NCBI GenBank assembly: GCA_965243615.1
Contig: CBDEVO010000003.1
Location: 3,347,141 to 3,411,140, forward strand
From: Vicinamibacterales bacterium
GTDB lineage: Bacteria > Acidobacteriota > Vicinamibacteria > Vicinamibacterales > UBA8438
Direction of reading: 5' to 3'
Length of the DNA stretch: 64,000 bases
Position numbers and translations under genes: made by a program. The notes below the pieces were generated by a model. That model worked only from the letters and a program-made list of their open reading frames with translations. It searched no databases and was not told the DNA's origin. Shown here piece after piece: positions 1 through 64,000 of this stretch (the stretch's first letter is position 1; every line of letters begins with the position of its first letter).

Positions 1-6
1 GTCGCG

Positions 7-2931
7 TTGGCCGGTCTGCTCTGCTGGCTGGCGGCGGTCTGCGTCGGCGCCCAGGGCGTTTCGTCCGAGGCGGTGGTCGTCACCGAGTTCGTCAACATCA
101 GCGGCGCGCCTGCCGACGAGTGGTTCCGTGCCCGCGTCGGCGGCTCCCCGAGTGCGCGCCCCGTGGCTGGTGCAGCCGCGACGTCCGACGCGGTTCTCGT
201 CGAGGCGGGCCGGGCCGCCGGGGCGCGCTGGGTGGTCGGCGGCGGCTACCAGCGGCTGGGTGATCGGCTGCGCATCACCGCGAGGCTTGTCGAGGTGCGC
301 ACGGCGGCCGTAGTCTCCGCGACGGTGGTGGACGGCGCTGCCGGCGATCTCTTCGCGCTTCAGGACAGGGTGGCCGCGGATCTGCTCGCGGCCGCGGGCT
401 CCGACGCTTCGGGCAGCCCCGTCGCGCGGCCGGCGGCCGGCCGGCGACCAGGGCCTTTCGAGTTCGGAGAGGGAGCGTTCCCGCCGCGGCCTCCGGCCGG
501 CCGCGGGCCGATCGAGCCGAGGCGGGCGGAACCCGCAGGCCGGCTGCCGGCGTTGCCGCGGGGGGGGCGGCCGGCCGGCGCCTCGAACCCGCCCGCAGCC
601 AGCGCCGCGCCGCCGCCCGCGGCCACTGCGGCGCCGGCGCCCGCGGGCGCGGCCGGGTTCGAGGCGCCGCGCTTCGCGCCGGGCGTCATCGACGGACCGC
701 CGCCACCGTTCCCGCCCGAGGTCATCCGCCGCGACGACCAGGGCAACGCCACCATCCGCGCCGTCGAGCTGCCTGAAGGCATCCGGCTCGACGGGCAGCT
801 CGACGAGAACGTCTACTTCACGGTGCCCGCCATCACCGGCTTCATCCAGCAGTCGCCCGACGAGGGCGCCCCCGCCACCGAGGAGACCGAGGCCTGGATT
901 CTGTTCGACGACGACAACATCTATGTCGCGGCGCGCGTGTGGGACTCGGCCCCGCCCAGCCAGTGGGTCGCCAACGAGATGCGCCGCGACACGCGGCAGC
1001 TCCGGCAGAACGACACCTTCGCGGTCATCCTCGACACCTTCTACGACCGCCGGAACGGGGTGGCGTTCTACACCAACGCCCTCGGCGCGCTGGCCGACTT
1101 CCAGATCACCAACGAGGGCAACCCCAACAGCGACTGGAACCCCATCTGGGACGTCCGCACCGGCCGCTTCGCGGGGGGCTGGACGGTCGAGATGGAGATT
1201 CCGTTCAAGTCCCTCCGGTACCGCCCGGGGCCCTCGCAGATCTGGGGGGTGCAGCTCCGGCGCAACGTGCGGCGCAAGAACGAGTGGGCCTACATCACGG
1301 CCCTGCCGATCTCGGCCGGGTCGGGGCCGGGCGGCATCTTTCGCGTCTCGGACGCGGGGACCCTGGTCGGGCTCGACGCCCCGAGCGGCAGCGCCAACTT
1401 GGAGATCAAGCCGTACGGCATCGGCGGCATCAGCACCAACCTCGCCGCGTCGGAGCCCACCGTCAACGCCGGCAGTGGTGACGGCGGCCTCGACGTGAAG
1501 TACGGCATCACCCAGAACTTGACCGCCGATTTCACGTACAACACCGACTTCGCCCAGGTCGAGGTGGACGAGCAGCAGGTGAACCTGACCCGGTTCAGCC
1601 TGTTCTTCCCCGAGAAGCGCGAGTTCTTCCTCGAGGGCCGCGGCATCTTCGGCTTCGCCCGAGGCGGCCTCGCCGGCGGCTTCGGCGGGGCCCTGCGCCG
1701 GGGCGGGCAGGGCGGCGGCTTCTTCGGTGGCGGCAATGCGCCGACCCTGTTCTACAGCCGGCAGATCGGCTTGCAGAACCGGACCGTGGTGCCGATAGTC
1801 GGCGGGGGCCGGGTCACCGGCAAGATCGGCGCGTTCGACGTCGGGTTGCTGAACATCCAGGCCGACGAGCACGCGGCGGCCGCGGCGGAGAGGACCAACT
1901 TCACCGTCGTGCGGCTGAGGCGCGACATTCTGCGCCGCAGCAGTATCGGCGGGATCTTCACGAACCGATCGGTCTCGCTGCTCGGCGACGGCTCGAGCCA
2001 GGCCTACGGGGCGGACGCGACGTTCTCCTTCTACGAGAACGTGAGCCTGCTGGCCTACGCGGCCCGCACGCAGACCCCGGGAAACGACGGGCAGGACCTG
2101 AGCTACCAGGGCCGCTTCAACTACGCTGGCGACCTCTACGGGTTTCAGGCCGAGCACCTGGTCGTCGAGGACAACTTCATCCCCGAGGTCGGCTTCCTGC
2201 GACGCGACAACTTCCGCCGCTCCTACGGGACGGCGCGCTACAGCCCCCGGCCCCGGTCGCTCGCCGGCATCCGGCAGTTCCGTTTGGAGGGGAGCTACGA
2301 CTACATCGAGACCGCCGACCTCGGCATCGTCGAGACGCGGCAGTCGCAGTTGGCGTTCGCGACCGAGCTCGAGAACAGCGACCGGTTCGGTGTCTCGGTG
2401 GCCGACAACTTCGAGTTCCTGCACCGCGAGTTCACCCCGGGGCCCGACGAAGTGGCCTTCCCGGTCGGCGGCTACCAGTTCTTCGACGTCGAGGGCACGT
2501 ACTCGCCGGGCGCGCAGCGCCGGTTGAACGGGACCTTCACGGTGCGCGCCGGCGACTACTTCAACGGCACCATCCGCTTGGTCGGCTTCAGCCGCGGGCG
2601 CATGGAGGTGACCCAGCGGCTTTCGCTCGAGCCGAGCGTGTCGGTCAACTGGATCGACTCGCCGCAGGGCTCGTTCCGCACCGACCTGCTCGTGTCGCGG
2701 GTGAACTTCTCCTTCACGCCCCGCATGTTCTTCAGCGGCCTGATCCAGTACAACTCGAGCACCAACACCGTCAGCAACAACCTCCGCCTCCGCTGGGAGT
2801 ACCAGCCGGGCAGCGAGCTCTTCGTGGTCTACACCGAGGACCGCGAGACCGACCCCCTGCGCCCAGACCGCTTCTCGGAGCTCCGCAACCGCGGGTTCGT
2901 GGTCAAGGTGAACCGGCTGTTCCGCTTCTAG
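7..2931 (+). CDS. Secreted/outer-membrane protein: N-terminal TolB_N/FlgO-like domain, Pro/Ala-rich linker, CBM9-like sugar-binding domain and DUF5916 beta-barrel
   Basis: 974-aa ORF. GARWVVGGGYQRLGDRLRITARLV is TolB_N/FlgO-like; IRLDGQLDE, WxVEMEIPFKSLRY and NTDFAQVEVDEQQVNLTRFSLFFPEKREFFLEG are typical of DUF5916 proteins; C-terminal Phe. Start is near the window edge and uncertain. Confidence 0.8.
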   Translation: MAGLLCWLAAVCVGAQGVSSEAVVVTEFVNISGAPADEWFRARVGGSPSARPVAGAAATSDAVLVEAGRAAGARWVVGGGYQRLGDRLRITARLVEVRTAAVVSATVVDGAAGDLFALQDRVAADLLAAAGSDASGSPVARPAAGRRPGPFEFGEGAFPPRPPAGRGPIEPRRAEPAGRLPALPRGGRPAGASNPPAASAAPPPAATAAPAPAGAAGFEAPRFAPGVIDGPPPPFPPEVIRRDDQGNATIRAVELPEGIRLDGQLDENVYFTVPAITGFIQQSPDEGAPATEETEAWILFDDDNIYVAARVWDSAPPSQWVANEMRRDTRQLRQNDTFAVILDTFYDRRNGVAFYTNALGALADFQITNEGNPNSDWNPIWDVRTGRFAGGWTVEMEIPFKSLRYRPGPSQIWGVQLRRNVRRKNEWAYITALPISAGSGPGGIFRVSDAGTLVGLDAPSGSANLEIKPYGIGGISTNLAASEPTVNAGSGDGGLDVKYGITQNLTADFTYNTDFAQVEVDEQQVNLTRFSLFFPEKREFFLEGRGIFGFARGGLAGGFGGALRRGGQGGGFFGGGNAPTLFYSRQIGLQNRTVVPIVGGGRVTGKIGAFDVGLLNIQADEHAAAAAERTNFTVVRLRRDILRRSSIGGIFTNRSVSLLGDGSSQAYGADATFSFYENVSLLAYAARTQTPGNDGQDLSYQGRFNYAGDLYGFQAEHLVVEDNFIPEVGFLRRDNFRRSYGTARYSPRPRSLAGIRQFRLEGSYDYIETADLGIVETRQSQLAFATELENSDRFGVSVADNFEFLHREFTPGPDEVAFPVGGYQFFDVEGTYSPGAQRRLNGTFTVRAGDYFNGTIRLVGFSRGRMEVTQRLSLEPSVSVNWIDSPQGSFRTDLLVSRVNFSFTPRMFFSGLIQYNSSTNTVSNNLRLRWEYQPGSELFVVYTEDRETDPLRPDRFSELRNRGFVVKVNRLFRF

Positions 2932-3052
2932 CGCGACATCACGGACACTGCGCGTTCGCCCGGCAGCCCGCGGTGGAACCCGCGTTGTACCGAGAGCAGC
3001 GAGGCGCTCGGGCTGGGCGGCGCCCGTGCGCCGGTCCCAGCGGTACGCGGGG

Positions 3053-3058
3053 TATGAT
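3053..3058 (+). promoter_or_regulatory. Putative -10 box (TATGAT), probably a leaderless promoter of the methyltransferase remnant
   Basis: TATGAT lies 5 nt upstream of ATG 3064; no Shine-Dalgarno sequence in between. Confidence 0.4.
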
Positions 3059-3063
3059 GCGGA

Positions 3064-3244
3064 ATGCGGCGATTGGACTACGACGAGATCGCCCGCGCCG
3101 TACGACGAGCCCTCACGTGATCACGACGTGGACCCGGCGCTGACTGCCTTCGTGGACGAGGCACCCTCCATCGAGGCTTCGCAGGTGAGCGTTGTCGATG
3201 TCGGCTGCGGAGCCGGAAAGCAGCTCCTCGCCAATCGTGTCGCA
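3064..3244 (+). pseudogene. 5' remnant of a class I SAM-dependent methyltransferase, frameshifted and fused in frame to the TonB receptor
   Basis: ATG at 3064 reads MRRLDYDEIARA. After a one-base shift near 3100 it continues YDEPSRDHDVDPALTAF...VVDVGCGAGKQLLANR (SAM-binding motif I) and runs into the receptor signal peptide. Confidence 0.65.
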
Positions 3245-6200
3245 ATGCCGGGCGCCATCGCGCGTTGCTGCGCCGTGGCCTTGCTGGCCATGATGCCGGC
3301 AGTACCCGCTGTCGCGCAGACGACGGCGGACATCGTCGGTCGCGTGACCGACGCTTCGCGAGGCGTCCTTCCCGGCGTGACGGTGAACATCGAGAACGAG
3401 GGCACCGGCGACGCGCGCACGGCGCCCACCGACACCACCGGCGACTATGCGTTCAACTTGCTTCCGCCCGGCACCTACACGGTGACGATAGAACTCGACG
3501 GCTTCGGCTCCGAAACCCGCCGCGTCACGTTGTCGTCGGGCGACCGGGCCAGACTCGATGCGCAACTGGAGATCGGCGGCGTGACCGAAACCGTCACCGT
3601 CGCGGCCGAAGCGCCGCTGCTTCAGACCGAGACCTCGACCGTCTCGGCGCTCGTCGATGATCAGCTCGTGCAGGACCTGCCCGTCAACGGCCGGAACTTC
3701 GTCGAGCTCGTGCAGACGGTGCCTGGTGCAAACGCCGGTCTGCCGAACTCGCTCGCCAGCGGCACGAGGCCCGACGACCGCCGCAATACGTCGGCCATCT
3801 CGGTCAACGGCGCCCAGGACAACCAGAACAATCACATGATCGACGGCATGGACAACAACGAGCGGCAGATCGGCACGATCGGCGTGAAGCCGTCGATCGA
3901 GGCCATCGCCGAGGTGCGCGTCCAGACCAACAACTACACGGCCGAGGTCGGCCGGACGGCCGGCGGCGTCATCAACGTCATCACGAAGTCGGGCACGAAC
4001 GTCTTCAGCGGCTCGTTGTTCGGTTACGTCCGCAACGACCGGTTCGACTCGCAGGACTTCTTCGCCACGACCAGGCCCACGCTCGAGCAATACCAGGCGG
4101 GCGGCAGCATCGGCGGCCCGATTGCCCCGAACCGGACTTTCTTCTTCGCGGATTTCGAGAACTTCGCCCATACGTCGGGCGTGACGAACGTGATCACGGT
4201 GCCGACGATGGCGATGCGCACCGGCGACTTCTCCGAGCTTCCCGTACAGATCCACGACCCGCTGACGCGCCTGCCGTTCCCCGGCAATCGGATCCCGGCG
4301 AGCCGGATGTCGCCGATCGCCCTGGCGCTGCTCGATCTGTACCCCGAGCCCACCAGTGCTGGCCTGTCGGCCAACTACGCCAGCGTGACCGACCGCACGC
4401 AGGACACCAGGACGGCGGATTTCCGGGTCGACCATCGCTTCGACGGCAACAACCAGATGTTCGTGCGGTACTCCTGGAACGACGCAGACGTCTACACGCC
4501 GTCGGCCTGCCCGATCGCCGACGGCATCGACCCGGGGTGCTCCGGCGGGGGCACCGCCTGGCCGGGCCCGAACGTCACCAGGGCGCACGGCGTGCAGGTG
4601 AACTACACCCGCGTGTTCAGCCCGTCGTTCATCGCGGAGGTCCGCGGCGGTCACCTCAAGGTCGACCTGCTGTCGCTACCGGTCAACTACGGACAGGCGC
4701 TGACCAGCCGGTTCGGCATCCCCAACGGCAACATCGAGGGCGACGACATCACCTCGGGACTCGTACCGCTACGGTTCGACGGCTACTCGGGGCTGGGGGC
4801 CTCGAACTGGATCCCGCTGGGCCAGATCGACGACACCACCCAGCTCAACCTCACGCTGACCAGGGCCGCGGGCGAGCACAACGTGCGGTTCGGCGGCGGG
4901 GTCATCCTGCGCGAGTACTCGGTGTTCCAGAGCGAGCAGGCGATCGGCCAGTTCGAGTTCTCGGCGCTCGAGACCGGCAACGGCGCCGGCGCCGGCGGCG
5001 ACGCGATGGCCTCGTTCCTGCTCGGATTCCCCAACGTCGTCAGTCGCGCCCACGCGCTGGTGGTCCCGCGGTACCACACCAACGAGTACAGCCTGTTCGT
5101 CCAGGACGACTGGCGCGCGAACGACCGGCTGACGCTCAACCTGGGTCTGCGGTACGACGTCTTCACGCCGCTTCGGGAGGAGACCAACCGGATCTCGAAC
5201 TTCGACCCGGTCACCGCGCAGATCATCGTTCCCGGACAGGACGGCGTCTCGGAGACTGCGGGCATCGCGACCGACTACTCCAATCTCGCCCCCCGGCTGG
5301 GATTCGCGGCGTCGCTGAGCGACTCTCTGGTCCTCCGCGGCGGGTACGGCCTGTCGTACTTCCCGGGCAACATCACGAGCGACGCGACCATGAAGAACGC
5401 GCCGTTCATCAGCAACCAGCAGTTCCAGAACAGCACGTCGGGCGTGCCCGCGTTACGGCTCGGCGACGGTCTGCCGACGCCGGAACCCACGGACCACCTC
5501 GACCCGACCGGCAACATCGGCGCCGTCGCGCTCGACTTCCGGTCGACGCGGGTGCAGCAGCTCAACGCGATTCTCGAGCGGCAGATCGGCCACAACGTGG
5601 CGGGCATCGGCTATGTCGGCTCGCGCGGCGATTTCGTCGCCGGTCGGATCAACCTGAACCTGCCTCCGGTGGGCGCCGGCGACATCTCTGCCCGGCGCCC
5701 GTACGCCGCGCAACTGCCCGGGGTGAGCAACATCAGGGTCTTCTCGTCGGCCTTCGAGTCGCAGTACGACTCGATGCAGCTCGTGTTCCAACGCCGCCCG
5801 GTCGGCGGGCTGGGCTTCAGCTTCAATTACACGCTGGCGCACAACCAGCGAACCGACGGAGCACCCTGGGACGAGAGCGTGATCGAGAAGTTCGCCGCGG
5901 ACAACGACGTCCGGCATCGCGTGGTGCTCTCGGTGACCTACGAGATGCCGTACCATGCGACTGGCGCCGCCGGGGTGCTGCTGAGCGACTGGCAGGTCAA
6001 CGGCATCGCCTACTGGCAGTCGGGGCGGCCATTCAACGTGCAGAACGCTTCGTCCCGCACCAACACCGGCGCGCGCGGCGACCGCCCCAATCTCGTGGGC
6101 CCGGCGCAACTCTCCAACCCGACCTACGAGCGGTGGCTCAGCCCCGACGCGTTCGAGCCGCAGCCGATCGACACGGTCGCAACCAACATGCCTGGACGCA

Positions 6201-6424
6201 ACGGGTTCCGCGGCCCCTCCCGGAGCCAGGTGGATCTCTCGATCTTCCGGACGATTCGGGCCGACGATGTCGACCTGCAGCTCCGCTACGAGGTCTATAA
6301 CCTGTTCAACCGTGTGAACTTCGACAACCCCAGCGGCGCCTTCGGCCTGCCGACGTTCGGCAGGATCACCGGCACCGTGGGTCCGCCGCGGCAGATGCAA
6401 TTCGCCGCGAAGCTGCTGTTCTAG
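3245..6424 (+). CDS. TonB-dependent receptor, Oar-like, with carboxypeptidase-regulatory-like N-terminal domain
   Basis: Signal peptide MPGAIARCCAVALLAMMPAVPAVAQ, then IVGRVTDASRGVLPGVTV, LPVNGRNF, YTAEVGRTAGGVINVITKSGTN, LFVQDDWR, LNLGLRYD; ends QFAAKLLF. The ORF track starts it at 3026; 3245 is the preferred start. Confidence 0.92.
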   Translation: MPGAIARCCAVALLAMMPAVPAVAQTTADIVGRVTDASRGVLPGVTVNIENEGTGDARTAPTDTTGDYAFNLLPPGTYTVTIELDGFGSETRRVTLSSGDRARLDAQLEIGGVTETVTVAAEAPLLQTETSTVSALVDDQLVQDLPVNGRNFVELVQTVPGANAGLPNSLASGTRPDDRRNTSAISVNGAQDNQNNHMIDGMDNNERQIGTIGVKPSIEAIAEVRVQTNNYTAEVGRTAGGVINVITKSGTNVFSGSLFGYVRNDRFDSQDFFATTRPTLEQYQAGGSIGGPIAPNRTFFFADFENFAHTSGVTNVITVPTMAMRTGDFSELPVQIHDPLTRLPFPGNRIPASRMSPIALALLDLYPEPTSAGLSANYASVTDRTQDTRTADFRVDHRFDGNNQMFVRYSWNDADVYTPSACPIADGIDPGCSGGGTAWPGPNVTRAHGVQVNYTRVFSPSFIAEVRGGHLKVDLLSLPVNYGQALTSRFGIPNGNIEGDDITSGLVPLRFDGYSGLGASNWIPLGQIDDTTQLNLTLTRAAGEHNVRFGGGVILREYSVFQSEQAIGQFEFSALETGNGAGAGGDAMASFLLGFPNVVSRAHALVVPRYHTNEYSLFVQDDWRANDRLTLNLGLRYDVFTPLREETNRISNFDPVTAQIIVPGQDGVSETAGIATDYSNLAPRLGFAASLSDSLVLRGGYGLSYFPGNITSDATMKNAPFISNQQFQNSTSGVPALRLGDGLPTPEPTDHLDPTGNIGAVALDFRSTRVQQLNAILERQIGHNVAGIGYVGSRGDFVAGRINLNLPPVGAGDISARRPYAAQLPGVSNIRVFSSAFESQYDSMQLVFQRRPVGGLGFSFNYTLAHNQRTDGAPWDESVIEKFAADNDVRHRVVLSVTYEMPYHATGAAGVLLSDWQVNGIAYWQSGRPFNVQNASSRTNTGARGDRPNLVGPAQLSNPTYERWLSPDAFEPQPIDTVATNMPGRNGFRGPSRSQVDLSIFRTIRADDVDLQLRYEVYNLFNRVNFDNPSGAFGLPTFGRITGTVGPPRQMQFAAKLLF

Positions 6425-6541
6425 ACTAGGCTTGACCCCTTTCCTTCGACCCGACCTGGGCGGGCAAGAAAGCGCCGTCGCGCGCGACAACCCGGCAAGG
6501 GACCTGCGCCCGCATGTCGCGGCTGACGGTGACGCGCGCCC

Positions 6542-7675
6542 ATGAGATCAGGAAGCTCCCGGGTCTGCAACCGCTTCGGCCGCCGTGGCCCATGGCCCTT
6601 GGTTCGAGTACGATCCGTCCTCGTGTCTTTGGCTCCCCGGTGCGACGCCGTCCCGAGCGATGCAGGGATCGAAGCGTTGCTGCACGAGTCCCTCGTGAGC
6701 TGGCCCGAGGTGTCTCCGGTCGCGGTGCGAGAGGTCGTCGAATCGACTCAAGGGGTTGAGGCAGCGATTCTGGCGGTCGCCGTGGCCGGTTCGAGTCTGG
6801 GCCGGCGCGATCTCACGGAGCAGGTCATCGACGCGTTGTCGGAAGCGATCACCGGCACGTACCCCGCTTGGCTTCCGGAGGCGGGACGCCTCGCGGGGCC
6901 CGGTGGCGCGGGCTTGTCGGCGTTGCGCGCGATGTGCGAGCGATCCGCGGCCAGCAGCGACTTGTTCGGCCCGTTCCTCCTCGCGGCCGCGGAGGCGTCG
7001 CTGTGCGGGCGGCCGCTCGCGGTGGCGGAGTTCGCGCGAGAGACGGCCGTGCGTCAGGCCCGGAAGCTGATCCTGCGCGCCTACGGGTATGAACGAGTCG
7101 TCGTGATGGTCGAGCTGACGGGTACGTGGAGCACCGCGCAGATCGAGGCCGCGGAAGCGGACGCGCTCTGGCTGGCCGGGCCCGGAGAGCTCGGCGTCTG
7201 GCTCTTCGGGAGCCCGACCGCCCGCATGACGCGAGTGCCGCGCTCTTCGCTCCGCGACCGGATGCCGGCGTCGGAGCCGCCGGCTGCGCGCCACGCCCCC
7301 TACCTGACGCCGCTACGAGGGCGGCCCAACCCGTTCAGCCGGGCCGAGCAGCGTCTCGAGGCGCATCTCGCCCGATCGTCGTGGGCAACCGGCCGCGCCT
7401 GGAACCGGACCTGGTCGTCGGGGGTCCTGGCCAATCCCATCCGGGTCGATCTCGTCTGGCGGCGGGAGAAGTGCGTCGTCGAGCTCGATGGACCCGACCA
7501 CCTCGACATGGACAAGTACGCCGCCGACCGTGCGCGCGACCGCGCGCTGCAGCGCGCAGGCTTCCTGGTTCTTCGCTACACGAACGACGAGGTGCTGAGT
7601 GACGTGGCCCGCGTTGTCGACGACCTCGAACGATTCTTGAAGGACCGGCGGCGGTCCACGGCAGGGGAGGCGTGA
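6542..7675 (+). CDS. DUF559 (Vsr-like PD-(D/E)xK) endonuclease-domain protein with uncharacterised N-terminal region
   Basis: C-terminal PNPFSRAEQRL...RVDLVW...VVELDGPDH...DRARDRALQRAGFLVLRYTNDEV. Start codon uncertain. Confidence 0.85.
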   Translation: MRSGSSRVCNRFGRRGPWPLVRVRSVLVSLAPRCDAVPSDAGIEALLHESLVSWPEVSPVAVREVVESTQGVEAAILAVAVAGSSLGRRDLTEQVIDALSEAITGTYPAWLPEAGRLAGPGGAGLSALRAMCERSAASSDLFGPFLLAAAEASLCGRPLAVAEFARETAVRQARKLILRAYGYERVVVMVELTGTWSTAQIEAAEADALWLAGPGELGVWLFGSPTARMTRVPRSSLRDRMPASEPPAARHAPYLTPLRGRPNPFSRAEQRLEAHLARSSWATGRAWNRTWSSGVLANPIRVDLVWRREKCVVELDGPDHLDMDKYAADRARDRALQRAGFLVLRYTNDEVLSDVARVVDDLERFLKDRRRSTAGEA

Positions 7676-7676
7676 G

Positions 7677-8294
7677 ATGGAGTACGGAATTCCGGAACGC
7701 GCCGTGATGATCGCCCTGATGGCGCTCAACAAGGAGACGCCGAACCCAGAGCTCAAGCGTCGCTACCGAATCGACGTGAGGAAGTCCGTTCGGGTGAAGC
7801 TCAACCGGGCGGGGCTCCTCCAGAGCCGCCGCCGGGGATCCAGGGGCTACGTCCACGAATTGACGGACGCCGGGTGGGCCTGGGCGGTGAACGAGCTCGA
7901 CGCACCGGTGCCGTTCCGGGCGCGCTCGGCCGCCGCCGGCGCGCTGTACGCGCTCCTCAACGGTCTGAAGGTTGCGCTCGACGCGCGGGGGATGCTGCTC
8001 CAGGACCTGTTCGCTCCCCGGGCCCCTGGATCTGCCGTTTTGCTCCGGGACCGGATTCGGCGGACCTACCGCAGTCTCGCGCGCCGGCCGCGCGACTGGG
8101 TGGAGCTGCGCGACCTCCGGGCGCAGCTCGGCGATTGGCCTCGCCGCGAGGTGGACCAGGAGCTCGTCCGGATGTTCCGCGAGAAGGACGTGAGTCTCAC
8201 GCTGCACGAGGACCGCGGCCGGCTCACGCAGGCCGACCGGGACGCGGCGCTTCGGCTCGGCGTGGACGACATGCACCTGATCAGCATGGAGTGA
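7677..8294 (+). CDS. Hypothetical protein with two predicted winged-helix-like domains
   Basis: 205 aa, starting 1 nt after the upstream stop. N-half KLNRAGLLQSRRRGSRGYVHELTDAGW resembles a wHTH wing; C-half WVELRDLRAQL...EVDQEL resembles a second wHTH. Confidence 0.65.
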   Translation: MEYGIPERAVMIALMALNKETPNPELKRRYRIDVRKSVRVKLNRAGLLQSRRRGSRGYVHELTDAGWAWAVNELDAPVPFRARSAAAGALYALLNGLKVALDARGMLLQDLFAPRAPGSAVLLRDRIRRTYRSLARRPRDWVELRDLRAQLGDWPRREVDQELVRMFREKDVSLTLHEDRGRLTQADRDAALRLGVDDMHLISME

Positions 8295-8298
8295 GGCT

Positions 8299-11200
8299 GT
8301 GGAGCCAGAGCTGAGAGCACTCGGACAGGTCGCATTCCGTACGGCGTATGCCGGCAACGACATCTGGCGCGACGGCGTCATCCATGTCGACGGCATTCAC
8401 TCGTGGGCGTTCGACCGGGTCCTGGAGACGCTCGACCGAGTGCGCGACGGCGCCCCGGTCGGCAACCTGGTCATCCAGGGGCGGCCGGGAATCGGCAAGT
8501 CGCACTTCCTGGGCCGCGTCCGACACGCGGTGGTCGAGCGGGGTCAGGTCTTCGTCCTCTTCCAGCCCAGTACCGCGCGCCGGTTCTGGGACAGTCTGGC
8601 CCTTGCCTACCTGGATGCTCTGCATCGGAAGGCAGGCGTAGCGGGTGGGACCCAGTTGAGTGCCGTCCTCCAGGGTTTGGGCGCGGCGATTGGGCTGCAG
8701 GAAACGGAGATCGAGGACCTCGCGGCGGGAACGTTCGACGTCTCGCATCTGAAGGACGTTCGCCGAAGCCTTCGACTGCACCTCGGTCGCCGGCCCGCGG
8801 ACCAGGTCGCCGTCGACGTGGCCCTCGCGCTCATTCTGACCAACAGCGAAGATGCTGCCCACCAGGACATCGGAGATGCCCTGACGCAAGGGCTGGAAAT
8901 CGATGCCGACAAGGCACGCGCGCACGCCATTCGCGCGAGGCGGATTCCGTGCCGGGAGGTCGTCAGCGCATTCGACCGGCTCGTGGGCGCCTCCGGGCGT
9001 ACGACCCTTGTCGCGGTCGATCAGCTCGACGGACTGGTCGCGCTCTCACGGTCGCTTGCCGGCGCCGAGCAGCACTTGTTGCTCGACCAAATGGCTACCG
9101 GCCTGATGGATCTTGCGGAGGACGTGCAGCATTCACTGGTCGTCGTGTCATGCTTGAACGACAGTTGGACGCTGTTCCGCGAGCGGTCCGTGGCGACCGC
9201 CCACGATCGGTATCCGGCGGTCATCTATCTTCGCGAGATCCCCTCGGCGGCCGTCGGGGCGGCGCTGATCGCCGCCTATCTCCGAGTGGCCCACACCCGC
9301 GCCGGGTTCACGCCCCCGTATCCGACCTGGCCGGTGTGGTCGACCGCCTTCGTCGACGCGTCCCTGTTCTCCCCGCGCAGCCTGATCAACCTGGTCCAGG
9401 ACCACTGCGCTCGCTGTCGGGAACGCGGTCGGGTCGCCGAGTTGGAGCAGTTGGTGGCCGAGCGCCCGCCACCGCCGCCTCCGCCGCCCCTGGCGCAGAG
9501 TGATGTTATCGATGAGCGATTCAGCCGGTTGCTTCAGGAGGCGGAAGTCGCCGCCGCCCTCGACGAGAAGATGGTGGACTATGGCCTGCCGCCGCTGCTG
9601 CGTGCCGGCCTGACGGCGTGGGCGGAAGAGAACGCCGCGGCGGGCGAATTCTCGGTGGATCCGCCGCTCGGTAGGAATGCCTCGCTGCATGCGCGGCTGC
9701 GGTGGGTGGTCGACGCGGACACGGACGATGAAGTGCACTGGTCGTTCCGGGCGGTCCTGAACGCCAGCCCGGCGGCGGCCTTGAACCGGCTGCGAGCCGC
9801 AGTGACCTCGTCGGGGCTCGAGCTGTCGGGGGAGCGGCGGCGGCTCTTCGTCCTTCGCAACTCGGCGTGGTCCCGGGGCCGGTTGACGCAGCAGGCGCTC
9901 GATGAGCTGGGGGCGCGCGGCGGCACCCTCATGACGCTGCCGGAGGCCGACCTCAAGGTGTTCCGGGCCTTGCAGCAGCTCCTCGAAGAGAAGCCGCCGG
10001 GCCTCGTCGCCTGGCTCAGGACGCACCGTCACGCGAGCCGGACTGCACTGCTCGCGTCCCTGAGTTCCGAGCCCGCCGTCTCGGCCGCGCCGGCCGAAGC
10101 CGGTCCGCCGCCCGAAGCTGCTTCACCGCCAAGGGCCGCGGATGTGGCCGGGATTGGTGAGCCGGCCGGAGCCGCCGCACCGCCGACCGCTACCGAGCCG
10201 GCCAAGGCCGTCGCGCCGCCCAAGTCCGCCGAACCACCCAAGACCACGGAACCGCCCAAGACCGCGGAACCGCCCAAGACCGCGGAGTCGGTCAAGGCTG
10301 CCGAACCGCCCGTGACTGGCGCACCCTCTGAGACTGCAACATCGAAGGCCGCCAGCGTGCCCCGCGAAGCTGACGAGGACTCCATTCTCATCGGCATCGC
10401 GGAAGGCACGCGGCAACCCGTGACCATGCCGCTCGAGGACCTGCGGCGCCACACGGTGATCTTCGCGGGCTCCGGCTCCGGCAAGACCGTGCTCATCCGC
10501 CGCCTCATCGAGGAGTGCGCGCTGAAGGGCGTCTCGGCCGTGGTGCTCGATCCGAACAACGACCTCGCGCGCCTCGGTCTGCCCTGGCCCGAGCCTCCTC
10601 GAGACTGGCACGACGGCGATGCGGGCAGGGCAGAGACCTACCTTCGCGATACCGAGGTCGTCGTGTGGACGCCGCGGCTGACGACGGGACGCCCGCTCTC
10701 GTTCGCACCACTGGCCGGCCTGGGCGACGTGGCGGGCGATCCCGACGAGTTCGGGATGGTGCTCGACAATGCCGTCGCCTCGCTCGTCCCTCGCGCGGGC
10801 CTGCCCGCGTCCGGCGCGCGACAGACCCAGGGCCGAGCCGTACTGAAGGAGGCCCTGGCTGCCTACGTGCAGCGCGGCGGCGGAGACCTCACGGGATTCC
10901 TCGGCTACCTGTCTGCGTTGCCGGAGGGCGTCAGCCGGCTCGCCAGCGGCGGGAAGCTCGCGGCAGACATCGCCCAGACGCTGCTCGCCGAGACCGTGAA
11001 CGATCCCATGCTGGGCGGCACCGGCGATGCCGTCGATCCATCGGCCCTTCTCCAGCCGAAGGGAGGCCGACGTGCCCGCATCTCCGTCATCAGCCTCGTC
11101 GGGCTGCCGAACGATGAGCAGCGACAGCATTTCGTCAATCAGCTCCAGATGGCCCTCTTCGCCTGGGTGAAGAAGCACCCTGCCGGAGACCGGCCGCTGG

Positions 11201-11649
11201 GCGGCCTGTTCGTCATGGACGAAGCGCAGACGTTCGCGCCGTCAACAGGCCGTACGGCGACCACGGACAGCACGCTCGCCCTGGCCTCCCAGGCACGGAA
11301 GTACGGCCTCGGCCTGGTCTTCGCCACTCAGGCGCCGAAGGGGCTCCACAACCGGATCCCCGGCAACGCGACGACGCAGTTCTTTGGCCTGCTCAATGCC
11401 CCGGCGCAGATCGCGGCCGCCCAGGAAATGGCCGCTCAGAAAGGCGGCGACGCGCGGGGCATCGCTCGCTTGCGTCCCGGGGAGTTCTTCGTGGGAAGCG
11501 ACATGGTGCCGTTTCAACGGGTGCGCAGTCCCATGTGCCTGAGCCACCATCCACCGAGTCCCATGACCCAGGAAGAGATCCTGGAGTTGGCACGCGTCGG
11601 GCGTCCCCGCGCAATGCCTGTCGCAACGCCGGCCGGCGCCGGGACCTGA
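8299..11649 (+). CDS. Double P-loop ATPase: N-terminal AAA-like domain plus C-terminal HerA/FtsK (DUF87-like) domain
   Basis: First Walker A GRPGIGKS with Walker B-like LVAVDQLD; second Walker A AGSGSGKT, VVLDPNNDL, Walker B FVMDEAQ and QARKYGLGLVFATQ (HerA family); Pro/Ala/Lys-rich linker between the domains. Confidence 0.88.
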   Translation: MEPELRALGQVAFRTAYAGNDIWRDGVIHVDGIHSWAFDRVLETLDRVRDGAPVGNLVIQGRPGIGKSHFLGRVRHAVVERGQVFVLFQPSTARRFWDSLALAYLDALHRKAGVAGGTQLSAVLQGLGAAIGLQETEIEDLAAGTFDVSHLKDVRRSLRLHLGRRPADQVAVDVALALILTNSEDAAHQDIGDALTQGLEIDADKARAHAIRARRIPCREVVSAFDRLVGASGRTTLVAVDQLDGLVALSRSLAGAEQHLLLDQMATGLMDLAEDVQHSLVVVSCLNDSWTLFRERSVATAHDRYPAVIYLREIPSAAVGAALIAAYLRVAHTRAGFTPPYPTWPVWSTAFVDASLFSPRSLINLVQDHCARCRERGRVAELEQLVAERPPPPPPPPLAQSDVIDERFSRLLQEAEVAAALDEKMVDYGLPPLLRAGLTAWAEENAAAGEFSVDPPLGRNASLHARLRWVVDADTDDEVHWSFRAVLNASPAAALNRLRAAVTSSGLELSGERRRLFVLRNSAWSRGRLTQQALDELGARGGTLMTLPEADLKVFRALQQLLEEKPPGLVAWLRTHRHASRTALLASLSSEPAVSAAPAEAGPPPEAASPPRAADVAGIGEPAGAAAPPTATEPAKAVAPPKSAEPPKTTEPPKTAEPPKTAESVKAAEPPVTGAPSETATSKAASVPREADEDSILIGIAEGTRQPVTMPLEDLRRHTVIFAGSGSGKTVLIRRLIEECALKGVSAVVLDPNNDLARLGLPWPEPPRDWHDGDAGRAETYLRDTEVVVWTPRLTTGRPLSFAPLAGLGDVAGDPDEFGMVLDNAVASLVPRAGLPASGARQTQGRAVLKEALAAYVQRGGGDLTGFLGYLSALPEGVSRLASGGKLAADIAQTLLAETVNDPMLGGTGDAVDPSALLQPKGGRRARISVISLVGLPNDEQRQHFVNQLQMALFAWVKKHPAGDRPLGGLFVMDEAQTFAPSTGRTATTDSTLALASQARKYGLGLVFATQAPKGLHNRIPGNATTQFFGLLNAPAQIAAAQEMAAQKGGDARGIARLRPGEFFVGSDMVPFQRVRSPMCLSHHPPSPMTQEEILELARVGRPRAMPVATPAGAGT
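10198..10305 (+). repeat. In-frame 18-bp tandem repeat, about 6 imperfect units encoding PPKTAE-like hexapeptides
   Basis: Units include ccgcccaagtccgccgaa, ccacccaagaccacggaa, ccgcccaagaccgcggaa, ccgcccaagaccgcggag. Confidence 0.9.
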
Positions 11650-11680
11650 CGGGGTTGGCCTTCGACTCAGATCGGGAGCT

Positions 11681-12103
11681 TCAGATTCTCAGCAGCGGGT
11701 AGTCGGGTATCCGCGGCGTCAGCGTGCGGTTCGTGCAGTCGGCGATCAGGTCGAGGGTCTTGAGGATGATCTGGCCGATCAGGACCTCGCCCGACGGCGG
11801 GCCGACCACGCAGTCGGTGCGCGTCGATCGGCCGCAGATGCGCACCGTCACCGGACCCGCGACGGGGCGTTCCTCCTTGCGATTGTCGGCGTAGGTGACA
11901 ACCACGGTGTCCTGGACCCGCAACCCGAGTCGCTCGACGATGTTCTGCGGAAGCACGAGCATCATCGCCCCGGTGTCGACGACGCCCTGCACGCGAGCGC
12001 GCCGAACGGTGGATTGCTCGCCGAGCCCCCGCTCGAGAAGCTCGTGATCGACCGGGTTCTCCAACTCGAAGTCGACTGATATCTCTCCCATGTCCGCTGT
12101 CAT
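11681..12103 (-). CDS. Clan AA (retropepsin-like) aspartyl protease
   Basis: 140 aa with VDTGAMMLVLP and VLIGQIILKTLDL. ATGA overlap with the upstream dehydrogenase stop; GGAGGG RBS about 9 nt upstream. Confidence 0.85.
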   Translation of the reverse strand: MTADMGEISVDFELENPVDHELLERGLGEQSTVRRARVQGVVDTGAMMLVLPQNIVERLGLRVQDTVVVTYADNRKEERPVAGPVTVRICGRSTRTDCVVGPPSGEVLIGQIILKTLDLIADCTNRTLTPRIPDYPLLRI

Positions 12104-14166
12104 TGCAAGATTCCCTCCGGCAGCCGGAACGAGATGAGCCCCGGCACCTCGCCGCCGACGGTCAGAGCGATGTGCTGCACGCCGTCGAGCAGGTAGGTCA
12201 TGGGCGCGCCGAGGGCGCCGGCCGGCAGGTCGATCGAGGCGATCTCTGCCCCGGTCGCCTTGTCGGAGGCCACGAGCCGCGGCCCGCCGTCGCTGCCGCC
12301 CGCGGTCAGCGCGTAGATCAGCAGCGTCTTGGTCAGCAGGGGGCCGCTGCGGCTGGCGTCCCCGCCGACCGGCGGCAGGTCGAGGTCGCGCAGCATGGGG
12401 TGGTTGCGGATGCGGTCGCCGTCGCCGGTGGGGACCATCCACGCGTGCTCGCCGGTGTTCATGTCGATGGCGGTCATGCGGGTGTAGGGCGGCTTCCACA
12501 GGGGCAGCCCGCGCGGCATGACGGGGCCGGCCGAGACCGAGCGGCGGATGTAGCGCAGCGTCGACTGCTCGTGCGGCTCGGGCTCGGTGAGCTGGATGGT
12601 CGAGTGGCCGTTGGTCGACGGCACGTACAGGTAGCCGGTCTCGGGGTCGACGGCCGCCCCCGACCAGCTCGCGCCGCCGCCCACGGGGGGCCGCATGATG
12701 GTGCCGCGCAGGGTCTGGGGCGTGTAGAGGGGGCCGAGCCGGAAGCCGTCGACCGCGTCGACGGCCATCTGCCGGATCTCGGGCGTGAAGTCGACGAGGT
12801 CGTCGATCGAGGTGCCCTGGTACTCGAACGCGGCGGGCCGGGTGGGGAAGGGCTGCGTGGGCGACATCACCTCGCCCTCGAGGTCGGTGTCGGTGGCCAC
12901 CGGCAGCTCCTCGATGGGCCACAACGGCTCGCCGGTCACCCGGTCGAAGACGTAGACGAAGCCCTGCTTGCTGACCTGGGCCACCGCCTTGATCTCGCGC
13001 CCGTCGACGGTGATGTCGAGCAGGTTCGGGGCGGCCGGCAGGTCGTAGTCCCACAGCCCGTGGTGGATGGTCTGGAAGTGCCACTGCCGCTGGCCGGTCT
13101 CGACGTCGACGGCGACGATGCTCTCGGCGAAGAGTTTGTCGCCGGGCCGGTGGCCGCCGTAGTAGTCGTTGGTCGGGGTGCCGACGGGCAGGTAGACCCA
13201 GCCGAGCTCCTCGTCGCCGCTCATCATCGACCAGATGTTGGTGTTGCCGCTGTAGCGCCACGACTCGTTCAGCCAGGTGTCCGACCCGAACTCGTCGGCG
13301 CTCTGGGGCACGGTGTGGAAGTCCCACCGGTGCCGCCCGGTCCGGATGTCGTAGGCGCGGGCGAAGCCGGGGGTGGCCTCGCGGGTGATGGTGCGGTCGT
13401 TGATGGTCGAGCCGACGACGATGGTGTCGCGGATGATCATCGGCGGCGACTGCGACGAGAGGGGCAGCAGGTTCAGGACGTCGCGCTCGCCGCGGGTCGC
13501 GCGCGGCACGCCGTCGGTGAGGTCGACGCGCCCGTTCTCGCCGAAGTCCGGGTCGGGCAGCCCGGTCTTGGCGTCGACGGCGACGAGGAAGCCGTCGCCG
13601 GTGGCCCACACGATGCGGGCGTCGCCCTCGTTCTCCCAGTACGCCACGCCGCGGTGGCGCCACTGCGCGATGGCCGGCATGCCCGACTCGTAGGCGCGGG
13701 GGTCGTGCACCCACAGGGTCTCGCCGGTGCGCGCGTCGATGGCCGCGGCCCGGTACAGGGGCGTGCTGAGATAGAGGACCCCGTCGACCATGAGGGGCGT
13801 CGCCACCAGCGAGCGGATGGTCGGCCGGACCCTCGTCTGCCGTACCCCGTCCCACGCCGTCCACAGGTCGGGCTCGTCCGCCTGCAGGATGCCGAAGAGG
13901 GTGTCGGCCGCAACCAGCGAGTCACCGCCGGGACCGGAGCGGACGAGGTGGGCGTCGACCGACGTCCAGTGCCAGCGCACCTCGAGATCGGCGAAGTTCC
14001 CGGCCGTGATCTGGTCGAGCGGCGAGTACTTCGTGCTGCCGCTGTCGCCGGCGTAGCTGCGCCACTCGCCGCCGGCGGGCGCCCCGTACTGCGCTTCGGC
14101 GGGGCTCGCAGCCAGGCACACGGCCATCGCGAGCGCCCCGGTCGTCAGTGCGCCGATCCATCGCAT
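12100..14166 (-). CDS. PQQ-dependent dehydrogenase, quinoprotein glucose dehydrogenase-like
   Basis: Signal peptide, EWRSYAGDSGSTKYSPLDQIT, ATPLMVDGVLY, WHFQTIHHGLWDYDLPAAP, KPPYTRMTAIDMNTGEHAW. Confidence 0.92.
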   Translation of the reverse strand: MRWIGALTTGALAMAVCLAASPAEAQYGAPAGGEWRSYAGDSGSTKYSPLDQITAGNFADLEVRWHWTSVDAHLVRSGPGGDSLVAADTLFGILQADEPDLWTAWDGVRQTRVRPTIRSLVATPLMVDGVLYLSTPLYRAAAIDARTGETLWVHDPRAYESGMPAIAQWRHRGVAYWENEGDARIVWATGDGFLVAVDAKTGLPDPDFGENGRVDLTDGVPRATRGERDVLNLLPLSSQSPPMIIRDTIVVGSTINDRTITREATPGFARAYDIRTGRHRWDFHTVPQSADEFGSDTWLNESWRYSGNTNIWSMMSGDEELGWVYLPVGTPTNDYYGGHRPGDKLFAESIVAVDVETGQRQWHFQTIHHGLWDYDLPAAPNLLDITVDGREIKAVAQVSKQGFVYVFDRVTGEPLWPIEELPVATDTDLEGEVMSPTQPFPTRPAAFEYQGTSIDDLVDFTPEIRQMAVDAVDGFRLGPLYTPQTLRGTIMRPPVGGGASWSGAAVDPETGYLYVPSTNGHSTIQLTEPEPHEQSTLRYIRRSVSAGPVMPRGLPLWKPPYTRMTAIDMNTGEHAWMVPTGDGDRIRNHPMLRDLDLPPVGGDASRSGPLLTKTLLIYALTAGGSDGGPRLVASDKATGAEIASIDLPAGALGAPMTYLLDGVQHIALTVGGEVPGLISFRLPEGILQ

Positions 14167-14199
14167 GGTGCATACCTCGGGGTTTCTGTTCGGTCGACT

Positions 14200-14217
14200 T
14201 GTACCCTATTCTGTACC
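14200..14217 (+). promoter_or_regulatory. YefM-type operator (two TGTACC hexamers 12 bp apart) overlapping a -10 box TATTCT
   Basis: TGTACC at 14200-14205 and 14212-14217; TATTCT at 14207-14212. E. coli yefM-yoeB uses paired TGTACA cores at 12-bp spacing. Confidence 0.6.
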
Positions 14218-14239
14218 GACGCTCGGCAGAGACGAAGTC

Positions 14240-14485
14240 ATGGACACGATCACGTACTCGGCTGCTCGGGCAAACCTCGCGAAGACGATGGATCGGGTCT
14301 GCGACGATCACACCCCGGTCATCATCACGCGCAGGAACGGCGGGGCCGTCGTCATGCTGTCGTTGCGCGACTACGAGGGACTCGAGGAAACGGCCTACCT
14401 GCTGAGGAGTCCTGCGAACGCGCGACGTCTGCGGGAGTCGCTCGAAGAGCTGGAGGCCGGTTACGACGACCGACGGGGTCACTGA
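14240..14485 (+). CDS. yefM: Phd/YefM family antitoxin, orphan (no toxin downstream)
   Basis: MDTITYSAARANLAKTMDRVCDDHTPVIITR...SLRDYEGLEETAYLLRSPANARRL. Confidence 0.92.
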   Translation: MDTITYSAARANLAKTMDRVCDDHTPVIITRRNGGAVVMLSLRDYEGLEETAYLLRSPANARRLRESLEELEAGYDDRRGH

Positions 14486-14524
14486 ACGCCGTCGTTGCGC
14501 GCACCGTAATCGGAGGGGGAGACG

Positions 14525-15475
14525 ATGACTCGTGGTTGGCCGGCGGTGGGACTGCTCGGCGCCCTGCTCGTGTGGCCGGCCGGGCCGGCGGCGGCCCAGA
14601 CAGCGGACACGCCGCGCACGCCCTGGGGGGCTCCCGATCTCGGGGGCGTGTGGGACTACCGCTCCGCCACGCCGATGGCGCGGCCGGACGAATACGGCGA
14701 CCGGGCGGTGATGACCGAGGAGGAGGCGGCGGCCCTCGCGCGCCGGTCGGCCGACCTGTTCGAGTCGATCGACAACGGGGAGACCGTGCCCGGCCACGAG
14801 ATACACACCCGGGTCTTCCTCGAGTTTGGCACCGAACCCGTTCCGGACCGGCGCACCTCGCTCATCGTCGACCCGCCGAGCGGCCGCCATCCGCCCACCG
14901 TGGACGGCGCGGATGAGCGACGCGCCGCCGTCGCCGGCTCGTTCGGCCCCGGGCCCTTCGACTCGTGGGAGGACCTGAACCTGATGGACCGCTGCCTCGG
15001 CACCATCGGCTTCCCCATCGTGCCCGGCCCCTACAACAACAACGTGCAGGTCTTCCAGACCCCCGACCACGTCGCCATCCTCGCCGAGAGCATGCACTTC
15101 GTGCGCATCGTCCCCCTCGACGAGAGCCCCCGCAGCGGCCTTCCCCAGTTCGGCGGCAACGGCCGCGGCCGCTGGGAGGGGGACACGCTGGTCGTCGAGT
15201 CGATGCACTTCGACGGCGAGCTGACGATGATCGGCAGCGAGCCGCGCCGCCTCGTCGAGCGCTTCACCCGCGAGGGCGACATCCTCCAGTACGAGTTCAC
15301 GGTCGAGGCCCCGGACATCTGGGAGGCCCCGTGGACGGCCCGGGTGCCGTTGCGGAAGACGGAGGGGCCGGTGTTCGAGTACGCCTGCCACGAGGGCAAC
15401 TACGGCCTCGTGAACATCCTCTCGGCCGCGCGGGCCGAGGAGCGGGCGGCGGCCGAGGCTTCGGACCCGCGATAG
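14525..15475 (+). CDS. Secreted hypothetical protein, TPWGxPDL...EYACHEGN family, paralog 1
   Basis: GGAGG RBS and signal peptide; motifs shared with 34643-35545 and 51326-52300. Confidence 0.85.
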   Translation: MTRGWPAVGLLGALLVWPAGPAAAQTADTPRTPWGAPDLGGVWDYRSATPMARPDEYGDRAVMTEEEAAALARRSADLFESIDNGETVPGHEIHTRVFLEFGTEPVPDRRTSLIVDPPSGRHPPTVDGADERRAAVAGSFGPGPFDSWEDLNLMDRCLGTIGFPIVPGPYNNNVQVFQTPDHVAILAESMHFVRIVPLDESPRSGLPQFGGNGRGRWEGDTLVVESMHFDGELTMIGSEPRRLVERFTREGDILQYEFTVEAPDIWEAPWTARVPLRKTEGPVFEYACHEGNYGLVNILSAARAEERAAAEASDPR

Positions 15476-15494
15476 GCTATTCCCGCGTTCCCGA

Positions 15495-15596
15495 CCTGCA
15501 CGGCGGGTGTGTCGCCGGGGCGGCCGGAGAGTCGAGGCATCGCCCGGTCAGCGGGCACGCGGAGCCGTCTCGGCGACACGCGCCACGGTGTGCAGG
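15495..15596 (+). other. Long imperfect inverted repeat (stem-loop) overlapping the RBS of the DUF433 gene
   Basis: cctgcac/gtgcagg and gtgtcgccg/cggcgacac arms; AGGAGGA at 15594-15600. Confidence 0.6.
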
Positions 15597-15600
15597 AGGA

Positions 15601-15843
15601 ATGAACATGGACACCGATCTCATCCGGTCGGACCCCGCCGTACTGATGGGCAAACCGGTCGTCGCAGGAACGCGCATCACCGTCGAGCTGATTCTGGAGA
15701 AGCTCGCGGCCGGCGAGACATTCGACCAGATACTCGAGGCGCATCCGCGCCTGACCGGTGATGGGATCCAAGCTGCTCTGAGGTTCGCGGCCAGCGCCTT
15801 GCGAGCCGATGTGGTCTATCCCACCGCGGGACCGGACGCGTGA
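15601..15843 (+). CDS. DUF433 family antitoxin
   Basis: IRSDPAVLMGKPVVAGTRITVELILEKLAAGETFDQILEAHP; GTGA overlap with the downstream PIN gene. Confidence 0.92.
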   Translation: MNMDTDLIRSDPAVLMGKPVVAGTRITVELILEKLAAGETFDQILEAHPRLTGDGIQAALRFAASALRADVVYPTAGPDA

Positions 15844-16202
15844 ATCTCCTGGCGGACGAGAGCGTGGACGGGGTCGTCGTCGATCGCCTTCGTGCGGACG
15901 GTCATGCGGTACTGTATGTCGCCGAGATGGATCCGGGTATCGACGACGACACGGTGCTGCAGCGGGCAACACGGAACGGCGCGTTGCTGCTGACCGGCGA
16001 TCGGGATTTCGGCGAGCTCGTCTTCCGTTTGCAGCGGGTACACGCAGGTGTCGTGCTCATCCGGTTGGCCGGTCTGCCCGCCGCGGCAAAGGGCGACACT
16101 GTGTCGCGCGTGCTTGCTGACCGCGGTGACGAAATGCGTGCCGCGTTCAGCGTCATCTCGCCTGGGAGAGTACGTATTCGTCGATCCGTGATCTCGACGT
16201 AG
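15840..16202 (+). CDS. DUF5615 family PIN-like toxin
   Basis: MNLLADESVD...IDDDTVLQRA...LLTGDRDFGELVF; canonical DUF433-DUF5615 pair. Confidence 0.9.
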   Translation: MNLLADESVDGVVVDRLRADGHAVLYVAEMDPGIDDDTVLQRATRNGALLLTGDRDFGELVFRLQRVHAGVVLIRLAGLPAAAKGDTVSRVLADRGDEMRAAFSVISPGRVRIRRSVIST

Positions 16203-16204
16203 TC

Positions 16205-16762
16205 TCAATCGTCGTACGAGACCCGGGTCAACGAGCGCTCGTACCAGCCGTCTCCGACCGGGTCGAACGTGTTCATCTCCATCAGCTCGCCGCCGAAGAC
16301 GTGAAGCGTCACGCACGGCTGGTCGGTGAGGTCGTTCGTCAGCGAGTGGTACTCGAAGGGCGGGATCAGGAAGTTGGCGTCGCCGGCGACGACCCGGTGC
16401 GACTCCACCGGGGCGAACCGGCAACGATGGGCCTCCTCCTTGAGCGGGGCGTACTGCGTCACGTCCAGCTCGCCCTCCAGGACCCCCTCGACGCTCCACA
16501 GGTTGGGGTGGTCGTGAATCGGGGTTCCCTGGCCGGGAGCCCAGGCGATCACGAGGACCGTGTAGCGGCGAGCCGGGTCGCGGTGCAGCAGCCGCCTCGC
16601 GTAGTGGTCTGGGTGGGTGCGCCGGAAACGCTCGTCGAGTTGGAGCCGCCCGGGCGCGTTCTCGATCTCGTGCTGCACGGCCAGGGTCACGGCCTCGACG
16701 TCCCCGACGCTGACGGCGGCGTCGAGCCGCCGCACGAACTCGTCTGCTTCCATGACGCTCAT
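16205..16762 (-). CDS. Cysteine dioxygenase-family cupin
   Basis: YARRLLH, WAPGQGTPIHDH, EYHSL, TLHVF; GGAGG RBS upstream. Only the C-terminal part of track ORF 16205-18340 is real. Confidence 0.82.
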   Translation of the reverse strand: MSVMEADEFVRRLDAAVSVGDVEAVTLAVQHEIENAPGRLQLDERFRRTHPDHYARRLLHRDPARRYTVLVIAWAPGQGTPIHDHPNLWSVEGVLEGELDVTQYAPLKEEAHRCRFAPVESHRVVAGDANFLIPPFEYHSLTNDLTDQPCVTLHVFGGELMEMNTFDPVGDGWYERSLTRVSYDD

Positions 16763-16922
16763 CGCCGACCTCCGTCGAGTGTCGCGGAGCCGCTCGGCCG
16801 GCCGGGTCCGGCGTGGAGCTCGGCACCGCGGATTCATCTGGCAGTCTAACCGACGGGGAGGCCTGCGGGGAGACGAGGCTGCGCGGCAGGCCGTCCGCGT
16901 GGCGATGGCACCCCGGAAGTGC

Positions 16923-16964
16923 CGGCGGGCCGGGGCGTGCTGACACCCGTGACCCGGCCCGCCG
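16923..16964 (-). terminator. GC-rich hairpin downstream of the hydrolase gene, possible terminator
   Basis: Perfect 12-bp arms cggcgggccggg and cccggcccgccg with an 18-nt loop; no clear U-tract. Confidence 0.4.
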
Positions 16965-16992
16965 AATCGTCGCTTCGCCGCTCGACCCGCGG

Positions 16993-19062
16993 TCACCGCA
17001 GCACGTCGCTCTCCTCCGCGATCCGGACGAGCACCTCGGCGTCGTCGGGTAGCAGGAACCGGCGGGCGACCGACTCGTCGGCGGCCTGCCGGACCGCGGC
17101 CACGAAGCCCGCGTGGTCGCCGTAGCGCTCCTCCAGCGACAGCCGCGGGTCTCCGCTCGCCATCCGCTCCGCGCGCGTCCGGGCGAAGGGGAAGAACGAC
17201 CCCGTCAGCGAGCAGAGGTCGCGCCCGCGGGGGCCGGCCGCGTGCAGGTTCCAGCCGGTGTTGGTGCCCACCGGCGCCGCGATGTCCACGGTGTGGATGC
17301 CGGCGACGTCGTGCCCGTCGCGGTCCGTCGTCGGCACGAGCACCCGGTATGACCCGCCGCGCGCCGGCGGCAGCACCGTCTGGCGGCCGCCCCCGGCGCC
17401 GAACGTGGGGCCGAAGCCGAGGGCGTCGAGCCCGTTCACCCGCGTCGGGAACGTGACGCCGGGAATGGCCGGGAACGTGCGCGCCACCTCGTCGACGGTG
17501 GCGAGCGTCCCGCGGCGCACGTCGGGGTAGCGGCTCGCGGGCGGCTCGATGCCGCGGTCGGCCCAGTCGTCCATCGCCACGAGGAGCGCGCGCATCGCCG
17601 GCGCCGCGCTCCGGTAGGTGTTCGTCACGTACGCGCAGGCGCCGAGGTCGGTGGGCCGTGCCCCGACCCCCGCCGCCCCGCCGTGGGGGTGGCTGGCCAG
17701 CAGGTAGAAGCGGACGTTGCCGGGCACCGGCACCGGGTCGCCGTGCCCGTCGTGGACGTTCAGCGACGCCTTCATCTGCCAGAACTCGTTGCTCGTGTCG
17801 ACGTGGAAGACGAGCGGATCGGTGGCGGGCCGCTTGAGGATGCCGTCGCGCACGTTCGTCACCGGGTCGGTGGTCACCGCGTAGGTCAGCGGCGGGACCG
17901 ACTGCGACGTGAAGTCGGGCGTCCGGTCCTGGCGCGAGTAGATGTTGGGGTCGGCGAACTCGACGTTCGCGAACAGCCGGTGGGACCCGGGGATGTGGAT
18001 GCGGACGGCGTCGAACACCCGCCGGTGTCCCTCGTCCTCGTTGAAGCCCAGATATAGCCAGTCGCGCAGGTACATCCCCGTCGACGAGATGCCGAGCCCG
18101 TAGGCGCGGCGGATGCCGGTCGCGTCGGCGCTCGCGGCGAGGGGGTTCGGCGTCCCCGCGTCGTCGGCCGTCTCGTAGCGCAGGAACGAGGCGAGGTCCC
18201 GGGTGACCGCGTAGCCGAGGCCCATGACCCATGGGTTCTTCGCGGGGTAGATCAGCTCGTACACCTTGTCGGGGTCGAACCCGTCGAAGAGGCAGATGTC
18301 GGTGGTCGAGGGCGCGAGCGACGCCTCGCCCGACGGGCACGTCCCGAACGCCCAGCCGCCGGCCGCGACCGGCCGGCGCTCGCCGTCGATGGCGTCGCGG
18401 ACCGTCAGCGTCGAGAGCGCCGTGTCGGTGTCGGCAGTCTCGTAGCTCACGAAGCGGTCGTTCCCCTTGAGGGGGAGCGTGTGGGTGACGGCGCCGGACG
18501 CCGTCGGGTCGGACGGGTACTCGATGCGGACGCGCGAGACGATGGGGCTGCCGTCGGCCTGCGCCGCGACCGGCAGGTTGGCCCCGAGCCGCGTCGCCGT
18601 CGTCACCACGTCGCCGGCCCAGCCCGCGTCCACCAGGGTGTAGCCGAGGCGAAAGAACAGCCCGTCGTCGGCGCCGGGACCGGTCGACGGGAAGGTGTGG
18701 AAGCCGAGCTCGATGGCGTTCCCGCGGTTGTTGATGCCGTACAGCAGCTTGCGGTTGCCGCGCGCCATGTCGACCGGCTTGACGATGAAGAACGGCGCGC
18801 TGAACTCGACCAGCCCCCGCTCGTTGCGCGGCGCGCGGTCGAGGTTGACGATCACCGCGTTCAGCGGATTGGCGGGGTCGACCTCCATGTGAACGGTGCC
18901 GTCGAGGCGCTCGAACGGACCAACGTCGCCGAACGCTTGGCCGCCGGCGTACGGCGTCGTCCGCTCGACGACGATCCGCACCACCCGCGCATCCGCCGCC
19001 GGCGCCGCCAGGGCGGCGAGCAGACTGCCCAGAACCACGAGTGCGAATGTTCGTCTCATCAC
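16993..19062 (-). CDS. Secreted alpha/beta hydrolase-domain protein (Abhydrolase_10/tannase-like)
   Basis: Signal peptide, VEFSAPFFIVKP, LLYGINNRG, GISSTG nucleophile-elbow-like motif, YLLASHPHG, DRDGHDVAGI. Confidence 0.8.
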   Translation of the reverse strand: MMRRTFALVVLGSLLAALAAPAADARVVRIVVERTTPYAGGQAFGDVGPFERLDGTVHMEVDPANPLNAVIVNLDRAPRNERGLVEFSAPFFIVKPVDMARGNRKLLYGINNRGNAIELGFHTFPSTGPGADDGLFFRLGYTLVDAGWAGDVVTTATRLGANLPVAAQADGSPIVSRVRIEYPSDPTASGAVTHTLPLKGNDRFVSYETADTDTALSTLTVRDAIDGERRPVAAGGWAFGTCPSGEASLAPSTTDICLFDGFDPDKVYELIYPAKNPWVMGLGYAVTRDLASFLRYETADDAGTPNPLAASADATGIRRAYGLGISSTGMYLRDWLYLGFNEDEGHRRVFDAVRIHIPGSHRLFANVEFADPNIYSRQDRTPDFTSQSVPPLTYAVTTDPVTNVRDGILKRPATDPLVFHVDTSNEFWQMKASLNVHDGHGDPVPVPGNVRFYLLASHPHGGAAGVGARPTDLGACAYVTNTYRSAAPAMRALLVAMDDWADRGIEPPASRYPDVRRGTLATVDEVARTFPAIPGVTFPTRVNGLDALGFGPTFGAGGGRQTVLPPARGGSYRVLVPTTDRDGHDVAGIHTVDIAAPVGTNTGWNLHAAGPRGRDLCSLTGSFFPFARTRAERMASGDPRLSLEERYGDHAGFVAAVRQAADESVARRFLLPDDAEVLVRIAEESDVLR

Positions 19063-19095
19063 GGCGTCCTCCCTGCGTTCATCCTTCTTCGGCGG

Positions 19096-19506
19096 CTACG
19101 GACGTGCGCGATACCGGGTCTCGGTGCAACTGCTGAAGTCGATGACCCCCGCCATCTTCTGCTGCAGGGCGCGGAACTCGTCGTCGCCCATCAGGATCTC
19201 GTTGAAGTCCTGGCGCATGTCCTCGTCGGGGTGCCGTTCGCTGAAGAGGATCTGATCGACGGGCCGCTCGATGTTCTGAAAGCCCGTCATCCAGCGGCCG
19301 GTCCGTGCCGACATCTCCGCGCCGGGGTACCTGCCCCCGACGATGTCGACCATCTCCCGCGCCAGGGCCTCGGCGTCCGCCTTCAGGCCCGGCACGACGT
19401 TGCAGACGCGCTGGAAGACCATCGGGGGTTCGTCCTGCCGCGCGACCTCGCCGCTCGCGATCCCGGCGGCGCCGAGCAGCAGGATGGTGACGATTGCGGT
19501 CCTCAT
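19096..19506 (-). CDS. Secreted hypothetical protein
   Basis: 136-aa ORF with signal peptide, GGAGG-like RBS and two Cys. Confidence 0.65.
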   Translation of the reverse strand: MRTAIVTILLLGAAGIASGEVARQDEPPMVFQRVCNVVPGLKADAEALAREMVDIVGGRYPGAEMSARTGRWMTGFQNIERPVDQILFSERHPDEDMRQDFNEILMGDDEFRALQQKMAGVIDFSSCTETRYRARP

Positions 19507-19577
19507 GGAGCTGCCTCCCTCACGCGAGCGGGTTCAGGACGGAGCGCGGATTCATGCGTGCGTCGGAGCCGGGGCGG

Positions 19578-21584
19578 CTACGGTAGCGGCAGCGCCAGCG
19601 CGACGAGCTGCTCGCGGGCGTCGCCGCCCCCGACGGCGAGGACGATGTACTGCCGGCCGTCGGCGAGGTAGCTGATGGGCGCCGACGACGACCGCGCCGG
19701 CAGCTCCATCTCGAACGCCTCGTAGCCGGCCTCCTTGTCGAACGCCCGCAGCCGGTTCGACTCGATGCCCTGGCCGATGAAGAGCAGGGTCTTCGTCAGC
19801 AGCGGCCCGCCGCCCTTCTCGTAGTTGCCGAGCGGCGGCAGGTCCATGCCGCGCAGCGCCTCGTGGTCGCGGGGGCCGTCGCCGAGGGGCACGCTCCACA
19901 GCTTCTCGCCGGCGTTCAGGTCGAGGGCCGCGAGCTGCGAATAGGGCGGCTTGAAGAGGGGCAGGCCCCGCGGCCCGGGCAGGTTGCTCACCCGCGGCCG
20001 GATCGTCAGGTCGGACCGCGCGGGGTCGCCCGGCTCGAGCACCACGAACGAGAAGTGGGCCCAGCTCGGCACGTAGAGGCGGCCCGTCTCTGGGTCGAAG
20101 GCGGCGCCCCACCAGTTGGCGCCTCCGCTCCAGCCCGGCCGCACGATGTTGCCGCCCAGCGCCGGCGGCGTGTAGAGGGGGCCGGCGGTGTGCCGCTCGT
20201 AGATTGCGAGGGCCTCGGCCCGCAACTCGTCCGTGAAGTCGATCAGGTCCTCCTCGAGCGACCCGTTCGTCAGGTAGAGCGGCGGCTTCGTCGGGTACGG
20301 CTGCGTCGGCGAGGTGCGCTCGCCCGGCACCGTCGACGGCGGGACCGGCCGCTCCTCGATGGGCCACACCGGCTCGCCGGTGGCCCGGTCGAAGACGAAC
20401 GTGAACCCCTGCTTGGTGATCTGCGCGACCGCCGCGATATCGCGCCCGTCGACCGTGATGTCGATGAGGTTCGGGGCCGCCGGCAGGTCGTAGTCCCACA
20501 CCGCGTGGTGCACGAACTGGAAGTGCCACACCCGCTCGCCGGTCTCGGCGTCGAGGCAGACCAGCGAGTTCGCGAAGAGGTTGTCGCCGGGACGGTGGCC
20601 CCCGTAGTAGTCGGTCACCGGTGAGCCGATCGGCAGGTACACGTAGCCCAGCTCGGGGTCGGCGCTCATGTTCGACCAGACGTTGGCCCCGCCCGCCCAC
20701 TTCCACGAGTCGTTGCCCCAGGTCTCGTGGCCGAACTCGCCGGGCTGGGGAATCGTGTGGAAGATCCACTTCATCTCGCCGGTGCGCACGTCGTAGCCGC
20801 GGACGTGCCCCGGCGGCGCCTCCTTGCGGCCGGTGCCCTCGGTGATGGCCGAGCCGACGACGACGGTGTCGCCGGCCACGAGCGGGGCCGAGCTGACCGC
20901 GTACTGGCTCGTGTCGATGATGCGGCCGAGGCCCCGGGTGAGGTCGACCCGCCCGTTCACGCCGAAGTCGGGGTCGGGCTCGCCGGTCTTGGCGTCGACC
21001 GAGACCAGCCACGTCCGCCCGCCGGCGTAGAGCAGCCGGGCGTCCTCGCCGTCCGACCAGTAGGCGAGGCCCCGCGAGAGGAAGCCGTGCACGGCGGGTC
21101 GGCCGTCGAGGTAGAGGCCGGGGTCGTAGGTCCAGAGGGTCTCGCCGGTCGTCGGGTCGACCGCCGCGACCTGCCCGAGGTTGGTGGTGGTGTAGAGCAC
21201 GCCGTCGACGACCAGGGGGGTGACCTCGTAGGCGTAGGTGCGGAACCGGCGTCCTTCGCCAATGACCGGGTTCTCCGCCCGCAGCTTCTCGTCGACCGAC
21301 GTCCAGGTCCACGCGATCTCGAGCCGGTCGACGTTGTCCGCGGTGATCTGGTCGAGCGGCGTGTACTTCGTGTGGCCGGGGTCGCCCCCGTAGAAACGCC
21401 ACTCCTTCGGGTCGGCGCCGGCCTGGGCGAGCGCTTCCGGTGGCCCCGTCGCCGCGACCGCCAACAGCAGCATGCCGACCAGGCCGCGTGCCGTCCGCGC
21501 GACCTCGCGGTCGTGTCGGAAGTCTCGCCGGCTCGAAGCCCCTTCGGCGCAAGCGCCTGGCGTACCGCTCCATTGCATGGTCAA
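19578..21584 (-). CDS. PQQ-dependent dehydrogenase, quinoprotein glucose dehydrogenase-like, paralog 2
   Basis: EWRFYGGDPGHTKYTPLDQIT, WHFQFVHHAVWDYDLPAAP, KPPYSQLAAL. True start may be downstream. Confidence 0.92.
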   Translation of the reverse strand: MTMQWSGTPGACAEGASSRRDFRHDREVARTARGLVGMLLLAVAATGPPEALAQAGADPKEWRFYGGDPGHTKYTPLDQITADNVDRLEIAWTWTSVDEKLRAENPVIGEGRRFRTYAYEVTPLVVDGVLYTTTNLGQVAAVDPTTGETLWTYDPGLYLDGRPAVHGFLSRGLAYWSDGEDARLLYAGGRTWLVSVDAKTGEPDPDFGVNGRVDLTRGLGRIIDTSQYAVSSAPLVAGDTVVVGSAITEGTGRKEAPPGHVRGYDVRTGEMKWIFHTIPQPGEFGHETWGNDSWKWAGGANVWSNMSADPELGYVYLPIGSPVTDYYGGHRPGDNLFANSLVCLDAETGERVWHFQFVHHAVWDYDLPAAPNLIDITVDGRDIAAVAQITKQGFTFVFDRATGEPVWPIEERPVPPSTVPGERTSPTQPYPTKPPLYLTNGSLEEDLIDFTDELRAEALAIYERHTAGPLYTPPALGGNIVRPGWSGGANWWGAAFDPETGRLYVPSWAHFSFVVLEPGDPARSDLTIRPRVSNLPGPRGLPLFKPPYSQLAALDLNAGEKLWSVPLGDGPRDHEALRGMDLPPLGNYEKGGGPLLTKTLLFIGQGIESNRLRAFDKEAGYEAFEMELPARSSSAPISYLADGRQYIVLAVGGGDAREQLVALALPLP

Positions 21585-21624
21585 CCCTCCGCAGATTACG
21601 CGGATACGATCTTATGCCAGCCAT

Positions 21625-21712
21625 GAGTCTGCGACGTAGAAGGGCGCGGACTCCTGGACGATTGGTTGGGCGCCGGGCGGAGGCCGCTGCGCGACCTTGC
21701 GGTCGCGCTGGT
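21625..21712 (+). repeat. Dispersed structured intergenic repeat, copy A
   Basis: gagtctgcgacgtagaagggcgcggactcctgg..ttggttgggcgcc..gcggaggccgc..gctggt; matches 58225-58319 and the reverse complement of 60795-60883. Confidence 0.7.
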
Positions 21713-21769
21713 AGTCTCGCCGTCGCGAGAACGCTTACGGCGACGATTGGCGGGCGAGGACCGCCGCAC

Positions 21770-24115
21770 GTGACCCACATCGAGATTCGGGGCGCCCGGA
21801 CCCACAACCTGAAGGGCATCGACGTCGACGTCCCCAAGCACCGGCTCGTCGCCTTCACCGGCGTGAGCGGCAGCGGGAAGTCGTCGCTCGTCTTCGACAC
21901 CATCTGCACCGAGGCGCAGCGCCAGCTCGTCGAGACGTTCAGCACCTATGCCCGCCGCCGCCTGCCGCAGCTCACGCGCCCGCCCGTAGAGGCCATCCGG
22001 AACATCTCGCCGTGCATCGTCATCGACCAGAAGCGCCTCGGCGCGAGCAGCCGCAGCACCGTCGGCACCGTCACCGAGGTCTACACCTACCTGCGGATGC
22101 TGTTCTCGCGCTGCGGGCGGCCGCACGTGGGCTGGTCGCACCGCTTCTCGTTCAACCATCCCGACGGCATGTGCACCGCCTGCAAGGGCCTCGGCAAGCG
22201 GGTCCGCATCGACGTCGACGAGCTGCTCGACCTCGACCGGAGCGTCGAGGAGGGCGCCATCCGCCACCCGAGCTACGCCATCGGCAAGTGGTACTGGCGG
22301 GAGATCGTCGGCTCCCGGGTGGTCCCGCCGGACAAGTCGCTCCGGCGGTTCAGCGAGGCCGAGATGCAGCGGCTGCTCTGGGCCGACGGTCTGATCGTCA
22401 GGAAGGTCCACCAGGGCGAGACCTACGAGCGGCCCTTCGACGGGGTGGCCCGCAAGCTCGAGCGGCTCCACGTCGACAAGAACGAGGACCAGATCCCGAA
22501 GGTGGCGCGGGAGGCGTACCGGCGGCTGTTCCGCGAGCGGCCCTGCCCCGATTGCGGCGGCGCCCGGCTGAACCTCGCCGCGCTGGCAGTCGAGCTGGCC
22601 GGCGGCTGGACCATCGGGCGGCTCGTCGAGTGCGAGCTGACCGAGCTGGACCGGGCGCTCGGGGACCTCGTCGGCCACGACGACTACGCGCCGATCCGCG
22701 AAGTCGTCGAGTCGCTCGTCGCGCGGATGCGAGGGACGCTCCGGCACCTGATCGACATCGGCGTCGGCTACCTGTCGCTCAACCGCGGGGTGCCGACGCT
22801 CTCGGGCGGCGAGAGCCAGCGGGTCAAGATGGCGCGCCAGCTCGACTGCGACCTCGTCGACCTCGTCTACATCCTCGACGAGCCGACCGTCGGGCTCCAT
22901 CCGCGCGACATCGATCACCTCATCGCCATGCTGCGCCGCCTGCGCGATCAGGGCAACTCGGTGCTCGTGGTCGAGCACGACCCCGCCGTCATCCGCGCCG
23001 CGGACTGGGTGGTCGACGTCGGCCCCGGCGCCGGCGACGGCGGGGGCGAGGTGGTCTTCTCGGGTCGTCTCGACGATCTGCTGCGGGCCGACGGCGCCAC
23101 TTCATACGCCCTGCGGGACGGGGTCGCCCCGGCGCGGCGGTGCCGCCGGCCGTTCCGCGACACGCTGGTCATCGAGAACGCGAGCGCCAACAACCTGCGC
23201 AACGTCTCGGTCCGGTTACCGAGGGGCGTGCTGACGTGCATCACCGGGGTCGCCGGGTCCGGCAAGAGCTCGCTCGTCGCCGAGCTCGTCGACACCCTGC
23301 GGCGCGATCCGGCCGAGGGCGGGCGCGGGGTCGAGGTCGTCGTCGTCGATCAGCGCCCCGTCGGACGCTCGTCGCGCTCCAACCCCGCCACCTACGTCGG
23401 GGTGTTCGACCCGGTCCGCAAGCTGTTCGCCGCCGCCAACCGCGTCGCGCCGTCGCTGTTCAGCTTCAACGCCGAGGGCTCGTGCCCGGAATGCAAGGGT
23501 CGGGGCTACCTCGAGGTCGAGCTGTCGTTCCTCGACGACGTGCGCCTCGACTGCAAGGTGTGCGAGGGCCGCCGGTACCGGGACGACGTCCTGGAGCTCA
23601 CGTGGCGAGGGCGGTCCATCCACGACGTCCTCGAGATGACGGTCACCGACGCCCTGGCCTTCTTCGCCTCGGGCGAAGGCGGTGGCGGCCGGGCGCGGCT
23701 CGCCGCCATCGGGCGCGGCCTGCAGCTTCTCGCCGACGTCGGCGTCGGCTACCTGCGCCTGGGCCAGTCCCTGTCCACCCTCTCCGGCGGCGAGGCGCAG
23801 CGCCTGAAGCTCGCGGCCGAGCTGACGCGGTCGGGCAACGTCTACGTCATGGACGAGCCGACTACCGGCCTCCACCCCGCCGATATCGACCGGTTGCTCG
23901 CGATCGTCGACCGGCTCCTCGCGGGCGGCAACACCGTGGTCGTCATCGAGCACAACCTCGATGTCGTCGCCGCCGCGGACTGGATCGTCGACCTCGGCCC
24001 GGAGGGGGGCAGGGCGGGGGGGCGCATCGTCGCCGAGGGCACGCCGGAGGCGGTCGCCGAGCGGCACGCGGTCAGCCACACCGGGCGCTACCTGAAGGAG
24101 CGGCTCGGGCCGTAG
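21770..24115 (+). CDS. UvrA-like ABC ATPase, short class II (UvrA2/DrrC type)
   Basis: GARTHNLKGIDV, GVSGSGKSSL, LSGGESQR, GVAGSGKSSL, LSGGEAQRLKLA and CxxC zinc fingers; about 781 aa; GTG start at 21770. Confidence 0.9.
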   Translation: MTHIEIRGARTHNLKGIDVDVPKHRLVAFTGVSGSGKSSLVFDTICTEAQRQLVETFSTYARRRLPQLTRPPVEAIRNISPCIVIDQKRLGASSRSTVGTVTEVYTYLRMLFSRCGRPHVGWSHRFSFNHPDGMCTACKGLGKRVRIDVDELLDLDRSVEEGAIRHPSYAIGKWYWREIVGSRVVPPDKSLRRFSEAEMQRLLWADGLIVRKVHQGETYERPFDGVARKLERLHVDKNEDQIPKVAREAYRRLFRERPCPDCGGARLNLAALAVELAGGWTIGRLVECELTELDRALGDLVGHDDYAPIREVVESLVARMRGTLRHLIDIGVGYLSLNRGVPTLSGGESQRVKMARQLDCDLVDLVYILDEPTVGLHPRDIDHLIAMLRRLRDQGNSVLVVEHDPAVIRAADWVVDVGPGAGDGGGEVVFSGRLDDLLRADGATSYALRDGVAPARRCRRPFRDTLVIENASANNLRNVSVRLPRGVLTCITGVAGSGKSSLVAELVDTLRRDPAEGGRGVEVVVVDQRPVGRSSRSNPATYVGVFDPVRKLFAAANRVAPSLFSFNAEGSCPECKGRGYLEVELSFLDDVRLDCKVCEGRRYRDDVLELTWRGRSIHDVLEMTVTDALAFFASGEGGGGRARLAAIGRGLQLLADVGVGYLRLGQSLSTLSGGEAQRLKLAAELTRSGNVYVMDEPTTGLHPADIDRLLAIVDRLLAGGNTVVVIEHNLDVVAAADWIVDLGPEGGRAGGRIVAEGTPEAVAERHAVSHTGRYLKERLGP

Positions 24116-24313
24116 GCCGGTCGACGATCCTCCCATCGAACGCGACGCATGCCTTCCTTCCGTCGCAGCGCGAGAGACTCCTCGTCGCCGGTCCGGATTC
24201 CCCTTGGGATGGTGACGGGAATCACCTTGCCACGTGCATGTGCGGGACACCGTGGAAGACGGGCTGCGTCGGGGTGGGGGTAGTAGTTTGCAGGTCCGTA
24301 TCGATCACGGTCG

Positions 24314-24462
24314 TTACACCAGCTCGAGGTGGACGCTCAGCCCCGAAGAGCCGGCCAGCTTTCGGTCCGCGGTAACCAGCGGCTCCCCGAGCGCTTCCGC
24401 CAGAGCCACGTAGACCGCGTCATACGCGGTGACGTTGTCGCGAAGGCTCCAGACCCTGTCCA
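24314..24462 (-). pseudogene. 3' fragment of a VapC/PIN toxin
   Basis: Minus strand reads LDRVWSLRDNVTAYDAVYVALAEALGEPLVTADRKLA...LELV then TAA; no matching N-terminus upstream. Confidence 0.75.
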
Positions 24463-24588
24463 GAGCGTTATTCGAGCCGACGCGCCGCGAGACACGAGGT
24501 CCTTGCCGCCGGGCACGCGGTCGGTCACGGGGGCGCTACCCCGAGGAGAAGCTGGAGCGACGCGGCGCGGTCCGGCCGCGATGAGGGG

Positions 24589-24642
24589 TTGACATGCAGG
24601 TTTCGAGCTGCTAATTTGTTGGCCAGTAGCTAAAAAGTTAAC
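24589..24642 (+). promoter_or_regulatory. Sigma70 promoter (TTGACA-N17-TAATTT, extended -10) with two candidate operators GCTAA-N4-TT(G/A)(G/A)C
   Basis: TTGACA 24589-24594; TGC-TAATTT 24609-24617; GCTAATTTGTTGGC 24610-24623; GCTAAAAAGTTAAC 24629-24642. Confidence 0.7.
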
Positions 24643-24682
24643 ATATTGCCCGCAGCCGCCCCGGCGGCGATCCCCGAAGCCC

Positions 24683-25150
24683 ATGACCATACCCTGGCAC
24701 AGCCGCCTGTCGCGCCGCGAGCGACAGATCATGGACATTCTCTTCCGGCACGGCCGGGCCCCGGCCAGCGTCGTGCGGGACGAGCTGCCGGGCGATCTCA
24801 GCTCGTCGACGGTCCGCACGCAACTGCGGATTCTCGAGAGGAAGGGACACGTGCGCCACGACGAGGAGGGGCTGCGCTACGTGTACCGTCCGGTCACGTC
24901 GCCGCGGACGGCGCGCCGATCGGCGTTGCGTCACCTCGTCGACACGTTCTTCGAGGGGTCCGCCGAGCGGGCGGTGGCCGCGTTGCTCGGCGGCGAGGCC
25001 AGGCGTCTGACCGACCCCGAGCTGGACCGCATCGCGCGGATCGTCACGGAGGCGAGAGGGGGGCAGCGGGCCGGAGAGCGTCAGGGCGGCGCGCCGGCCG
25101 GCCCGCGGCCGGAGCGCAGCCCGCGACGAAAGCGGGAGGAGCCGCGATGA
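24683..25150 (+). CDS. BlaI/MecI/CopY family transcriptional repressor
   Basis: LSRRERQIMDIL, STVRTQLRILERKGHV, LVDTFFEGS; ATGA overlap with the M56 gene. Confidence 0.92.
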   Translation: MTIPWHSRLSRRERQIMDILFRHGRAPASVVRDELPGDLSSSTVRTQLRILERKGHVRHDEEGLRYVYRPVTSPRTARRSALRHLVDTFFEGSAERAVAALLGGEARRLTDPELDRIARIVTEARGGQRAGERQGGAPAGPRPERSPRRKREEPR

Positions 25151-26871
25151 TCCCGCTCGCAGCGCTGACCTTCAAGGTGTCGGCCATCCTGCTCCTCGCC
25201 CTGGCCGGCGCGCTGTGCCTGCGGCCGAGGTCGGCCGACGCGAGGCACTGGGTCCTGACCGTCGGCGTCGTGGCGGCGTGCGCGGCCCCGGTCATCCACG
25301 TCCTTCCGCTCCTGCCCGGCGTGCAGGCGGCCCCCGTCGGGCCGCTCGCGTGGAGCGCCGGGCCGGTGTTCGAAGCGCTCCGCCTGCGTCCCTACGTGGC
25401 CCCGCTCACCGAACCGGCCGGCCCCGGCGCCGCGTTGCCCCCGGTGGAGCGGGGTCCTTCGGGGCGCCGATCGGGCTCGTCGCGACCGGTTGCGGTGGCC
25501 GCGATCGACGCGGCCGCGGGCCGGCTCGGCGCGGCGATCTGGTTGACGGGCGCCGCCGGCGGTGTCGGCGTGCTGCTCGTCGGACTGGCGAGGCTCCGCC
25601 GCCTCCGCGCGTCGGCGCGGCGGGTGACGGGAGGGCCGTGGCATCGGCTGTGCGGCGACCTCGCGCGGTCGTGCGGCTGCCGGCGCGGCGTCGATCTCCT
25701 GCTGGGGCCGGCCCCCGGGCTGGTGGCGACGTGGGGCTGGCGGCGGCCCGTCGTCATGCTGCCGGAATCGGCGTCGGGGTGGCCGGCGGAACGGATGCGG
25801 GTCGTGCTGCTCCACGAGCTCGCGCACGCGCGCCGCGGCGACTGGGTGGTGCAGGTGGCGGCCGAGGCGCTGTCGTGCGTCTGGTGGTTCAATCCGCTGG
25901 CGTGGGTGCTTCGGGCGCGGCTCCGCCGCGAGAGCGAGCAGGCCGCCGACGACCTCGTGCTCACGCACGGCGTCGCCCCCGCCGCCTTCGCCATGCACCT
26001 CGTCGAGCTGGCGAGGGAGGTTCGGAAACACCGGCGGACGTGGTTGCCGGCGCCCACGCTGGCGCGTCCGTCACAACTGGAACGGAGGGTGTCCACCATG
26101 TTGAATCCGCGCACGAACCGGCGTCCGATGACGCGCCCCGGCCGCATCTGGAGCCTGGCGGGGATGGCCCTGGCCTCGATGCTTATCGCCAGCCTGCAGT
26201 TGGCCGCGCAGACCGCGGGCATCGCCGGCACCGTCGTCGACCAGGCCGGTCAGGTGGTGGAAAACGCCGGTCTCACGCTCACCGACCGCGGCACCGGGGA
26301 GCAGACGCGGGTGGACGGCGACGACGCCGGCCGCTTCGAGTTCGCCGACCTGGAGCCGGGCGTCTACAGCCTCATGGTCGCCAGGCCGGGCTTCGCGAGG
26401 CTGTTCCGGCGGTTCTCGCTGGAAGCGGGACAGCGGGTCGAGGAAGAGCTGGTGCTCGAGCTCGGCTCCGTGGAAGAGACGATCACGGTGACCGACACCG
26501 GCGAATCGTCCTCCGAGGTGAGGGAGATCAGCGCCGCCACGCGCGAGCGGTACATGCAGAACCGTAACGCGGGTGGCGGCTCGATAGCGCCGCCCATCAA
26601 GATCCGGGACGTCGCGCCCGTCTACCCGGCGTCCGTGCGCGGCAGCGGCTTCGAGGGCAAGGTCGTCCTGGAAGGGCTTATCACGACCGACGGCACGGTC
26701 GAGGTGCTGCAGATTCTCGCCCCGGTGGACCCGGACACGATGACGACGGTGCACCCCGACCTGGCCCGCGCCGCCGTCGAGGCGGTCGGCGGATGGCGCT
26801 ACGAGCCGACCCTGCTCCACGGCGTGCCGGTCGACACGCGGATGACCATCGACATAACTTTCCGGCCGTAG
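25147..26871 (+). CDS. M56 (BlaR1-like) metallopeptidase fused to a carboxypeptidase-regulatory-like domain and a TonB C-terminal domain
   Basis: VLLHELAHARRGDW, WWFNPL, ESEQAADD; then IAGTVVDQAG; then PVYPASV, AAVEAVGGWRYEPTLLHGVPV. Confidence 0.9.
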   Translation: MIPLAALTFKVSAILLLALAGALCLRPRSADARHWVLTVGVVAACAAPVIHVLPLLPGVQAAPVGPLAWSAGPVFEALRLRPYVAPLTEPAGPGAALPPVERGPSGRRSGSSRPVAVAAIDAAAGRLGAAIWLTGAAGGVGVLLVGLARLRRLRASARRVTGGPWHRLCGDLARSCGCRRGVDLLLGPAPGLVATWGWRRPVVMLPESASGWPAERMRVVLLHELAHARRGDWVVQVAAEALSCVWWFNPLAWVLRARLRRESEQAADDLVLTHGVAPAAFAMHLVELAREVRKHRRTWLPAPTLARPSQLERRVSTMLNPRTNRRPMTRPGRIWSLAGMALASMLIASLQLAAQTAGIAGTVVDQAGQVVENAGLTLTDRGTGEQTRVDGDDAGRFEFADLEPGVYSLMVARPGFARLFRRFSLEAGQRVEEELVLELGSVEETITVTDTGESSSEVREISAATRERYMQNRNAGGGSIAPPIKIRDVAPVYPASVRGSGFEGKVVLEGLITTDGTVEVLQILAPVDPDTMTTVHPDLARAAVEAVGGWRYEPTLLHGVPVDTRMTIDITFRP

Positions 26872-26888
26872 ACGGGGGGCCGTGCCCG

Positions 26889-27086
26889 TCAGGCGTCCAC
26901 GACCAAAGTCACCACGCGCGGGTCTTCGACACGCTTGGACGCGTCGAGCACTTCCAGCGAGACGAGGGAGCCGTCCTCACCGTAGTCGAGAATGACGCCG
27001 GGCTTGTCTTCATCGCTCTCGGCCACTGGCGCATCGCGCAGGATGAGCGTGAGCGTATCCGTGGCCTCGTCGTAGCGCGCCTTCAC
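26889..27086 (-). CDS. DUF2283 domain protein
   Basis: 65 aa, KARYDEATDTL...GVILDYGEDGSLVSLEVLDAS; GTGA overlap with the upstream gene. Confidence 0.85.
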   Translation of the reverse strand: MKARYDEATDTLTLILRDAPVAESDEDKPGVILDYGEDGSLVSLEVLDASKRVEDPRVVTLVVDA

Positions 27087-27679
27087 GTCACCCCTTCCTT
27101 GGCTCTCGAACTTCGCCGCCGCGACCGCGCCCAGCGCAGCGCGGAGCTGGCGGTCACCGCCATTGTCGCCGCCAGGAGGTTGAACAGCATGTCGACGGGG
27201 TCGAACACGCGGCTCGGTATCAGCAGTTGAAGGCACTCGTCGAGCACTCCGACGAGACTGGCCGCCACGACCGCGAGCAGCGCGGGGGCGGGGACGCGGC
27301 GGCCGCGGCTCGCCCGCTCGGTGAGCGCTTCGTGGATGAACAGGGCGACGACGCCGTACTCGATGAGGTGGGAACGCTCCGTCGGAATCGACATCCGCAC
27401 GAGCACCAGGAGGTAGGCGGCCGCGACGCCCAGTGCGACGGCGATCTCGGCCCCGCCCGGACGAACCCTGAGGCCCTGCGTCACCGCAGTCGCCAGCACC
27501 AGAAGGCAGCAGAGCATGAAGAGGCCGACGCCCAGCCCGAGGTCGCCGAGCGCCGCGTTCAGCGTCCGCGCGAGGCCGAGGGTCGAGTAGATGGCGGCCA
27601 CGACGGCCAGCGTCCAGGCCCATAGGCGGCGTTCCCGGTCGGACGTGAAGAGGCGTTCGGACGTGAAGCGGGCAGGCAA
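27083..27679 (-). CDS. VanZ-like membrane protein
   Basis: Multiple hydrophobic segments, ERSHLIEYG, GVLDECLQLLIPSRVFDPVDMLFN. Confidence 0.75.
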   Translation of the reverse strand: MPARFTSERLFTSDRERRLWAWTLAVVAAIYSTLGLARTLNAALGDLGLGVGLFMLCCLLVLATAVTQGLRVRPGGAEIAVALGVAAAYLLVLVRMSIPTERSHLIEYGVVALFIHEALTERASRGRRVPAPALLAVVAASLVGVLDECLQLLIPSRVFDPVDMLFNLLAATMAVTASSALRWARSRRRSSRAKEGVT

Positions 27680-27698
27680 GGCGCTCAGGACGGCAGTG

Positions 27699-28403
27699 TC
27701 ACCGGGACGGGTCCGTGGCGCCGGCGCCGCACAGGCGCGCCGATTCCGAGAGCGAGCCGAGGGCGAGGCGGGCCGCGCCGCGGTAGTAGTCGGTCGCGGC
27801 GTGCTTGTCGACGAGGGCGAGGCAGGCCGGCGCCCACGCGAGCAGGTGGTCCCGGAGGAAGTCGCTCTGGGCCTGGAAGCACCGCGCGAGGTGCGCCGTG
27901 TCGCCCCGGGCCGCGGCCCCGGCGGCCTGGTCGGACAGGGTGCCCACGAAGGCCAGCTCGAGCCCGAGGTGGTCGTCGGGCTCGCGGTGGACGGCCGGGG
28001 CCTCGACGCCGAACCGCTGGTAGACCTCGCGCACCTGCAGGGTGGGCTCCTGGAAGGTGAGCTTCGTCTTGCTGCGGTGGACCGATTCCCAGGGCGGGGC
28101 GCGCATCTCGCCGGGGCCCACGAAGAGTTGGTTGAAGTCCCACTCGAGGGCGCCGAGCCCGGCCGGGTCCCAGCCCGCGCAGAACGCGTTCAGCAACGCC
28201 AGCCCCGCGGCGGTGCCGTCGTCGCGGGACGGGAAGGGCCACGCCTCGAACAGCCGGTCGCCGGCGAGCGCGGCCAGCCACTCGGCGCGCGGCGCCTCGT
28301 AGAAGCACCGCCCGAGAAAGTGGTAGGCGAGGGCTTGCTCCTCCTGCCGCCGCCGCCACTCGGCCGGCACGGTCGCCGCCTCGTTCGGCGCGGGAGCGCT
28401 CAA
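27699..28403 (-). CDS. TorD/DmsD family redox enzyme maturation chaperone
   Basis: APPWESVH, REPDDHLGLELAF, FLRDHLLAW, YYRGAA. Confidence 0.92.
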   Translation of the reverse strand: MSAPAPNEAATVPAEWRRRQEEQALAYHFLGRCFYEAPRAEWLAALAGDRLFEAWPFPSRDDGTAAGLALLNAFCAGWDPAGLGALEWDFNQLFVGPGEMRAPPWESVHRSKTKLTFQEPTLQVREVYQRFGVEAPAVHREPDDHLGLELAFVGTLSDQAAGAAARGDTAHLARCFQAQSDFLRDHLLAWAPACLALVDKHAATDYYRGAARLALGSLSESARLCGAGATDPSR

Positions 28404-29419
28404 ATGCCGACCCTCACCTGCATCGCGTAGAACAGGAAGCGCCCGCAGATCTCCGACACCGCGACCAGGCCGAACGCGCCGCTGGCGAGGGTTGAAGCGA
28501 GTCGGCGCCGGGGCGCTCGCACGGGCTCGCGGGCGACGGCGAGGACTCCGCCCAGCGCCGCCGCGGCCGCGGCCAGCAGCCCGAGCCGCAGCAGGAGCAC
28601 GCCGCCGTAGTCGCCGCTGAGCCGCTGGGCGCTCGCGGCGGCGGCCGACGTGCCGTCGGCGGCCAGCGCGGCGAGATGGAGCGGCACGATGGCGAACTCC
28701 AGGGCCAGCGCCGCGATGCCGGCCGCCGCGAGCCCGCGGAGGACCGCCGGCGACACCCTGCCTGTGCGCATCGGGTCGTCCGGGCGGTCAGTCGCTTTCT
28801 GTACGACAAGCCCGGCCGTGACTCCGAGGATGCCCAGCCGTAGCGCCGTGCCCGCGAACGCGGCGGGCGTGGCGAAGCTGTTCCAGGCGGGCTGGGCCGG
28901 GAGCAGGTAGATTGCGACCTGGCAGCCGAGAAACGTCAGGCCGGCCGCCGCCGCGAGCCTCGGCAGCCACGCCACCAGCAAGGGATTCGCCGGCACTGCA
29001 TCGGCGGCGCGCCATTCCCGCCACACGAGCATACCCAGCAGCGCCGCGAAGAGGCTGCCGAAGACGATCTCGCGGCTCAACCATGACGACGAGAAGTTCA
29101 CGATGGCGCGCGCGGCCTGGAGCGGGGTGGAGAGGTGAAAGAGGGCCGCGAACAGGCCGGCGGACAGCACCGCCAGCACGATCAGGAGGGAAAGTGCCGC
29201 CTCGCGGCCGACGTCGCCCGCGTTCCCTGCTTCCGGGCCGTCGTGCCGCGCGCCGTCCGCCGGGCGTCGCGCGCTCGGCCCTTCGTCGGCTGTGCGCGTG
29301 CCACGTGGCGCGCGCTGTCGATGCGACAGATACCGCAGGACCTGCAGGACGAGAAACGCCCCCACTGCCGCCTGGGTCAGGACCGTGAAGAACACGAGCG
29401 ACCAGTCGCGCGTCTCCAT
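28400..29419 (-). CDS. DmsC-like membrane anchor subunit
   Basis: DWSLVFFTVLTQAAVG, FHLSTPLQA, SSWLSREI, EICGRFLFY. Confidence 0.9.
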   Translation of the reverse strand: METRDWSLVFFTVLTQAAVGAFLVLQVLRYLSHRQRAPRGTRTADEGPSARRPADGARHDGPEAGNAGDVGREAALSLLIVLAVLSAGLFAALFHLSTPLQAARAIVNFSSSWLSREIVFGSLFAALLGMLVWREWRAADAVPANPLLVAWLPRLAAAAGLTFLGCQVAIYLLPAQPAWNSFATPAAFAGTALRLGILGVTAGLVVQKATDRPDDPMRTGRVSPAVLRGLAAAGIAALALEFAIVPLHLAALAADGTSAAAASAQRLSGDYGGVLLLRLGLLAAAAAALGGVLAVAREPVRAPRRRLASTLASGAFGLVAVSEICGRFLFYAMQVRVGI

Positions 29420-29432
29420 CCGGGCGGCGCGG

Positions 29433-29996
29433 TCAGGCGCGGACGAGCTTGAGGGGGATGAAGCGAATCGCCGGCTTCGTGATCTCGGCGTCGGGCAGCG
29501 GCCCGAACTGGTCGGTGCCGCCCGCCTTCGCCGCGATCTCGTCGAGCGGGCCCCACTGCAGCGCCTTGGTGGGGCACGCCTCGGCGCACGCGGGCCCCCC
29601 GGTGCCGGCGTCGATGCGGTGCGAGCAGAAGTTGCACTTCTCCATCTTGCCGGTCTCTTCGCTGAACTGCGGCGCGTCGTAGGGGCACGCCCACGCGCAG
29701 AGACGGGCGCCGATGCACTTGCTCTCGTCGACGATGACGATGCCGTCGGGCCGCTTGGTGATGGCCCCCGAGGGGCAGGCCTCGGCGCACACCGGGACCT
29801 CGCAGTGGTTGCACGACATCGACACGTGGTACATGTAGGGCCCGCCGTCGCCGTCGCCCTCCACCGTGCGCACCTTGCGCCAGCGCGGCCCCAGCTCGAC
29901 CCCGTTCTCGACCTTGCACGCGACCTCGCAGGTGCGGCAGCCGGTGCACCGGTTGGCGTCGAAGAAGAACGCTACCTGCTTCTGCGTGTCGCTCAT
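29433..29996 (-). CDS. DmsB-like Fe-S electron transfer subunit
   Basis: CTGCRTCEVAC, CNHCEVPVCAEAC, CIGARLCAWAC, CNFC...CAEAC. Confidence 0.93.
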   Translation of the reverse strand: MSDTQKQVAFFFDANRCTGCRTCEVACKVENGVELGPRWRKVRTVEGDGDGGPYMYHVSMSCNHCEVPVCAEACPSGAITKRPDGIVIVDESKCIGARLCAWACPYDAPQFSEETGKMEKCNFCSHRIDAGTGGPACAEACPTKALQWGPLDEIAAKAGGTDQFGPLPDAEITKPAIRFIPLKLVRA

Positions 29997-32476
29997 GCCG
30001 CGTCCCCCGTGGATGCCGCGTGTCCGCCGGCGACCTCCACCATCGACGAGTTCAGCGTGTGGCCGAGCGAGATCGGCTCGTATTTGTCGGGGCTGAGGAT
30101 GCTCGCCGTCTGCTTTTCGTTCACCGCGCCCCAGCCCGTCGTCACGCTCACCACCCCGCGCATGATGCCCTTCGTGACCTGCGCCATCGCCTCGATCTCG
30201 CCGCGGTCGTTGAAGACGCGGATGCGCGCGCCGTCCTCGATGCCGCGCGGCCCGGCGTCGTCGGGGTGAATCTGCAGCACCTGGCTGGCCCAGATCTCGG
30301 TGAGGAAGTCGTGGTGGTGGAAGCTCGAGTTGACGTGGTTGTGGTTCTTGCGGTTGATGAGCTGCAGCGGGTAGCGCGCGGCGCGCGCGGTGTCCACCCA
30401 GGGCGCCTCGACCGGGTGCAGGTACTCGAGGAGCGGGTCGAAGCCCCGCTCCTGCAGGTACAGCGAGAAGAGCTCAATGCGGCCCGACGCCGTGTTGAAC
30501 TTCTTGTCGGCGAACGGGACCCACGGGTTGGGCATGGGATTGACCGGCCCCTCCTCCAATTGCTCCAGGGTCACCCCGGTCGGCTCGAGGACGTGCCGCA
30601 GCAGATCGTCGTCGGGCTTGTCGAAGTCGTCGCCGAAGCCGAGCCGCTTCGCGAGCTCGGTCATGATCCAGCGGTCGGAGCGCGACTCGAAGAGCGGCTC
30701 GATGGCCTGATTCATGAGCTGGATGTAGCGGCTGCGGATGCCCGCCAGCAGGTTCCGCGTCTCGAACAGGGTGGTCACCGGCAGGACGAAGTCGGCGTAG
30801 CGCGCCGTCGTCGTCATGAAGATGTCCTGCACCACCATCAGGTCGATGTTGTCGAGTCCGGCGATGATCTTGCGCGTGTTCGGGTACTGCGTGAGCACCC
30901 CCGTCCCCGCGACGTGGATGGCGCGGATGGGATGTGGCTTGCGATCGACCAGGTACTCGCCGAGCTTGGTGGCGGGGATGCCGTCGATGCGCGGGTTGCG
31001 CTGCAGCGGCACCGGCGGGTTGACGGTCCCGCCCTCGCTCAGGTAGCCGCCGTTGTCGTTGACGCCGCCCCCGAGCACCCCGATGTTGCCGGTGAGCGAG
31101 GCGAGGTAGAGGTGGCCGATGACGGTCAGGGTGCCGTGGTCGGTGCGCTGCGCGCCGGCCATGTTCTGGATGATGGCGGCGGGCTTCGCGGCCGCGTACT
31201 CGCGCGTCAGCGCCGCGATCGAGTCGGGCGGGGCGCCGGTGATGCGCTGCACGACCTCGGGCGTGTAGCGCGCGGCGATGGCGCGCACCCACTCCAGCAC
31301 CGGCTGATAGCGGACGCCGTCGATGGTGTAGCTTCCGCGCAGGGCCGGCCGCGCGCCCGGAGCGTCGGCGGCGACGGGCTGGCCGGCGCCCTCGTCCCAG
31401 ACGACGAAGCTCCCCGGGCCGCTGCCGCCAGTGGTCAGCAGCCGCAGGTCGCGCAGGTCGACGGGCAGCGTCTCGCCCCCGGCCGGCCACCCCCGCGACG
31501 CCGCCTCCAGGTCGTAGCCGCCCTCGCCGAGCCGCACCAGGAACGGCGCGTTGGTGTATTGCCGGACGTACTCCTCGTCGAACAGCCCCTCGTCGAGCAG
31601 AACCTTGATCATCCCGAGCGCGTACGCCGCGTCTGTCCCCGGCCGGATCTGGATCCACCGGTCCGAGAGGGCCGCCGTCTCGCTGAGCCGCGGGTCGATG
31701 GTCGTCAGCCGCGCCCCGTGCTCCTCCCGCGCCTGGAAGATGTTCTTCACGTAGCCCTGGTTCGACACCGCGGGGTTGTTGCCCCAGGCCAGGAAGTACC
31801 GGCTGTGCACCCACTCGTCGCGGAACTCCGACCGCCCGCCCCCGAAGATGGCGTTGAACCCCGAGCTGACCGAGGCGCAGCAGAGCTGCGAGATAATCGG
31901 CGTCGCGCCGCCGAAGCGGTTCCACCAAGCCGAGTAGAGCCCCCGCACCCCCGTCGACAGCGTCGACCAGTTGCCGGTCCCCCCGAAGGCGAGGAACGCC
32001 TGGTTGCCGTCCTCCTCGAGAATCCGGCGGTAGCGCTCGGCGATGGTATCGAGCGCCTCCTCCCAGCTCACGCGCTCCCAGCGGTCCTCGCCCCGCCGGC
32101 CGGCCCGGCGCATGGGGTACTTCAGGCGGTGGGGGCTGTAGAGCTGGCGGATGCGCGAGATGCCGCGGGCGCAGGCGAGCACGTTGAAGTCGGGGTCGCC
32201 GGTCACCTTGACGAGGCGGCCGTCCTCGACGTGCGCGAGCATCGCGCAGTGCAGGCACTCCGGGGTGTTGGCGGTGCGGACGACGCGGGTCGCGGCCGCG
32301 GCGGCCCCGGCGGTGGAGACGCCGGCCGGCGCCCCCCTGGTCGGGTACCGGGACAGGAGCAGCCCGCCCCCGCCGAGCGCTGTGGCGCCCCCGACGAGAG
32401 CGCTCCACTTCAGAAAGCTCCGCCGCGACGCCGAGAAGGCGCCGTCCGGATCGGCTGCATCACGCTTCGGCGGCAT
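29993..32476 (-). CDS. Tat-exported molybdopterin (bis-MGD) oxidoreductase catalytic subunit, DMSO reductase family
   Basis: SRRSFLK Tat motif, RLKYPMRR, ISQLCCAS, IDPRLSETA, DIFMTTTARYADFVLP, HPDDAGPRGIEDG. Start 32476 preferred over track start 32572. Confidence 0.93.
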   Translation of the reverse strand: MPPKRDAADPDGAFSASRRSFLKWSALVGGATALGGGGLLLSRYPTRGAPAGVSTAGAAAAATRVVRTANTPECLHCAMLAHVEDGRLVKVTGDPDFNVLACARGISRIRQLYSPHRLKYPMRRAGRRGEDRWERVSWEEALDTIAERYRRILEEDGNQAFLAFGGTGNWSTLSTGVRGLYSAWWNRFGGATPIISQLCCASVSSGFNAIFGGGRSEFRDEWVHSRYFLAWGNNPAVSNQGYVKNIFQAREEHGARLTTIDPRLSETAALSDRWIQIRPGTDAAYALGMIKVLLDEGLFDEEYVRQYTNAPFLVRLGEGGYDLEAASRGWPAGGETLPVDLRDLRLLTTGGSGPGSFVVWDEGAGQPVAADAPGARPALRGSYTIDGVRYQPVLEWVRAIAARYTPEVVQRITGAPPDSIAALTREYAAAKPAAIIQNMAGAQRTDHGTLTVIGHLYLASLTGNIGVLGGGVNDNGGYLSEGGTVNPPVPLQRNPRIDGIPATKLGEYLVDRKPHPIRAIHVAGTGVLTQYPNTRKIIAGLDNIDLMVVQDIFMTTTARYADFVLPVTTLFETRNLLAGIRSRYIQLMNQAIEPLFESRSDRWIMTELAKRLGFGDDFDKPDDDLLRHVLEPTGVTLEQLEEGPVNPMPNPWVPFADKKFNTASGRIELFSLYLQERGFDPLLEYLHPVEAPWVDTARAARYPLQLINRKNHNHVNSSFHHHDFLTEIWASQVLQIHPDDAGPRGIEDGARIRVFNDRGEIEAMAQVTKGIMRGVVSVTTGWGAVNEKQTASILSPDKYEPISLGHTLNSSMVEVAGGHAASTGDAA

Positions 32477-33265
32477 CGGCAGTCCCCGGGCAGGTCCCGG
32501 TCGCGATTCGTCACCCGGCTCGACGTGCGGCCCGCGTAGAGAGCATCTTATAGCACCCTCCGCGGAACGCAACCCGCGGCAGGCCCGCGAGATGTCGTGC
32601 AGGCCGCCTCCGGCGGGCGTCGGACCGGACCGGGGTCGTCAGGCTGGCGGCCTCCGCCGCGTGTTCCACCAGGCGTGTCCGGCCAACCTGTTTTCGGCGA
32701 GCCCGGCGCCCGAAGGCCGGCATCCCCGCAGACCGTGGGCCGGCCGGGTGCAGGCGGTCCTCCATGAGGTTTCCAACGCCGAAGCATGACCTCAATGGCG
32801 TCTGAGACCCAAGAACATTGGTGTTGCGGCAACGCACGCCGCGGTCGATGATCCGCCTGATACCGGCCATGCCGCTGAGAGGCGTCTCGAGTTTTCCGGA
32901 GCCGCTTGTCACGACGCTCCAAGGTCCCGGAGGCGGCTAGTGGCTTGGGGCTTCGAGCATCCGCAGCAAGTCCCGAAGAAGCGGGTGGCGTCGCGGACGA
33001 TGGCCGAGGCCAAGACCTGCGGCCCTGGCGCGTCGCCGTGCCCACCCCTGGCGACCCTGGAATGCACGGACCGTGTGGAACCGGGGGAACGCCGCGCCGG
33101 CGTCATTCTGATCGCCGCGGCGATCAGCCGAAGCTCCAGCGCCGGTCCGGCGGTGAACTGGTCTGCCGTTACGTGATCCGCGGGGTCGGCGGTCTGCCGG
33201 CCGGCATCCGCGATGGTGTCAGCGCCAGGCTAATTCAAAACACCGATTCGAATCAGCGTAGTCCA

Positions 33266-33274
33266 TGCTACGCT
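33266..33274 (+). promoter_or_regulatory. Extended -10 promoter TGCTACGCT, probably leaderless
   Basis: 6 nt upstream of GTG 33281; no RBS. Confidence 0.5.
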
Positions 33275-33280
33275 CCGTCC

Positions 33281-34495
33281 GTGATCCATCGAGACCTGTC
33301 GGCGGAGCTGAAGCGCGCGGCCGGGTGGGCCCCGTCCATCACGCTGACGGGCCCGCGACAGAGTGGGAAGACCACGCTGTGCCGGGCGGTGTTCCCGGAT
33401 CATCCCTACCGATCGCTGGAGGCGCCGGACGAACGGGCGTTCGCGGCGGAGGACCCGCGGGCGTTCCTCGGGCAATTCCCGCGAGGCGCCGTCCTCGACG
33501 AGGTGCAGCGCGTTCCGGATCTGCTGTCGTACCTCCAGGGCATCATCGACGCCGACCCCACCCCGGGGCGGTGGATCCTGAGCGGGTCGCAGAACTTCGC
33601 GCTGCTCGAGTCGATCAGCCAGTCGCTGGCCGGCAGGACCGCGATGCATCGACTCCTGCCCCTGTCGTGGGAAGAGATCACGCGCTTCCCTCGATGCCCC
33701 GGCGATCTCGACGAGGCCCTCTTCAGCGGCGGTTACCCGGCCATCTTCGATCGGGGTCCCAATCCGGCGGACTGGTTCCGTTCGTACGTGGCGACCTACA
33801 TCGAGCGGGACGTGCGCAGAGTCGGCAGCGTCGGCGATCTGACGACCTTCCAGCGGTTCGTGGAGCTCTGCGCGGGCCGGAGCGCGCAACTGCTGAACTA
33901 CTCGTCCCTGGCCGACGACTGCGGCATCTCGCAGCCGACCGCGAAGGCTTGGTTCAGCATCCTGGAGGCGAGCTTCATCGCGTTCCACCTGCCCGCGTTC
34001 GGCATGAAGCAGCGCCGTCGGCTGGTGAAGATGCCCAAGCTGTACTTCCACGACACCGGCCTGGCTTGTTGGCTGTTGGGAATCCGGGAGCCGCGGCAGC
34101 TTCGCGCCCATCCGCTGCGGGGAGCCCTGTTCGAGACCTGGGTGGTCTCCGAGGTGGTCAAGCACCGTACTCACGGCGGCGAGAGCGGCGGTCTGTCGTT
34201 CTACCGGGACCGCAACGGGGCCGAGCTCGACCTGGTAATCGACGAGGGGGACGCGCTGACGCTCGTCGAGGCGAAATCCTCCGCCACGGCGTCCGCGAGT
34301 TTGCTGAACGGCTTGAAGCGCGTGCGGCCGCATCTACAGGATCTGCGCCCGGAATGCGACGCGGCCGTGGTCTATGGCGGCGAGGAGCTCCAGCAGCGCA
34401 CGGCTGCCCGGTTGATCCCGTGGCGCCTCGTGCGCACGGTGGCCTCCACCGAACGTCGATCGCCGGTTCGGATCGACCGGTCGGCAGGGCAGTGA
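33281..34495 (+). CDS. AAA_14 ATPase with C-terminal DUF4143 domain
   Basis: GPRQSGKTT, LDEVQRVP, LSGSQNF, SLAGR, KLYFHDTGL, GALFETWV, FYRDRNGAELDLV. Confidence 0.92.
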   Translation: MIHRDLSAELKRAAGWAPSITLTGPRQSGKTTLCRAVFPDHPYRSLEAPDERAFAAEDPRAFLGQFPRGAVLDEVQRVPDLLSYLQGIIDADPTPGRWILSGSQNFALLESISQSLAGRTAMHRLLPLSWEEITRFPRCPGDLDEALFSGGYPAIFDRGPNPADWFRSYVATYIERDVRRVGSVGDLTTFQRFVELCAGRSAQLLNYSSLADDCGISQPTAKAWFSILEASFIAFHLPAFGMKQRRRLVKMPKLYFHDTGLACWLLGIREPRQLRAHPLRGALFETWVVSEVVKHRTHGGESGGLSFYRDRNGAELDLVIDEGDALTLVEAKSSATASASLLNGLKRVRPHLQDLRPECDAAVVYGGEELQQRTAARLIPWRLVRTVASTERRSPVRIDRSAGQ

Positions 34496-34642
34496 CCGTT
34501 ACAGAGTGGCAACTGCGCCAGCGGAAACCCGTTTTTCGGCGGTACGACGCGCTCGGCACGTGGCAAGGTAGTTCCCGTCAGCGTCCCAAGGTCAGCGCTG
34601 GCAGGGTGCGCACGACGGCATTCTGCAGTATCGTGGGTCGTC

Positions 34643-35545
34643 ATGCGCAGCCTGTCGCTCGTCGTCCTTCTGCTGATGGCCCCGGTCCCTGCGCTGGCGC
34701 AGGCGGTCGAGGCGCCCCGCACGCTCTCCGGCGCGCCGGACCTGAGCGGCTACTGGGAGTACCGCAGCACGACGCCGCTCGAGCGGCCGGTGGCGCTCGC
34801 GGGCCGGGAGGTGCTGACGCCCGAGGAAGAGGCGGAGTACCTGGTCGGGCGCCACGCCGCCATCGGGCGCGAGCGCGACCTGCAGCTCAACGCCGACTGG
34901 TGGCAGCCCGGGGGCCTGACCGACGGGCGGACGTCGCTGATCGTGGACCCACCCGACGGCCGGCTGCCGGCGCGCACCGAGGCGGGCCGCGAGCGGGCGC
35001 GCACGCTGGGCATCGCCAGCCGGTTGCGGTCGGCCGACGGCCCCGAGGACCGCGAGCGCTACGAGCGCTGCATCATGGGGCGCACGGTGCCGCTGCTGGC
35101 GGTGTCTCCCAACCGGCTCGCGCAGATCTTCCAGACGCCCGACTACGTCGCCATCCTCCACGAGCAGAACTCCGATCTGCGCATCATCCCCCTCGACGGG
35201 CGCGCGCCGCTGCCCGCGGGGCTCCGCCAGTGGCAGGGGAATTCCCGCGGCCGCTGGGAGGGCGACACGCTCGTCGTCGAGACGACCGGCTTCAAGGGGG
35301 TATGGACGATTCAGGGCACCGGTCCGAACGCGCGCTACGTCGAGCGCATTCGCCTCGCCGGCCCCGACCGGCTGCACTACGAGTTCACGGCGCACGACCC
35401 CGAGTCGTTCGCCGGGCCCTGGACGGTGATGTTCCCCATCACCCGCGCCGCCGGCCCCGTCTTCGAGAACGCCTGCCACGAGGGCAACTACAGCATGCCC
35501 CTCATCCTCCGCGGCGCCCGCGCCGAGGAGCGCGCCGGGCGGTGA
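34643..35545 (+). CDS. Secreted hypothetical protein, EYACHEGN family, paralog 2
   Basis: RTLSGAPDLSGYWE, RTSLIVDPPDGR, WEGDTLVVET, ENACHEGNY. A TATCGT -10 box 8 nt upstream suggests a leaderless start. Confidence 0.85.
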   Translation: MRSLSLVVLLLMAPVPALAQAVEAPRTLSGAPDLSGYWEYRSTTPLERPVALAGREVLTPEEEAEYLVGRHAAIGRERDLQLNADWWQPGGLTDGRTSLIVDPPDGRLPARTEAGRERARTLGIASRLRSADGPEDRERYERCIMGRTVPLLAVSPNRLAQIFQTPDYVAILHEQNSDLRIIPLDGRAPLPAGLRQWQGNSRGRWEGDTLVVETTGFKGVWTIQGTGPNARYVERIRLAGPDRLHYEFTAHDPESFAGPWTVMFPITRAAGPVFENACHEGNYSMPLILRGARAEERAGR

Positions 35546-35657
35546 CCGCCCTCCCCTGAAGCCGGAGTCCGGCGATCCGCTCCTGCAGCATGCCCCTCAT
35601 CCCCGGGGCGCCTGCGCCGAGGAGCGCGCCAGGCATTGACCGCCCTCCCCTGAAGCC
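35491..35657 (+). repeat. Direct repeat of about 72 bp duplicating the 3' end of the paralog 2 gene
   Basis: 35491-35563 and 35586-35657 both read cagcatgcccctcatcc..gcgccgaggagcgcgcc..tgaccgccctcccctgaagcc. Confidence 0.9.
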
Positions 35658-35996
35658 ACGGCCCGGTGACCCGCTCTCCCGCCGCGGGGGCGGCGGCGCA
35701 TGCGGTTCATGCGTTCGATATCTGCTTGCGGCAGCCATCGGTCGCGATCGGTGTCGGCGGAACCGCTGCATTCGGACAGCGCGCACGACGACTTCGCGGT
35801 GGGCGACGTCATGGCCGTCGTCGTCATCTGGCACCCCGGCGGCCGAGGCGGAGGATGTCCCGGCGGAACGAGGCGGCCCGCCGAGCCGGCATTGCGCGGA
35901 TCCGTTGGTTCCCCACCAGGCCCGTTTCGTTCCGCCCGATGGCGTCTTCGTCGCCTGCGGGTGCCTCTTCTCGCCGAGCCCGTCTACCGTGATGGC

Positions 35997-37778
35997 ATGT
36001 GTGGCATCGGGACGAGCAACGGGCGTCACGGTCGGCGCGTCGCTCCGACGCTGTGCCGCGTCTGCGTCGTCGTCGCGCTGCTCGCCGGGGTCGTCGCGGC
36101 GCACGCACAGGAGGCGAGTCGCACCGGCAGCATCCATGGCCAGGTCGTCGACGCCGCCACCCGGCAGCCGCTCGGCGCGGCCGCCGTCGTCGTCCTCGAT
36201 CGCGGCCTCGCCACCGTCACCGGCGCCGACGGGCGCTTCACGCTGGTGGACGTGCCGGTCGGGCTGCAGCGCGTGCAGGTCGTGCTGGTCGGCTACGAGT
36301 CGGCCATCCTGCACGACGTCGTCGTACGGCCGGGCCGCTTCACGCCGCTGGCGGTGGCGGTCGACGAGGCCGGCCCCACCGTGCGCGAGGTCGTCGACGT
36401 CACTCCCGACTACTTCTCGGCGGAAGAGGAGACGGCGGTCGGCACGGTGAGCTTCAGCTTCGAGGAGATCCGGCGGGCGCCGGGGTCGGCCGGCGACGTC
36501 AGCCGGCTGCTGCAGGTGCTGCCGGGCGTGGGCATGGCCACCGATCAACGGAACGACCTGATCGTCCGGGGCGGCAGCCCGGGCGAGCACCTCACCGTCG
36601 TCGACAACATCGAGATCCCCAACATCAACCACTTTCCGACCCAGGGGGCGTCGGGCGGCGTGATCGGCCTGCTCAACACCGACCTCATCGCCGACGTCAG
36701 CTTCTCGGCCGGCGGGTTCGGGGTCGAGCGCGTCACGGAAGCGGCGGACGACGAGGCGCGCGTGCTGTTCGAGAACGACTCCCGCGAGCAGGAGATGGTG
36801 CTGCGCAGCCACTGGCGCAGCTCGACGTGCGGACGGTGCTGACCGGGCGCAAGACCGGCGCCTTCGCCTCGGTGGAGCAGTCGATCGGCCCGCGCCTCAC
36901 CGCGACGCTCGGCGGCCGCTTCGACCACTTCACGATCAACCGGCGGGGCGCGTGGTCGCCGCGCCTCGGACTGTCCTATGAGGTCGACCCCCGAACGACG
37001 CTGACCGCGGCGGCCGGCGTCTACCGTCAGACGCTGCCCGCGTGGCTGCTCGTCCAGCACCGGGACAACCGCCGCCTCGACGACCAGCGCGCCGATCATT
37101 ACGTGGCCGGCGTGCGGCGGCGGCTGACGCCGAGCACGTTGCTGAGCGTCGAGGCGTACCGCAAGGACTACCGCGGGCTGCCGTTCGACCCGGATGATCC
37201 GACCGCGCTCGTCGTCGACCGGTTCGCCGACTTCAGGACGCCGGCGCCAGGGCGCCTCGTCGGGGGCGGCCGGGCGCGGTCGCACGGGATCGAGGGCCTC
37301 GTACGGAAGAAGCTGGCGCGGGACGTCCACGGCCTGGTGAGCTACGCCTGGGCGGTGTCCCGCTACACGGACGCGACCGGGGTCGAGCGCGACCGGACGT
37401 TCGACCACCGGCACGTCGCGTCGGTGATGGTCGGCTACCGCCCCAACGAGCGCTTCGAACTCAGCGGGCGGTGGCGGTACGCCGGCGGACGGCCCCTACT
37501 CGCCCTTCGACCCGGAGCTGTCGGCGCAGGCGGGGGCCGGCATCGTGCGGCGGGATCGGATCAACGCCGAACGCCACACCGCCTACCATCGGCTCGATCT
37601 GCGCTTCGACCACCGCCGGCACTACCGGCGCGTCACCCTCGTCAGCTTCTTCAGCGTGCTCAACGTCTACGACCGCGACAACGTCTTCCATTACCACTGG
37701 GATGCGGACGACAATCGTCCGGAACGCGCCACCCAGTGGGGGCTTCTCCCGGTGGGCGGCTTCGAGCTCGAGTTCTGA
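35997..37778 (+). pseudogene. TonB-dependent receptor pseudogene with internal deletions and frameshifts
   Basis: Pieces in three frames: plug region (EEIRRAPGSAGDVSRLLQVLPGV...SAGGFG), barrel (SPRLGLSY...RYAGGRP) and C-terminus (HRLDLRFD...GGFELEF). Extra C at 37493-37496; frame break near 36815. Confidence 0.8.
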
Positions 37779-37780
37779 CC

Positions 37781-38833
37781 ATGACGGCTTGGCTGCAGGC
37801 GTCGATTCGGGAGCATCCCGCGCACTGGGGGTGGGCGCTCAACGCGGCGTTCTGCACGCTGGTCGGCGGCGTGCTGAGCCTGGCGATGTCCGAGCGGATC
37901 GAGCCGGCGTACTTCGCGACCAGCTATGGCATCGGGTTCTCCATCCATGCCTTCAACCTGCTCGCGCACCGGCACGGGCCGGCGTGGCTGCCGCGCCGGG
38001 CGGGGGAGACCGTCGCCACGGCGTGCGGGATGGTCCTCGGTCTCGCCCTCGGCGGCGTCCTCCTCGATGGCGACCCCCTGTTCCTGCTGGGCAGCAACGC
38101 GTTCCTGCTGATCGGCGTCCTGCTGAGCGGCGCGGGCCTCGCCGGCTCCATCGCGGTCGAGCGTCTGTGGGAGGTGCGCAACCGGCTCGAGCGGGCGAGG
38201 CGGGACGCCCTGGCCCGCGACAAGGCATTGGCGGAGGCCGAGCTGCGCGTGCTGCAGGCGCAGGTCGAGCCGCACTTCCTGTTCAACACGCTGGCGAACG
38301 TCATCTCGCTCATCCGCACGCATCCCGAACGGGCCGCGCGGCTCCTGGAGCGGCTGACGTCGCTGCTGCGCGCCTCGCTGTCGCGCACGCGCCGCGCCGG
38401 CGGGACGCTGGGCGACGAGCTCGCGGGGGTGCGGGCCTACCTCGACATCCAGTCGTTGCGCATGGCGGGACGGATGACCTTCGAGGTGGACGTGGACCCC
38501 GGCCTCGAGGCGGTGCCGATGCCGCCGCTCCTGCTGCAGCCGCTGGTGGAGAACGCGGTGCTCCACGGCATCGAGCCGTCGCCGGCCGGGGGGCGCGTCG
38601 TGGTGCGCGCGGACCGGGCGCGCGGGGTGGTGCGGATCCGGGTGACCGACGATGGCATCGGGCTCGATCCGGACACCGCCGCGCAGGGCGTCGGCCTCGC
38701 CAGCGTCCGCGAGCGTCTGCACGCGACGTTCGGCGAGGGCGGGCGGCTGGCCCTCGAGGAGACGCCCGGCGGCGGCGTCAGCGCCGAGCTGCGGTTTCCC
38801 GCCGCCCCCGCCGCGGCCGCGGAGGTGCGCTGA
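37781..38833 (+). CDS. LytS/YehU-type sensor histidine kinase
   Basis: LQAQVEPHFLFNTL, LLQPLVENAVLHG, VTDDGIG, GVGLASVRERL. Confidence 0.93.
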   Translation: MTAWLQASIREHPAHWGWALNAAFCTLVGGVLSLAMSERIEPAYFATSYGIGFSIHAFNLLAHRHGPAWLPRRAGETVATACGMVLGLALGGVLLDGDPLFLLGSNAFLLIGVLLSGAGLAGSIAVERLWEVRNRLERARRDALARDKALAEAELRVLQAQVEPHFLFNTLANVISLIRTHPERAARLLERLTSLLRASLSRTRRAGGTLGDELAGVRAYLDIQSLRMAGRMTFEVDVDPGLEAVPMPPLLLQPLVENAVLHGIEPSPAGGRVVVRADRARGVVRIRVTDDGIGLDPDTAAQGVGLASVRERLHATFGEGGRLALEETPGGGVSAELRFPAAPAAAAEVR

Positions 38834-38835
38834 GG

Positions 38836-39597
38836 ATGGGCGATGCCGCCAGGGCGCTGATCGCCGACGACGAGCCGGCGCTGCGGGCCGAGCTCCGACG
38901 CCTGCTCGCGGGCGCGTGGCCGGAGCTGGGGATCGTGGCGTCGGTCGGGGACGGCGCGGCGGCCCTCGAGGCGATCGAACGCCTGCGGCCGGACGTCGCC
39001 TTCCTCGACATCCGCATGCCGCCGCCCTCGGGCCTGGACGTCGCGCGGCGCGCCGGCCCGGACACCGCCGTCGTGTTCGTGACGGCGTACGACACCCATG
39101 CGGTGGAGGCGTTCGAGCGGGCGGCGGTGGACTATCTCCTCAAGCCCGTGCTCGGGCCGCGCCTCGACGAGACCGTGCATCGCCTGAAGCGGCGGCTGGC
39201 CGGCGGGGACCGCGACGGTCCGGACCCGCGGGTCCTCGAATCGCTGATCCGGCGCCTGGCCGACACCCCCGACTACCTGCACTGGCTGCGGGTCGGACAC
39301 GGGGAGCGCGTCGAGCTCGTCGCCGTCGACGACGTCTGCTTCTTCCGGTCCGACCGCAAGTACACCGCGGCGGTGACGCGCGACCGGGAGCACCTGGTGC
39401 GCACGCCCATCTCGGAGCTGGCGGCGCGCCTCGATCCCGCGCGGTTCTGGCGGATCCACCGCGGCGGCATCGTCAACGTCGCCGCTATCGAGGCGGCCCG
39501 CCGCGATCTGCGCGGGCGCTATCGCCTGACGTTGAAGGAGCGCCCCGAGGTGCTGCGGGTGAGCGCCGCCTACCGGCACCTGTTCAGGCGCATGTAG
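38836..39597 (+). CDS. LytTR family response regulator
   Basis: LIADDEP, FLDIRMP, FVTAYD, YLLKP, FWRIHRGGIVN. Confidence 0.94.
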   Translation: MGDAARALIADDEPALRAELRRLLAGAWPELGIVASVGDGAAALEAIERLRPDVAFLDIRMPPPSGLDVARRAGPDTAVVFVTAYDTHAVEAFERAAVDYLLKPVLGPRLDETVHRLKRRLAGGDRDGPDPRVLESLIRRLADTPDYLHWLRVGHGERVELVAVDDVCFFRSDRKYTAAVTRDREHLVRTPISELAARLDPARFWRIHRGGIVNVAAIEAARRDLRGRYRLTLKERPEVLRVSAAYRHLFRRM

Positions 39598-39620
39598 GTA
39601 CAGGCGGCGGGGCGTTCGCG

Positions 39621-42266
39621 CTATTCGCTCCGCAGCACCGTGGCGGGATCGAGCGCGGTCGCGCGGCGCGCGGGGACATAGGCCGCGAGCCCCGCGAGCA
39701 GGGCGAACAGCACGGGGACCGCCACGTAGGTGGCGGGGTCCCACGGGCTGACGCCATGGAGCTGAGAGGAGAGCGACGACATCAGGACGGCCGCGGCCAG
39801 CTCTCCGATGACGACGCCGGCGCCCGCGAACGCCAGCGCGTGGCGCACGAAGCGCGTGCGGACGCCGGCGCGGGTCGCGCCGAGGGCGAGCCGGATGCCG
39901 ATGTCGCGGCGCCGGCGCGCGGCGGCGCAGGCGACGACGCCGTAGACCCCGATCATCCCGAGGGCGACGCCGAGGACGGCGAACCCCAGCACCAGGGTCG
40001 TCGTGAAGCGCGGGCGGCTGACGGCCTGGGCCATGACGTCCTCCATCGAACGGATGCGGCTGACCGGCGTCTCCGCGTCGAGCGAGGCGACCACCGCCCG
40101 CAGGTTGTCGGTGACCAGGGCCGGGTCGGCGCCGGCGTGGACGATCACGGACATCGCGTCGATGGCGCCGAGGTGCTGGGCCAGGGGCAGATACAGCGTC
40201 GTGCCCTCCTCGCTCGCGGGTCCCTGCCAACGGACGTCCGCGACCACGCCGACCACGGTACGCCAGGGGTCGGCGTCTCCCTGACCGCCGGGGAACTGGA
40301 TGCGTTGGCCGACCGCGGTCTCGCCCGGCCACCAGGTCTCGGCCAGGCGCCGGCTGACGAGCACGACCCGCTGCGCGCCGCTCGAGTCGGCCTCGGTGAA
40401 CGCGCGGCCTTCGACGATGGGCACGCCGAGGGCGGTCAGGTAGTCGGCGCTCACGGCGGTTCGCAGGTCGGTCGACGGCCACTCCCCGCCCTCGGTGGCC
40501 GGGTTCGGCCGGCCCTCGATCGTGAACACGCTGAAGCCGAAGCCGGCCCCGAAGGGCTCGAAGACGGTCGACAGCCCCACCGTGCGGACGAACGGAAGGG
40601 CGCGAAGACGTTGCTCCAGCGCCGTGTAGAAGCCGAGCCTGGCGCTATCGTCGGGATGACGCGCGGCCGACGGCGCGACCTCCGCCACGACGCGGCGCTC
40701 CGGGCTGAGTCCGACATCGACGGCGAGCTGCGAGGCCAGGCTCCGGGCGAGCAGGGCGGCCGCGATGGCGAGGGTGACGGCCGCCGCGGTCTCGACGGTG
40801 ACGAACAGGTCGAGACCGCGCCCCGTCGTTTCGCCGACGCTTCCGCGCGTGCCCGATCGCGCGGACTCCTCGCCCGCGCGCGCCGCGCGCAGCGCCGGCA
40901 GGGTGCCGGCGGCCAGCGCGGTGACGACCGAGAGCACCGCGGTGAAGCCGAGGACGACGCCGTCGACGCGAATCCCGTCCGCCCGCGGAACGTCGGCGGG
41001 CAGGAGCGCGACCAGGGCCGGCACGCCGGCCCAGGCGACGGCGAGGCCCGCCGCGCCCCCGAGCAGGCTGACGAGCGCGCTCTCGGTCAGGAGCTGCCGG
41101 ACGACGCGCCCGCGGCCGGCCCCGAGGGCGGCGCGCAGGGCCAGCTCGTGCCGGCGGGCGGCGGCGCGGACCTGCTGCAGGTTGGTCAGGTTCACGGCCC
41201 CGATCAGCCACACCGCGGCGACCGCCGCGAGCAGCAGGAGCAGCATCGGGCGCACCGCCCCGAGCCGGTCCTCCCGCCACGTCCTCAGGCTGACGCGCGC
41301 CCCGTAGTCGTCGGGCATCCGCCACGGGAACAGCCCGGCGAACCTCGGGCCGAGCGCCCGCATCTCGTCCGTCGCCGCCTCCAGGGAGACGCCGGGGCGG
41401 AGCCGGCCGACCAGGAACGCGGTGCGTGCCCACAGGCCGACCGGGCTCGCCGGGTCCACGGTCATCGGCACCCAGATGTCCACGCCGGCCGACGGGAAGT
41501 CGAAGTCGGGCGGCATGACGCCGCGCACCTCGTGGGCGACACCGTCGAGCGGCAGCGTCCGCCCGACGACGGCCGGGTCGGCGCCGAAGCGTTGCCGCCA
41601 CAGCGCGTCGCTCAGCAGGGCGGCCGGCGCGGCGCCGGGGCGCTCGTCGTCGAGGCGGAAGCCCTGACCCAACACCGGCGCGCGGCCCAGGCGGGCCAGT
41701 AGATCGCCCGTGGTCGGCACGACGCTCACGCGCAAGGGCTCGTCGAGTCCGGTGAGGGTCCGGTCGTCCGGCGGGACATAGGCGGAGACGTCGAGGGTGC
41801 GCGCCCGCTCTCGCAGCTCGACGAGCTCGCCGACGTAGCCGATGTCGAGGATGCGGACCAGCCGGTCCGGTTCCTCGACCGGCAGAGGGCGCAGGAGAAT
41901 GCCGTGGAGGGCGCTGAAGATGGCCGTCGTCGCGCCGATGGTGAGGGCCAGGGTGGCGACCGACATTGCCGTGAACCCGCGGCGGCGGGCGAGGGCGCGT
42001 GCGCCGCACCATACGTCCTGCCGCAACTGATCGAGCCAGCGCCAGCGCCACAGGGCCCGGACGTCCTCGCGGATGAGCCCGGCGTTGCCGAGCGTCGCCC
42101 GCGCCGCCCGCGCGGCGTCCGCGGGCGACATGCCCCGCTCGAGGTTCTGCTGGGTCTCGAGCTCCAGGTGCAGGGAGAGCTCGCGCCGGATGTCCGTCTC
42201 CGCCCGCTTCGCGCGGCGGCGGCGGAGCCACGGGAGCAGGCGAACGAGGGGCGAACGCAGCGGCAT
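39621..42266 (-). CDS. ADOP-type duplicated ABC transporter permease (MacB/FtsX repeats)
   Basis: ELSLHLELETQQNLERGM, QDVWCGARAL, ELALRAALGAGRGRVVRQLLTES, DIGIRLALGA, PARRATALDPATVLRSE. Confidence 0.92.
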   Translation of the reverse strand: MPLRSPLVRLLPWLRRRRAKRAETDIRRELSLHLELETQQNLERGMSPADAARAARATLGNAGLIREDVRALWRWRWLDQLRQDVWCGARALARRRGFTAMSVATLALTIGATTAIFSALHGILLRPLPVEEPDRLVRILDIGYVGELVELRERARTLDVSAYVPPDDRTLTGLDEPLRVSVVPTTGDLLARLGRAPVLGQGFRLDDERPGAAPAALLSDALWRQRFGADPAVVGRTLPLDGVAHEVRGVMPPDFDFPSAGVDIWVPMTVDPASPVGLWARTAFLVGRLRPGVSLEAATDEMRALGPRFAGLFPWRMPDDYGARVSLRTWREDRLGAVRPMLLLLLAAVAAVWLIGAVNLTNLQQVRAAARRHELALRAALGAGRGRVVRQLLTESALVSLLGGAAGLAVAWAGVPALVALLPADVPRADGIRVDGVVLGFTAVLSVVTALAAGTLPALRAARAGEESARSGTRGSVGETTGRGLDLFVTVETAAAVTLAIAAALLARSLASQLAVDVGLSPERRVVAEVAPSAARHPDDSARLGFYTALEQRLRALPFVRTVGLSTVFEPFGAGFGFSVFTIEGRPNPATEGGEWPSTDLRTAVSADYLTALGVPIVEGRAFTEADSSGAQRVVLVSRRLAETWWPGETAVGQRIQFPGGQGDADPWRTVVGVVADVRWQGPASEEGTTLYLPLAQHLGAIDAMSVIVHAGADPALVTDNLRAVVASLDAETPVSRIRSMEDVMAQAVSRPRFTTTLVLGFAVLGVALGMIGVYGVVACAAARRRRDIGIRLALGATRAGVRTRFVRHALAFAGAGVVIGELAAAVLMSSLSSQLHGVSPWDPATYVAVPVLFALLAGLAAYVPARRATALDPATVLRSE

Positions 42267-42290
42267 GGTTGGCTCTCCGTATATGAAGAT

Positions 42291-42324
42291 AATCTACAAT
42301 AGATCGAATAATGTAGATTGTCAA
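42291..42324 (-). promoter_or_regulatory. Sigma70 promoter TTGACA-N17-TATTGT overlapped by the perfect palindrome AATCTACA-N13-TGTAGATT
   Basis: -35 at 42324-42319; -10 at 42301-42296; arms at 42291-42298 and 42312-42319; GGAGAG RBS ahead of ATG 42266. Confidence 0.75.
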
Positions 42325-42537
42325 TGTATGTGGAGACAGGGGTCGACACCGCCTGGGTCACGCATCGACAACCGTGCCTGCGGAGGAGATGTCTTGCCGG
42401 AAGTCGACCTCGCCGCTACACGGACGAAAGAGTTTCGGCGTAGACTTGCCGTATCCCGAGGTGCCGGGCAACGACGGCGGCCGCGCCATGCTCTCGATAC
42501 CTGGCGCGAAGGCACCATCGGCAGCCGAGGACAGGCG

Positions 42538-44100
42538 ATGACCGATTACCTGCGTGTCGATTCGTTGCTCCAGCGTCGGCTGGACCGTCGCGATCTGCTG
42601 ACCAGCGGACTGGCTCTGCTCGGACTCGGCGCCGCCCGCCGCGTCTCGGGCCGGTCTCTCTTCCAGCCCTCCGCGTTCCCGCTCGGCGTCGCGTCGGGCG
42701 ACCCGGCGGCGGACGGCGTCGTCCTCTGGACGCGCCTCGCCCTGGATCCGCTGAACGGCGGCGGCATGCCCCCGGACGACGTCGAGGTCGTCTGGGAGGT
42801 GGCGCGGGACGAGGGGATGGCCGACGTGGTGCGGCGCGGCACGAGCGTCGCCCGCGAGGTGCTCGGCCACAGCGTCCACGTCGAGGTGGATGGGCTCGAG
42901 CCGGGGCGCTGGTACTGGTACCGGTTCCGGGCCGGGGCCGACGAGAGCGCGGTGGGGCGGACCCGCACCCTGCCGGCGGCAGGCGCGCGTGCCGACCGGC
43001 TGCGGTTCGCCTTTGCCTCGTGCCAGCACTACGAGCAGGGGTACTACACGGCGTACCGGCACATGGCCGAGGACGACCTCGACCTCGTCTTCCACCTCGG
43101 CGACTACATCTACGAATACGAGGGGCGCGACGGGCGGGTGCGGAGGCACACCGGCGACGAGATCGAGCTGATCGACGACTACCGCAACCGGTACGCGCTT
43201 TATCGCAGCGACCCGGACCTCCAGGCGGCGCACGCGGCGTTCCCGTGGGTGGTGACGTGGGACGACCACGAGGTCGACAACAACTACGCGAATGCGGTCT
43301 CGGAAGAGGAGGGGCTGCCGGCCGAGCTGTTCCTCCGGCGCCGCGCCGCCGCGTACCAGGCGTACTACGAGCACATGCCGCTGCGCCGGTCGTCTCTGCC
43401 CGCCGGCCCGAACCTGCAGCTCTACCGCGCCTTCGGCTGGGGCGACCTCGCCTCGGTCCACGTGCTCGACACGCGGCAGTACCGCTCCGACCAGCCGTGC
43501 GGCGACCGGGGCGGCCACTGCGACGGCATCTACGACCCGGCGGCGACGCTGCTCGGCGAGGCGCAGGAGCGCTGGCTGATGGACGGGCTCGACGGCTCGA
43601 CGGCGCGCTGGAACGTCGTGCCGCAGCAGCTCATGATGGCGCGGGTGGACTTCGCGTCCGGCGACGACGAGTCCTACCCGGTGGACATATGGTCGGGCTA
43701 CGAGGCCGCGCGCCGGCGGCTGATGGAGTTTCTCGCGGCGCGCCGGCCCGCCAACCCGCTCGTCCTCGCCGGCGACATCCACAGCAACTGGGTCAACGAC
43801 CTCAAGGTCGACTACCGCGACCCCGCCGCCCCCGTGGTCGGCACCGAGCTCGTGTGCACCTCCATCAGCTCGGGCGGCGACGGCGCTGACGGCGGCGACC
43901 GCGCCGCCGCGCTGATCGCGGAGAACCCGGCCATCCGCTTCTACAACGGCCAGCGCGGCTACGTGCGCTGCGATCTGACGCCCGAGCAATGCCGGGCCGA
44001 CTACCAGGTGCTGGAGTACGTCACCCGGCCCGGCAGCCCCATCTCGACGCGCGCGTCGTTCGTCGTCGAGGACGGCCGCCCCGGCGCGCAGCCGCTCTGA
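42538..44100 (+). CDS. phoD: Alkaline phosphatase D, Tat-exported, copy 1
   Basis: DRRDLL Tat-like motif, [33 protein letters not shown]; 520 aa. Confidence 0.95.
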   Translation: MTDYLRVDSLLQRRLDRRDLLTSGLALLGLGAARRVSGRSLFQPSAFPLGVASGDPAADGVVLWTRLALDPLNGGGMPPDDVEVVWEVARDEGMADVVRRGTSVAREVLGHSVHVEVDGLEPGRWYWYRFRAGADESAVGRTRTLPAAGARADRLRFAFASCQHYEQGYYTAYRHMAEDDLDLVFHLGDYIYEYEGRDGRVRRHTGDEIELIDDYRNRYALYRSDPDLQAAHAAFPWVVTWDDHEVDNNYANAVSEEEGLPAELFLRRRAAAYQAYYEHMPLRRSSLPAGPNLQLYRAFGWGDLASVHVLDTRQYRSDQPCGDRGGHCDGIYDPAATLLGEAQERWLMDGLDGSTARWNVVPQQLMMARVDFASGDDESYPVDIWSGYEAARRRLMEFLAARRPANPLVLAGDIHSNWVNDLKVDYRDPAAPVVGTELVCTSISSGGDGADGGDRAAALIAENPAIRFYNGQRGYVRCDLTPEQCRADYQVLEYVTRPGSPISTRASFVVEDGRPGAQPL

Positions 44101-44428
44101 GTCAGTCTGTTCCCCCGTGCGCGCCGACGTTCCGGACCCGCGCGATTGACGACCAGGAACGCCGGGGCTCGCGTGTTCCGGCGACGCGCCACGGGCTTCG
44201 TTGGCTCCGCACCATCGGCGATTCCACAATCGCCGGCCGACCTGGCACCGACGCTGTTGGCGAGCTGGCGGCCCGAACGGCCCTCGACGCGATGTCCGTG
44301 ATCGTCCACGCCGTTGAAAGCGGTTTCCGGGGTAGACTTGCGGCATCCCGCGATGCTGGCGGCGACGCCGGCCGAACCATGATGTCACCAGACGGCGCAA
44401 CTGCGCCGTCGGAAGCCGAGGACGAGCG

Positions 44429-45991
44429 ATGACCCACTCCCTCCGTGTCGATTCGTTGCTTCAGCGTCGGTTGGACCGCCGTGATCTGCTGACCGGCGGC
44501 CTGGCCCTGCTCGGACTGGGCGCCGCCCGCCGCACCTCGGGCGGGTCTCTCTTCCAGCCCTCCGCGTTCCCGCTCGGCGTCGCGTCGGGCGATCCGACGC
44601 CGGACGGCGTCGTTCTCTGGACGCGCCTCGCCCTGGACCCGTTGAACGGCGGCGGCATGCCTCCGGACGACGTGGAGGTCGTCTGGGAGGTTGCTCGCGA
44701 CGAGGGGATGGCCGACGTGGTCCGACGCGGGACGAGCGTCGCCCGCGATGTGCTCGGACACAGCGTCCACGTCGAGGTCGACGGGCTCGAGCCGGGGCGC
44801 TGGTACTGGTACAGGTTCCGCGCCGGGGCTGACGAGAGCGCCGTCGGTCGGACGCGCACCCTGCCGGCCGCGGGAGCGCGCGCCGACCGGCTGCGGTTCG
44901 CGTTCGCGTCGTGCCAGCACTACGAGCACGGGTACTTCACGGCATACCGGCACATGGCCGAGGACGACCTGGATCTCGTCTTCCACCTCGGCGACTACAT
45001 CTACGAGTACGAGGGGCGCGACGGGGGGGTGCGCAGGCACACCGGCGACGAGATCGAGCTGGTCGACGACTACCGCAACCGGTACGCGCTCTATCGCAGC
45101 GACCCCGACCTGCAGGCGGCGCACGCGGCGTTTCCGTGGGTGGTGACGTGGGACGACCACGAGGTCGACAACAACTACGCGAACGCGGTGTCGGAAGAGG
45201 AGGGGCTGCCGGCCGAGCTGTTCCTCCGCCGCCGCGCCGCCGCCTACCAGGCCTACTACGAGCACATGCCGCTGCGCCGCTCGTCGCTGCCCGCCGGTCC
45301 CGACCTGCAGCTCTACCGCGCCTTCGGCTGGGGCGACCTCGCCTCGGTCCACGTGCTCGACACGCGGCAGTACCGCACCGATCAGCCGTGCGGCGACGGC
45401 CGGGGCGCCTGCGACGGCATGTTGGACCCCGCCGCCACCCCGCTCGGCGAGGCGCAGGAGCGCTGGCTGCTGGACGGGCTCGGCGGCTCGGCCGCGCGGT
45501 GGAACGTCATCCCCCAGCAGATCATGATGGCGCGCATCGACTACACCCCGGGCGACGGCGAGTCCTACGCGCTGGACATGTGGTCGGGCTACGAGGCCGC
45601 GCGCCGACGGCTCATGGAGTTCCTCGCCGCGCGCCGGCCCGGAAACCCGCTGGTCCTCACCGGCGACATCCACAGCAACTGGGTCAACGACCTCAAGGTC
45701 GACTACCGCGACCCCGCCGCGCCGGTGGTCGGCACCGAGCTCGTCGGCACCTCCATCAGCTCGAGCGGCGACGGCGCCGACGTCCGCGACGACACCGCCG
45801 CGCTGCTCGCGGAGAACCCGGCGATCCGCTTCTACAACGCCCAGCGCGGCTATGTGCGCTGCGACCTGACCCCCGAGCGGTGCCGGGCCGACTACCAGGT
45901 CCTGGAGTACGTCACCCGGCCCGGCAGCCCCATCTCCACGCGCGCGTCGTTCGTCGTCGAGGACGGCCGGCCCGGCGCGCAGCGGCTCTGA
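44429..45991 (+). CDS. phoD: Alkaline phosphatase D, Tat-exported, copy 2
   Basis: Same motifs and same length (520 aa); near-identical to copy 1. Confidence 0.95.
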
Positions 45992-46190
45992 GCAACTCGG
46001 GCCGGTCGTCGCGGCGACGGGCCGTTCGCTACAGGATGCCCGCGACGACGCTGTCCGGGTCGTCGCCCGGCCGGACGGACGTGCCGAGCGCCCGCTCGCG
46101 CGGCCACCGTTCGTCAAGGGTGTCGGCGTCGAGGAGGCGGCCGTTCTTCATCACGCCGCAGATGCGCGCCCCGACGTCGTCTCGCGAGCG

Positions 46191-48350
46191 TCAGCGCGGC
46201 GGGGCGGCGCGTTCGAACAGGCGGGACGGAGTTCGTCCGCCGCGAACGTCGTCCGCCGCCGCGAGCAGGCGGTTCGGAGCCGCGAGGTTGCGTTCGGCCA
46301 TGGCTTCGAGGAAGTCGACGACCGCGGCGTGCTCGCCCGCGTCGACGAGGTCGAGGAGGACGCGCCAGGCGGCCACCCCGTGGCCGTAGGTCAGCCCCTC
46401 GGCCGGGGGCGCCAGGGAGGCGCGGCGGAGCGCGTCGACGGCCGCGTCGACGTCCCCGTCGAGCATGGCCGTCGAGGCGAGCGTCATGTGCGCCTGGTAG
46501 ATGAACGAGCCGGCATCGGGCACGCCCGCGAAGCGGGGCGCGAGGTCGAGCACGTCGCGCGCGAAGCGTCTCGCGTTGTCCGTCTTCGTCTCGATGTAAC
46601 CCGCCAGGTTGCGGTCGTCGAACCGCGCGGCCCCGCGGATGCTCTGCAGCGCGTCGACCGCGGCCTCGGCCATCGCTTCGAAGCGCTCGGCCGGGGGCAG
46701 GGCGGCCAGGGCGTCGTACTGCTCGGCCGGGGCCACGGTGCGGTCGCGGTGCCATGCGGCGCGGCTTCGCTCACTCGCCACCAGGTCCGCCAGCATCGTC
46801 CGGGTCCGCACCGACTCCGGATCGAGGCGCACGGCGCGTTCGAGGCAGTCCCTGGCCATCAGGACGTCCTCCGGAAAGCTGTTCCGGTTGTAGCGCGGCG
46901 CGTTGAGCACGTACTCGGCGGCGGCGGTCAGCAGGACCGGATCGCTCGACGCGGCGAGGCGGGCGCGCGCATGCGCGGCGAACGCGCCGTCCGGGTCGAA
47001 GCCGGTCACCTCGACGAGCGGGCCGTCGTCGGTGACGCGGACGCGGTAGCCGGTGGCGCTGGCCGCGTAGAACCGGCCCAGGCGGGCCGACCAGCCGCCC
47101 GTCGGGTCTTCCGACCGGCGCTGGAGCAGGATCTCCTCGGCGCGCGGCCGGTCGCCATGCCTCACCGCGACCTCGGTGTCGGGAAAGTCGTCGAGGAGCC
47201 GCTCGACCGGCCAGCTCGCGACCGTGGCGATGTCCATTTGCCGCTGGATGTCCAGGAACGGGTTCCCCGTCCCGTCCGCGGCCGGGCGGCACGCCGCGCC
47301 CGCGATCGCGATCAGGCAGCAGCCGGCGCCCAGGGCGGCGGTGGAGAGCGGCGAGGTGGCGCGCCGGGGCGCCCGTTGCAGGATGTGCGCGATTCGCCGA
47401 GTCAGCGACGGGCTTCCATGCATGCCGACACCCTCCCACGAGAAACGGCCGCCGCGCGCGCGGACGGCGATGGCCATTGACCTCAGCACGTCGACGTAGG
47501 CCTGGGGCGCGCGCACCGTACGCAAGGCCGCCTCGTCGCACGCGTGCTCGGCGGTCAGGGCGAGGGCGCGGCGCAGCCACCAGGCGAGCGGATGGAACCA
47601 GAACAGGCAGCGGTTCAGCGAGGCGAGCCCGGCGACGAGGGGGTCGTGCCTCACGACGTGCGCGTGCTCGTGCGCGACCACCGCGCGGAGCGTAGCCCCA
47701 GGCCACCGTTCCCAGCCAAGCGGGAGCACCACGGTCGGTCGCAAGAGGCCCACCGTGACCGGCACGGCGACGCGGTCCGACTCGCTGATCCGGACGGGGA
47801 GGGCGCCGAGCCGGCGGCGGGGCGGCCCGTCGATAGGCCGCGCGCCGCGCGCGAGCCGCCGCGAGCCCCACAACCCGAGCACGAGTCGCAGCAGCATCGA
47901 CGCCATGCCGGCGGCGTAGACGGCGAGAGCGGTCGCCGCCCACGGCCGCCCGCTTGCCGCCCACGGCCACGCGCCTGGGGTCCACGGCCGCGCGGCTGAG
48001 GAAGGCGCCGCCGGCGCGGGGTCGTGCGAGGCGCCGCGTGCCCGACGAGGCGGCGTCAGCGGCGGGGGAGCCGGCGCCGCCGGACTCCGTTCGGTCCGCG
48101 GGCCGGGGGTCGTGGCGAGCGCGGCGGCGACGACTTCGCGCGCGGCGGGCGGAACCGGCACGCCGACGGCCGGCACGAGGCGCGACAGCGCCGGCATCAG
48201 CAGCATCGCCACGAGCACGACGGTCCACGTGGCGTGCCGGGTCGCGCCGGCCCGCACCCGGAGGGCGGCGAGGATCGCCGCCACGAACGCCGCGACCAGC
48301 GCCGCCCGCAGCGACGCGTCGGCCAGCGCCTCCAGCACCATCCCGCTCAT
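46191..48350 (-). CDS. M56 (BlaR1-like) metallopeptidase with uncharacterised helical C-terminal domain
   Basis: VVAHEHAHVVRHD, WFHPLAWW, AEHACDEAA; lipobox-like AGAAC before the C-terminal domain. Confidence 0.85.
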   Translation of the reverse strand: MSGMVLEALADASLRAALVAAFVAAILAALRVRAGATRHATWTVVLVAMLLMPALSRLVPAVGVPVPPAAREVVAAALATTPGPRTERSPAAPAPPPLTPPRRARGASHDPAPAAPSSAARPWTPGAWPWAASGRPWAATALAVYAAGMASMLLRLVLGLWGSRRLARGARPIDGPPRRRLGALPVRISESDRVAVPVTVGLLRPTVVLPLGWERWPGATLRAVVAHEHAHVVRHDPLVAGLASLNRCLFWFHPLAWWLRRALALTAEHACDEAALRTVRAPQAYVDVLRSMAIAVRARGGRFSWEGVGMHGSPSLTRRIAHILQRAPRRATSPLSTAALGAGCCLIAIAGAACRPAADGTGNPFLDIQRQMDIATVASWPVERLLDDFPDTEVAVRHGDRPRAEEILLQRRSEDPTGGWSARLGRFYAASATGYRVRVTDDGPLVEVTGFDPDGAFAAHARARLAASSDPVLLTAAAEYVLNAPRYNRNSFPEDVLMARDCLERAVRLDPESVRTRTMLADLVASERSRAAWHRDRTVAPAEQYDALAALPPAERFEAMAEAAVDALQSIRGAARFDDRNLAGYIETKTDNARRFARDVLDLAPRFAGVPDAGSFIYQAHMTLASTAMLDGDVDAAVDALRRASLAPPAEGLTYGHGVAAWRVLLDLVDAGEHAAVVDFLEAMAERNLAAPNRLLAAADDVRGGRTPSRLFERAAPPR

Positions 48351-48745
48351 GACCGCCCCCCGCGCCGCGTCTTCGCCTTGCCTCTCGCCCGGCGCGCGAG
48401 GCGTTCGAGCTCGTCCACCGAGAGCACCTGCTCGTCGACCATGCCCACGAGGAACTGCTCGGTCGAGCCCGCGCAGAAGCGGTCGATGATGCGCCGCACG
48501 GCGGACGCGGCAATGCCCTCCGGCGGCAGCTCGGCCCGGTAGACGAACGTCTTGCCCGCCACCCGGTGGCTCAGGTAGCCGCGGGCCTCCAGGCGCCTCA
48601 GCACCGTCCGTACGCTCGAGTCCTTGAGCGGATGGGCGGGCAGCAGCCCTTCGCGCACCTGCTCCGCGGTCGCTTCGCCGCCGGACCAGATCACCTCCAT
48701 GACGGCCTGCTGCAACTCGGTCAGGATGGCGTTACGAATCGTCAC
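48347..48745 (-). CDS. BlaI/MecI/CopY family repressor, second copy
   Basis: LTELQQAVMEVIW, SSVRTVLRRLEARGYL, IIDRFCAGS; GTG start at 48745. Confidence 0.9.
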   Translation of the reverse strand: MTIRNAILTELQQAVMEVIWSGGEATAEQVREGLLPAHPLKDSSVRTVLRRLEARGYLSHRVAGKTFVYRAELPPEGIAASAVRRIIDRFCAGSTEQFLVGMVDEQVLSVDELERLARRARGKAKTRRGGRS

Positions 48746-48761
48746 GTTACGGAGTGTAGCA
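48731..48761 (-). promoter_or_regulatory. Extended -10 TGCTACACT (leaderless) with two tandem GTTACG-N3-(C/T)GT operator-like palindromes
   Basis: TACACT at 48758-48753, 7 nt before GTG 48745; GTTACGAATCGTCAC 48731-48745; GTTACGGAGTGTAGC 48746-48760. Confidence 0.6.
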
Positions 48762-48977
48762 CATAGGGCGGGTTCGAGCGAGATCCGGCGCCGAAATCTT
48801 GTTGAAGCGGGCGTACGCATGGTCAGAGGGGCGGGGGACGCGCCGACGCACCGGCGAGCTGCCAAGACCGCGTACAATCTACTTGGTCTTCGGCGTGAGC
48901 GAGCCGGAAGGGAACGTCCCCCCACACGACGCCAACGCTCTCGACCACGAGCGTTCCCACGAGCGCAAGCCAGGACC

Positions 48978-49424
48978 ATGGGAAAACGGGACCACGACGA
49001 GGACTGGCGGTTTCCGCCGTTCCGGTTCTCGAACTACACGGAGCTCATCAAGGCGGGCTGGCCCGATGACGACATCGAGCGGTTCATCCTGCGCGATCTC
49101 GGCCGGACCTTCCACGCACTGAGCCGCGAGCGCCAGAAGCAGGAGCTGGAGCGAGGCGTCGAGCTGACCCACACGAAATGGGACGCGCTGATCGCTGCGA
49201 CGGTCGAACAGCTCGCGCTCACCCACCACCTTCCGGTACCGAGCTGGGTCGACGAGCCCGAGCGGTTCCTCGACGAAACGTGGGTGCTGGCCGAAGGACG
49301 GATGGCACGGGAGTTCTGCCTGATGTTCGCACCGGGACCCTTCCTGAGACACGGCGCCGTGCCAGACCCCGGAGAGTTCAACGAGCGCACGGGAGACACC
49401 AGTGATTGGGAACCCCGATCTTGA
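48978..49424 (+). CDS. Hypothetical protein, probable antitoxin partner of the DUF6036 nucleotidyltransferase
   Basis: WDALIAATVEQLA...PSWVDEPERFLDETW...PFLRHG resembles, from memory, the domain found upstream of DUF6036 genes; overlaps the next gene by 23 nt. Confidence 0.6.
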   Translation: MGKRDHDEDWRFPPFRFSNYTELIKAGWPDDDIERFILRDLGRTFHALSRERQKQELERGVELTHTKWDALIAATVEQLALTHHLPVPSWVDEPERFLDETWVLAEGRMAREFCLMFAPGPFLRHGAVPDPGEFNERTGDTSDWEPRS

Positions 49425-49977
49425 TCGGGAAAGGCTGACGAACCTGTTCGACGACCTCTCCCGGGAGCTCGAGTTCGCGCGAACCCGCGTGCAGATCTAC
49501 GTCATCGGCGGAGCCGCGATGAGCATGGCGTTCGACCGGGGCCGGACGACCAAGGACGTGGACGCAAGAATCGACGCCGGCCACGGTGCGCTGATGAAGG
49601 CGGTCGAGAAGATCGCGCGCAAGCGGGGCCTCACTCACAACTGGCTCAACGAAGAGGCGACGAGCGCGATACCACGGGAGACGGACAGGAACACGCGGAC
49701 GCTCTACAACTCGCCGTACCTCACGGTGACGGGAGCCTCGCCGAAGCACCTGCTCGCCATGAAACTCGAGGCCGGACGGGCACGCGACATGAAGGACGTG
49801 AAGCTTCTGATGAAGCGCCTCGGGATAACGGACGTGGCCGAAGCAACCGGCATCCATGCAAGGCTGTACGCCGGAAAGCCGATGAAGGCGAGAGCCGTGG
49901 AGGGTCTCGAACGCGTGAGCCAAGAGCTCAGGACCGAGCAGCAGCCGTCGCGAGCCAAGAACTCCACGGGAACCTGA
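49402..49977 (+). CDS. DUF6036-like nucleotidyltransferase
   Basis: YVIGGAAM...TTKDVDA (GG and DxD polymerase-beta-type motifs), WLN, HLLAMKLEAGRARDMKD. Confidence 0.8.
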   Translation: MIGNPDLDRERLTNLFDDLSRELEFARTRVQIYVIGGAAMSMAFDRGRTTKDVDARIDAGHGALMKAVEKIARKRGLTHNWLNEEATSAIPRETDRNTRTLYNSPYLTVTGASPKHLLAMKLEAGRARDMKDVKLLMKRLGITDVAEATGIHARLYAGKPMKARAVEGLERVSQELRTEQQPSRAKNSTGT

Positions 49978-50049
49978 GCAGGTGCCTCGGCCAAGCCGAT
50001 GCGCCGGAGCGGCGAGCAGCAGGTGGCGCCCGGCTCCGAGACGCTATGC

Positions 50050-50360
50050 GCCCTGTTCGGCGATGCGCCGGCGTCAACCTGCTCGACGAGCTGTCGGTCT
50101 ATCTGCCGGAATCTCGATCTCGTCGAGCATTCGGTGATGCGGCGCCTGGCTCGCGCCGGCGTGCGGCCCCGGCCGTCCGCGCACGGAGCGCGCCGGCGCC
50201 TCGTCCTGCGGGAAGACACGGCGCTGGCCCTCGGGCTGCCGTTCCGAGCCCCGCCCCCATGCGCAGCCGCGACAACATCCGCGCGGTCGCGGCCGGCATC
50301 GAGGCCATGGAACCCGAGGAAGCCGCCTATTGGCTGGGGATGGCCATGCACCGTCGACGA
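50050..50360 (+). pseudogene. Frameshifted remnant of a small gene of the type found upstream of DUF499 ATPases
   Basis: RNLDLVEHSVMRRLARAG...EDTALALGLPFRA, then a shift to PMRSRDNIRAVAAGIEAMEPEEAAYWLGMAMHR; cut off by the inverted vapC. Family recalled from memory. Confidence 0.5.
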
Positions 50361-50670
50361 TCGCGCGGCCTTCCGCCTTCTGCATCATGGGGGCGAGCGT
50401 CTGCTGGTGGCGTTCCGTCGGCAGGGGAATCCAGACGGACTCGGTGGCGAGCCACGACTCCACCTGCCGCCATGCGGCGGCCACCGAGGCGGGGCGAGGA
50501 AAGATGCGCGGGTTGCTGGCGATCCGCGCGAACGCGAGCAGGCTGGGCCAAGGCAGGCCTACCGGCGCGGCGGCGTTGATCCGTTCGTCGAGCCACTCGT
50601 GCGCCCTCGCGTGTTGCGGGAACGAGGCCACGTGCGCGTAGACCAGCAGATTGGCGTCGACGAGGATCAC
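50360..50670 (-). pseudogene. vapC: VapC PIN toxin, 3'-truncated
   Basis: ILVDANLLVYAH...WLDERIN...SLLAFARIASNPRIF; the C-terminal DAHLAALA/TxDxDF segment is absent. Confidence 0.78.
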
Positions 50671-50915
50671 CGGAACTCTTCGCCCTCCGCGACGGCGAGC
50701 ACCTCGGCCACGTCGTCGAGGCTGCCGGCCAGACACGAGCCGAGATCGACCGTGGGCGTCCGATAGGGGACCGACCGCGTCGGCGGCGCCGCCATGGCGC
50801 GCAGACCGCGGCGCAGGGCCTCATTGACGATGGTCTTGAAGCTCTCCCCGCGCACCTGCTGCATCCGTTGCGCCAAGGCCGCCACGTCGGGATCCAGGCT
50901 GAAGGTCGTCCGCAT
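50667..50915 (-). CDS. vapB: VapB-type ribbon-helix-helix antitoxin
   Basis: MRTTFSLDPDVAA...FKTIVNEALRRGL; GTGA overlap with vapC; TGCTAATGT extended -10 box 8 nt upstream. Confidence 0.82.
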   Translation of the reverse strand: MRTTFSLDPDVAALAQRMQQVRGESFKTIVNEALRRGLRAMAAPPTRSVPYRTPTVDLGSCLAGSLDDVAEVLAVAEGEEFR

Positions 50916-51000
50916 ACATCCGGACATTAGCAGTCTGATGAGTTGATGTCCATCCGGGGGGGATGGTCTCGCACGTCCCCGCGGCCTCGAGAGCAGACGC

Positions 51001-51200
51001 GTGACCATTCCGAAGATCTTCACCCCCGGCGTGACGTGCTCGACGGCACGGTCGCCGACGCCGACTTCGCGGCCGACCTCGCCCAGGTCCTGACCGGCAC
51101 GCCGAGCCCGGGCTACCGCGAGACCGGCCCGTTCTTCGCCAACACCCTCCCGACCCGGGGCCTGAAGTCTTGCTCGCCAATGTGTCCCCGAGCTGGTCGA
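51001..51200 (+). pseudogene. 5' remnant of a DUF499 family ATPase
   Basis: GTG TIPKIF, shift, PRRDVLDGTVADADFAADLAQVLTG...YRETGPFFANTLPTRGLK, shift, LLANV. Matches the remembered DUF499 N-terminal pattern FAADL...FFxxTYPTxGL. Confidence 0.7.
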
Positions 51201-51325
51201 GCGGGCGTGCCCGAACAAGGCCGAAGGGTCGGCGCTTCCTGGTCATCTTGCTCTTCGGTCCACGGAGACACGGGCGACCAAAGCACGAGCCTCAGCGCGA
51301 GACAGCCCCGTGGGCCCCGCCCCCC

Positions 51326-52300
51326 TCAATCCTGTCCGCTCTCCCCGCTCCGCTCCTCCAACCGCGCGCCCCCCAGGATGTTCGGCATCGCGTAGTTCCC
51401 CTCGTGACACGCGTACTCGAACATCGGCAGCTCGGTCCACTTCATCGGAATCCGCGCCGTCCAGGGCGCCGACCACGTCGCGGGGTCGCTGATCGTGAAC
51501 TCGTAGAGCAGCGTGTCCGCGTCCACCCGCGTGAACCGCTCGACGAGATGACGGTCCCTGGTCGAGCCCCGGTAGCCGTGCTTGTCGCTGAAGTGCGTGG
51601 TCTCGACCACCAGCGTGTCGCCCTCCCAGACGCCGCGCGACTCGCCGGTCCACGACTCGATGTCGGGGCGGGGACGGCCGTCGAGGGGGATGATGCGCGA
51701 GTCGTGCACCATCTCGTTGAGCACCACGACGTGGTCGGGGGTCTGGAAGAGCTGCATGTGCTGGTTGTAGAAGCCGGGGGTCATCGGGGGCCCGGTGTTG
51801 AACCCGAGAATGCAGCGGTCGAACGCGCTGCGGTCGGTGTACGAGTCGGCGGGGTGGGCCTCGCGGTACGCGCGCCGCTCGTCGGCGCGGCGCTGCCCCT
51901 CGTCGCTCAGGGCGGGAATGCGCCCGTTCGGCGGGTCGACGATGAGCGACGTGCGGCGGTCGTCGATGACGGTGGTGCCGAAGTCGAGCCAGAAGTTGTT
52001 GTAGCCGCCGACGTTGCCCCCGGCCTCGGTCCGCCGGGGCGCCGCCTCCCAGAGGCGGACGTTCCGCTCCACCCGCTCCTGCTCGATGGTGGCCGCCTCC
52101 TCCTCGGTCAGGAACGCCTGGTCCCCGCGGTCCTCGGGCCGCTCGAGGGGCGTGGCGGTCTTGAAGTCCCAGATGCCCTGCAGGTCGGGGGCGCCCCACG
52201 GGGTCCGCGGCGCGTCCTGGCCGGCAGCCGCGCCGGCCGCCAGCACGACGAGCACCACCGCCAGCGTCGGCGCGACGATTCGACCTCTCACGACCGTCAT
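51326..52300 (-). CDS. Secreted hypothetical protein, EYACHEGN family, paralog 3
   Basis: RTPWGAPDLQGIWD, RTSLIVDPPNGR, DRCILG, EYACHEGNY; GGAGG RBS. Confidence 0.85.
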   Translation of the reverse strand: MTVVRGRIVAPTLAVVLVVLAAGAAAGQDAPRTPWGAPDLQGIWDFKTATPLERPEDRGDQAFLTEEEAATIEQERVERNVRLWEAAPRRTEAGGNVGGYNNFWLDFGTTVIDDRRTSLIVDPPNGRIPALSDEGQRRADERRAYREAHPADSYTDRSAFDRCILGFNTGPPMTPGFYNQHMQLFQTPDHVVVLNEMVHDSRIIPLDGRPRPDIESWTGESRGVWEGDTLVVETTHFSDKHGYRGSTRDRHLVERFTRVDADTLLYEFTISDPATWSAPWTARIPMKWTELPMFEYACHEGNYAMPNILGGARLEERSGESGQD

Positions 52301-52521
52301 GGCTCTACCTCCTCCATGCGGGCGCCCGCCTCGCAGGGCGGCCCTGGCGGTCTACGATAGCCCGTGGCGGGGCTGCTGTAAACGCGGCCCCCGGACCCCG
52401 AGCGACAACACCGATGCCATGCCGGCCGTCGAGGAATGGCGCGCGGTCTGCGCTCGGGCCCGAGCTGGCGTCCGGAGCGCCATCACGCCGGCATCCCCGC
52501 CGTCGACCCCGACGCCTACCG

Positions 52522-52579
52522 GCTGCCGCTTGATGTCGCGATACAGCGCGTCCGGGAGTTGGATCTGCGTCTTGATCAC
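52522..52579 (-). pseudogene. 5' stub of an RHH/CopG-type antitoxin
   Basis: GTG-IKTQIQLPDALYRDIKR, then unrelated sequence. Confidence 0.45.
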
Positions 52580-52706
52580 GCCATCATCTGTACATCGCCA
52601 TCGAAACGACATCAATCGATCGCGCCTCGACTCTTGACGTCGACGGTTCGAACGGTCATGGTCGGCATGAGAACGCCCGGAGGGCGCGAAACAGCGGGAG
52701 GTCGGG

Positions 52707-54932
52707 ATGCCACGGAGACCGGGGCGGTTGGCGGCGGGGGTGCTTCTGGCGATGGGCGCAGCGGGACTCGTGCTGCACGCGCAGGGCGGGGATCGGACCA
52801 TCGCGGGCGTCGTCACCAGCGGCGCCGGCCCCGAGGCGGGCGTCTGGGTGGTCGCCGAGACCGGCGACCTGCCGACGACGTTCCGCAAGATCGTGGTGAC
52901 CGACGACGATGGCCGCTTCCTGCTGCCGGAGCTGCCGGAGGCGAGCTACTCGGTCTGGGTGCGCGGGTACGGCCTCGTCGACTCGACGCCGGTGACGGCG
53001 GCGCCGGGGAATGACCTGCGCTTGACGACGACCGTCGCCGCCACGCCGCAGGAGGCCGCCGCGGTCTATCCGGCCGCGTACTGGCTGTCGCTGATCGAGC
53101 CGCCCGGAGCGGACGAGTTCCCGGGCACGGGCCCCGAGGGCAACGGCATCAGCGAGGACCTGCGCACCCGCGACGAGTACCTCTACAACGTGAAAGCCTG
53201 CCTGCGCTGCCACCAGGTCGGGGGCGAGTTCACGCGCGGGCACTCCGACGGGCTCGACTACGACTCGAGCGCCGACGCGTGGGACGCGCGCGTCCGCATG
53301 GGTCAGCGCGGGGCCGAGATGAGCATGTGGATGTCGCGGTTCGGCCGTGGGCGCGGGCTGCGCATGTTCGCCGACTGGAGCGACCGCATCGCCACCGGCG
53401 AGGTGCCGCCGGCGCCGCCGCGACCGCGCGGGGTCGAGCGCAACCTGGTCCTCACCCAGTGGGAGTGGACCGACGAGATGGGCAAGATCCACGACGAGGC
53501 GTCGACCGACAAGCGCAACCCGACGGTGAACGCCAACGGCCCCATCTACGGGGTGGACATCGCCAACGACAACCTCGCCATGCTCGACCCGAGCACCCAC
53601 TCCGCGACGATGTTGCGCATCCCGACCCTGGTCGACCGCTCGACCATGCGGGCGTCCTACGCGCAGTCGGGCTATCCGCCGTCGCGCCTCGCCGACCTCG
53701 CGCGCTTCAACCCCGCGAGCATCCACAACCCGATGCTCGACAGCCGGGGCCGGGTCTGGTACACGGCAACGCTGCGCCCGCCCGAGAACCAGCCCGACTG
53801 GTGCATGGACGGCTCCGGCAACAAGTTCGCCGAGTACTTCCCGGTCGAGCGGTCGGGCCGCAACGTGAGCTACTACGACCCCGAGACCGGCGAGTTCACG
53901 ATGGTCGACACCTGCTTCGGCAGCCACCACCTGCAGTTCGCGCACGACGAGAACGAGACCCTGTTCCTCAGCCGGCCCAACAGCGACGTCTTCGGCTGGC
54001 TCGACACGAAGCTGTTCGACGAGACCGGCGACGGGCGGCTCGCGCAGGGCTGGTGCCCGACGGTGGTCGACACCAACGGCGACGGCCGCATCACGAAGCC
54101 GTGGAACGAGCCGGCGGTGGCCCGCGCCAGCCGGTTCGAGGAGGACCCGACGGCCAGCACCTACGACTTCGACCCGGCGCGGGACACGCGGGTCACGGTG
54201 GGGGCGTACGGCATCATCGTCAACCCCGTCGACGGATCGGTCTGGGGCGCGCAGGACTCCTACCCGGGCCGCATCGTCCGGCTCGTGGTGGGAGACGACC
54301 CGCCGGAGAGCTGCATCGCCGAGGTCTTCGAGGTGCCCTCCGAGCGCTGGGACGTCGAGGCGGCGGGCGAGCGCGGCTTCATGCCTCGCGGCCTCGACGT
54401 CGACACGAACGGCGTCCTGTGGACGGCGCTGTCGGGGACCAACCACCTCGCGAGCTTCGACCGGGCCAGGTGCGCATCGCTGACCGGGCCCGAGGCGCAC
54501 ACCGGGCGGCACTGCGCGGAAGGATGGACCCTCCATCCCCTGCCGGGCCCGGTGTTCAGGGGGACCGACGTCCGCGCCGATTACAACTACTACAACTGGG
54601 TCGACCAGTTCGACACCCTGGGCCTCGGCGAGAACGTGCCCATCGCCACCGGCACCGGCTCGGACTCGCTGGTGGCGCTGCTGCCCGAGACCGGCGAGAC
54701 GGTCGTCATGCGGGTGCCCTATCCGCTCGCCGGCTTCCACCCGCGGGGCCTCGACGGCCGCATCGACGACCCCGACGCCGGCTGGAAGGGGCGCGGCGTT
54801 TACTCGTCGACCGGCTCCGACACGGTGTGGCACGCCGAGGACGGGCTGGCCGTCGAGGACGGCGAGTACCGGTCGGTGTCGAAGCCGATCCTCGTGAAGT
54901 TCCAGTTCCGGCCGCACCCGCTGGCGGAATAG
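52707..54932 (+). CDS. Secreted protein: carboxypeptidase-regulatory-like domain, single CxxCH heme motif and Vgb/NHL-like beta-propeller
   Basis: Signal peptide, VVTDDDGRFLLPELP, CLRCH, DTCFGSHHLQF, PRGLDVDTNG, FHPRGLDGRIDDPDAGWKGRG. Confidence 0.8.
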   Translation: MPRRPGRLAAGVLLAMGAAGLVLHAQGGDRTIAGVVTSGAGPEAGVWVVAETGDLPTTFRKIVVTDDDGRFLLPELPEASYSVWVRGYGLVDSTPVTAAPGNDLRLTTTVAATPQEAAAVYPAAYWLSLIEPPGADEFPGTGPEGNGISEDLRTRDEYLYNVKACLRCHQVGGEFTRGHSDGLDYDSSADAWDARVRMGQRGAEMSMWMSRFGRGRGLRMFADWSDRIATGEVPPAPPRPRGVERNLVLTQWEWTDEMGKIHDEASTDKRNPTVNANGPIYGVDIANDNLAMLDPSTHSATMLRIPTLVDRSTMRASYAQSGYPPSRLADLARFNPASIHNPMLDSRGRVWYTATLRPPENQPDWCMDGSGNKFAEYFPVERSGRNVSYYDPETGEFTMVDTCFGSHHLQFAHDENETLFLSRPNSDVFGWLDTKLFDETGDGRLAQGWCPTVVDTNGDGRITKPWNEPAVARASRFEEDPTASTYDFDPARDTRVTVGAYGIIVNPVDGSVWGAQDSYPGRIVRLVVGDDPPESCIAEVFEVPSERWDVEAAGERGFMPRGLDVDTNGVLWTALSGTNHLASFDRARCASLTGPEAHTGRHCAEGWTLHPLPGPVFRGTDVRADYNYYNWVDQFDTLGLGENVPIATGTGSDSLVALLPETGETVVMRVPYPLAGFHPRGLDGRIDDPDAGWKGRGVYSSTGSDTVWHAEDGLAVEDGEYRSVSKPILVKFQFRPHPLAE

Positions 54933-54958
54933 CCCGGGCGCTCGGCGCCCCCCCTGCC

Positions 54959-55372
54959 TCAGGGTCGCTTCGCGGCGTGCCGCTCGATGTAGGTGAGGGC
55001 GGCCTGCGTGAGAAAGCCGGATCTGGACGTCTCGGCGAGCTTTGCGGCGCGGTCGATCAGAGCCAGCGCGCGCCGCGGGATCGTCACGCTCAGCCGGACG
55101 GTCTTGTTCGAGATCGCCAGCTTGTCGAGATCGACCTGGATGCCCACCAGGAACGCCCCCGGCTCGACTGTGGTCCGGCCGACCACGTCCGGGTCGGGGA
55201 TGGGCTCGCCGTCGGCGATCATGCCGTCGAGATGACACAGGATCGCCTCTTCGGCGTTGCGGATGGCCTCGGCCAGGTTGTCGCCCTCGGTGAAGCACCC
55301 CGGCAGGTCGACGATCTCGACGCTGTACCCGCCGTCGGCCTCGGCGTGCAGTTTTGCAAGGTAGAGGATCAT
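54959..55372 (-). CDS. hicB: HicB family antitoxin with C-terminal RHH
   Basis: YSVEIVDLPGCFTEGDNLAEA...VRLSVTIP...SRSGFL; ATGA overlap with hicA. Confidence 0.92.
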   Translation of the reverse strand: MILYLAKLHAEADGGYSVEIVDLPGCFTEGDNLAEAIRNAEEAILCHLDGMIADGEPIPDPDVVGRTTVEPGAFLVGIQVDLDKLAISNKTVRLSVTIPRRALALIDRAAKLAETSRSGFLTQAALTYIERHAAKRP

Positions 55373-55563
55373 CGGTCTCTCCAGTCCCAGCCGGCCTGCC
55401 GGTAGATGTTGCGGAGCGTCGTCACGTAGAGGTCCTTCCTCGGATGCGGTACGGTCACGCGGCCCGGCTTCGTGGGGTGCGTGAAGTTCCGATGGCTGCC
55501 GCGACCGCCGGCGTTCCGCCATCCATCACGCTCCAGGCGCTTGATGATCGTCGCACTGTTCAT
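55369..55563 (-). CDS. hicA: HicA family toxin
   Basis: 64 aa, LERDGW...RGSHRNFTHPTKPGRVTVPHP. Confidence 0.93.
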   Translation of the reverse strand: MNSATIIKRLERDGWRNAGGRGSHRNFTHPTKPGRVTVPHPRKDLYVTTLRNIYRQAGWDWRDR

Positions 55564-55596
55564 ATGTATGTAGTATACATATGCATCTGATATGCA
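55561..55596 (-). promoter_or_regulatory. hicAB promoter/operator: -10 TATACT inside a perfect 23-bp palindrome, plus a second palindrome
   Basis: CATATGTAT-gtagt-ATACATATG 55561-55583; TGCAT-ctgat-ATGCA 55582-55596; TATACT 8 nt before ATG 55563. Confidence 0.8.
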
Positions 55597-55691
55597 CAGC
55601 CGTTTGTGCTCGCTTGGCTGCCCAGCGGATGTCCGCGGAATCCGGGGGTTGCAGAGACCCGGCCAGGTCCGGCAGGCTGTGGAAGCGCGCG

Positions 55692-55860
55692 ATGGATGAC
55701 GGACGGCTGGCGACCGGAGCTGCGACCCAGGTCGGCTGCTGCATCGTGGGGGGCGGGCCCGCCGGGCGCCGTCCTCGCCCTGCTCCTCGCCCGCCGCGGT
55801 GTGCCCGTGGCGCTGCTCGAGGCCCGGGACGACTTCGATCGGGCGTTCCGGGGGGACACC
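55692..55860 (+). pseudogene. 5' stub of an FAD-dependent oxidoreductase, copy 1
   Basis: VGCCIVGGGPAG, shift, AVLALLLARRGVPVALLEARDDFDRAFRGDT (GxGxxG Rossmann motif). Confidence 0.75.
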
Positions 55861-55951
55861 GCGACCTGCCCGCGTGGCTCGTCGGCTGGGGTGTCCGGCC
55901 CGAGCGTGTCCGCGGGGAGGCGCGCGGACGGACCCGGATGGAGTAGACGCA

Positions 55952-56422
55952 ATGGCTGGTCGGATACCCGGGAAGTCGACGAAGAACGCGGGGAAGGCCG
56001 TCGCCGGCCGGGCGAAGGGGAAGCCGGTCCTCCTCTCGGGCGGCAACCCCCAGATCGCGAAGTCCGACGGCGACGCCCCCGTGCAGGCGTACATCGCGGC
56101 CATGCCGGGCTGGAAGAGCGACGTGGGGCGCCGCCTCGACGCGCTCATCGTGCGCACCGTGCCGGACGTGCGCAAGTGCGTGCGGTGGAACTCGCCCTTC
56201 TACGGGGTCGAGGGCCGGGGCTGGTTCCTCAACGTCCACGTCTTCACCCGCTACGTGAAGGTGACCTTCTTCCAGGGTGCGTCGCTGCGGCCCGCCCCGC
56301 CCGGCTCGGGCAAGGACAGGGACGCGCGCTGGGTCGACGTCCACGAGGGCGAGTTCGACGAGGCGCAGATGGCGGCGTGGGTCCGGCAGGCGGCCGCCCT
56401 GCCCGGCTGGGACCTGACGTGA
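55952..56422 (+). CDS. DUF1801 (YdhG-like) protein
   Basis: LLSGGNPQIAK, VRWNSPFYG, YVKVTFFQGASLRP. Confidence 0.85.
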   Translation: MAGRIPGKSTKNAGKAVAGRAKGKPVLLSGGNPQIAKSDGDAPVQAYIAAMPGWKSDVGRRLDALIVRTVPDVRKCVRWNSPFYGVEGRGWFLNVHVFTRYVKVTFFQGASLRPAPPGSGKDRDARWVDVHEGEFDEAQMAAWVRQAAALPGWDLT

Positions 56423-56490
56423 TGTCTTGCGCCAAGGGGTTCCCGACGTGCTGACCGGACGGCTTGCCTGGCGGAACGGAAGTGGGAGTC

Positions 56491-56895
56491 ATGGCCGTCG
56501 ACCGTCTGACCGACTACGACTTGATGATCGTCCTGGCGATCCTCGTGGCCGGCGAGCGAGCCGGCGCCGCCGCGATTGCCCGCGAGCTCCGGTGGAGGGA
56601 CTGCCGCAGCGTCGTGCTCGGCGAGATCCACGCCGCGCTCGACCGGCTGGAGGGCAACGGACTCGTGGTGTCCTGCGGGGGCGGTCCGGGCTCGCCGCGG
56701 AGGCGTGGCGCCAGGCGGGTCTTCGAGGTGACACCTGCCGGATTGCGGGCGGTCGAGAGCACCCAACGCGCCCTCGTCGCGCGGTGGAAGGAGTTGCCGG
56801 AGCTCGAAGACGAGCCGCTCCTGAGCGACCTCGTGGGGGAGTACAGTGCCCGCCGTTGGCAGACGTGGCTCTGGTACCTGGCGCAGCACGCCTAG
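56491..56895 (+). CDS. PadR-like transcriptional regulator, divergent acidobacterial type
   Basis: LMIVLAIL, GEIHAALDRLEGNGLVVS, RRVFEVTPAGLRAV. Confidence 0.7.
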   Translation: MAVDRLTDYDLMIVLAILVAGERAGAAAIARELRWRDCRSVVLGEIHAALDRLEGNGLVVSCGGGPGSPRRRGARRVFEVTPAGLRAVESTQRALVARWKELPELEDEPLLSDLVGEYSARRWQTWLWYLAQHA

Positions 56896-56955
56896 CCCCA
56901 GCGGACTGCCCCGGAGCCGATTCGTCGCCCCCCCGCTGACTCTCGTCGGCAACTC

Positions 56956-57030
56956 ATGACCGACAGACCCGTTGCTGCATCGTAGGCGGCGGCCCCGCCG
57001 GTGCCGTCCTCTCCCTCGCCTTGCGGGGGC
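56956..57030 (+). pseudogene. 5' stub of an FAD-dependent oxidoreductase, copy 2
   Basis: ATG ACC GAC, then shifted RCCIVGGGPAGAVLSL. Confidence 0.6.
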
Positions 57031-57055
57031 GACCGATGAGCGTTAAGGTAGGCCC

Positions 57056-58225
57056 GTGATGGCCACGCCGCTTCGACTCGGGCGTGCGGCGGTCGGCGTT
57101 CTCCTGCTGACGGTCGTCGTCGGGCCGGGCCTCTCGTTGCGCGAAGCCGTGTCGCCGCGCGCGGCGGCGGCATCGTCTCACGCGGCGGTCGCGACGTTGC
57201 GGATTCCGGAGGGCGGCCGCATGCCGCGGGCGGTCGTCGACGGAGAGGGAACCCTGCACGTCGTGTACGCCGCCGGAGACACGAGCGGCGGCGACCTCTT
57301 CCACGTGACGCGCGAGCCCGGCGTGGCCGGCTGGTCGGAGCCGCGACAGGTCAACAGCCGGGCGCGCTCGGTGACGGCCGTGGGCCCGATAGACGGCGCG
57401 CAGCTCGCGCTCGGGCCCGACGGGCGGCTCCACGTCGTCTGGCTGCAGGCCGACCCCCCGGCGTTCTTCTACACGCGGAGCCGCGCGGACGGCCCCGGCT
57501 TCGAGCCCCAGCGCGAGCTGCCGGCCGGCCAGACGGGCGCCCTCGAGGCAGGCCCGGCCGTCGCCGCCGACGGCGGCAGCGTCTACGTCTTCTGGCACGC
57601 CGGCGCGTTCGATGACGCGCGGCGCAGCGTCTTCCTGACGCTGTCGCGCGACGGCGGGACGACCTTCGAGCCGGCCAGCCGCGTCAGCGCGGAGGCGGAG
57701 GGCGCGTGCGCCTGCTGCGGCCTGAGCGCGCTGGTCGCGGCGGGCGGCGCCGTTCATGCGTCGTACCGCGGGGCCGGCGACAACGTGCGCCGGGGGCAGC
57801 GGCTGCTGACGTCGGCCGACCACGGTCGCACCTTCTCCGACCGGCTGGTCCAGCCGTGGGAGCTGGGGGCCTGCCCGGTGTCGACCACGAGCCTGGTCGC
57901 CGGCCCCGACGGCCTGACCGTGGCGTGGGAGACGCAGGGGCAGGTGTACTTCGCCGGCGCCGGCCGGCTCGACGACGCGCGCTCGCCGCCGGGGGAGGCC
58001 CGCTTCCGCCGCAAGAACCCCTCGGTCGCGGTGGATGCCCGCGGAGATACGCTGCTTGCCTGGGGCGACGGCCCCGGCTTCAGCTTCGGCGGCTCGCTGC
58101 ACTGGCAGGTCTTCGACCCCGCCGGCCGCCCGGTGGGGGAGCCGGGCGGCGGGGCCGGTACGGTCATCGAGGGAAGCACCGTCGCCGCCGTCGTCCACGA
58201 TGGCCGGTTCCTCGTCGTTTTCTAG
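57056..58225 (+). CDS. Secreted BNR/sialidase-like beta-propeller protein with CACC motif
   Basis: SRDGGTTF and SADHGRTFS Asp-box repeats, ACACCGL, WELGACP. Confidence 0.7.
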   Translation: MMATPLRLGRAAVGVLLLTVVVGPGLSLREAVSPRAAAASSHAAVATLRIPEGGRMPRAVVDGEGTLHVVYAAGDTSGGDLFHVTREPGVAGWSEPRQVNSRARSVTAVGPIDGAQLALGPDGRLHVVWLQADPPAFFYTRSRADGPGFEPQRELPAGQTGALEAGPAVAADGGSVYVFWHAGAFDDARRSVFLTLSRDGGTTFEPASRVSAEAEGACACCGLSALVAAGGAVHASYRGAGDNVRRGQRLLTSADHGRTFSDRLVQPWELGACPVSTTSLVAGPDGLTVAWETQGQVYFAGAGRLDDARSPPGEARFRRKNPSVAVDARGDTLLAWGDGPGFSFGGSLHWQVFDPAGRPVGEPGGGAGTVIEGSTVAAVVHDGRFLVVF

Positions 58226-58319
58226 GAGTCGTCGTGGAACGGGTGCAGAACGGTGCAGCCTCCTGGCAGAGTTGGTTGGGGCGCCCAGCGGAGCCGCAGG
58301 CGACGATGAGCGGGCTGGT
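58225..58319 (+). repeat. Dispersed structured intergenic repeat, copy B
   Basis: ggagtc..agaacggtgcagcctcctggcagagttggttggggcgcccagcggagccgcaggcgacg..gggctggt. Confidence 0.75.
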
Positions 58320-58477
58320 GGGTGGTCCGCATGACGAAGCTCGAGAAGCGCGGCATCGCCCGCGAATCTGAAGGAGACGTGGCAACCGGGATGCCTGCTA
58401 CCATCTATGCGGGATGCGCCGGCGGGTCGGCGGCGGGCGTTCGGGGGCCGTTGGCGCCAGGCTCGAGAGAGTTCATC

Positions 58478-59431
58478 ATGCGCATGATTCGACCCGGTTG
58501 GGGGACCGTTCGCCGGGCAATGGCCGCGATGCTCTGCGCGGGCGCGCTCGCGGGGGCGTTCGCCCTCACCGCGCGCGCCCAGCCGTCGCGCACGGTGGCC
58601 GACGGGGTCTACACCGCCGGGCAGGCGGCGCGGGGCGCCCAAGTCTACCAGGCGCTGTGCGTGACCTGCCATGGCGAGGCGCTCGAGGGCAGCGTCGGCC
58701 CGCCGCTGGCCGGAGACGGATTCCTGTCGATCTGGAGCGCGCTGCCGCTGGTGGAGCTCGTCGACAAGATCCACAACACCATGCCCCTGCAGGCGACGGC
58801 GCCGCTCTCGCGGCAGGAGTCGATCGACCTCACCGCCTACATCCTCGAGGCCGGCGCGTTCCCGGCCGCAGAGGCGGAGCTGGCCGACGCCGCGCTGGCC
58901 GACATCGCGCTCCCCACGGTGGCCACCGCTTCCGCGTCCGCCGCCGGCGGGGACCTCTCCGTCGCGCCCATCGCCAACCTCGCCCAGCTGATGCGGGCCA
59001 TCGCCTTCCCCGCCTCGAACATCGTCTTCAACACTCAGATCAAGGACCCCGGGGCCGAGGTGCCGGAGCCGACGGGGACCCGGCCCTTCGACTTCGTCGA
59101 ATGGGGAGAGACGGTCTATCCGGGCTGGGAGTCCATCGACCTCGCGGCGCTGGCCATCGCCGAGTCCGCACCCCTCTTCCTGGTGCCCGGCCGCCGGTGC
59201 GAGAACGGCCGGCCGGTGCCCGTCGACCGGGCCGACTGGCGGGAGTACACGGCGGCGGTCGTCGAGGCGGGACGGGCCGCCTACCGGGCTTCGCAGTCGC
59301 GGGACTGGGACGCGGTCATCGCGGTCACCGACCAGCTCAACGAGGCCTGCGCGAACTGCCACTTGGTCTATCGCGACGTGGGCGCCGAGGGGCGCGGGGT
59401 GGGGGCGGACCGCTGCCGGCAGGAGCCCTGA
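58478..59431 (+). CDS. Two-heme cytochrome c: class I domain plus cytochrome c'-like C-terminal domain
   Basis: CVTCH near the N-terminus with IHNTMP distal Met; CANCH near the C-terminus after a helical region. Confidence 0.82.
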   Translation: MRMIRPGWGTVRRAMAAMLCAGALAGAFALTARAQPSRTVADGVYTAGQAARGAQVYQALCVTCHGEALEGSVGPPLAGDGFLSIWSALPLVELVDKIHNTMPLQATAPLSRQESIDLTAYILEAGAFPAAEAELADAALADIALPTVATASASAAGGDLSVAPIANLAQLMRAIAFPASNIVFNTQIKDPGAEVPEPTGTRPFDFVEWGETVYPGWESIDLAALAIAESAPLFLVPGRRCENGRPVPVDRADWREYTAAVVEAGRAAYRASQSRDWDAVIAVTDQLNEACANCHLVYRDVGAEGRGVGADRCRQEP

Positions 59432-59558
59432 CGGTGGATCCCCAGGCCGCTGACCAAGCTCGCCTGGCCGCTTGCCATGCGCGGAAACCGGGGAGGGCGG
59501 GCCGCGGTCGGCAGCTTTCGACTTCGATCACTGTCGCCTATTGGGGGGAGGAACGACA

Positions 59559-60221
59559 ATGCGCCTGTTGACAGTCGTCGTGGCGGCGTGGGCCGTGCTC
59601 GCAGCCGCGCCGGGGGCGGCGCAGGACTGGACCGAGTTCGCGAGCCTGGAGGACCGGTTCACCTGCAACTTCCCCGGCGAGCCGGTGGTCACCGACACCA
59701 CGTGGGTCTCCGAAATGGGGGCCGAGGTGCCCGCGCGCGTCTACTCCGCCGAGAGGGGCCCGAGCCGTTTCTCGGTGACGGTGGCCGACTACAGCCACGT
59801 CGCGCGCATCCTCACCGAGCGGGCCGGCAACTGCCCGCCGGGGGCGGAGCGCTGCAGCGGCGGCGGGTCGACCGGCGAGGGGTACTGGCGCCACGACGTG
59901 CGGGGCGCGATGCTCTACGCGACCTGGACGTTCATGCAGCGTGACGCCGAGGTGACGCACCTGGGCTACAACTCGCTCGACCGCGTCGAGGGCCACCAGA
60001 TGCACCTGACCAACCCCGACCGGTCGCGCACGTTCGTGTCGATCTACATGCACGAGGACAAGCTCTACGTTGCCGAGGGCACGGTCCCGCGGGGCTACCC
60101 CGAGCCGGCGCTCTTCCAGCAGTCGCTGGGCTGGCTCGACGAGGACGGGAACGGGCTGCGCTACGAGTCGGCCTACTCGAACGGGTTCCCGGCGCCGCCC
60201 CGCGTGCCCGCGGTGTTCTAG
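59559..60221 (+). CDS. Secreted hypothetical protein
   Basis: GGGAGG RBS and signal peptide, FTCNFPGEP, FQQSLGWLD. Confidence 0.75.
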   Translation: MRLLTVVVAAWAVLAAAPGAAQDWTEFASLEDRFTCNFPGEPVVTDTTWVSEMGAEVPARVYSAERGPSRFSVTVADYSHVARILTERAGNCPPGAERCSGGGSTGEGYWRHDVRGAMLYATWTFMQRDAEVTHLGYNSLDRVEGHQMHLTNPDRSRTFVSIYMHEDKLYVAEGTVPRGYPEPALFQQSLGWLDEDGNGLRYESAYSNGFPAPPRVPAVF

Positions 60222-60326
60222 CGCCCTGGCCGTGTTCCGGCGCGTGCCGGCCGTGTGTTTCGAGACGGGCAAACAGCCTCGCGCCGTCGTGATTCCCGAC
60301 GGTCGAGGCCGGTGAGGAGGGTGATC

Positions 60327-60722
60327 ATGCGTTTCAAGCTCGGCCTTGCGGCCATCCTGGCGTTCGCCGTCGCGTTGCCGGTCGGGGGGCACCATTCCCA
60401 CGGCAACTACTCTGAGGAGTTCACGGACATAGAGGGGGTGGTCACCGAGCTCCATCTGCTCGTCCCGCATTCCTGGCTCTACCTCGAGGTCGAGGGCCCC
60501 GAAGGCGAGCCGCAGATCTGGGCGCTGGAGGCCAGCGACCGCAACCACCTGGCGGAGAGCGGCATCACCCGCGGCTATCTCACGCCCGGCGACGCGGTCA
60601 AGGCGCGCTGCCACCCCGTGAGGGACGGCTCGCCGGGCTGCCTGCTCGGGTTCCTGAAGGCCCCGGACGGCGACGTGAAGGACTGGGACGGCAACAACGC
60701 GCCGGCACCGGCCGACTTCTAG
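60327..60722 (+). CDS. DUF6152 family protein
   Basis: Signal peptide followed by HHS, GVVTE...PHSWL, WALE; AGGAGG RBS. Confidence 0.8.
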   Translation: MRFKLGLAAILAFAVALPVGGHHSHGNYSEEFTDIEGVVTELHLLVPHSWLYLEVEGPEGEPQIWALEASDRNHLAESGITRGYLTPGDAVKARCHPVRDGSPGCLLGFLKAPDGDVKDWDGNNAPAPADF

Positions 60723-60731
60723 CTCCTGCCG

Positions 60732-60794
60732 CCGGGTCGCGTGCGGACTCGACCGGCGGTGGTACCGCCGCGCAGGGTCGAGTCTCGCGCCCCG
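60732..60794. terminator. Nested GC-rich hairpin between convergent genes
   Basis: ccgggtcgcg/cgcgcccgg, gactcgacc/ggtcgagtc and ggcggt/accgcc arms. Confidence 0.5.
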
Positions 60795-60883
60795 GACCAG
60801 CCCGCCCAGCGTCACCTTGCGGCTCCGCTGGGCGCCCAACCAACCCTGCCGGGAGTCGGCACCGTTCTACGGCGCAGACTCCC
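60795..60883 (-). repeat. Dispersed structured intergenic repeat, copy C (inverted)
   Basis: Reverse complement reads ggagtctgcgccgtagaacggtgccgactcccggcagggttggttgggcgcccagcggagccgcaaggtgacgctgggcgggctggt. Confidence 0.75.
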
Positions 60884-60929
60884 AGCGACGTTGCCGGTCG
60901 GATGGACGGGGTTGCTCCCCCCGGCGTCG

Positions 60930-63365
60930 TCACGGCGAGGCGAGGCCGAGGTCGCGGCGGACGGTCGAGAAGTCGAAGGGCTTTCCGGGGCTGCGGTGCT
61001 CCTTGTGCTCCATGTCCTTGAGCAGCAGATCGACCGCTCGGCGTCCCGCCGCGGTGCGCGCGCACTCCCGCGGCGTCCTGCCGTTCAGCGCCGGCAGCGG
61101 CCGGTCCGGCCAGTCGGCATAGTGGCGCGCCTTGAAATCGGCGACCACGCTTTCCTCTTCCGGTGAAGCCGGCGCCCGCGGCGATCTCTCGACCCTGTCC
61201 CGGAGTGCGAGCGGATCGGAATGCTCGCGTGCGCGGTGGCGGACGCGGGAGCCGCACGCCGCCTCGATGCATACCCTCAGCGTGTCCGCGCGGGCCTGCG
61301 AGTTGGTTTCCACCCGCAGCGCGGAAGCGTTCAGCTCCACACGGCCGACGATGGTCGATTCGCTGTCCGGCCGCGCCGGGTCGTCGGGACGCACGAACAC
61401 CCAGGTCGAAGAATCCCCTTCCGCGCTTTCCTTCGCGGCGCCTTCCATGCCGGCGATGCAGGTATCGACGGCCCGCATGGCGCTTGGCGTCACCTCGAAG
61501 TGGTCCACCGTGAGCAGCAAGGGGTCGCCGTCGTGGTTGCGCAGGTCGGGTGGGACTGCGCTTCGCGCGTCGCAGTCTTCGACGGCCTCCTCCCAGCGGC
61601 GAATCAGGTAGCACCCGAAGGAAGCGTCCCGGAGACGCTCGACCGGCACGGCGCGCCGGCGCCGCAGGCGGCCGCGGGCGCGCCGGACGACCTCGGCCGC
61701 ATGGTATGGCGGCAGCGGGCGCGGGTGCGTTCCGCAGAGCAGGGAGACGCCCTCGTGGTCGGCGACGCGGGCCAGCAGCGCGTCGCGCCGCACCAGGATC
61801 TCCGACGCCCGCTTCTCCCGCACCGTGCGCCGCTCGTCGGACAGGAGGTCGCGTAGCGTCAGCGTCTTCCCCGGATCGACCGCCTCGACCTCCCAGACCG
61901 AGAGCCACGCGGCCCGTTGCGCGTCCAGCCAGCGGCGTTCCTCGGGCGAGCAGCGGCGCCCGTGGGCGGCCCGGTAGGCGTCGGCAACGGTCCGTCCGTC
62001 CACCTCGAAGCCGTAGACGGACCAGGGCCACGCGAGCGGCGCGGCGGCGGGCGCGTCGGTGAAGTCGTCCTGGAAGGCCTGCCACCTCTCCCCGAACCTG
62101 TCGAGCGCGAACCGGGTGAGGCGAAGGACCAGCCGCTCGTCCAGCCCGTGCGTCGCGCTCGCGCTACAGGCTTGGGCGTGCTCGGCCTCGTCGGCGGCGA
62201 GATGGCACTTCTTGTACTTGCGGCCGCTGCCGCACGGACAGGGGTCGTTGCGGCCCGCCCGGGGCCGGAACGGCTCTGCCGGCGCGGGCGGGGCGGACGG
62301 GGCGAAGTCGTCGTCGGGTTCGGATTCCGGGGGCGCCGGGTCGAAGTTCGCCGCGGCCTCGAAGGGAGCGGTGAGCCGCACCTCGCGGTCGTCGTCGTCG
62401 AAGTACGACTCGCGGACGGGCACCGGGGCGTCCGACTCGAACACCGCCGAGTGCCTGTCGAACAACTCGCCGAAGGCCCGTGCGGCGGCGGTGGCGATCT
62501 CGACGTCGCGTTCGACGAGGGGACGCGCCGCGCCGTCCGGCTCCAGCCGTACCACGGACGGGTAGGCGTCGGGGCCCGCCACCGGCCACCGGTGCTCCAT
62601 CGCCTCGCGCCGCATCGACGGAGGCAGCTCCGTCGCGGGCTCGAAGAGCAGCGACAGCAGCCCGGTGCCGGGGCCCGCGCCTTCTTCGAGGGCGCCGGTA
62701 GCCGCGGCCTCGAGATACCGTTCGAAGCCCTCGGCCGAGGGGAAGATCAACAGCCCGTGGTGCTCGTCGAGGCCGCCGATGACGGAGACGCAGGCGCCGT
62801 CGACGTCCAGGGCGGGAATGTCCATCCGGATCGTCTGGATGTCGTCGACGACCTTCCACGGCTTCATCGCGAACAGGCGGGCGCAGGCCGTGAACAGCTT
62901 CTCGACCGCCTCGGGCGACACGTGGCCCGACGCGAAGTAGCTCGGCTCGTTGCCGGCGTCCGCCGTCAGCGACGCGACCATGTGCTCGAGAAGCTCTTGC
63001 AGCTCGGGCGTCGGCGCGACGTGGACGGGTATCGCCCGGGCGACCTCGGCCCGCACCTCGGCGGCAGTGGCGGTGTCGGCGACGCGGATGACGTCGGGCC
63101 GGCGCGGCGGGCCGAGCAACGGCCGTGTCAGGGCGCTGCGCAGCGCGAGCGCGACGGCCCCGGCCGCGTCGTCGGGCAGGACGACCGCCTGCCCGACGAT
63201 GAACCCGTCGGGCAGCTCGACCCAGAGCACGATGTGGGGACGGCAGGGCTCTTCGCGATGGTGGACGAAGAAGGGCGCCTCGAACCGGCCGCCGACCCAC
63301 TCGCGGAAGAGTTGCGGCTGGCCCGATCCGCGGCTCCGGTGCGCGGCGGCGCGTGGCGGCTTCAA
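60930..63365 (-). CDS. Multidomain SEC-C motif protein
   Basis: [18 protein letters not shown]; C-terminal [16 protein letters not shown] (Xre/MbcA/ParS-like tail). Start uncertain. Confidence 0.8.
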
Positions 63366-63638
63366 GCGGGGAGCCTCGCGATCATGCCGGGATCATACCG
63401 CCGGGGATCCATGACGGGTTTCCAGATGCCGGCCACGACTCGTGTCGCTCGGTTCGGGAACCGCAACCGGTCCGCGGGGCGGGGCCATCGTCCGACTCCG
63501 GGAGGCGGAGGCGCACAACCGCGAGTTGGAGGGCAGCCCAACCGGCCCGCGGAGCGGGATCCTGGCGCGGCTCGCCGGCCGCGTCGGTCGGCGAGGCGGG
63601 CCCAGCCGTCTCGGCTTCGGTTCCCTGCCGGCCGCGCT

Positions 63639-64000
63639 CTAGTCGGGCAAGGCGAAGACGAACAGGTTGTTGCCCATGCTCGGGCGCAGCTCGGGCGTCA
63701 GGGGCGCGAAGTACACCAGGGTGCGCGAGCTGCCGGTGCTGACCGCGACGTACTGCCTGCCGTCGACGGCGAACGAGATGGGAAACCCGGTGATGGGCGA
63801 GCCCAGGTTCACCTCCCACAGCACGTCGCCGGTCTCCGCGTCGAGGGCGCGGAACCGGCCGTTGAGGTCGCCGCCGAACACGAGCCCGCCGGCCGTCGCG
63901 ACGAGCGAGGTGGTGGCGGCCCGCTGCTCGTAGGTCCACTTCACCTCGCCGGTCTCCGGGGAGATCGCCTGGACGGTGCCGAGCTGGTCGGTGCCGGGCG
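63639..64000 (-). CDS. PQQ-dependent dehydrogenase, C-terminal part, truncated by the window edge
   Basis: TAGGLVFGGDLNGRFRALDAETGDVLWEVNLGSPITGFPISFAVDGRQYVAV. Confidence 0.85.
   Translation of the reverse strand, partial: PGTDQLGTVQAISPETGEVKWTYEQRAATTSLVATAGGLVFGGDLNGRFRALDAETGDVLWEVNLGSPITGFPISFAVDGRQYVAVSTGSSRTLVYFAPLTPELRPSMGNNLFVFALPD

What the first reader, a model, noticed from the sequence alone, without database searches (positions are those of the whole stretch)
27699..32476. DmsABCD-like operon with three non-canonical cofactor-ligand signatures
Seen: (a) the FS0 motif reads TANTPECLHC...C, with Asn where DmsA has its first Cys; (b) the Mo-ligand region reads SQLCCAS (Cys-type, as in PsrA/PhsA/ArrA) rather than the Ser of DmsA; (c) the third Cys group of the B subunit is CIGARLC (GCC codon confirmed). 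Known: substituting the equivalent Cys102 in E. coli DmsB converts a [4Fe-4S] to a [3Fe-4S] cluster, and NarH has a natural [3Fe-4S] there. Inference: a higher-potential electron wire and a substrate other than DMSO, possibly working in the oxidative direction; an uncharacterised clade.
Basis: partly seen in the sequence, partly recalled or inferred. Interest (0 to 1): 0.65.

Follow-up and report, generated by a model that had tools for sequence, protein, structure and literature searches.

The report
Unusual molybdenum respiratory enzyme operon
A soil Acidobacterium carries a DMSO-reductase-like, membrane-anchored molybdenum enzyme from a widespread family with no named or studied member found here, and in this lineage two of its iron-sulfur sites have each lost one cysteine, a change kept in about 40 related species.

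Summary
All three sequence observations are real, and none is decay or sequencing error. The minus-strand operon A-B-C-D (27699-32476) encodes four proteins:
- A: a Tat-exported Mo-bisPGD catalytic subunit.
- B: a four-cluster ferredoxin.
- C: a DmsC-type anchor that keeps the DmsC residues I recall as quinol-binding.
- D: a TorD/DmsD-family chaperone.

A belongs to a strongly supported clade that I call the "LCC family". It is separate from DmsA/YnfE, Tor/BisC, PhsA and NarG. It has an invariant Leu-Cys-Cys where DmsA has its Mo-ligating serine, and a remodelled FS0 motif, x-X3-C-X2-C...C. It scores far below every NCBIfam cut-off, and no homologue carries a specific name.

The first FS0 position is Asn in the Acidobacteriota plus Actinomycetota subclade. 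It was lost at least twice in the family.

The Cys-to-Ala change in B is at the exact equivalent of E. coli DmsB Cys102. It occurs only in the Acidobacteriota branch, in 40 of 40 complete loci. Of the 150 nearest DmsB-like representatives, 148 keep this Cys.

Most likely this is a menaquinol-linked periplasmic reductase with Cys-ligated Mo, a [3Fe-4S] cluster next to the quinol site, and a three-Cys FS0. The substrate is unknown.

Verdict: a new variant of a known kind, of moderate interest.

The parts
29993..32476 (-). Subunit A: Tat-exported Mo-bisPGD catalytic subunit, 827 aa, 'LCC family'
   Evidence: PF00384, PF01568 and the Tat signal are found; PF04879 is not. The best NCBIfam hit is dmsA_ynfE at 348 bits against a cut-off of 777.7. 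It sits in a 34-row clade with SH-aLRT 100, separate from DmsA/YnfE, PhsA and NarG.
32408..32428 (-). Twin-arginine motif SRRSFLK
   Evidence: Translation and the PF10518 hit.
32246..32269 (-). FS0 motif N70-T-P-E73-C74-L-H76-C77, with Asn in place of the first Cys
   Evidence: ANTPEC(L/I)HC is conserved in all members of the focal clade.
32165..32173 (-). Fourth FS0 Cys (C102) and the conserved Arg104 (C-A-R)
   Evidence: Invariant in the family alignment (where they are numbered C103 and R105). Translation.
31877..31882 (-). Cys199-Cys200; Cys199 is at the Mo-ligand position
   Evidence: Aligned with PsrA Cys and DmsA Ser205. Invariant in the family.
29433..29996 (-). Subunit B: DmsB-type four-cluster ferredoxin, 187 aa, with an ATGA overlap with A
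   Evidence: PF13247. TIGR02951 DMSO_dmsB scores 184 bits against a cut-off of 214. Alignment with E. coli DmsB.
29682..29717 (-). Cys group III of B: C94-I-G-A97-R-L99-C100-A-W-A-C104-P. Ala97 (GCC, 29706-29708) equals DmsB Cys102 and Leu99 equals DmsB Tyr104.
   Evidence: CIGARLCAWACP is found in every Acidobacteriota locus that holds B.
28400..29419 (-). Subunit C: DmsC-type membrane anchor, 339 aa. It has a low-complexity loop insert of about 35 residues. His95 (29135-29137) and Glu117 (29069-29071) equal E. coli DmsC His65 and Glu87.
   Evidence: PF04976. Alignment with E. coli DmsC, where both residues are invariant. Translation.
27699..28403 (-). Subunit D: TorD/DmsD-family maturation chaperone, 234 aa, with a TTGA overlap with C
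   Evidence: PF02613. DmsD and TorD models hit below their cut-offs. Present next to C in 38 Acidobacteriota loci.

Best explanation
The operon encodes a periplasm-facing, membrane-anchored three-subunit molybdoenzyme built like DmsABC, plus its TorD-type chaperone.

Shown:
- Subunit A is exported by Tat. It belongs to a distinct family with no named or studied member, the 'LCC family'.
- Subunit B has 15 of the 16 canonical Cys.
- Subunit C is a haem-less DmsC-type anchor.

Inferred:
- Mo-bisPGD is ligated by Cys199, with a second Cys next to it.
- FS0 is held by only three Cys (C74, C77, C102) and is still wired to the pterin through Arg104.
- The missing Cys in B (Ala97) is the one whose replacement in E. 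coli DmsB turns the quinol-proximal cluster FS4 into [3Fe-4S]. Nitrate reductase NarH naturally has Trp at the same position.
- B therefore probably carries three [4Fe-4S] clusters and one [3Fe-4S] cluster.
- Subunit C keeps the two DmsC residues tied to menaquinol binding.

Inferred pathway: menaquinol is oxidised at C. Electrons pass FS4 ([3Fe-4S]), FS3, FS2, FS1 and FS0 to a Cys-ligated Mo, which reduces a periplasmic oxidant.

The oxidant is unknown. By analogy with other Cys-ligated enzymes and with natural [3Fe-4S] FS4 enzymes, a fairly high-potential sulfur, selenium, metalloid or halogen oxyanion, or a related compound, is the best guess.

FS0 is either a [3Fe-4S] cluster, as in arsenite oxidase, or a [4Fe-4S] cluster with a non-Cys fourth ligand. 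The sequence cannot decide between these.
For: - Architecture: domains and Tat signal; nearest models are DmsA/YnfE, DmsB and DmsD; gene overlaps ATGA and TTGA.
- Family placement: a 34-row clade with SH-aLRT 100, separate from DmsA/YnfE/Tor/BisC, PhsA and NarG.
- Ligands: Cys199 aligns with the PsrA Cys in SLCTAP (the Mo ligand Cys173, by my recall) and with DmsA Ser205.
- FS0: C74, C77, C102 and R104 are invariant across the family. Asn or Pro at the first position in two separate branches shows that a three-Cys site is tolerated.
- FS4: Ala97 equals DmsB Cys102. The Ala is fixed in 40 of 40 loci, while 148 of 150 nearest DmsB-like representatives keep the Cys.
- Precedent for FS4: natural [3Fe-4S] FS4 clusters at +70 to +292 mV in Ebd, Ddh, Ser and Nar (PMC8840923).
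- Precedent for FS0: natural [3Fe-4S] FS0 in AioA and IdrA (PMC10100899).
- Quinol site: the equivalents of DmsC His65 and Glu87 are invariant.
- Quinone pool: MqnA/MqnD are present; there is no MenA and no UbiA above cut-off.
Against: - No cofactor, potential or substrate has been measured for any member of the family.
- A [3Fe-4S] assignment from a missing Cys is an inference. Water, or the Asn amide, could complete a [4Fe-4S] cluster.
- The AlphaFold model has pLDDT below 50 exactly in the FS0 loops, so it says nothing about geometry.
- Gene neighbourhoods gave no clue to the substrate.
- In some Actinomycetota the A gene stands without B or C. This shows that the family is not always used as a three-subunit complex.
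- The roles I give to DmsB Cys102 and to DmsC His65/Glu87 rest on my recall of the E. coli mutagenesis literature, not on a paper read here.
Confidence: 0.6

Rival explanations
1. It works in the oxidative direction. A periplasmic dehydrogenase would oxidise a reduced sulfur, metalloid or organic substrate at Mo and pass the electrons down the wire to the quinone pool.
For: - Enzymes with a [3Fe-4S] FS4, or with a [3Fe-4S] FS0, include oxidative ones: ethylbenzene and DMS dehydrogenases, and arsenite oxidase.
- The host belongs to a lineage that I recall, without checking it here, as mainly aerobic. The genome scan found no NarG-like respiratory reductase.
Against: - The known oxidative enzymes pass electrons to high-potential haem b, cytochrome c or Rieske partners. 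None uses a haem-less DmsC anchor.
- The genome appears to have only menaquinone, whose potential is low by my recall. A high-potential FS4 would then be an electron trap on the way to the quinone.
- The DmsC residues I recall as quinol-binding are conserved. This fits quinol oxidation as in DmsABC, but does not exclude the reverse.
Confidence: 0.15
2. The substitutions are electronically silent. Both sites still hold [4Fe-4S] clusters, completed by a non-Cys ligand (Asn70, Glu73 or His76 at FS0; water or hydroxide at FS4). The enzyme then behaves like an ordinary member of its family.
For: - Glu73 is invariant and His76 nearly invariant beside the FS0 Cys residues across the whole family. Type II enzymes use His as an FS0 ligand (PMC8840923).
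- The first FS0 position varies (C, N, P) while the rest of the site does not change.
Against: - Ala cannot ligate iron.
- As I recall the E. coli work, every reported replacement of DmsB Cys102 gave a [3Fe-4S] cluster.
- Pro at the first FS0 position in some relatives cannot ligate either.
- The neighbouring DmsB Tyr104 equivalent has also changed, to Leu99, in the same lineage. This suggests a retuned site.
Confidence: 0.2
3. It is simply a divergent member of a characterised family: a DmsA/YnfE S-oxide or selenate reductase, or a PsrA/PhsA polysulfide or thiosulfate reductase.
For: The best NCBIfam hits are dmsA_ynfE and DMSO_dmsB. The best PDB sequence hit is PsrA. The Mo ligand is Cys, as in Psr and Phs.
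Against: - All scores are far below the cut-offs: 348 against 777.7 for dmsA_ynfE, and 237 against 694 for PhsA.
- In the tree the family is separate from the DmsA/YnfE clade, with SH-aLRT 100 for the family itself. The true Proteus PhsA and several DmsA paralogues fall elsewhere.
- The ligand is Cys, not the Ser of DmsA. The anchor is DmsC, not the NrfD type of Psr or the cytochrome b of Phs.
Confidence: 0.05
4. Decay or sequencing error: the gene set is on its way to becoming a pseudogene.
For: None found.
Against: - All four ORFs are intact, with coupled junctions.
- The same three residues occur in 40 loci from different species. Across these loci A is 79-96% identical and B 86-98%.
Confidence: 0.01

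Closest known systems
E. coli DmsABC / YnfEFGH with DmsD (complex iron-sulfur molybdoenzymes, type III)
   Same: - Gene order A-B-C, plus a TorD-family chaperone.
- Tat export.
- A short (about 190-205 aa) four-cluster B subunit, 47% identical to DmsB.
- A haem-less DmsC anchor that keeps the His65 and Glu87 equivalents.
   Different: - A is only 29% identical to DmsA and lies outside the DmsA/YnfE clade.
- The Mo ligand is Cys-Cys, not Ser.
- FS0 is N-X3-C-X2-C instead of C-X3-C-X3-C.
- B has Ala at Cys102 and Leu at Tyr104.
- A carries a domain insert of about 80 residues that DmsA lacks.
Type II enzymes (NarGHI, PcrAB, EbdABC, SerABC, DdhABC)
   Same: - A natural three-Cys group III in the beta subunit, giving a [3Fe-4S] FS4.
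- A non-Cys residue at the first FS0 position (His there).
- PcrA is the top structural match, and it shares the insert in the middle of A.
   Different: - Type II enzymes have an Asp Mo ligand.
- Their beta subunits are much larger (320-500 aa), with Trp rather than Ala at this position.
- Their partners are haem b gamma subunits or NarI, not DmsC.
- NCBIfam type II models are missed by a wide margin: 271 against 985 for alpha, and 115 against 481 for beta.
Polysulfide / thiosulfate reductase (PsrABC, PhsABC)
   Same: - The Mo ligand is Cys, in an L-C-x-A context.
- PsrA is the best PDB sequence hit.
- One branch of the LCC family uses an NrfD/PsrC-type anchor.
   Different: - About 23% identity to PsrA in the Foldseek alignment.
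- FS0 there is the canonical C-X2-C-X3-C.
- No second Cys after the ligand.
- The window's anchor is DmsC-type.
Arsenite oxidase AioA / iodate reductase IdrA
   Same: They are the known natural cases of a three-Cys FS0 that carries a high-potential [3Fe-4S] cluster (PMC10100899).
   Different: - They form a distant clade (E about 1e-5).
- The missing Cys there is the fourth, not the first.
- There is no protein ligand to Mo.
- Their partner is a Rieske protein.
Salmonella Xsr1-3 (DmsA paralogues) and NaoABC antimonite oxidase
   Same: Both are recently described DmsABC-like or DMSOR enzymes with new substrates. The Xsr paper notes five FS0 Cys-spacing classes in DmsA-like proteins (PMC13524816; PMC11521347).
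   Different: - Xsr proteins keep the Ser ligand and are 40-70% identical to DmsA.
- NaoA clusters near NapA, and NaoC is a Rieske protein.
- Neither is in the LCC family.

Membership tests
DmsA/YnfE subfamily (TIGR02166) | Whole-protein score above the curated cut-off of 777.7 bits | tested here: not met
   348.3 bits. True DmsA paralogues from Proteus and Citrobacter score 1036-1383 bits.
DmsA/YnfE subfamily (TIGR02166) | Ser as the Mo ligand (E. coli DmsA Ser205 of the precursor) | tested here: not met
   Cys199 occupies that column.
DmsA/YnfE subfamily (TIGR02166) | FS0 motif C-X3-C-X3-C...C | tested here: not met
   The motif here is N-X3-C-X2-C...C, and there is no PF04879 hit.
DmsA/YnfE subfamily (TIGR02166) | Groups with DmsA/YnfE in a phylogeny | tested here: not met
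   It forms a separate clade with SH-aLRT 100.
DmsABC-type complex (architecture, not orthology) | Tat-exported A, four-cluster B, DmsC anchor (PF04976) and TorD-family chaperone in one operon | tested here: met
DmsB equivalog (TIGR02951) | Score above 214.1 bits and all 16 Cys present | tested here: not met
   184.1 bits, and 15 of 16 Cys with Ala97 at the Cys102 position.
Type II DMSO reductase family (TIGR03479 alpha, TIGR03478 beta) | Scores above 984.75 and 480.7 bits; Asp Mo ligand; His at the first FS0 position | tested here: not met
   271 and 115 bits. The ligand is Cys and the first FS0 residue is Asn.
Thiosulfate reductase PhsA (NF012032) | Score above 694 bits | tested here: not met
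   237 bits. A true Proteus PhsA scores 1285 bits and sits elsewhere in the tree.
ArrA, TtrA, EbdA, NapA, NarG, FdnG equivalogs | Score above each curated cut-off | tested here: not met
   All are at or below 165 bits against cut-offs of 814-2000.
Antimonate reductase AnrA, selenate reductase SrdA, selenite reductase SrrA (no model in the libraries) | Sequence similarity to the characterised protein | not testable with these tools
   Their sequences could not be fetched. No homologue in two large searches carries such a name. As I recall them, the Srd gene order (B-C-A) and the Srr NrfD-type anchor differ from this operon.
'LCC family' (defined here) | L-C-C at the Mo-ligand position; x-X2-E-C-x-H/N-C...C-x-R-G FS0 motif; clade support | tested here: met

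The most novel reading that the evidence does not exclude
This would be a natural complex iron-sulfur molybdoenzyme whose electron wire both begins (FS0) and ends (FS4) with a [3Fe-4S] cluster. Its Mo would be held by a Cys-Cys dyad that forms a redox-active vicinal disulfide or persulfide during turnover. That would give a chemistry, and a substrate, not yet known for the DMSO reductase superfamily. It would be in use in one family of abundant soil Acidobacteria, with genetically tractable cousins in Serratia, Proteus and Citrobacter.
Probability: 0.15. Interest if true: 0.8.

Novelty: new variant of a known kind. Interest (0 to 1): 0.55.

Why it matters
- **A natural mutant.** As I recall it, the E. 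coli DmsB Cys102 mutants are the textbook demonstration that one Cys decides between [4Fe-4S] and [3Fe-4S] next to the quinol site, and those mutants lose growth on DMSO. Here nature has fixed the same change in a DmsB-type subunit across about 40 species. It offers a way to ask how the rest of the wire and the substrate couple must be tuned for such an enzyme to work.
- **An unstudied family in cultured bacteria.** The LCC family has a Cys-Cys at the Mo site and a remodelled FS0. I found no named or studied member, yet it occurs in easily cultured Enterobacterales, Bacillus and Desulfitobacterium. Its substrate is therefore an open question that can be tested.
- **Soil biology.** For soil Acidobacteriota it marks a respiratory or detoxifying capacity that genome surveys currently file under generic 'DMSO reductase' labels.

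Tried and rejected
- **Sb(III) oxidase NaoABC.** A Symbiobacteriaceae MAG carries an LCC-family gene (L044), which raised this possibility. Rejected: NaoA clusters near NapA and NaoC is a Rieske protein. L044 has a DmsB-type B subunit and a C subunit homologous to the window's DmsC-type anchor.
- **Salmonella Xsr sulfate reductases.** Rejected: they keep the Ser ligand and are close DmsA paralogues.
- **AnrA.** I searched with a Desulfitobacterium member to look for a Desulfuribacillus or AnrA name. None appeared. This is not a proper test.
- **Gene neighbourhood as a clue to substrate.**
  - In Acidobacteriota only A-B-C-D is conserved, plus a divergent 300-aa secreted protein of unknown function in 23 loci.
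  - In Enterobacterales the neighbours are unrelated housekeeping genes.
  - In Bacillaceae an ECF-sigma/methyltransferase fusion gene sits upstream, or overlaps the start of A.
  - None of this points to a substrate.
- **AlphaFold2 model of A.** Mean pLDDT is 72.8, but it falls below 50 in both FS0 loops, so the geometry of the three-Cys site could not be judged. Foldseek ranks PcrA first. All MopB structures score similarly (TM 0.58-0.66), so this does not classify the protein.
- **Coupling of the Asn in A with the Ala in B.** Rejected: Actinomycetota and Anaerolineales members have Asn in A and keep the Cys in B.
- **Failed or repeated scripts.** A first MAFFT run timed out and was rerun. 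A first attempt to read the phmmer alignment mis-indexed its columns and was replaced by hmmalign.

Full report
**What is there**

The window has about 71% G+C. It lies in a 6.75-Mb, 99.9%-complete genome. Its closest relatives are MAGs labelled Vicinamibacterales, phylum Acidobacteriota.

On the minus strand, four tightly packed genes form an operon:
- A, 29993-32476, 827 aa.
- B, 29433-29996, 187 aa. Its ATG overlaps the stop codon of A (ATGA).
- C, 28400-29419, 339 aa.
- D, 27699-28403, 234 aa, with a TTGA overlap with C.

Pfam finds the following:
- A: the molybdopterin oxidoreductase and MGD-binding domains and a Tat signal, but not the Fe4S4 domain PF04879.
- B: the four-cluster Fer4_11 domain.
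- C: DmsC.
- D: the TorD/NarJ family.

NCBIfam ranks dmsA_ynfE, DMSO_dmsB and DmsD first. Every score is far below its curated cut-off. For A it is 348 against 777.7, and all the named equivalogs (PhsA, TtrA, ArrA, EbdA, NarG, NapA, FdnG) are missed by wide margins.

A note on numbering. My tool queries for A began at 32479, one codon upstream of the ATG. Residue numbers printed are therefore one higher than those used here.

**The three observations**

All three are confirmed by translation of the exact coordinates.

*(a) FS0.*
- The motif reads N70-T-P-E-C74-L-H-C77 ... C102-A-R104.
- Against E. coli DmsA (C63-X3-C67-X3-C71 ... C-L-R), Asn70 takes the place of the first Cys.
- There is one residue fewer between the second and third Cys.
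- The fourth Cys and the Arg after it are kept.

*(b) Mo ligand.*
- Cys199 of SQLCCAS falls in the column of the PsrA Cys in SLCTAP, which by my recall is the Mo ligand Cys173.
- The same column holds DmsA Ser205. Ser205 is the Mo-coordinating serine, as also stated in PMC13524816.

*(c) Subunit B.*
- Group III reads C94-I-G-A97-R-L99-C100-A-W-A-C104-P.
- In the K-12 DmsB sequence fetched here, the aligned residues are Cys102 and Tyr104.
- The remaining 15 Cys are present.

**Conservation and distribution**

A search of 5.8 billion proteins, and a scan of one genome per prokaryote species, recovered a graded series of relatives.

In a tree of 69 MopB proteins, 34 sequences form a clade with SH-aLRT 100. 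References in that tree included:
- E. coli DmsA, YnfE/F, TorA/Z, BisC, NarG, NapA, FdhF, FdnG and YdeP;
- a verified Proteus PhsA;
- several verified DmsA paralogues.

The 34-row clade is separate from all of these. I call it the LCC family, because Leu-Cys-Cys is invariant at the Mo-ligand position. The family also shares the X3-C-X2-C spacing, an invariant Glu before the second Cys, and a near-invariant His before the third.

The family has three branches:
- (i) Desulfitobacterium, Anaerolineales and relatives, with NrfD-type anchors.
- (ii) The focal branch, Acidobacteriota plus Actinomycetota.
- (iii) Serratia, Yersinia, Proteus, Providencia, Citrobacter freundii, Buttiauxella, Sutterellaceae, Bacillaceae and Symbiobacteriaceae, with DmsC anchors.

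None of the homologues in two large searches carries a specific name. The Serratia operon also misses every NCBIfam cut-off.

**The three traits have different histories**

- *LCC* is family-wide.
- *The first FS0 residue.*
  - It is Cys in branch (iii) and part of branch (i).
  - It is Asn throughout branch (ii).
  - It is Asn or Pro in another part of branch (i).
  - On a 102-row tree this needs at least three state changes, and two changes between Cys and non-Cys.
- *Ala97 in B* is confined to the Acidobacteriota part of branch (ii).
  - Across the 80 genome loci, 40 are N/CC/A (all Acidobacteriota), 34 are C/CC/C, and one (Propionibacteriaceae) is N/CC/C.
  - Two further Actinomycetota B subunits and one Anaerolineales B subunit also keep the Cys.
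  - Of the 150 nearest DmsB-like representatives in a 1.8-billion-protein library, 148 have Cys in this column.

The substitutions are therefore neither unique to this sequence nor random. Across the Acidobacteriota loci, B is 86-98% identical, while C is only 43-95% identical.

Within the order the operon is rare and lineage-restricted. It occurs in 4 of 81 evenly sampled genomes. All four are in the window's own family, where it is in 4 of 7. Together with the Actinomycetota sister group, this suggests acquisition by transfer.

**How it most likely works**

*Shown.* The subunit set is that of a DmsABC-type complex with a periplasmic active site.

*Inferred.*
- C aligns with E. coli DmsC and keeps His65 and Glu87 (His95 and Glu117 here), which are invariant in the alignment. 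By my recall these are the residues implicated in menaquinol binding.
- The genome has MqnA/MqnD of the futalosine route. It has no MenA and no UbiA above cut-off. Menaquinone is therefore the likely partner.
- In NarH-type numbering, group III (minus its last Cys) plus the last Cys of group II ligates FS4, the cluster nearest the anchor.
  - Replacing the second Cys of group III in DmsB gives a [3Fe-4S] cluster (my recall of the Rothery and Weiner work).
  - NarH, EbdB, SerB and DdhB naturally have three Cys there and carry [3Fe-4S] clusters at +70 to +292 mV (PMC8840923).
  - I therefore read B as three [4Fe-4S] clusters plus one [3Fe-4S].
- The change of the Tyr104 equivalent to Leu in the same lineage fits a retuned site.
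- FS0 keeps three invariant Cys and the Arg that links it to the pterin. It is probably still a cluster.
  - The only natural precedent for a three-Cys FS0 is the high-potential [3Fe-4S] cluster of AioA and IdrA (PMC10100899).
  - A [4Fe-4S] cluster with a non-Cys ligand cannot be excluded.

**Direction and substrate**

Nothing I found favours the oxidative direction.
- Known oxidative relatives pass electrons to haem b, cytochrome c or Rieske partners, not to a DmsC anchor.
- With menaquinone as the only quinone, a high-potential FS4 would oppose quinone reduction.
- A [3Fe-4S] cluster next to the quinone site is also normal in both succinate dehydrogenase and fumarate reductase (my recall). 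The cluster type alone does not set the direction.

The best guess is a menaquinol-driven reductase for an oxidant of fairly high potential. The Cys ligand is shared with Psr, Phs, Ttr, Arr and Nap. This points loosely to sulfur, selenium, metalloid or nitrogen oxyanions, but that is analogy only.

**Structure**

An AlphaFold2 model built from 15 family sequences reached a mean pLDDT of 72.8. Both FS0 loops fell below 50. Foldseek ranked perchlorate reductase PcrA first. PcrA shares an insert of about 80 residues that DmsA lacks. All MopB structures scored within a narrow band, however.

**Verdict**

The clade has no named or studied member found here, and the likely [3Fe-4S] reading stands. 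The idea of a single three-part signature, and the oxidative direction, do not.
- This is a new variant of a known kind of enzyme.

Its value is twofold. It is a natural counterpart of the classic DmsB Cys102 mutants. It also flags a widespread, unstudied Cys-Cys molybdoenzyme family that could be studied in cultured bacteria.

**Limits**
- There are no biochemical data for any member of the family.
- AnrA, SrdA and SrrA could not be compared by sequence.

Noticed in passing
window 33270-34495 (+): A DUF4143-type ATPase ORF sits between A and a 300-aa secreted protein (34643-35545). In 23 related loci that secreted protein lies upstream of A, directly adjacent in about half of them. The ATPase was found in only one other locus (L022), so it looks like a recent insertion.
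   Followed up: partly
window 28400-29419 (-), residues about 34-70 of C: The DmsC-type anchor carries a low-complexity, Arg/Ala/Gly/Pro/Asp-rich loop that E. coli and Serratia DmsC lack. tblastn alignment lengths for C vary from 339 to 455 residues among the Acidobacteriota loci, so the loop expands and contracts.
   Followed up: partly
L006 and L007 (OZ220718.1, positions about 0.12 Mb and 6.47 Mb): One Vicinamibacterales genome holds two copies of the whole operon, with equal scores to the query (95% identity each). They lie near opposite ends of the record.
   Followed up: no
L130, L132, L041 (Actinomycetota): In several Actinomycetota the Asn-type A gene, with its Tat signal, stands alone without B or C next to it. 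In L131 it has B but no anchor, and in L133 the full A-B-C set is present. Either partners are encoded elsewhere, or A is used differently there.
   Followed up: partly
L060 4703-5935 and L049 4659-5900 (Bacillaceae): A 410-aa fusion of ECF-sigma regions 2 and 4 with a SAM-methyltransferase domain lies just upstream of the start of the LCC-family A gene, overlapping it in these ORF calls. It may be a dedicated regulator.
   Followed up: partly
P0048, P0296, P0302, P0304: Some branch (iii) relatives have His in place of the third FS0 Cys (ECLHH or ECQHH). This is another natural variant of the site.
   Followed up: no
L048 (Pseudomonas lundensis strain I31): This copy of the operon is almost identical to that of Serratia proteamaculans (a short terminal branch, 0.047, as its direct sister in the tree). 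That suggests recent transfer or a mislabelled or contaminated assembly.
   Followed up: no
P0049-P0057 and P0061, P0063 (Dehalococcoidia / Chloroflexota): A neighbouring clade with no named member has G-Y-G-D-S/A at the ligand region, possibly an Asp ligand, together with a canonical four-Cys FS0.
   Followed up: no
window 24683-26871 (+): A BlaI-like repressor is followed by a BlaR1/M56-like membrane protein with a C-terminal TonB-like domain. This is my reading of the translations; no domain search was run on these ORFs. They lie downstream of a UvrA paralogue (21440-24115), and their synteny with the operon holds only in the closest relatives.
   Followed up: partly
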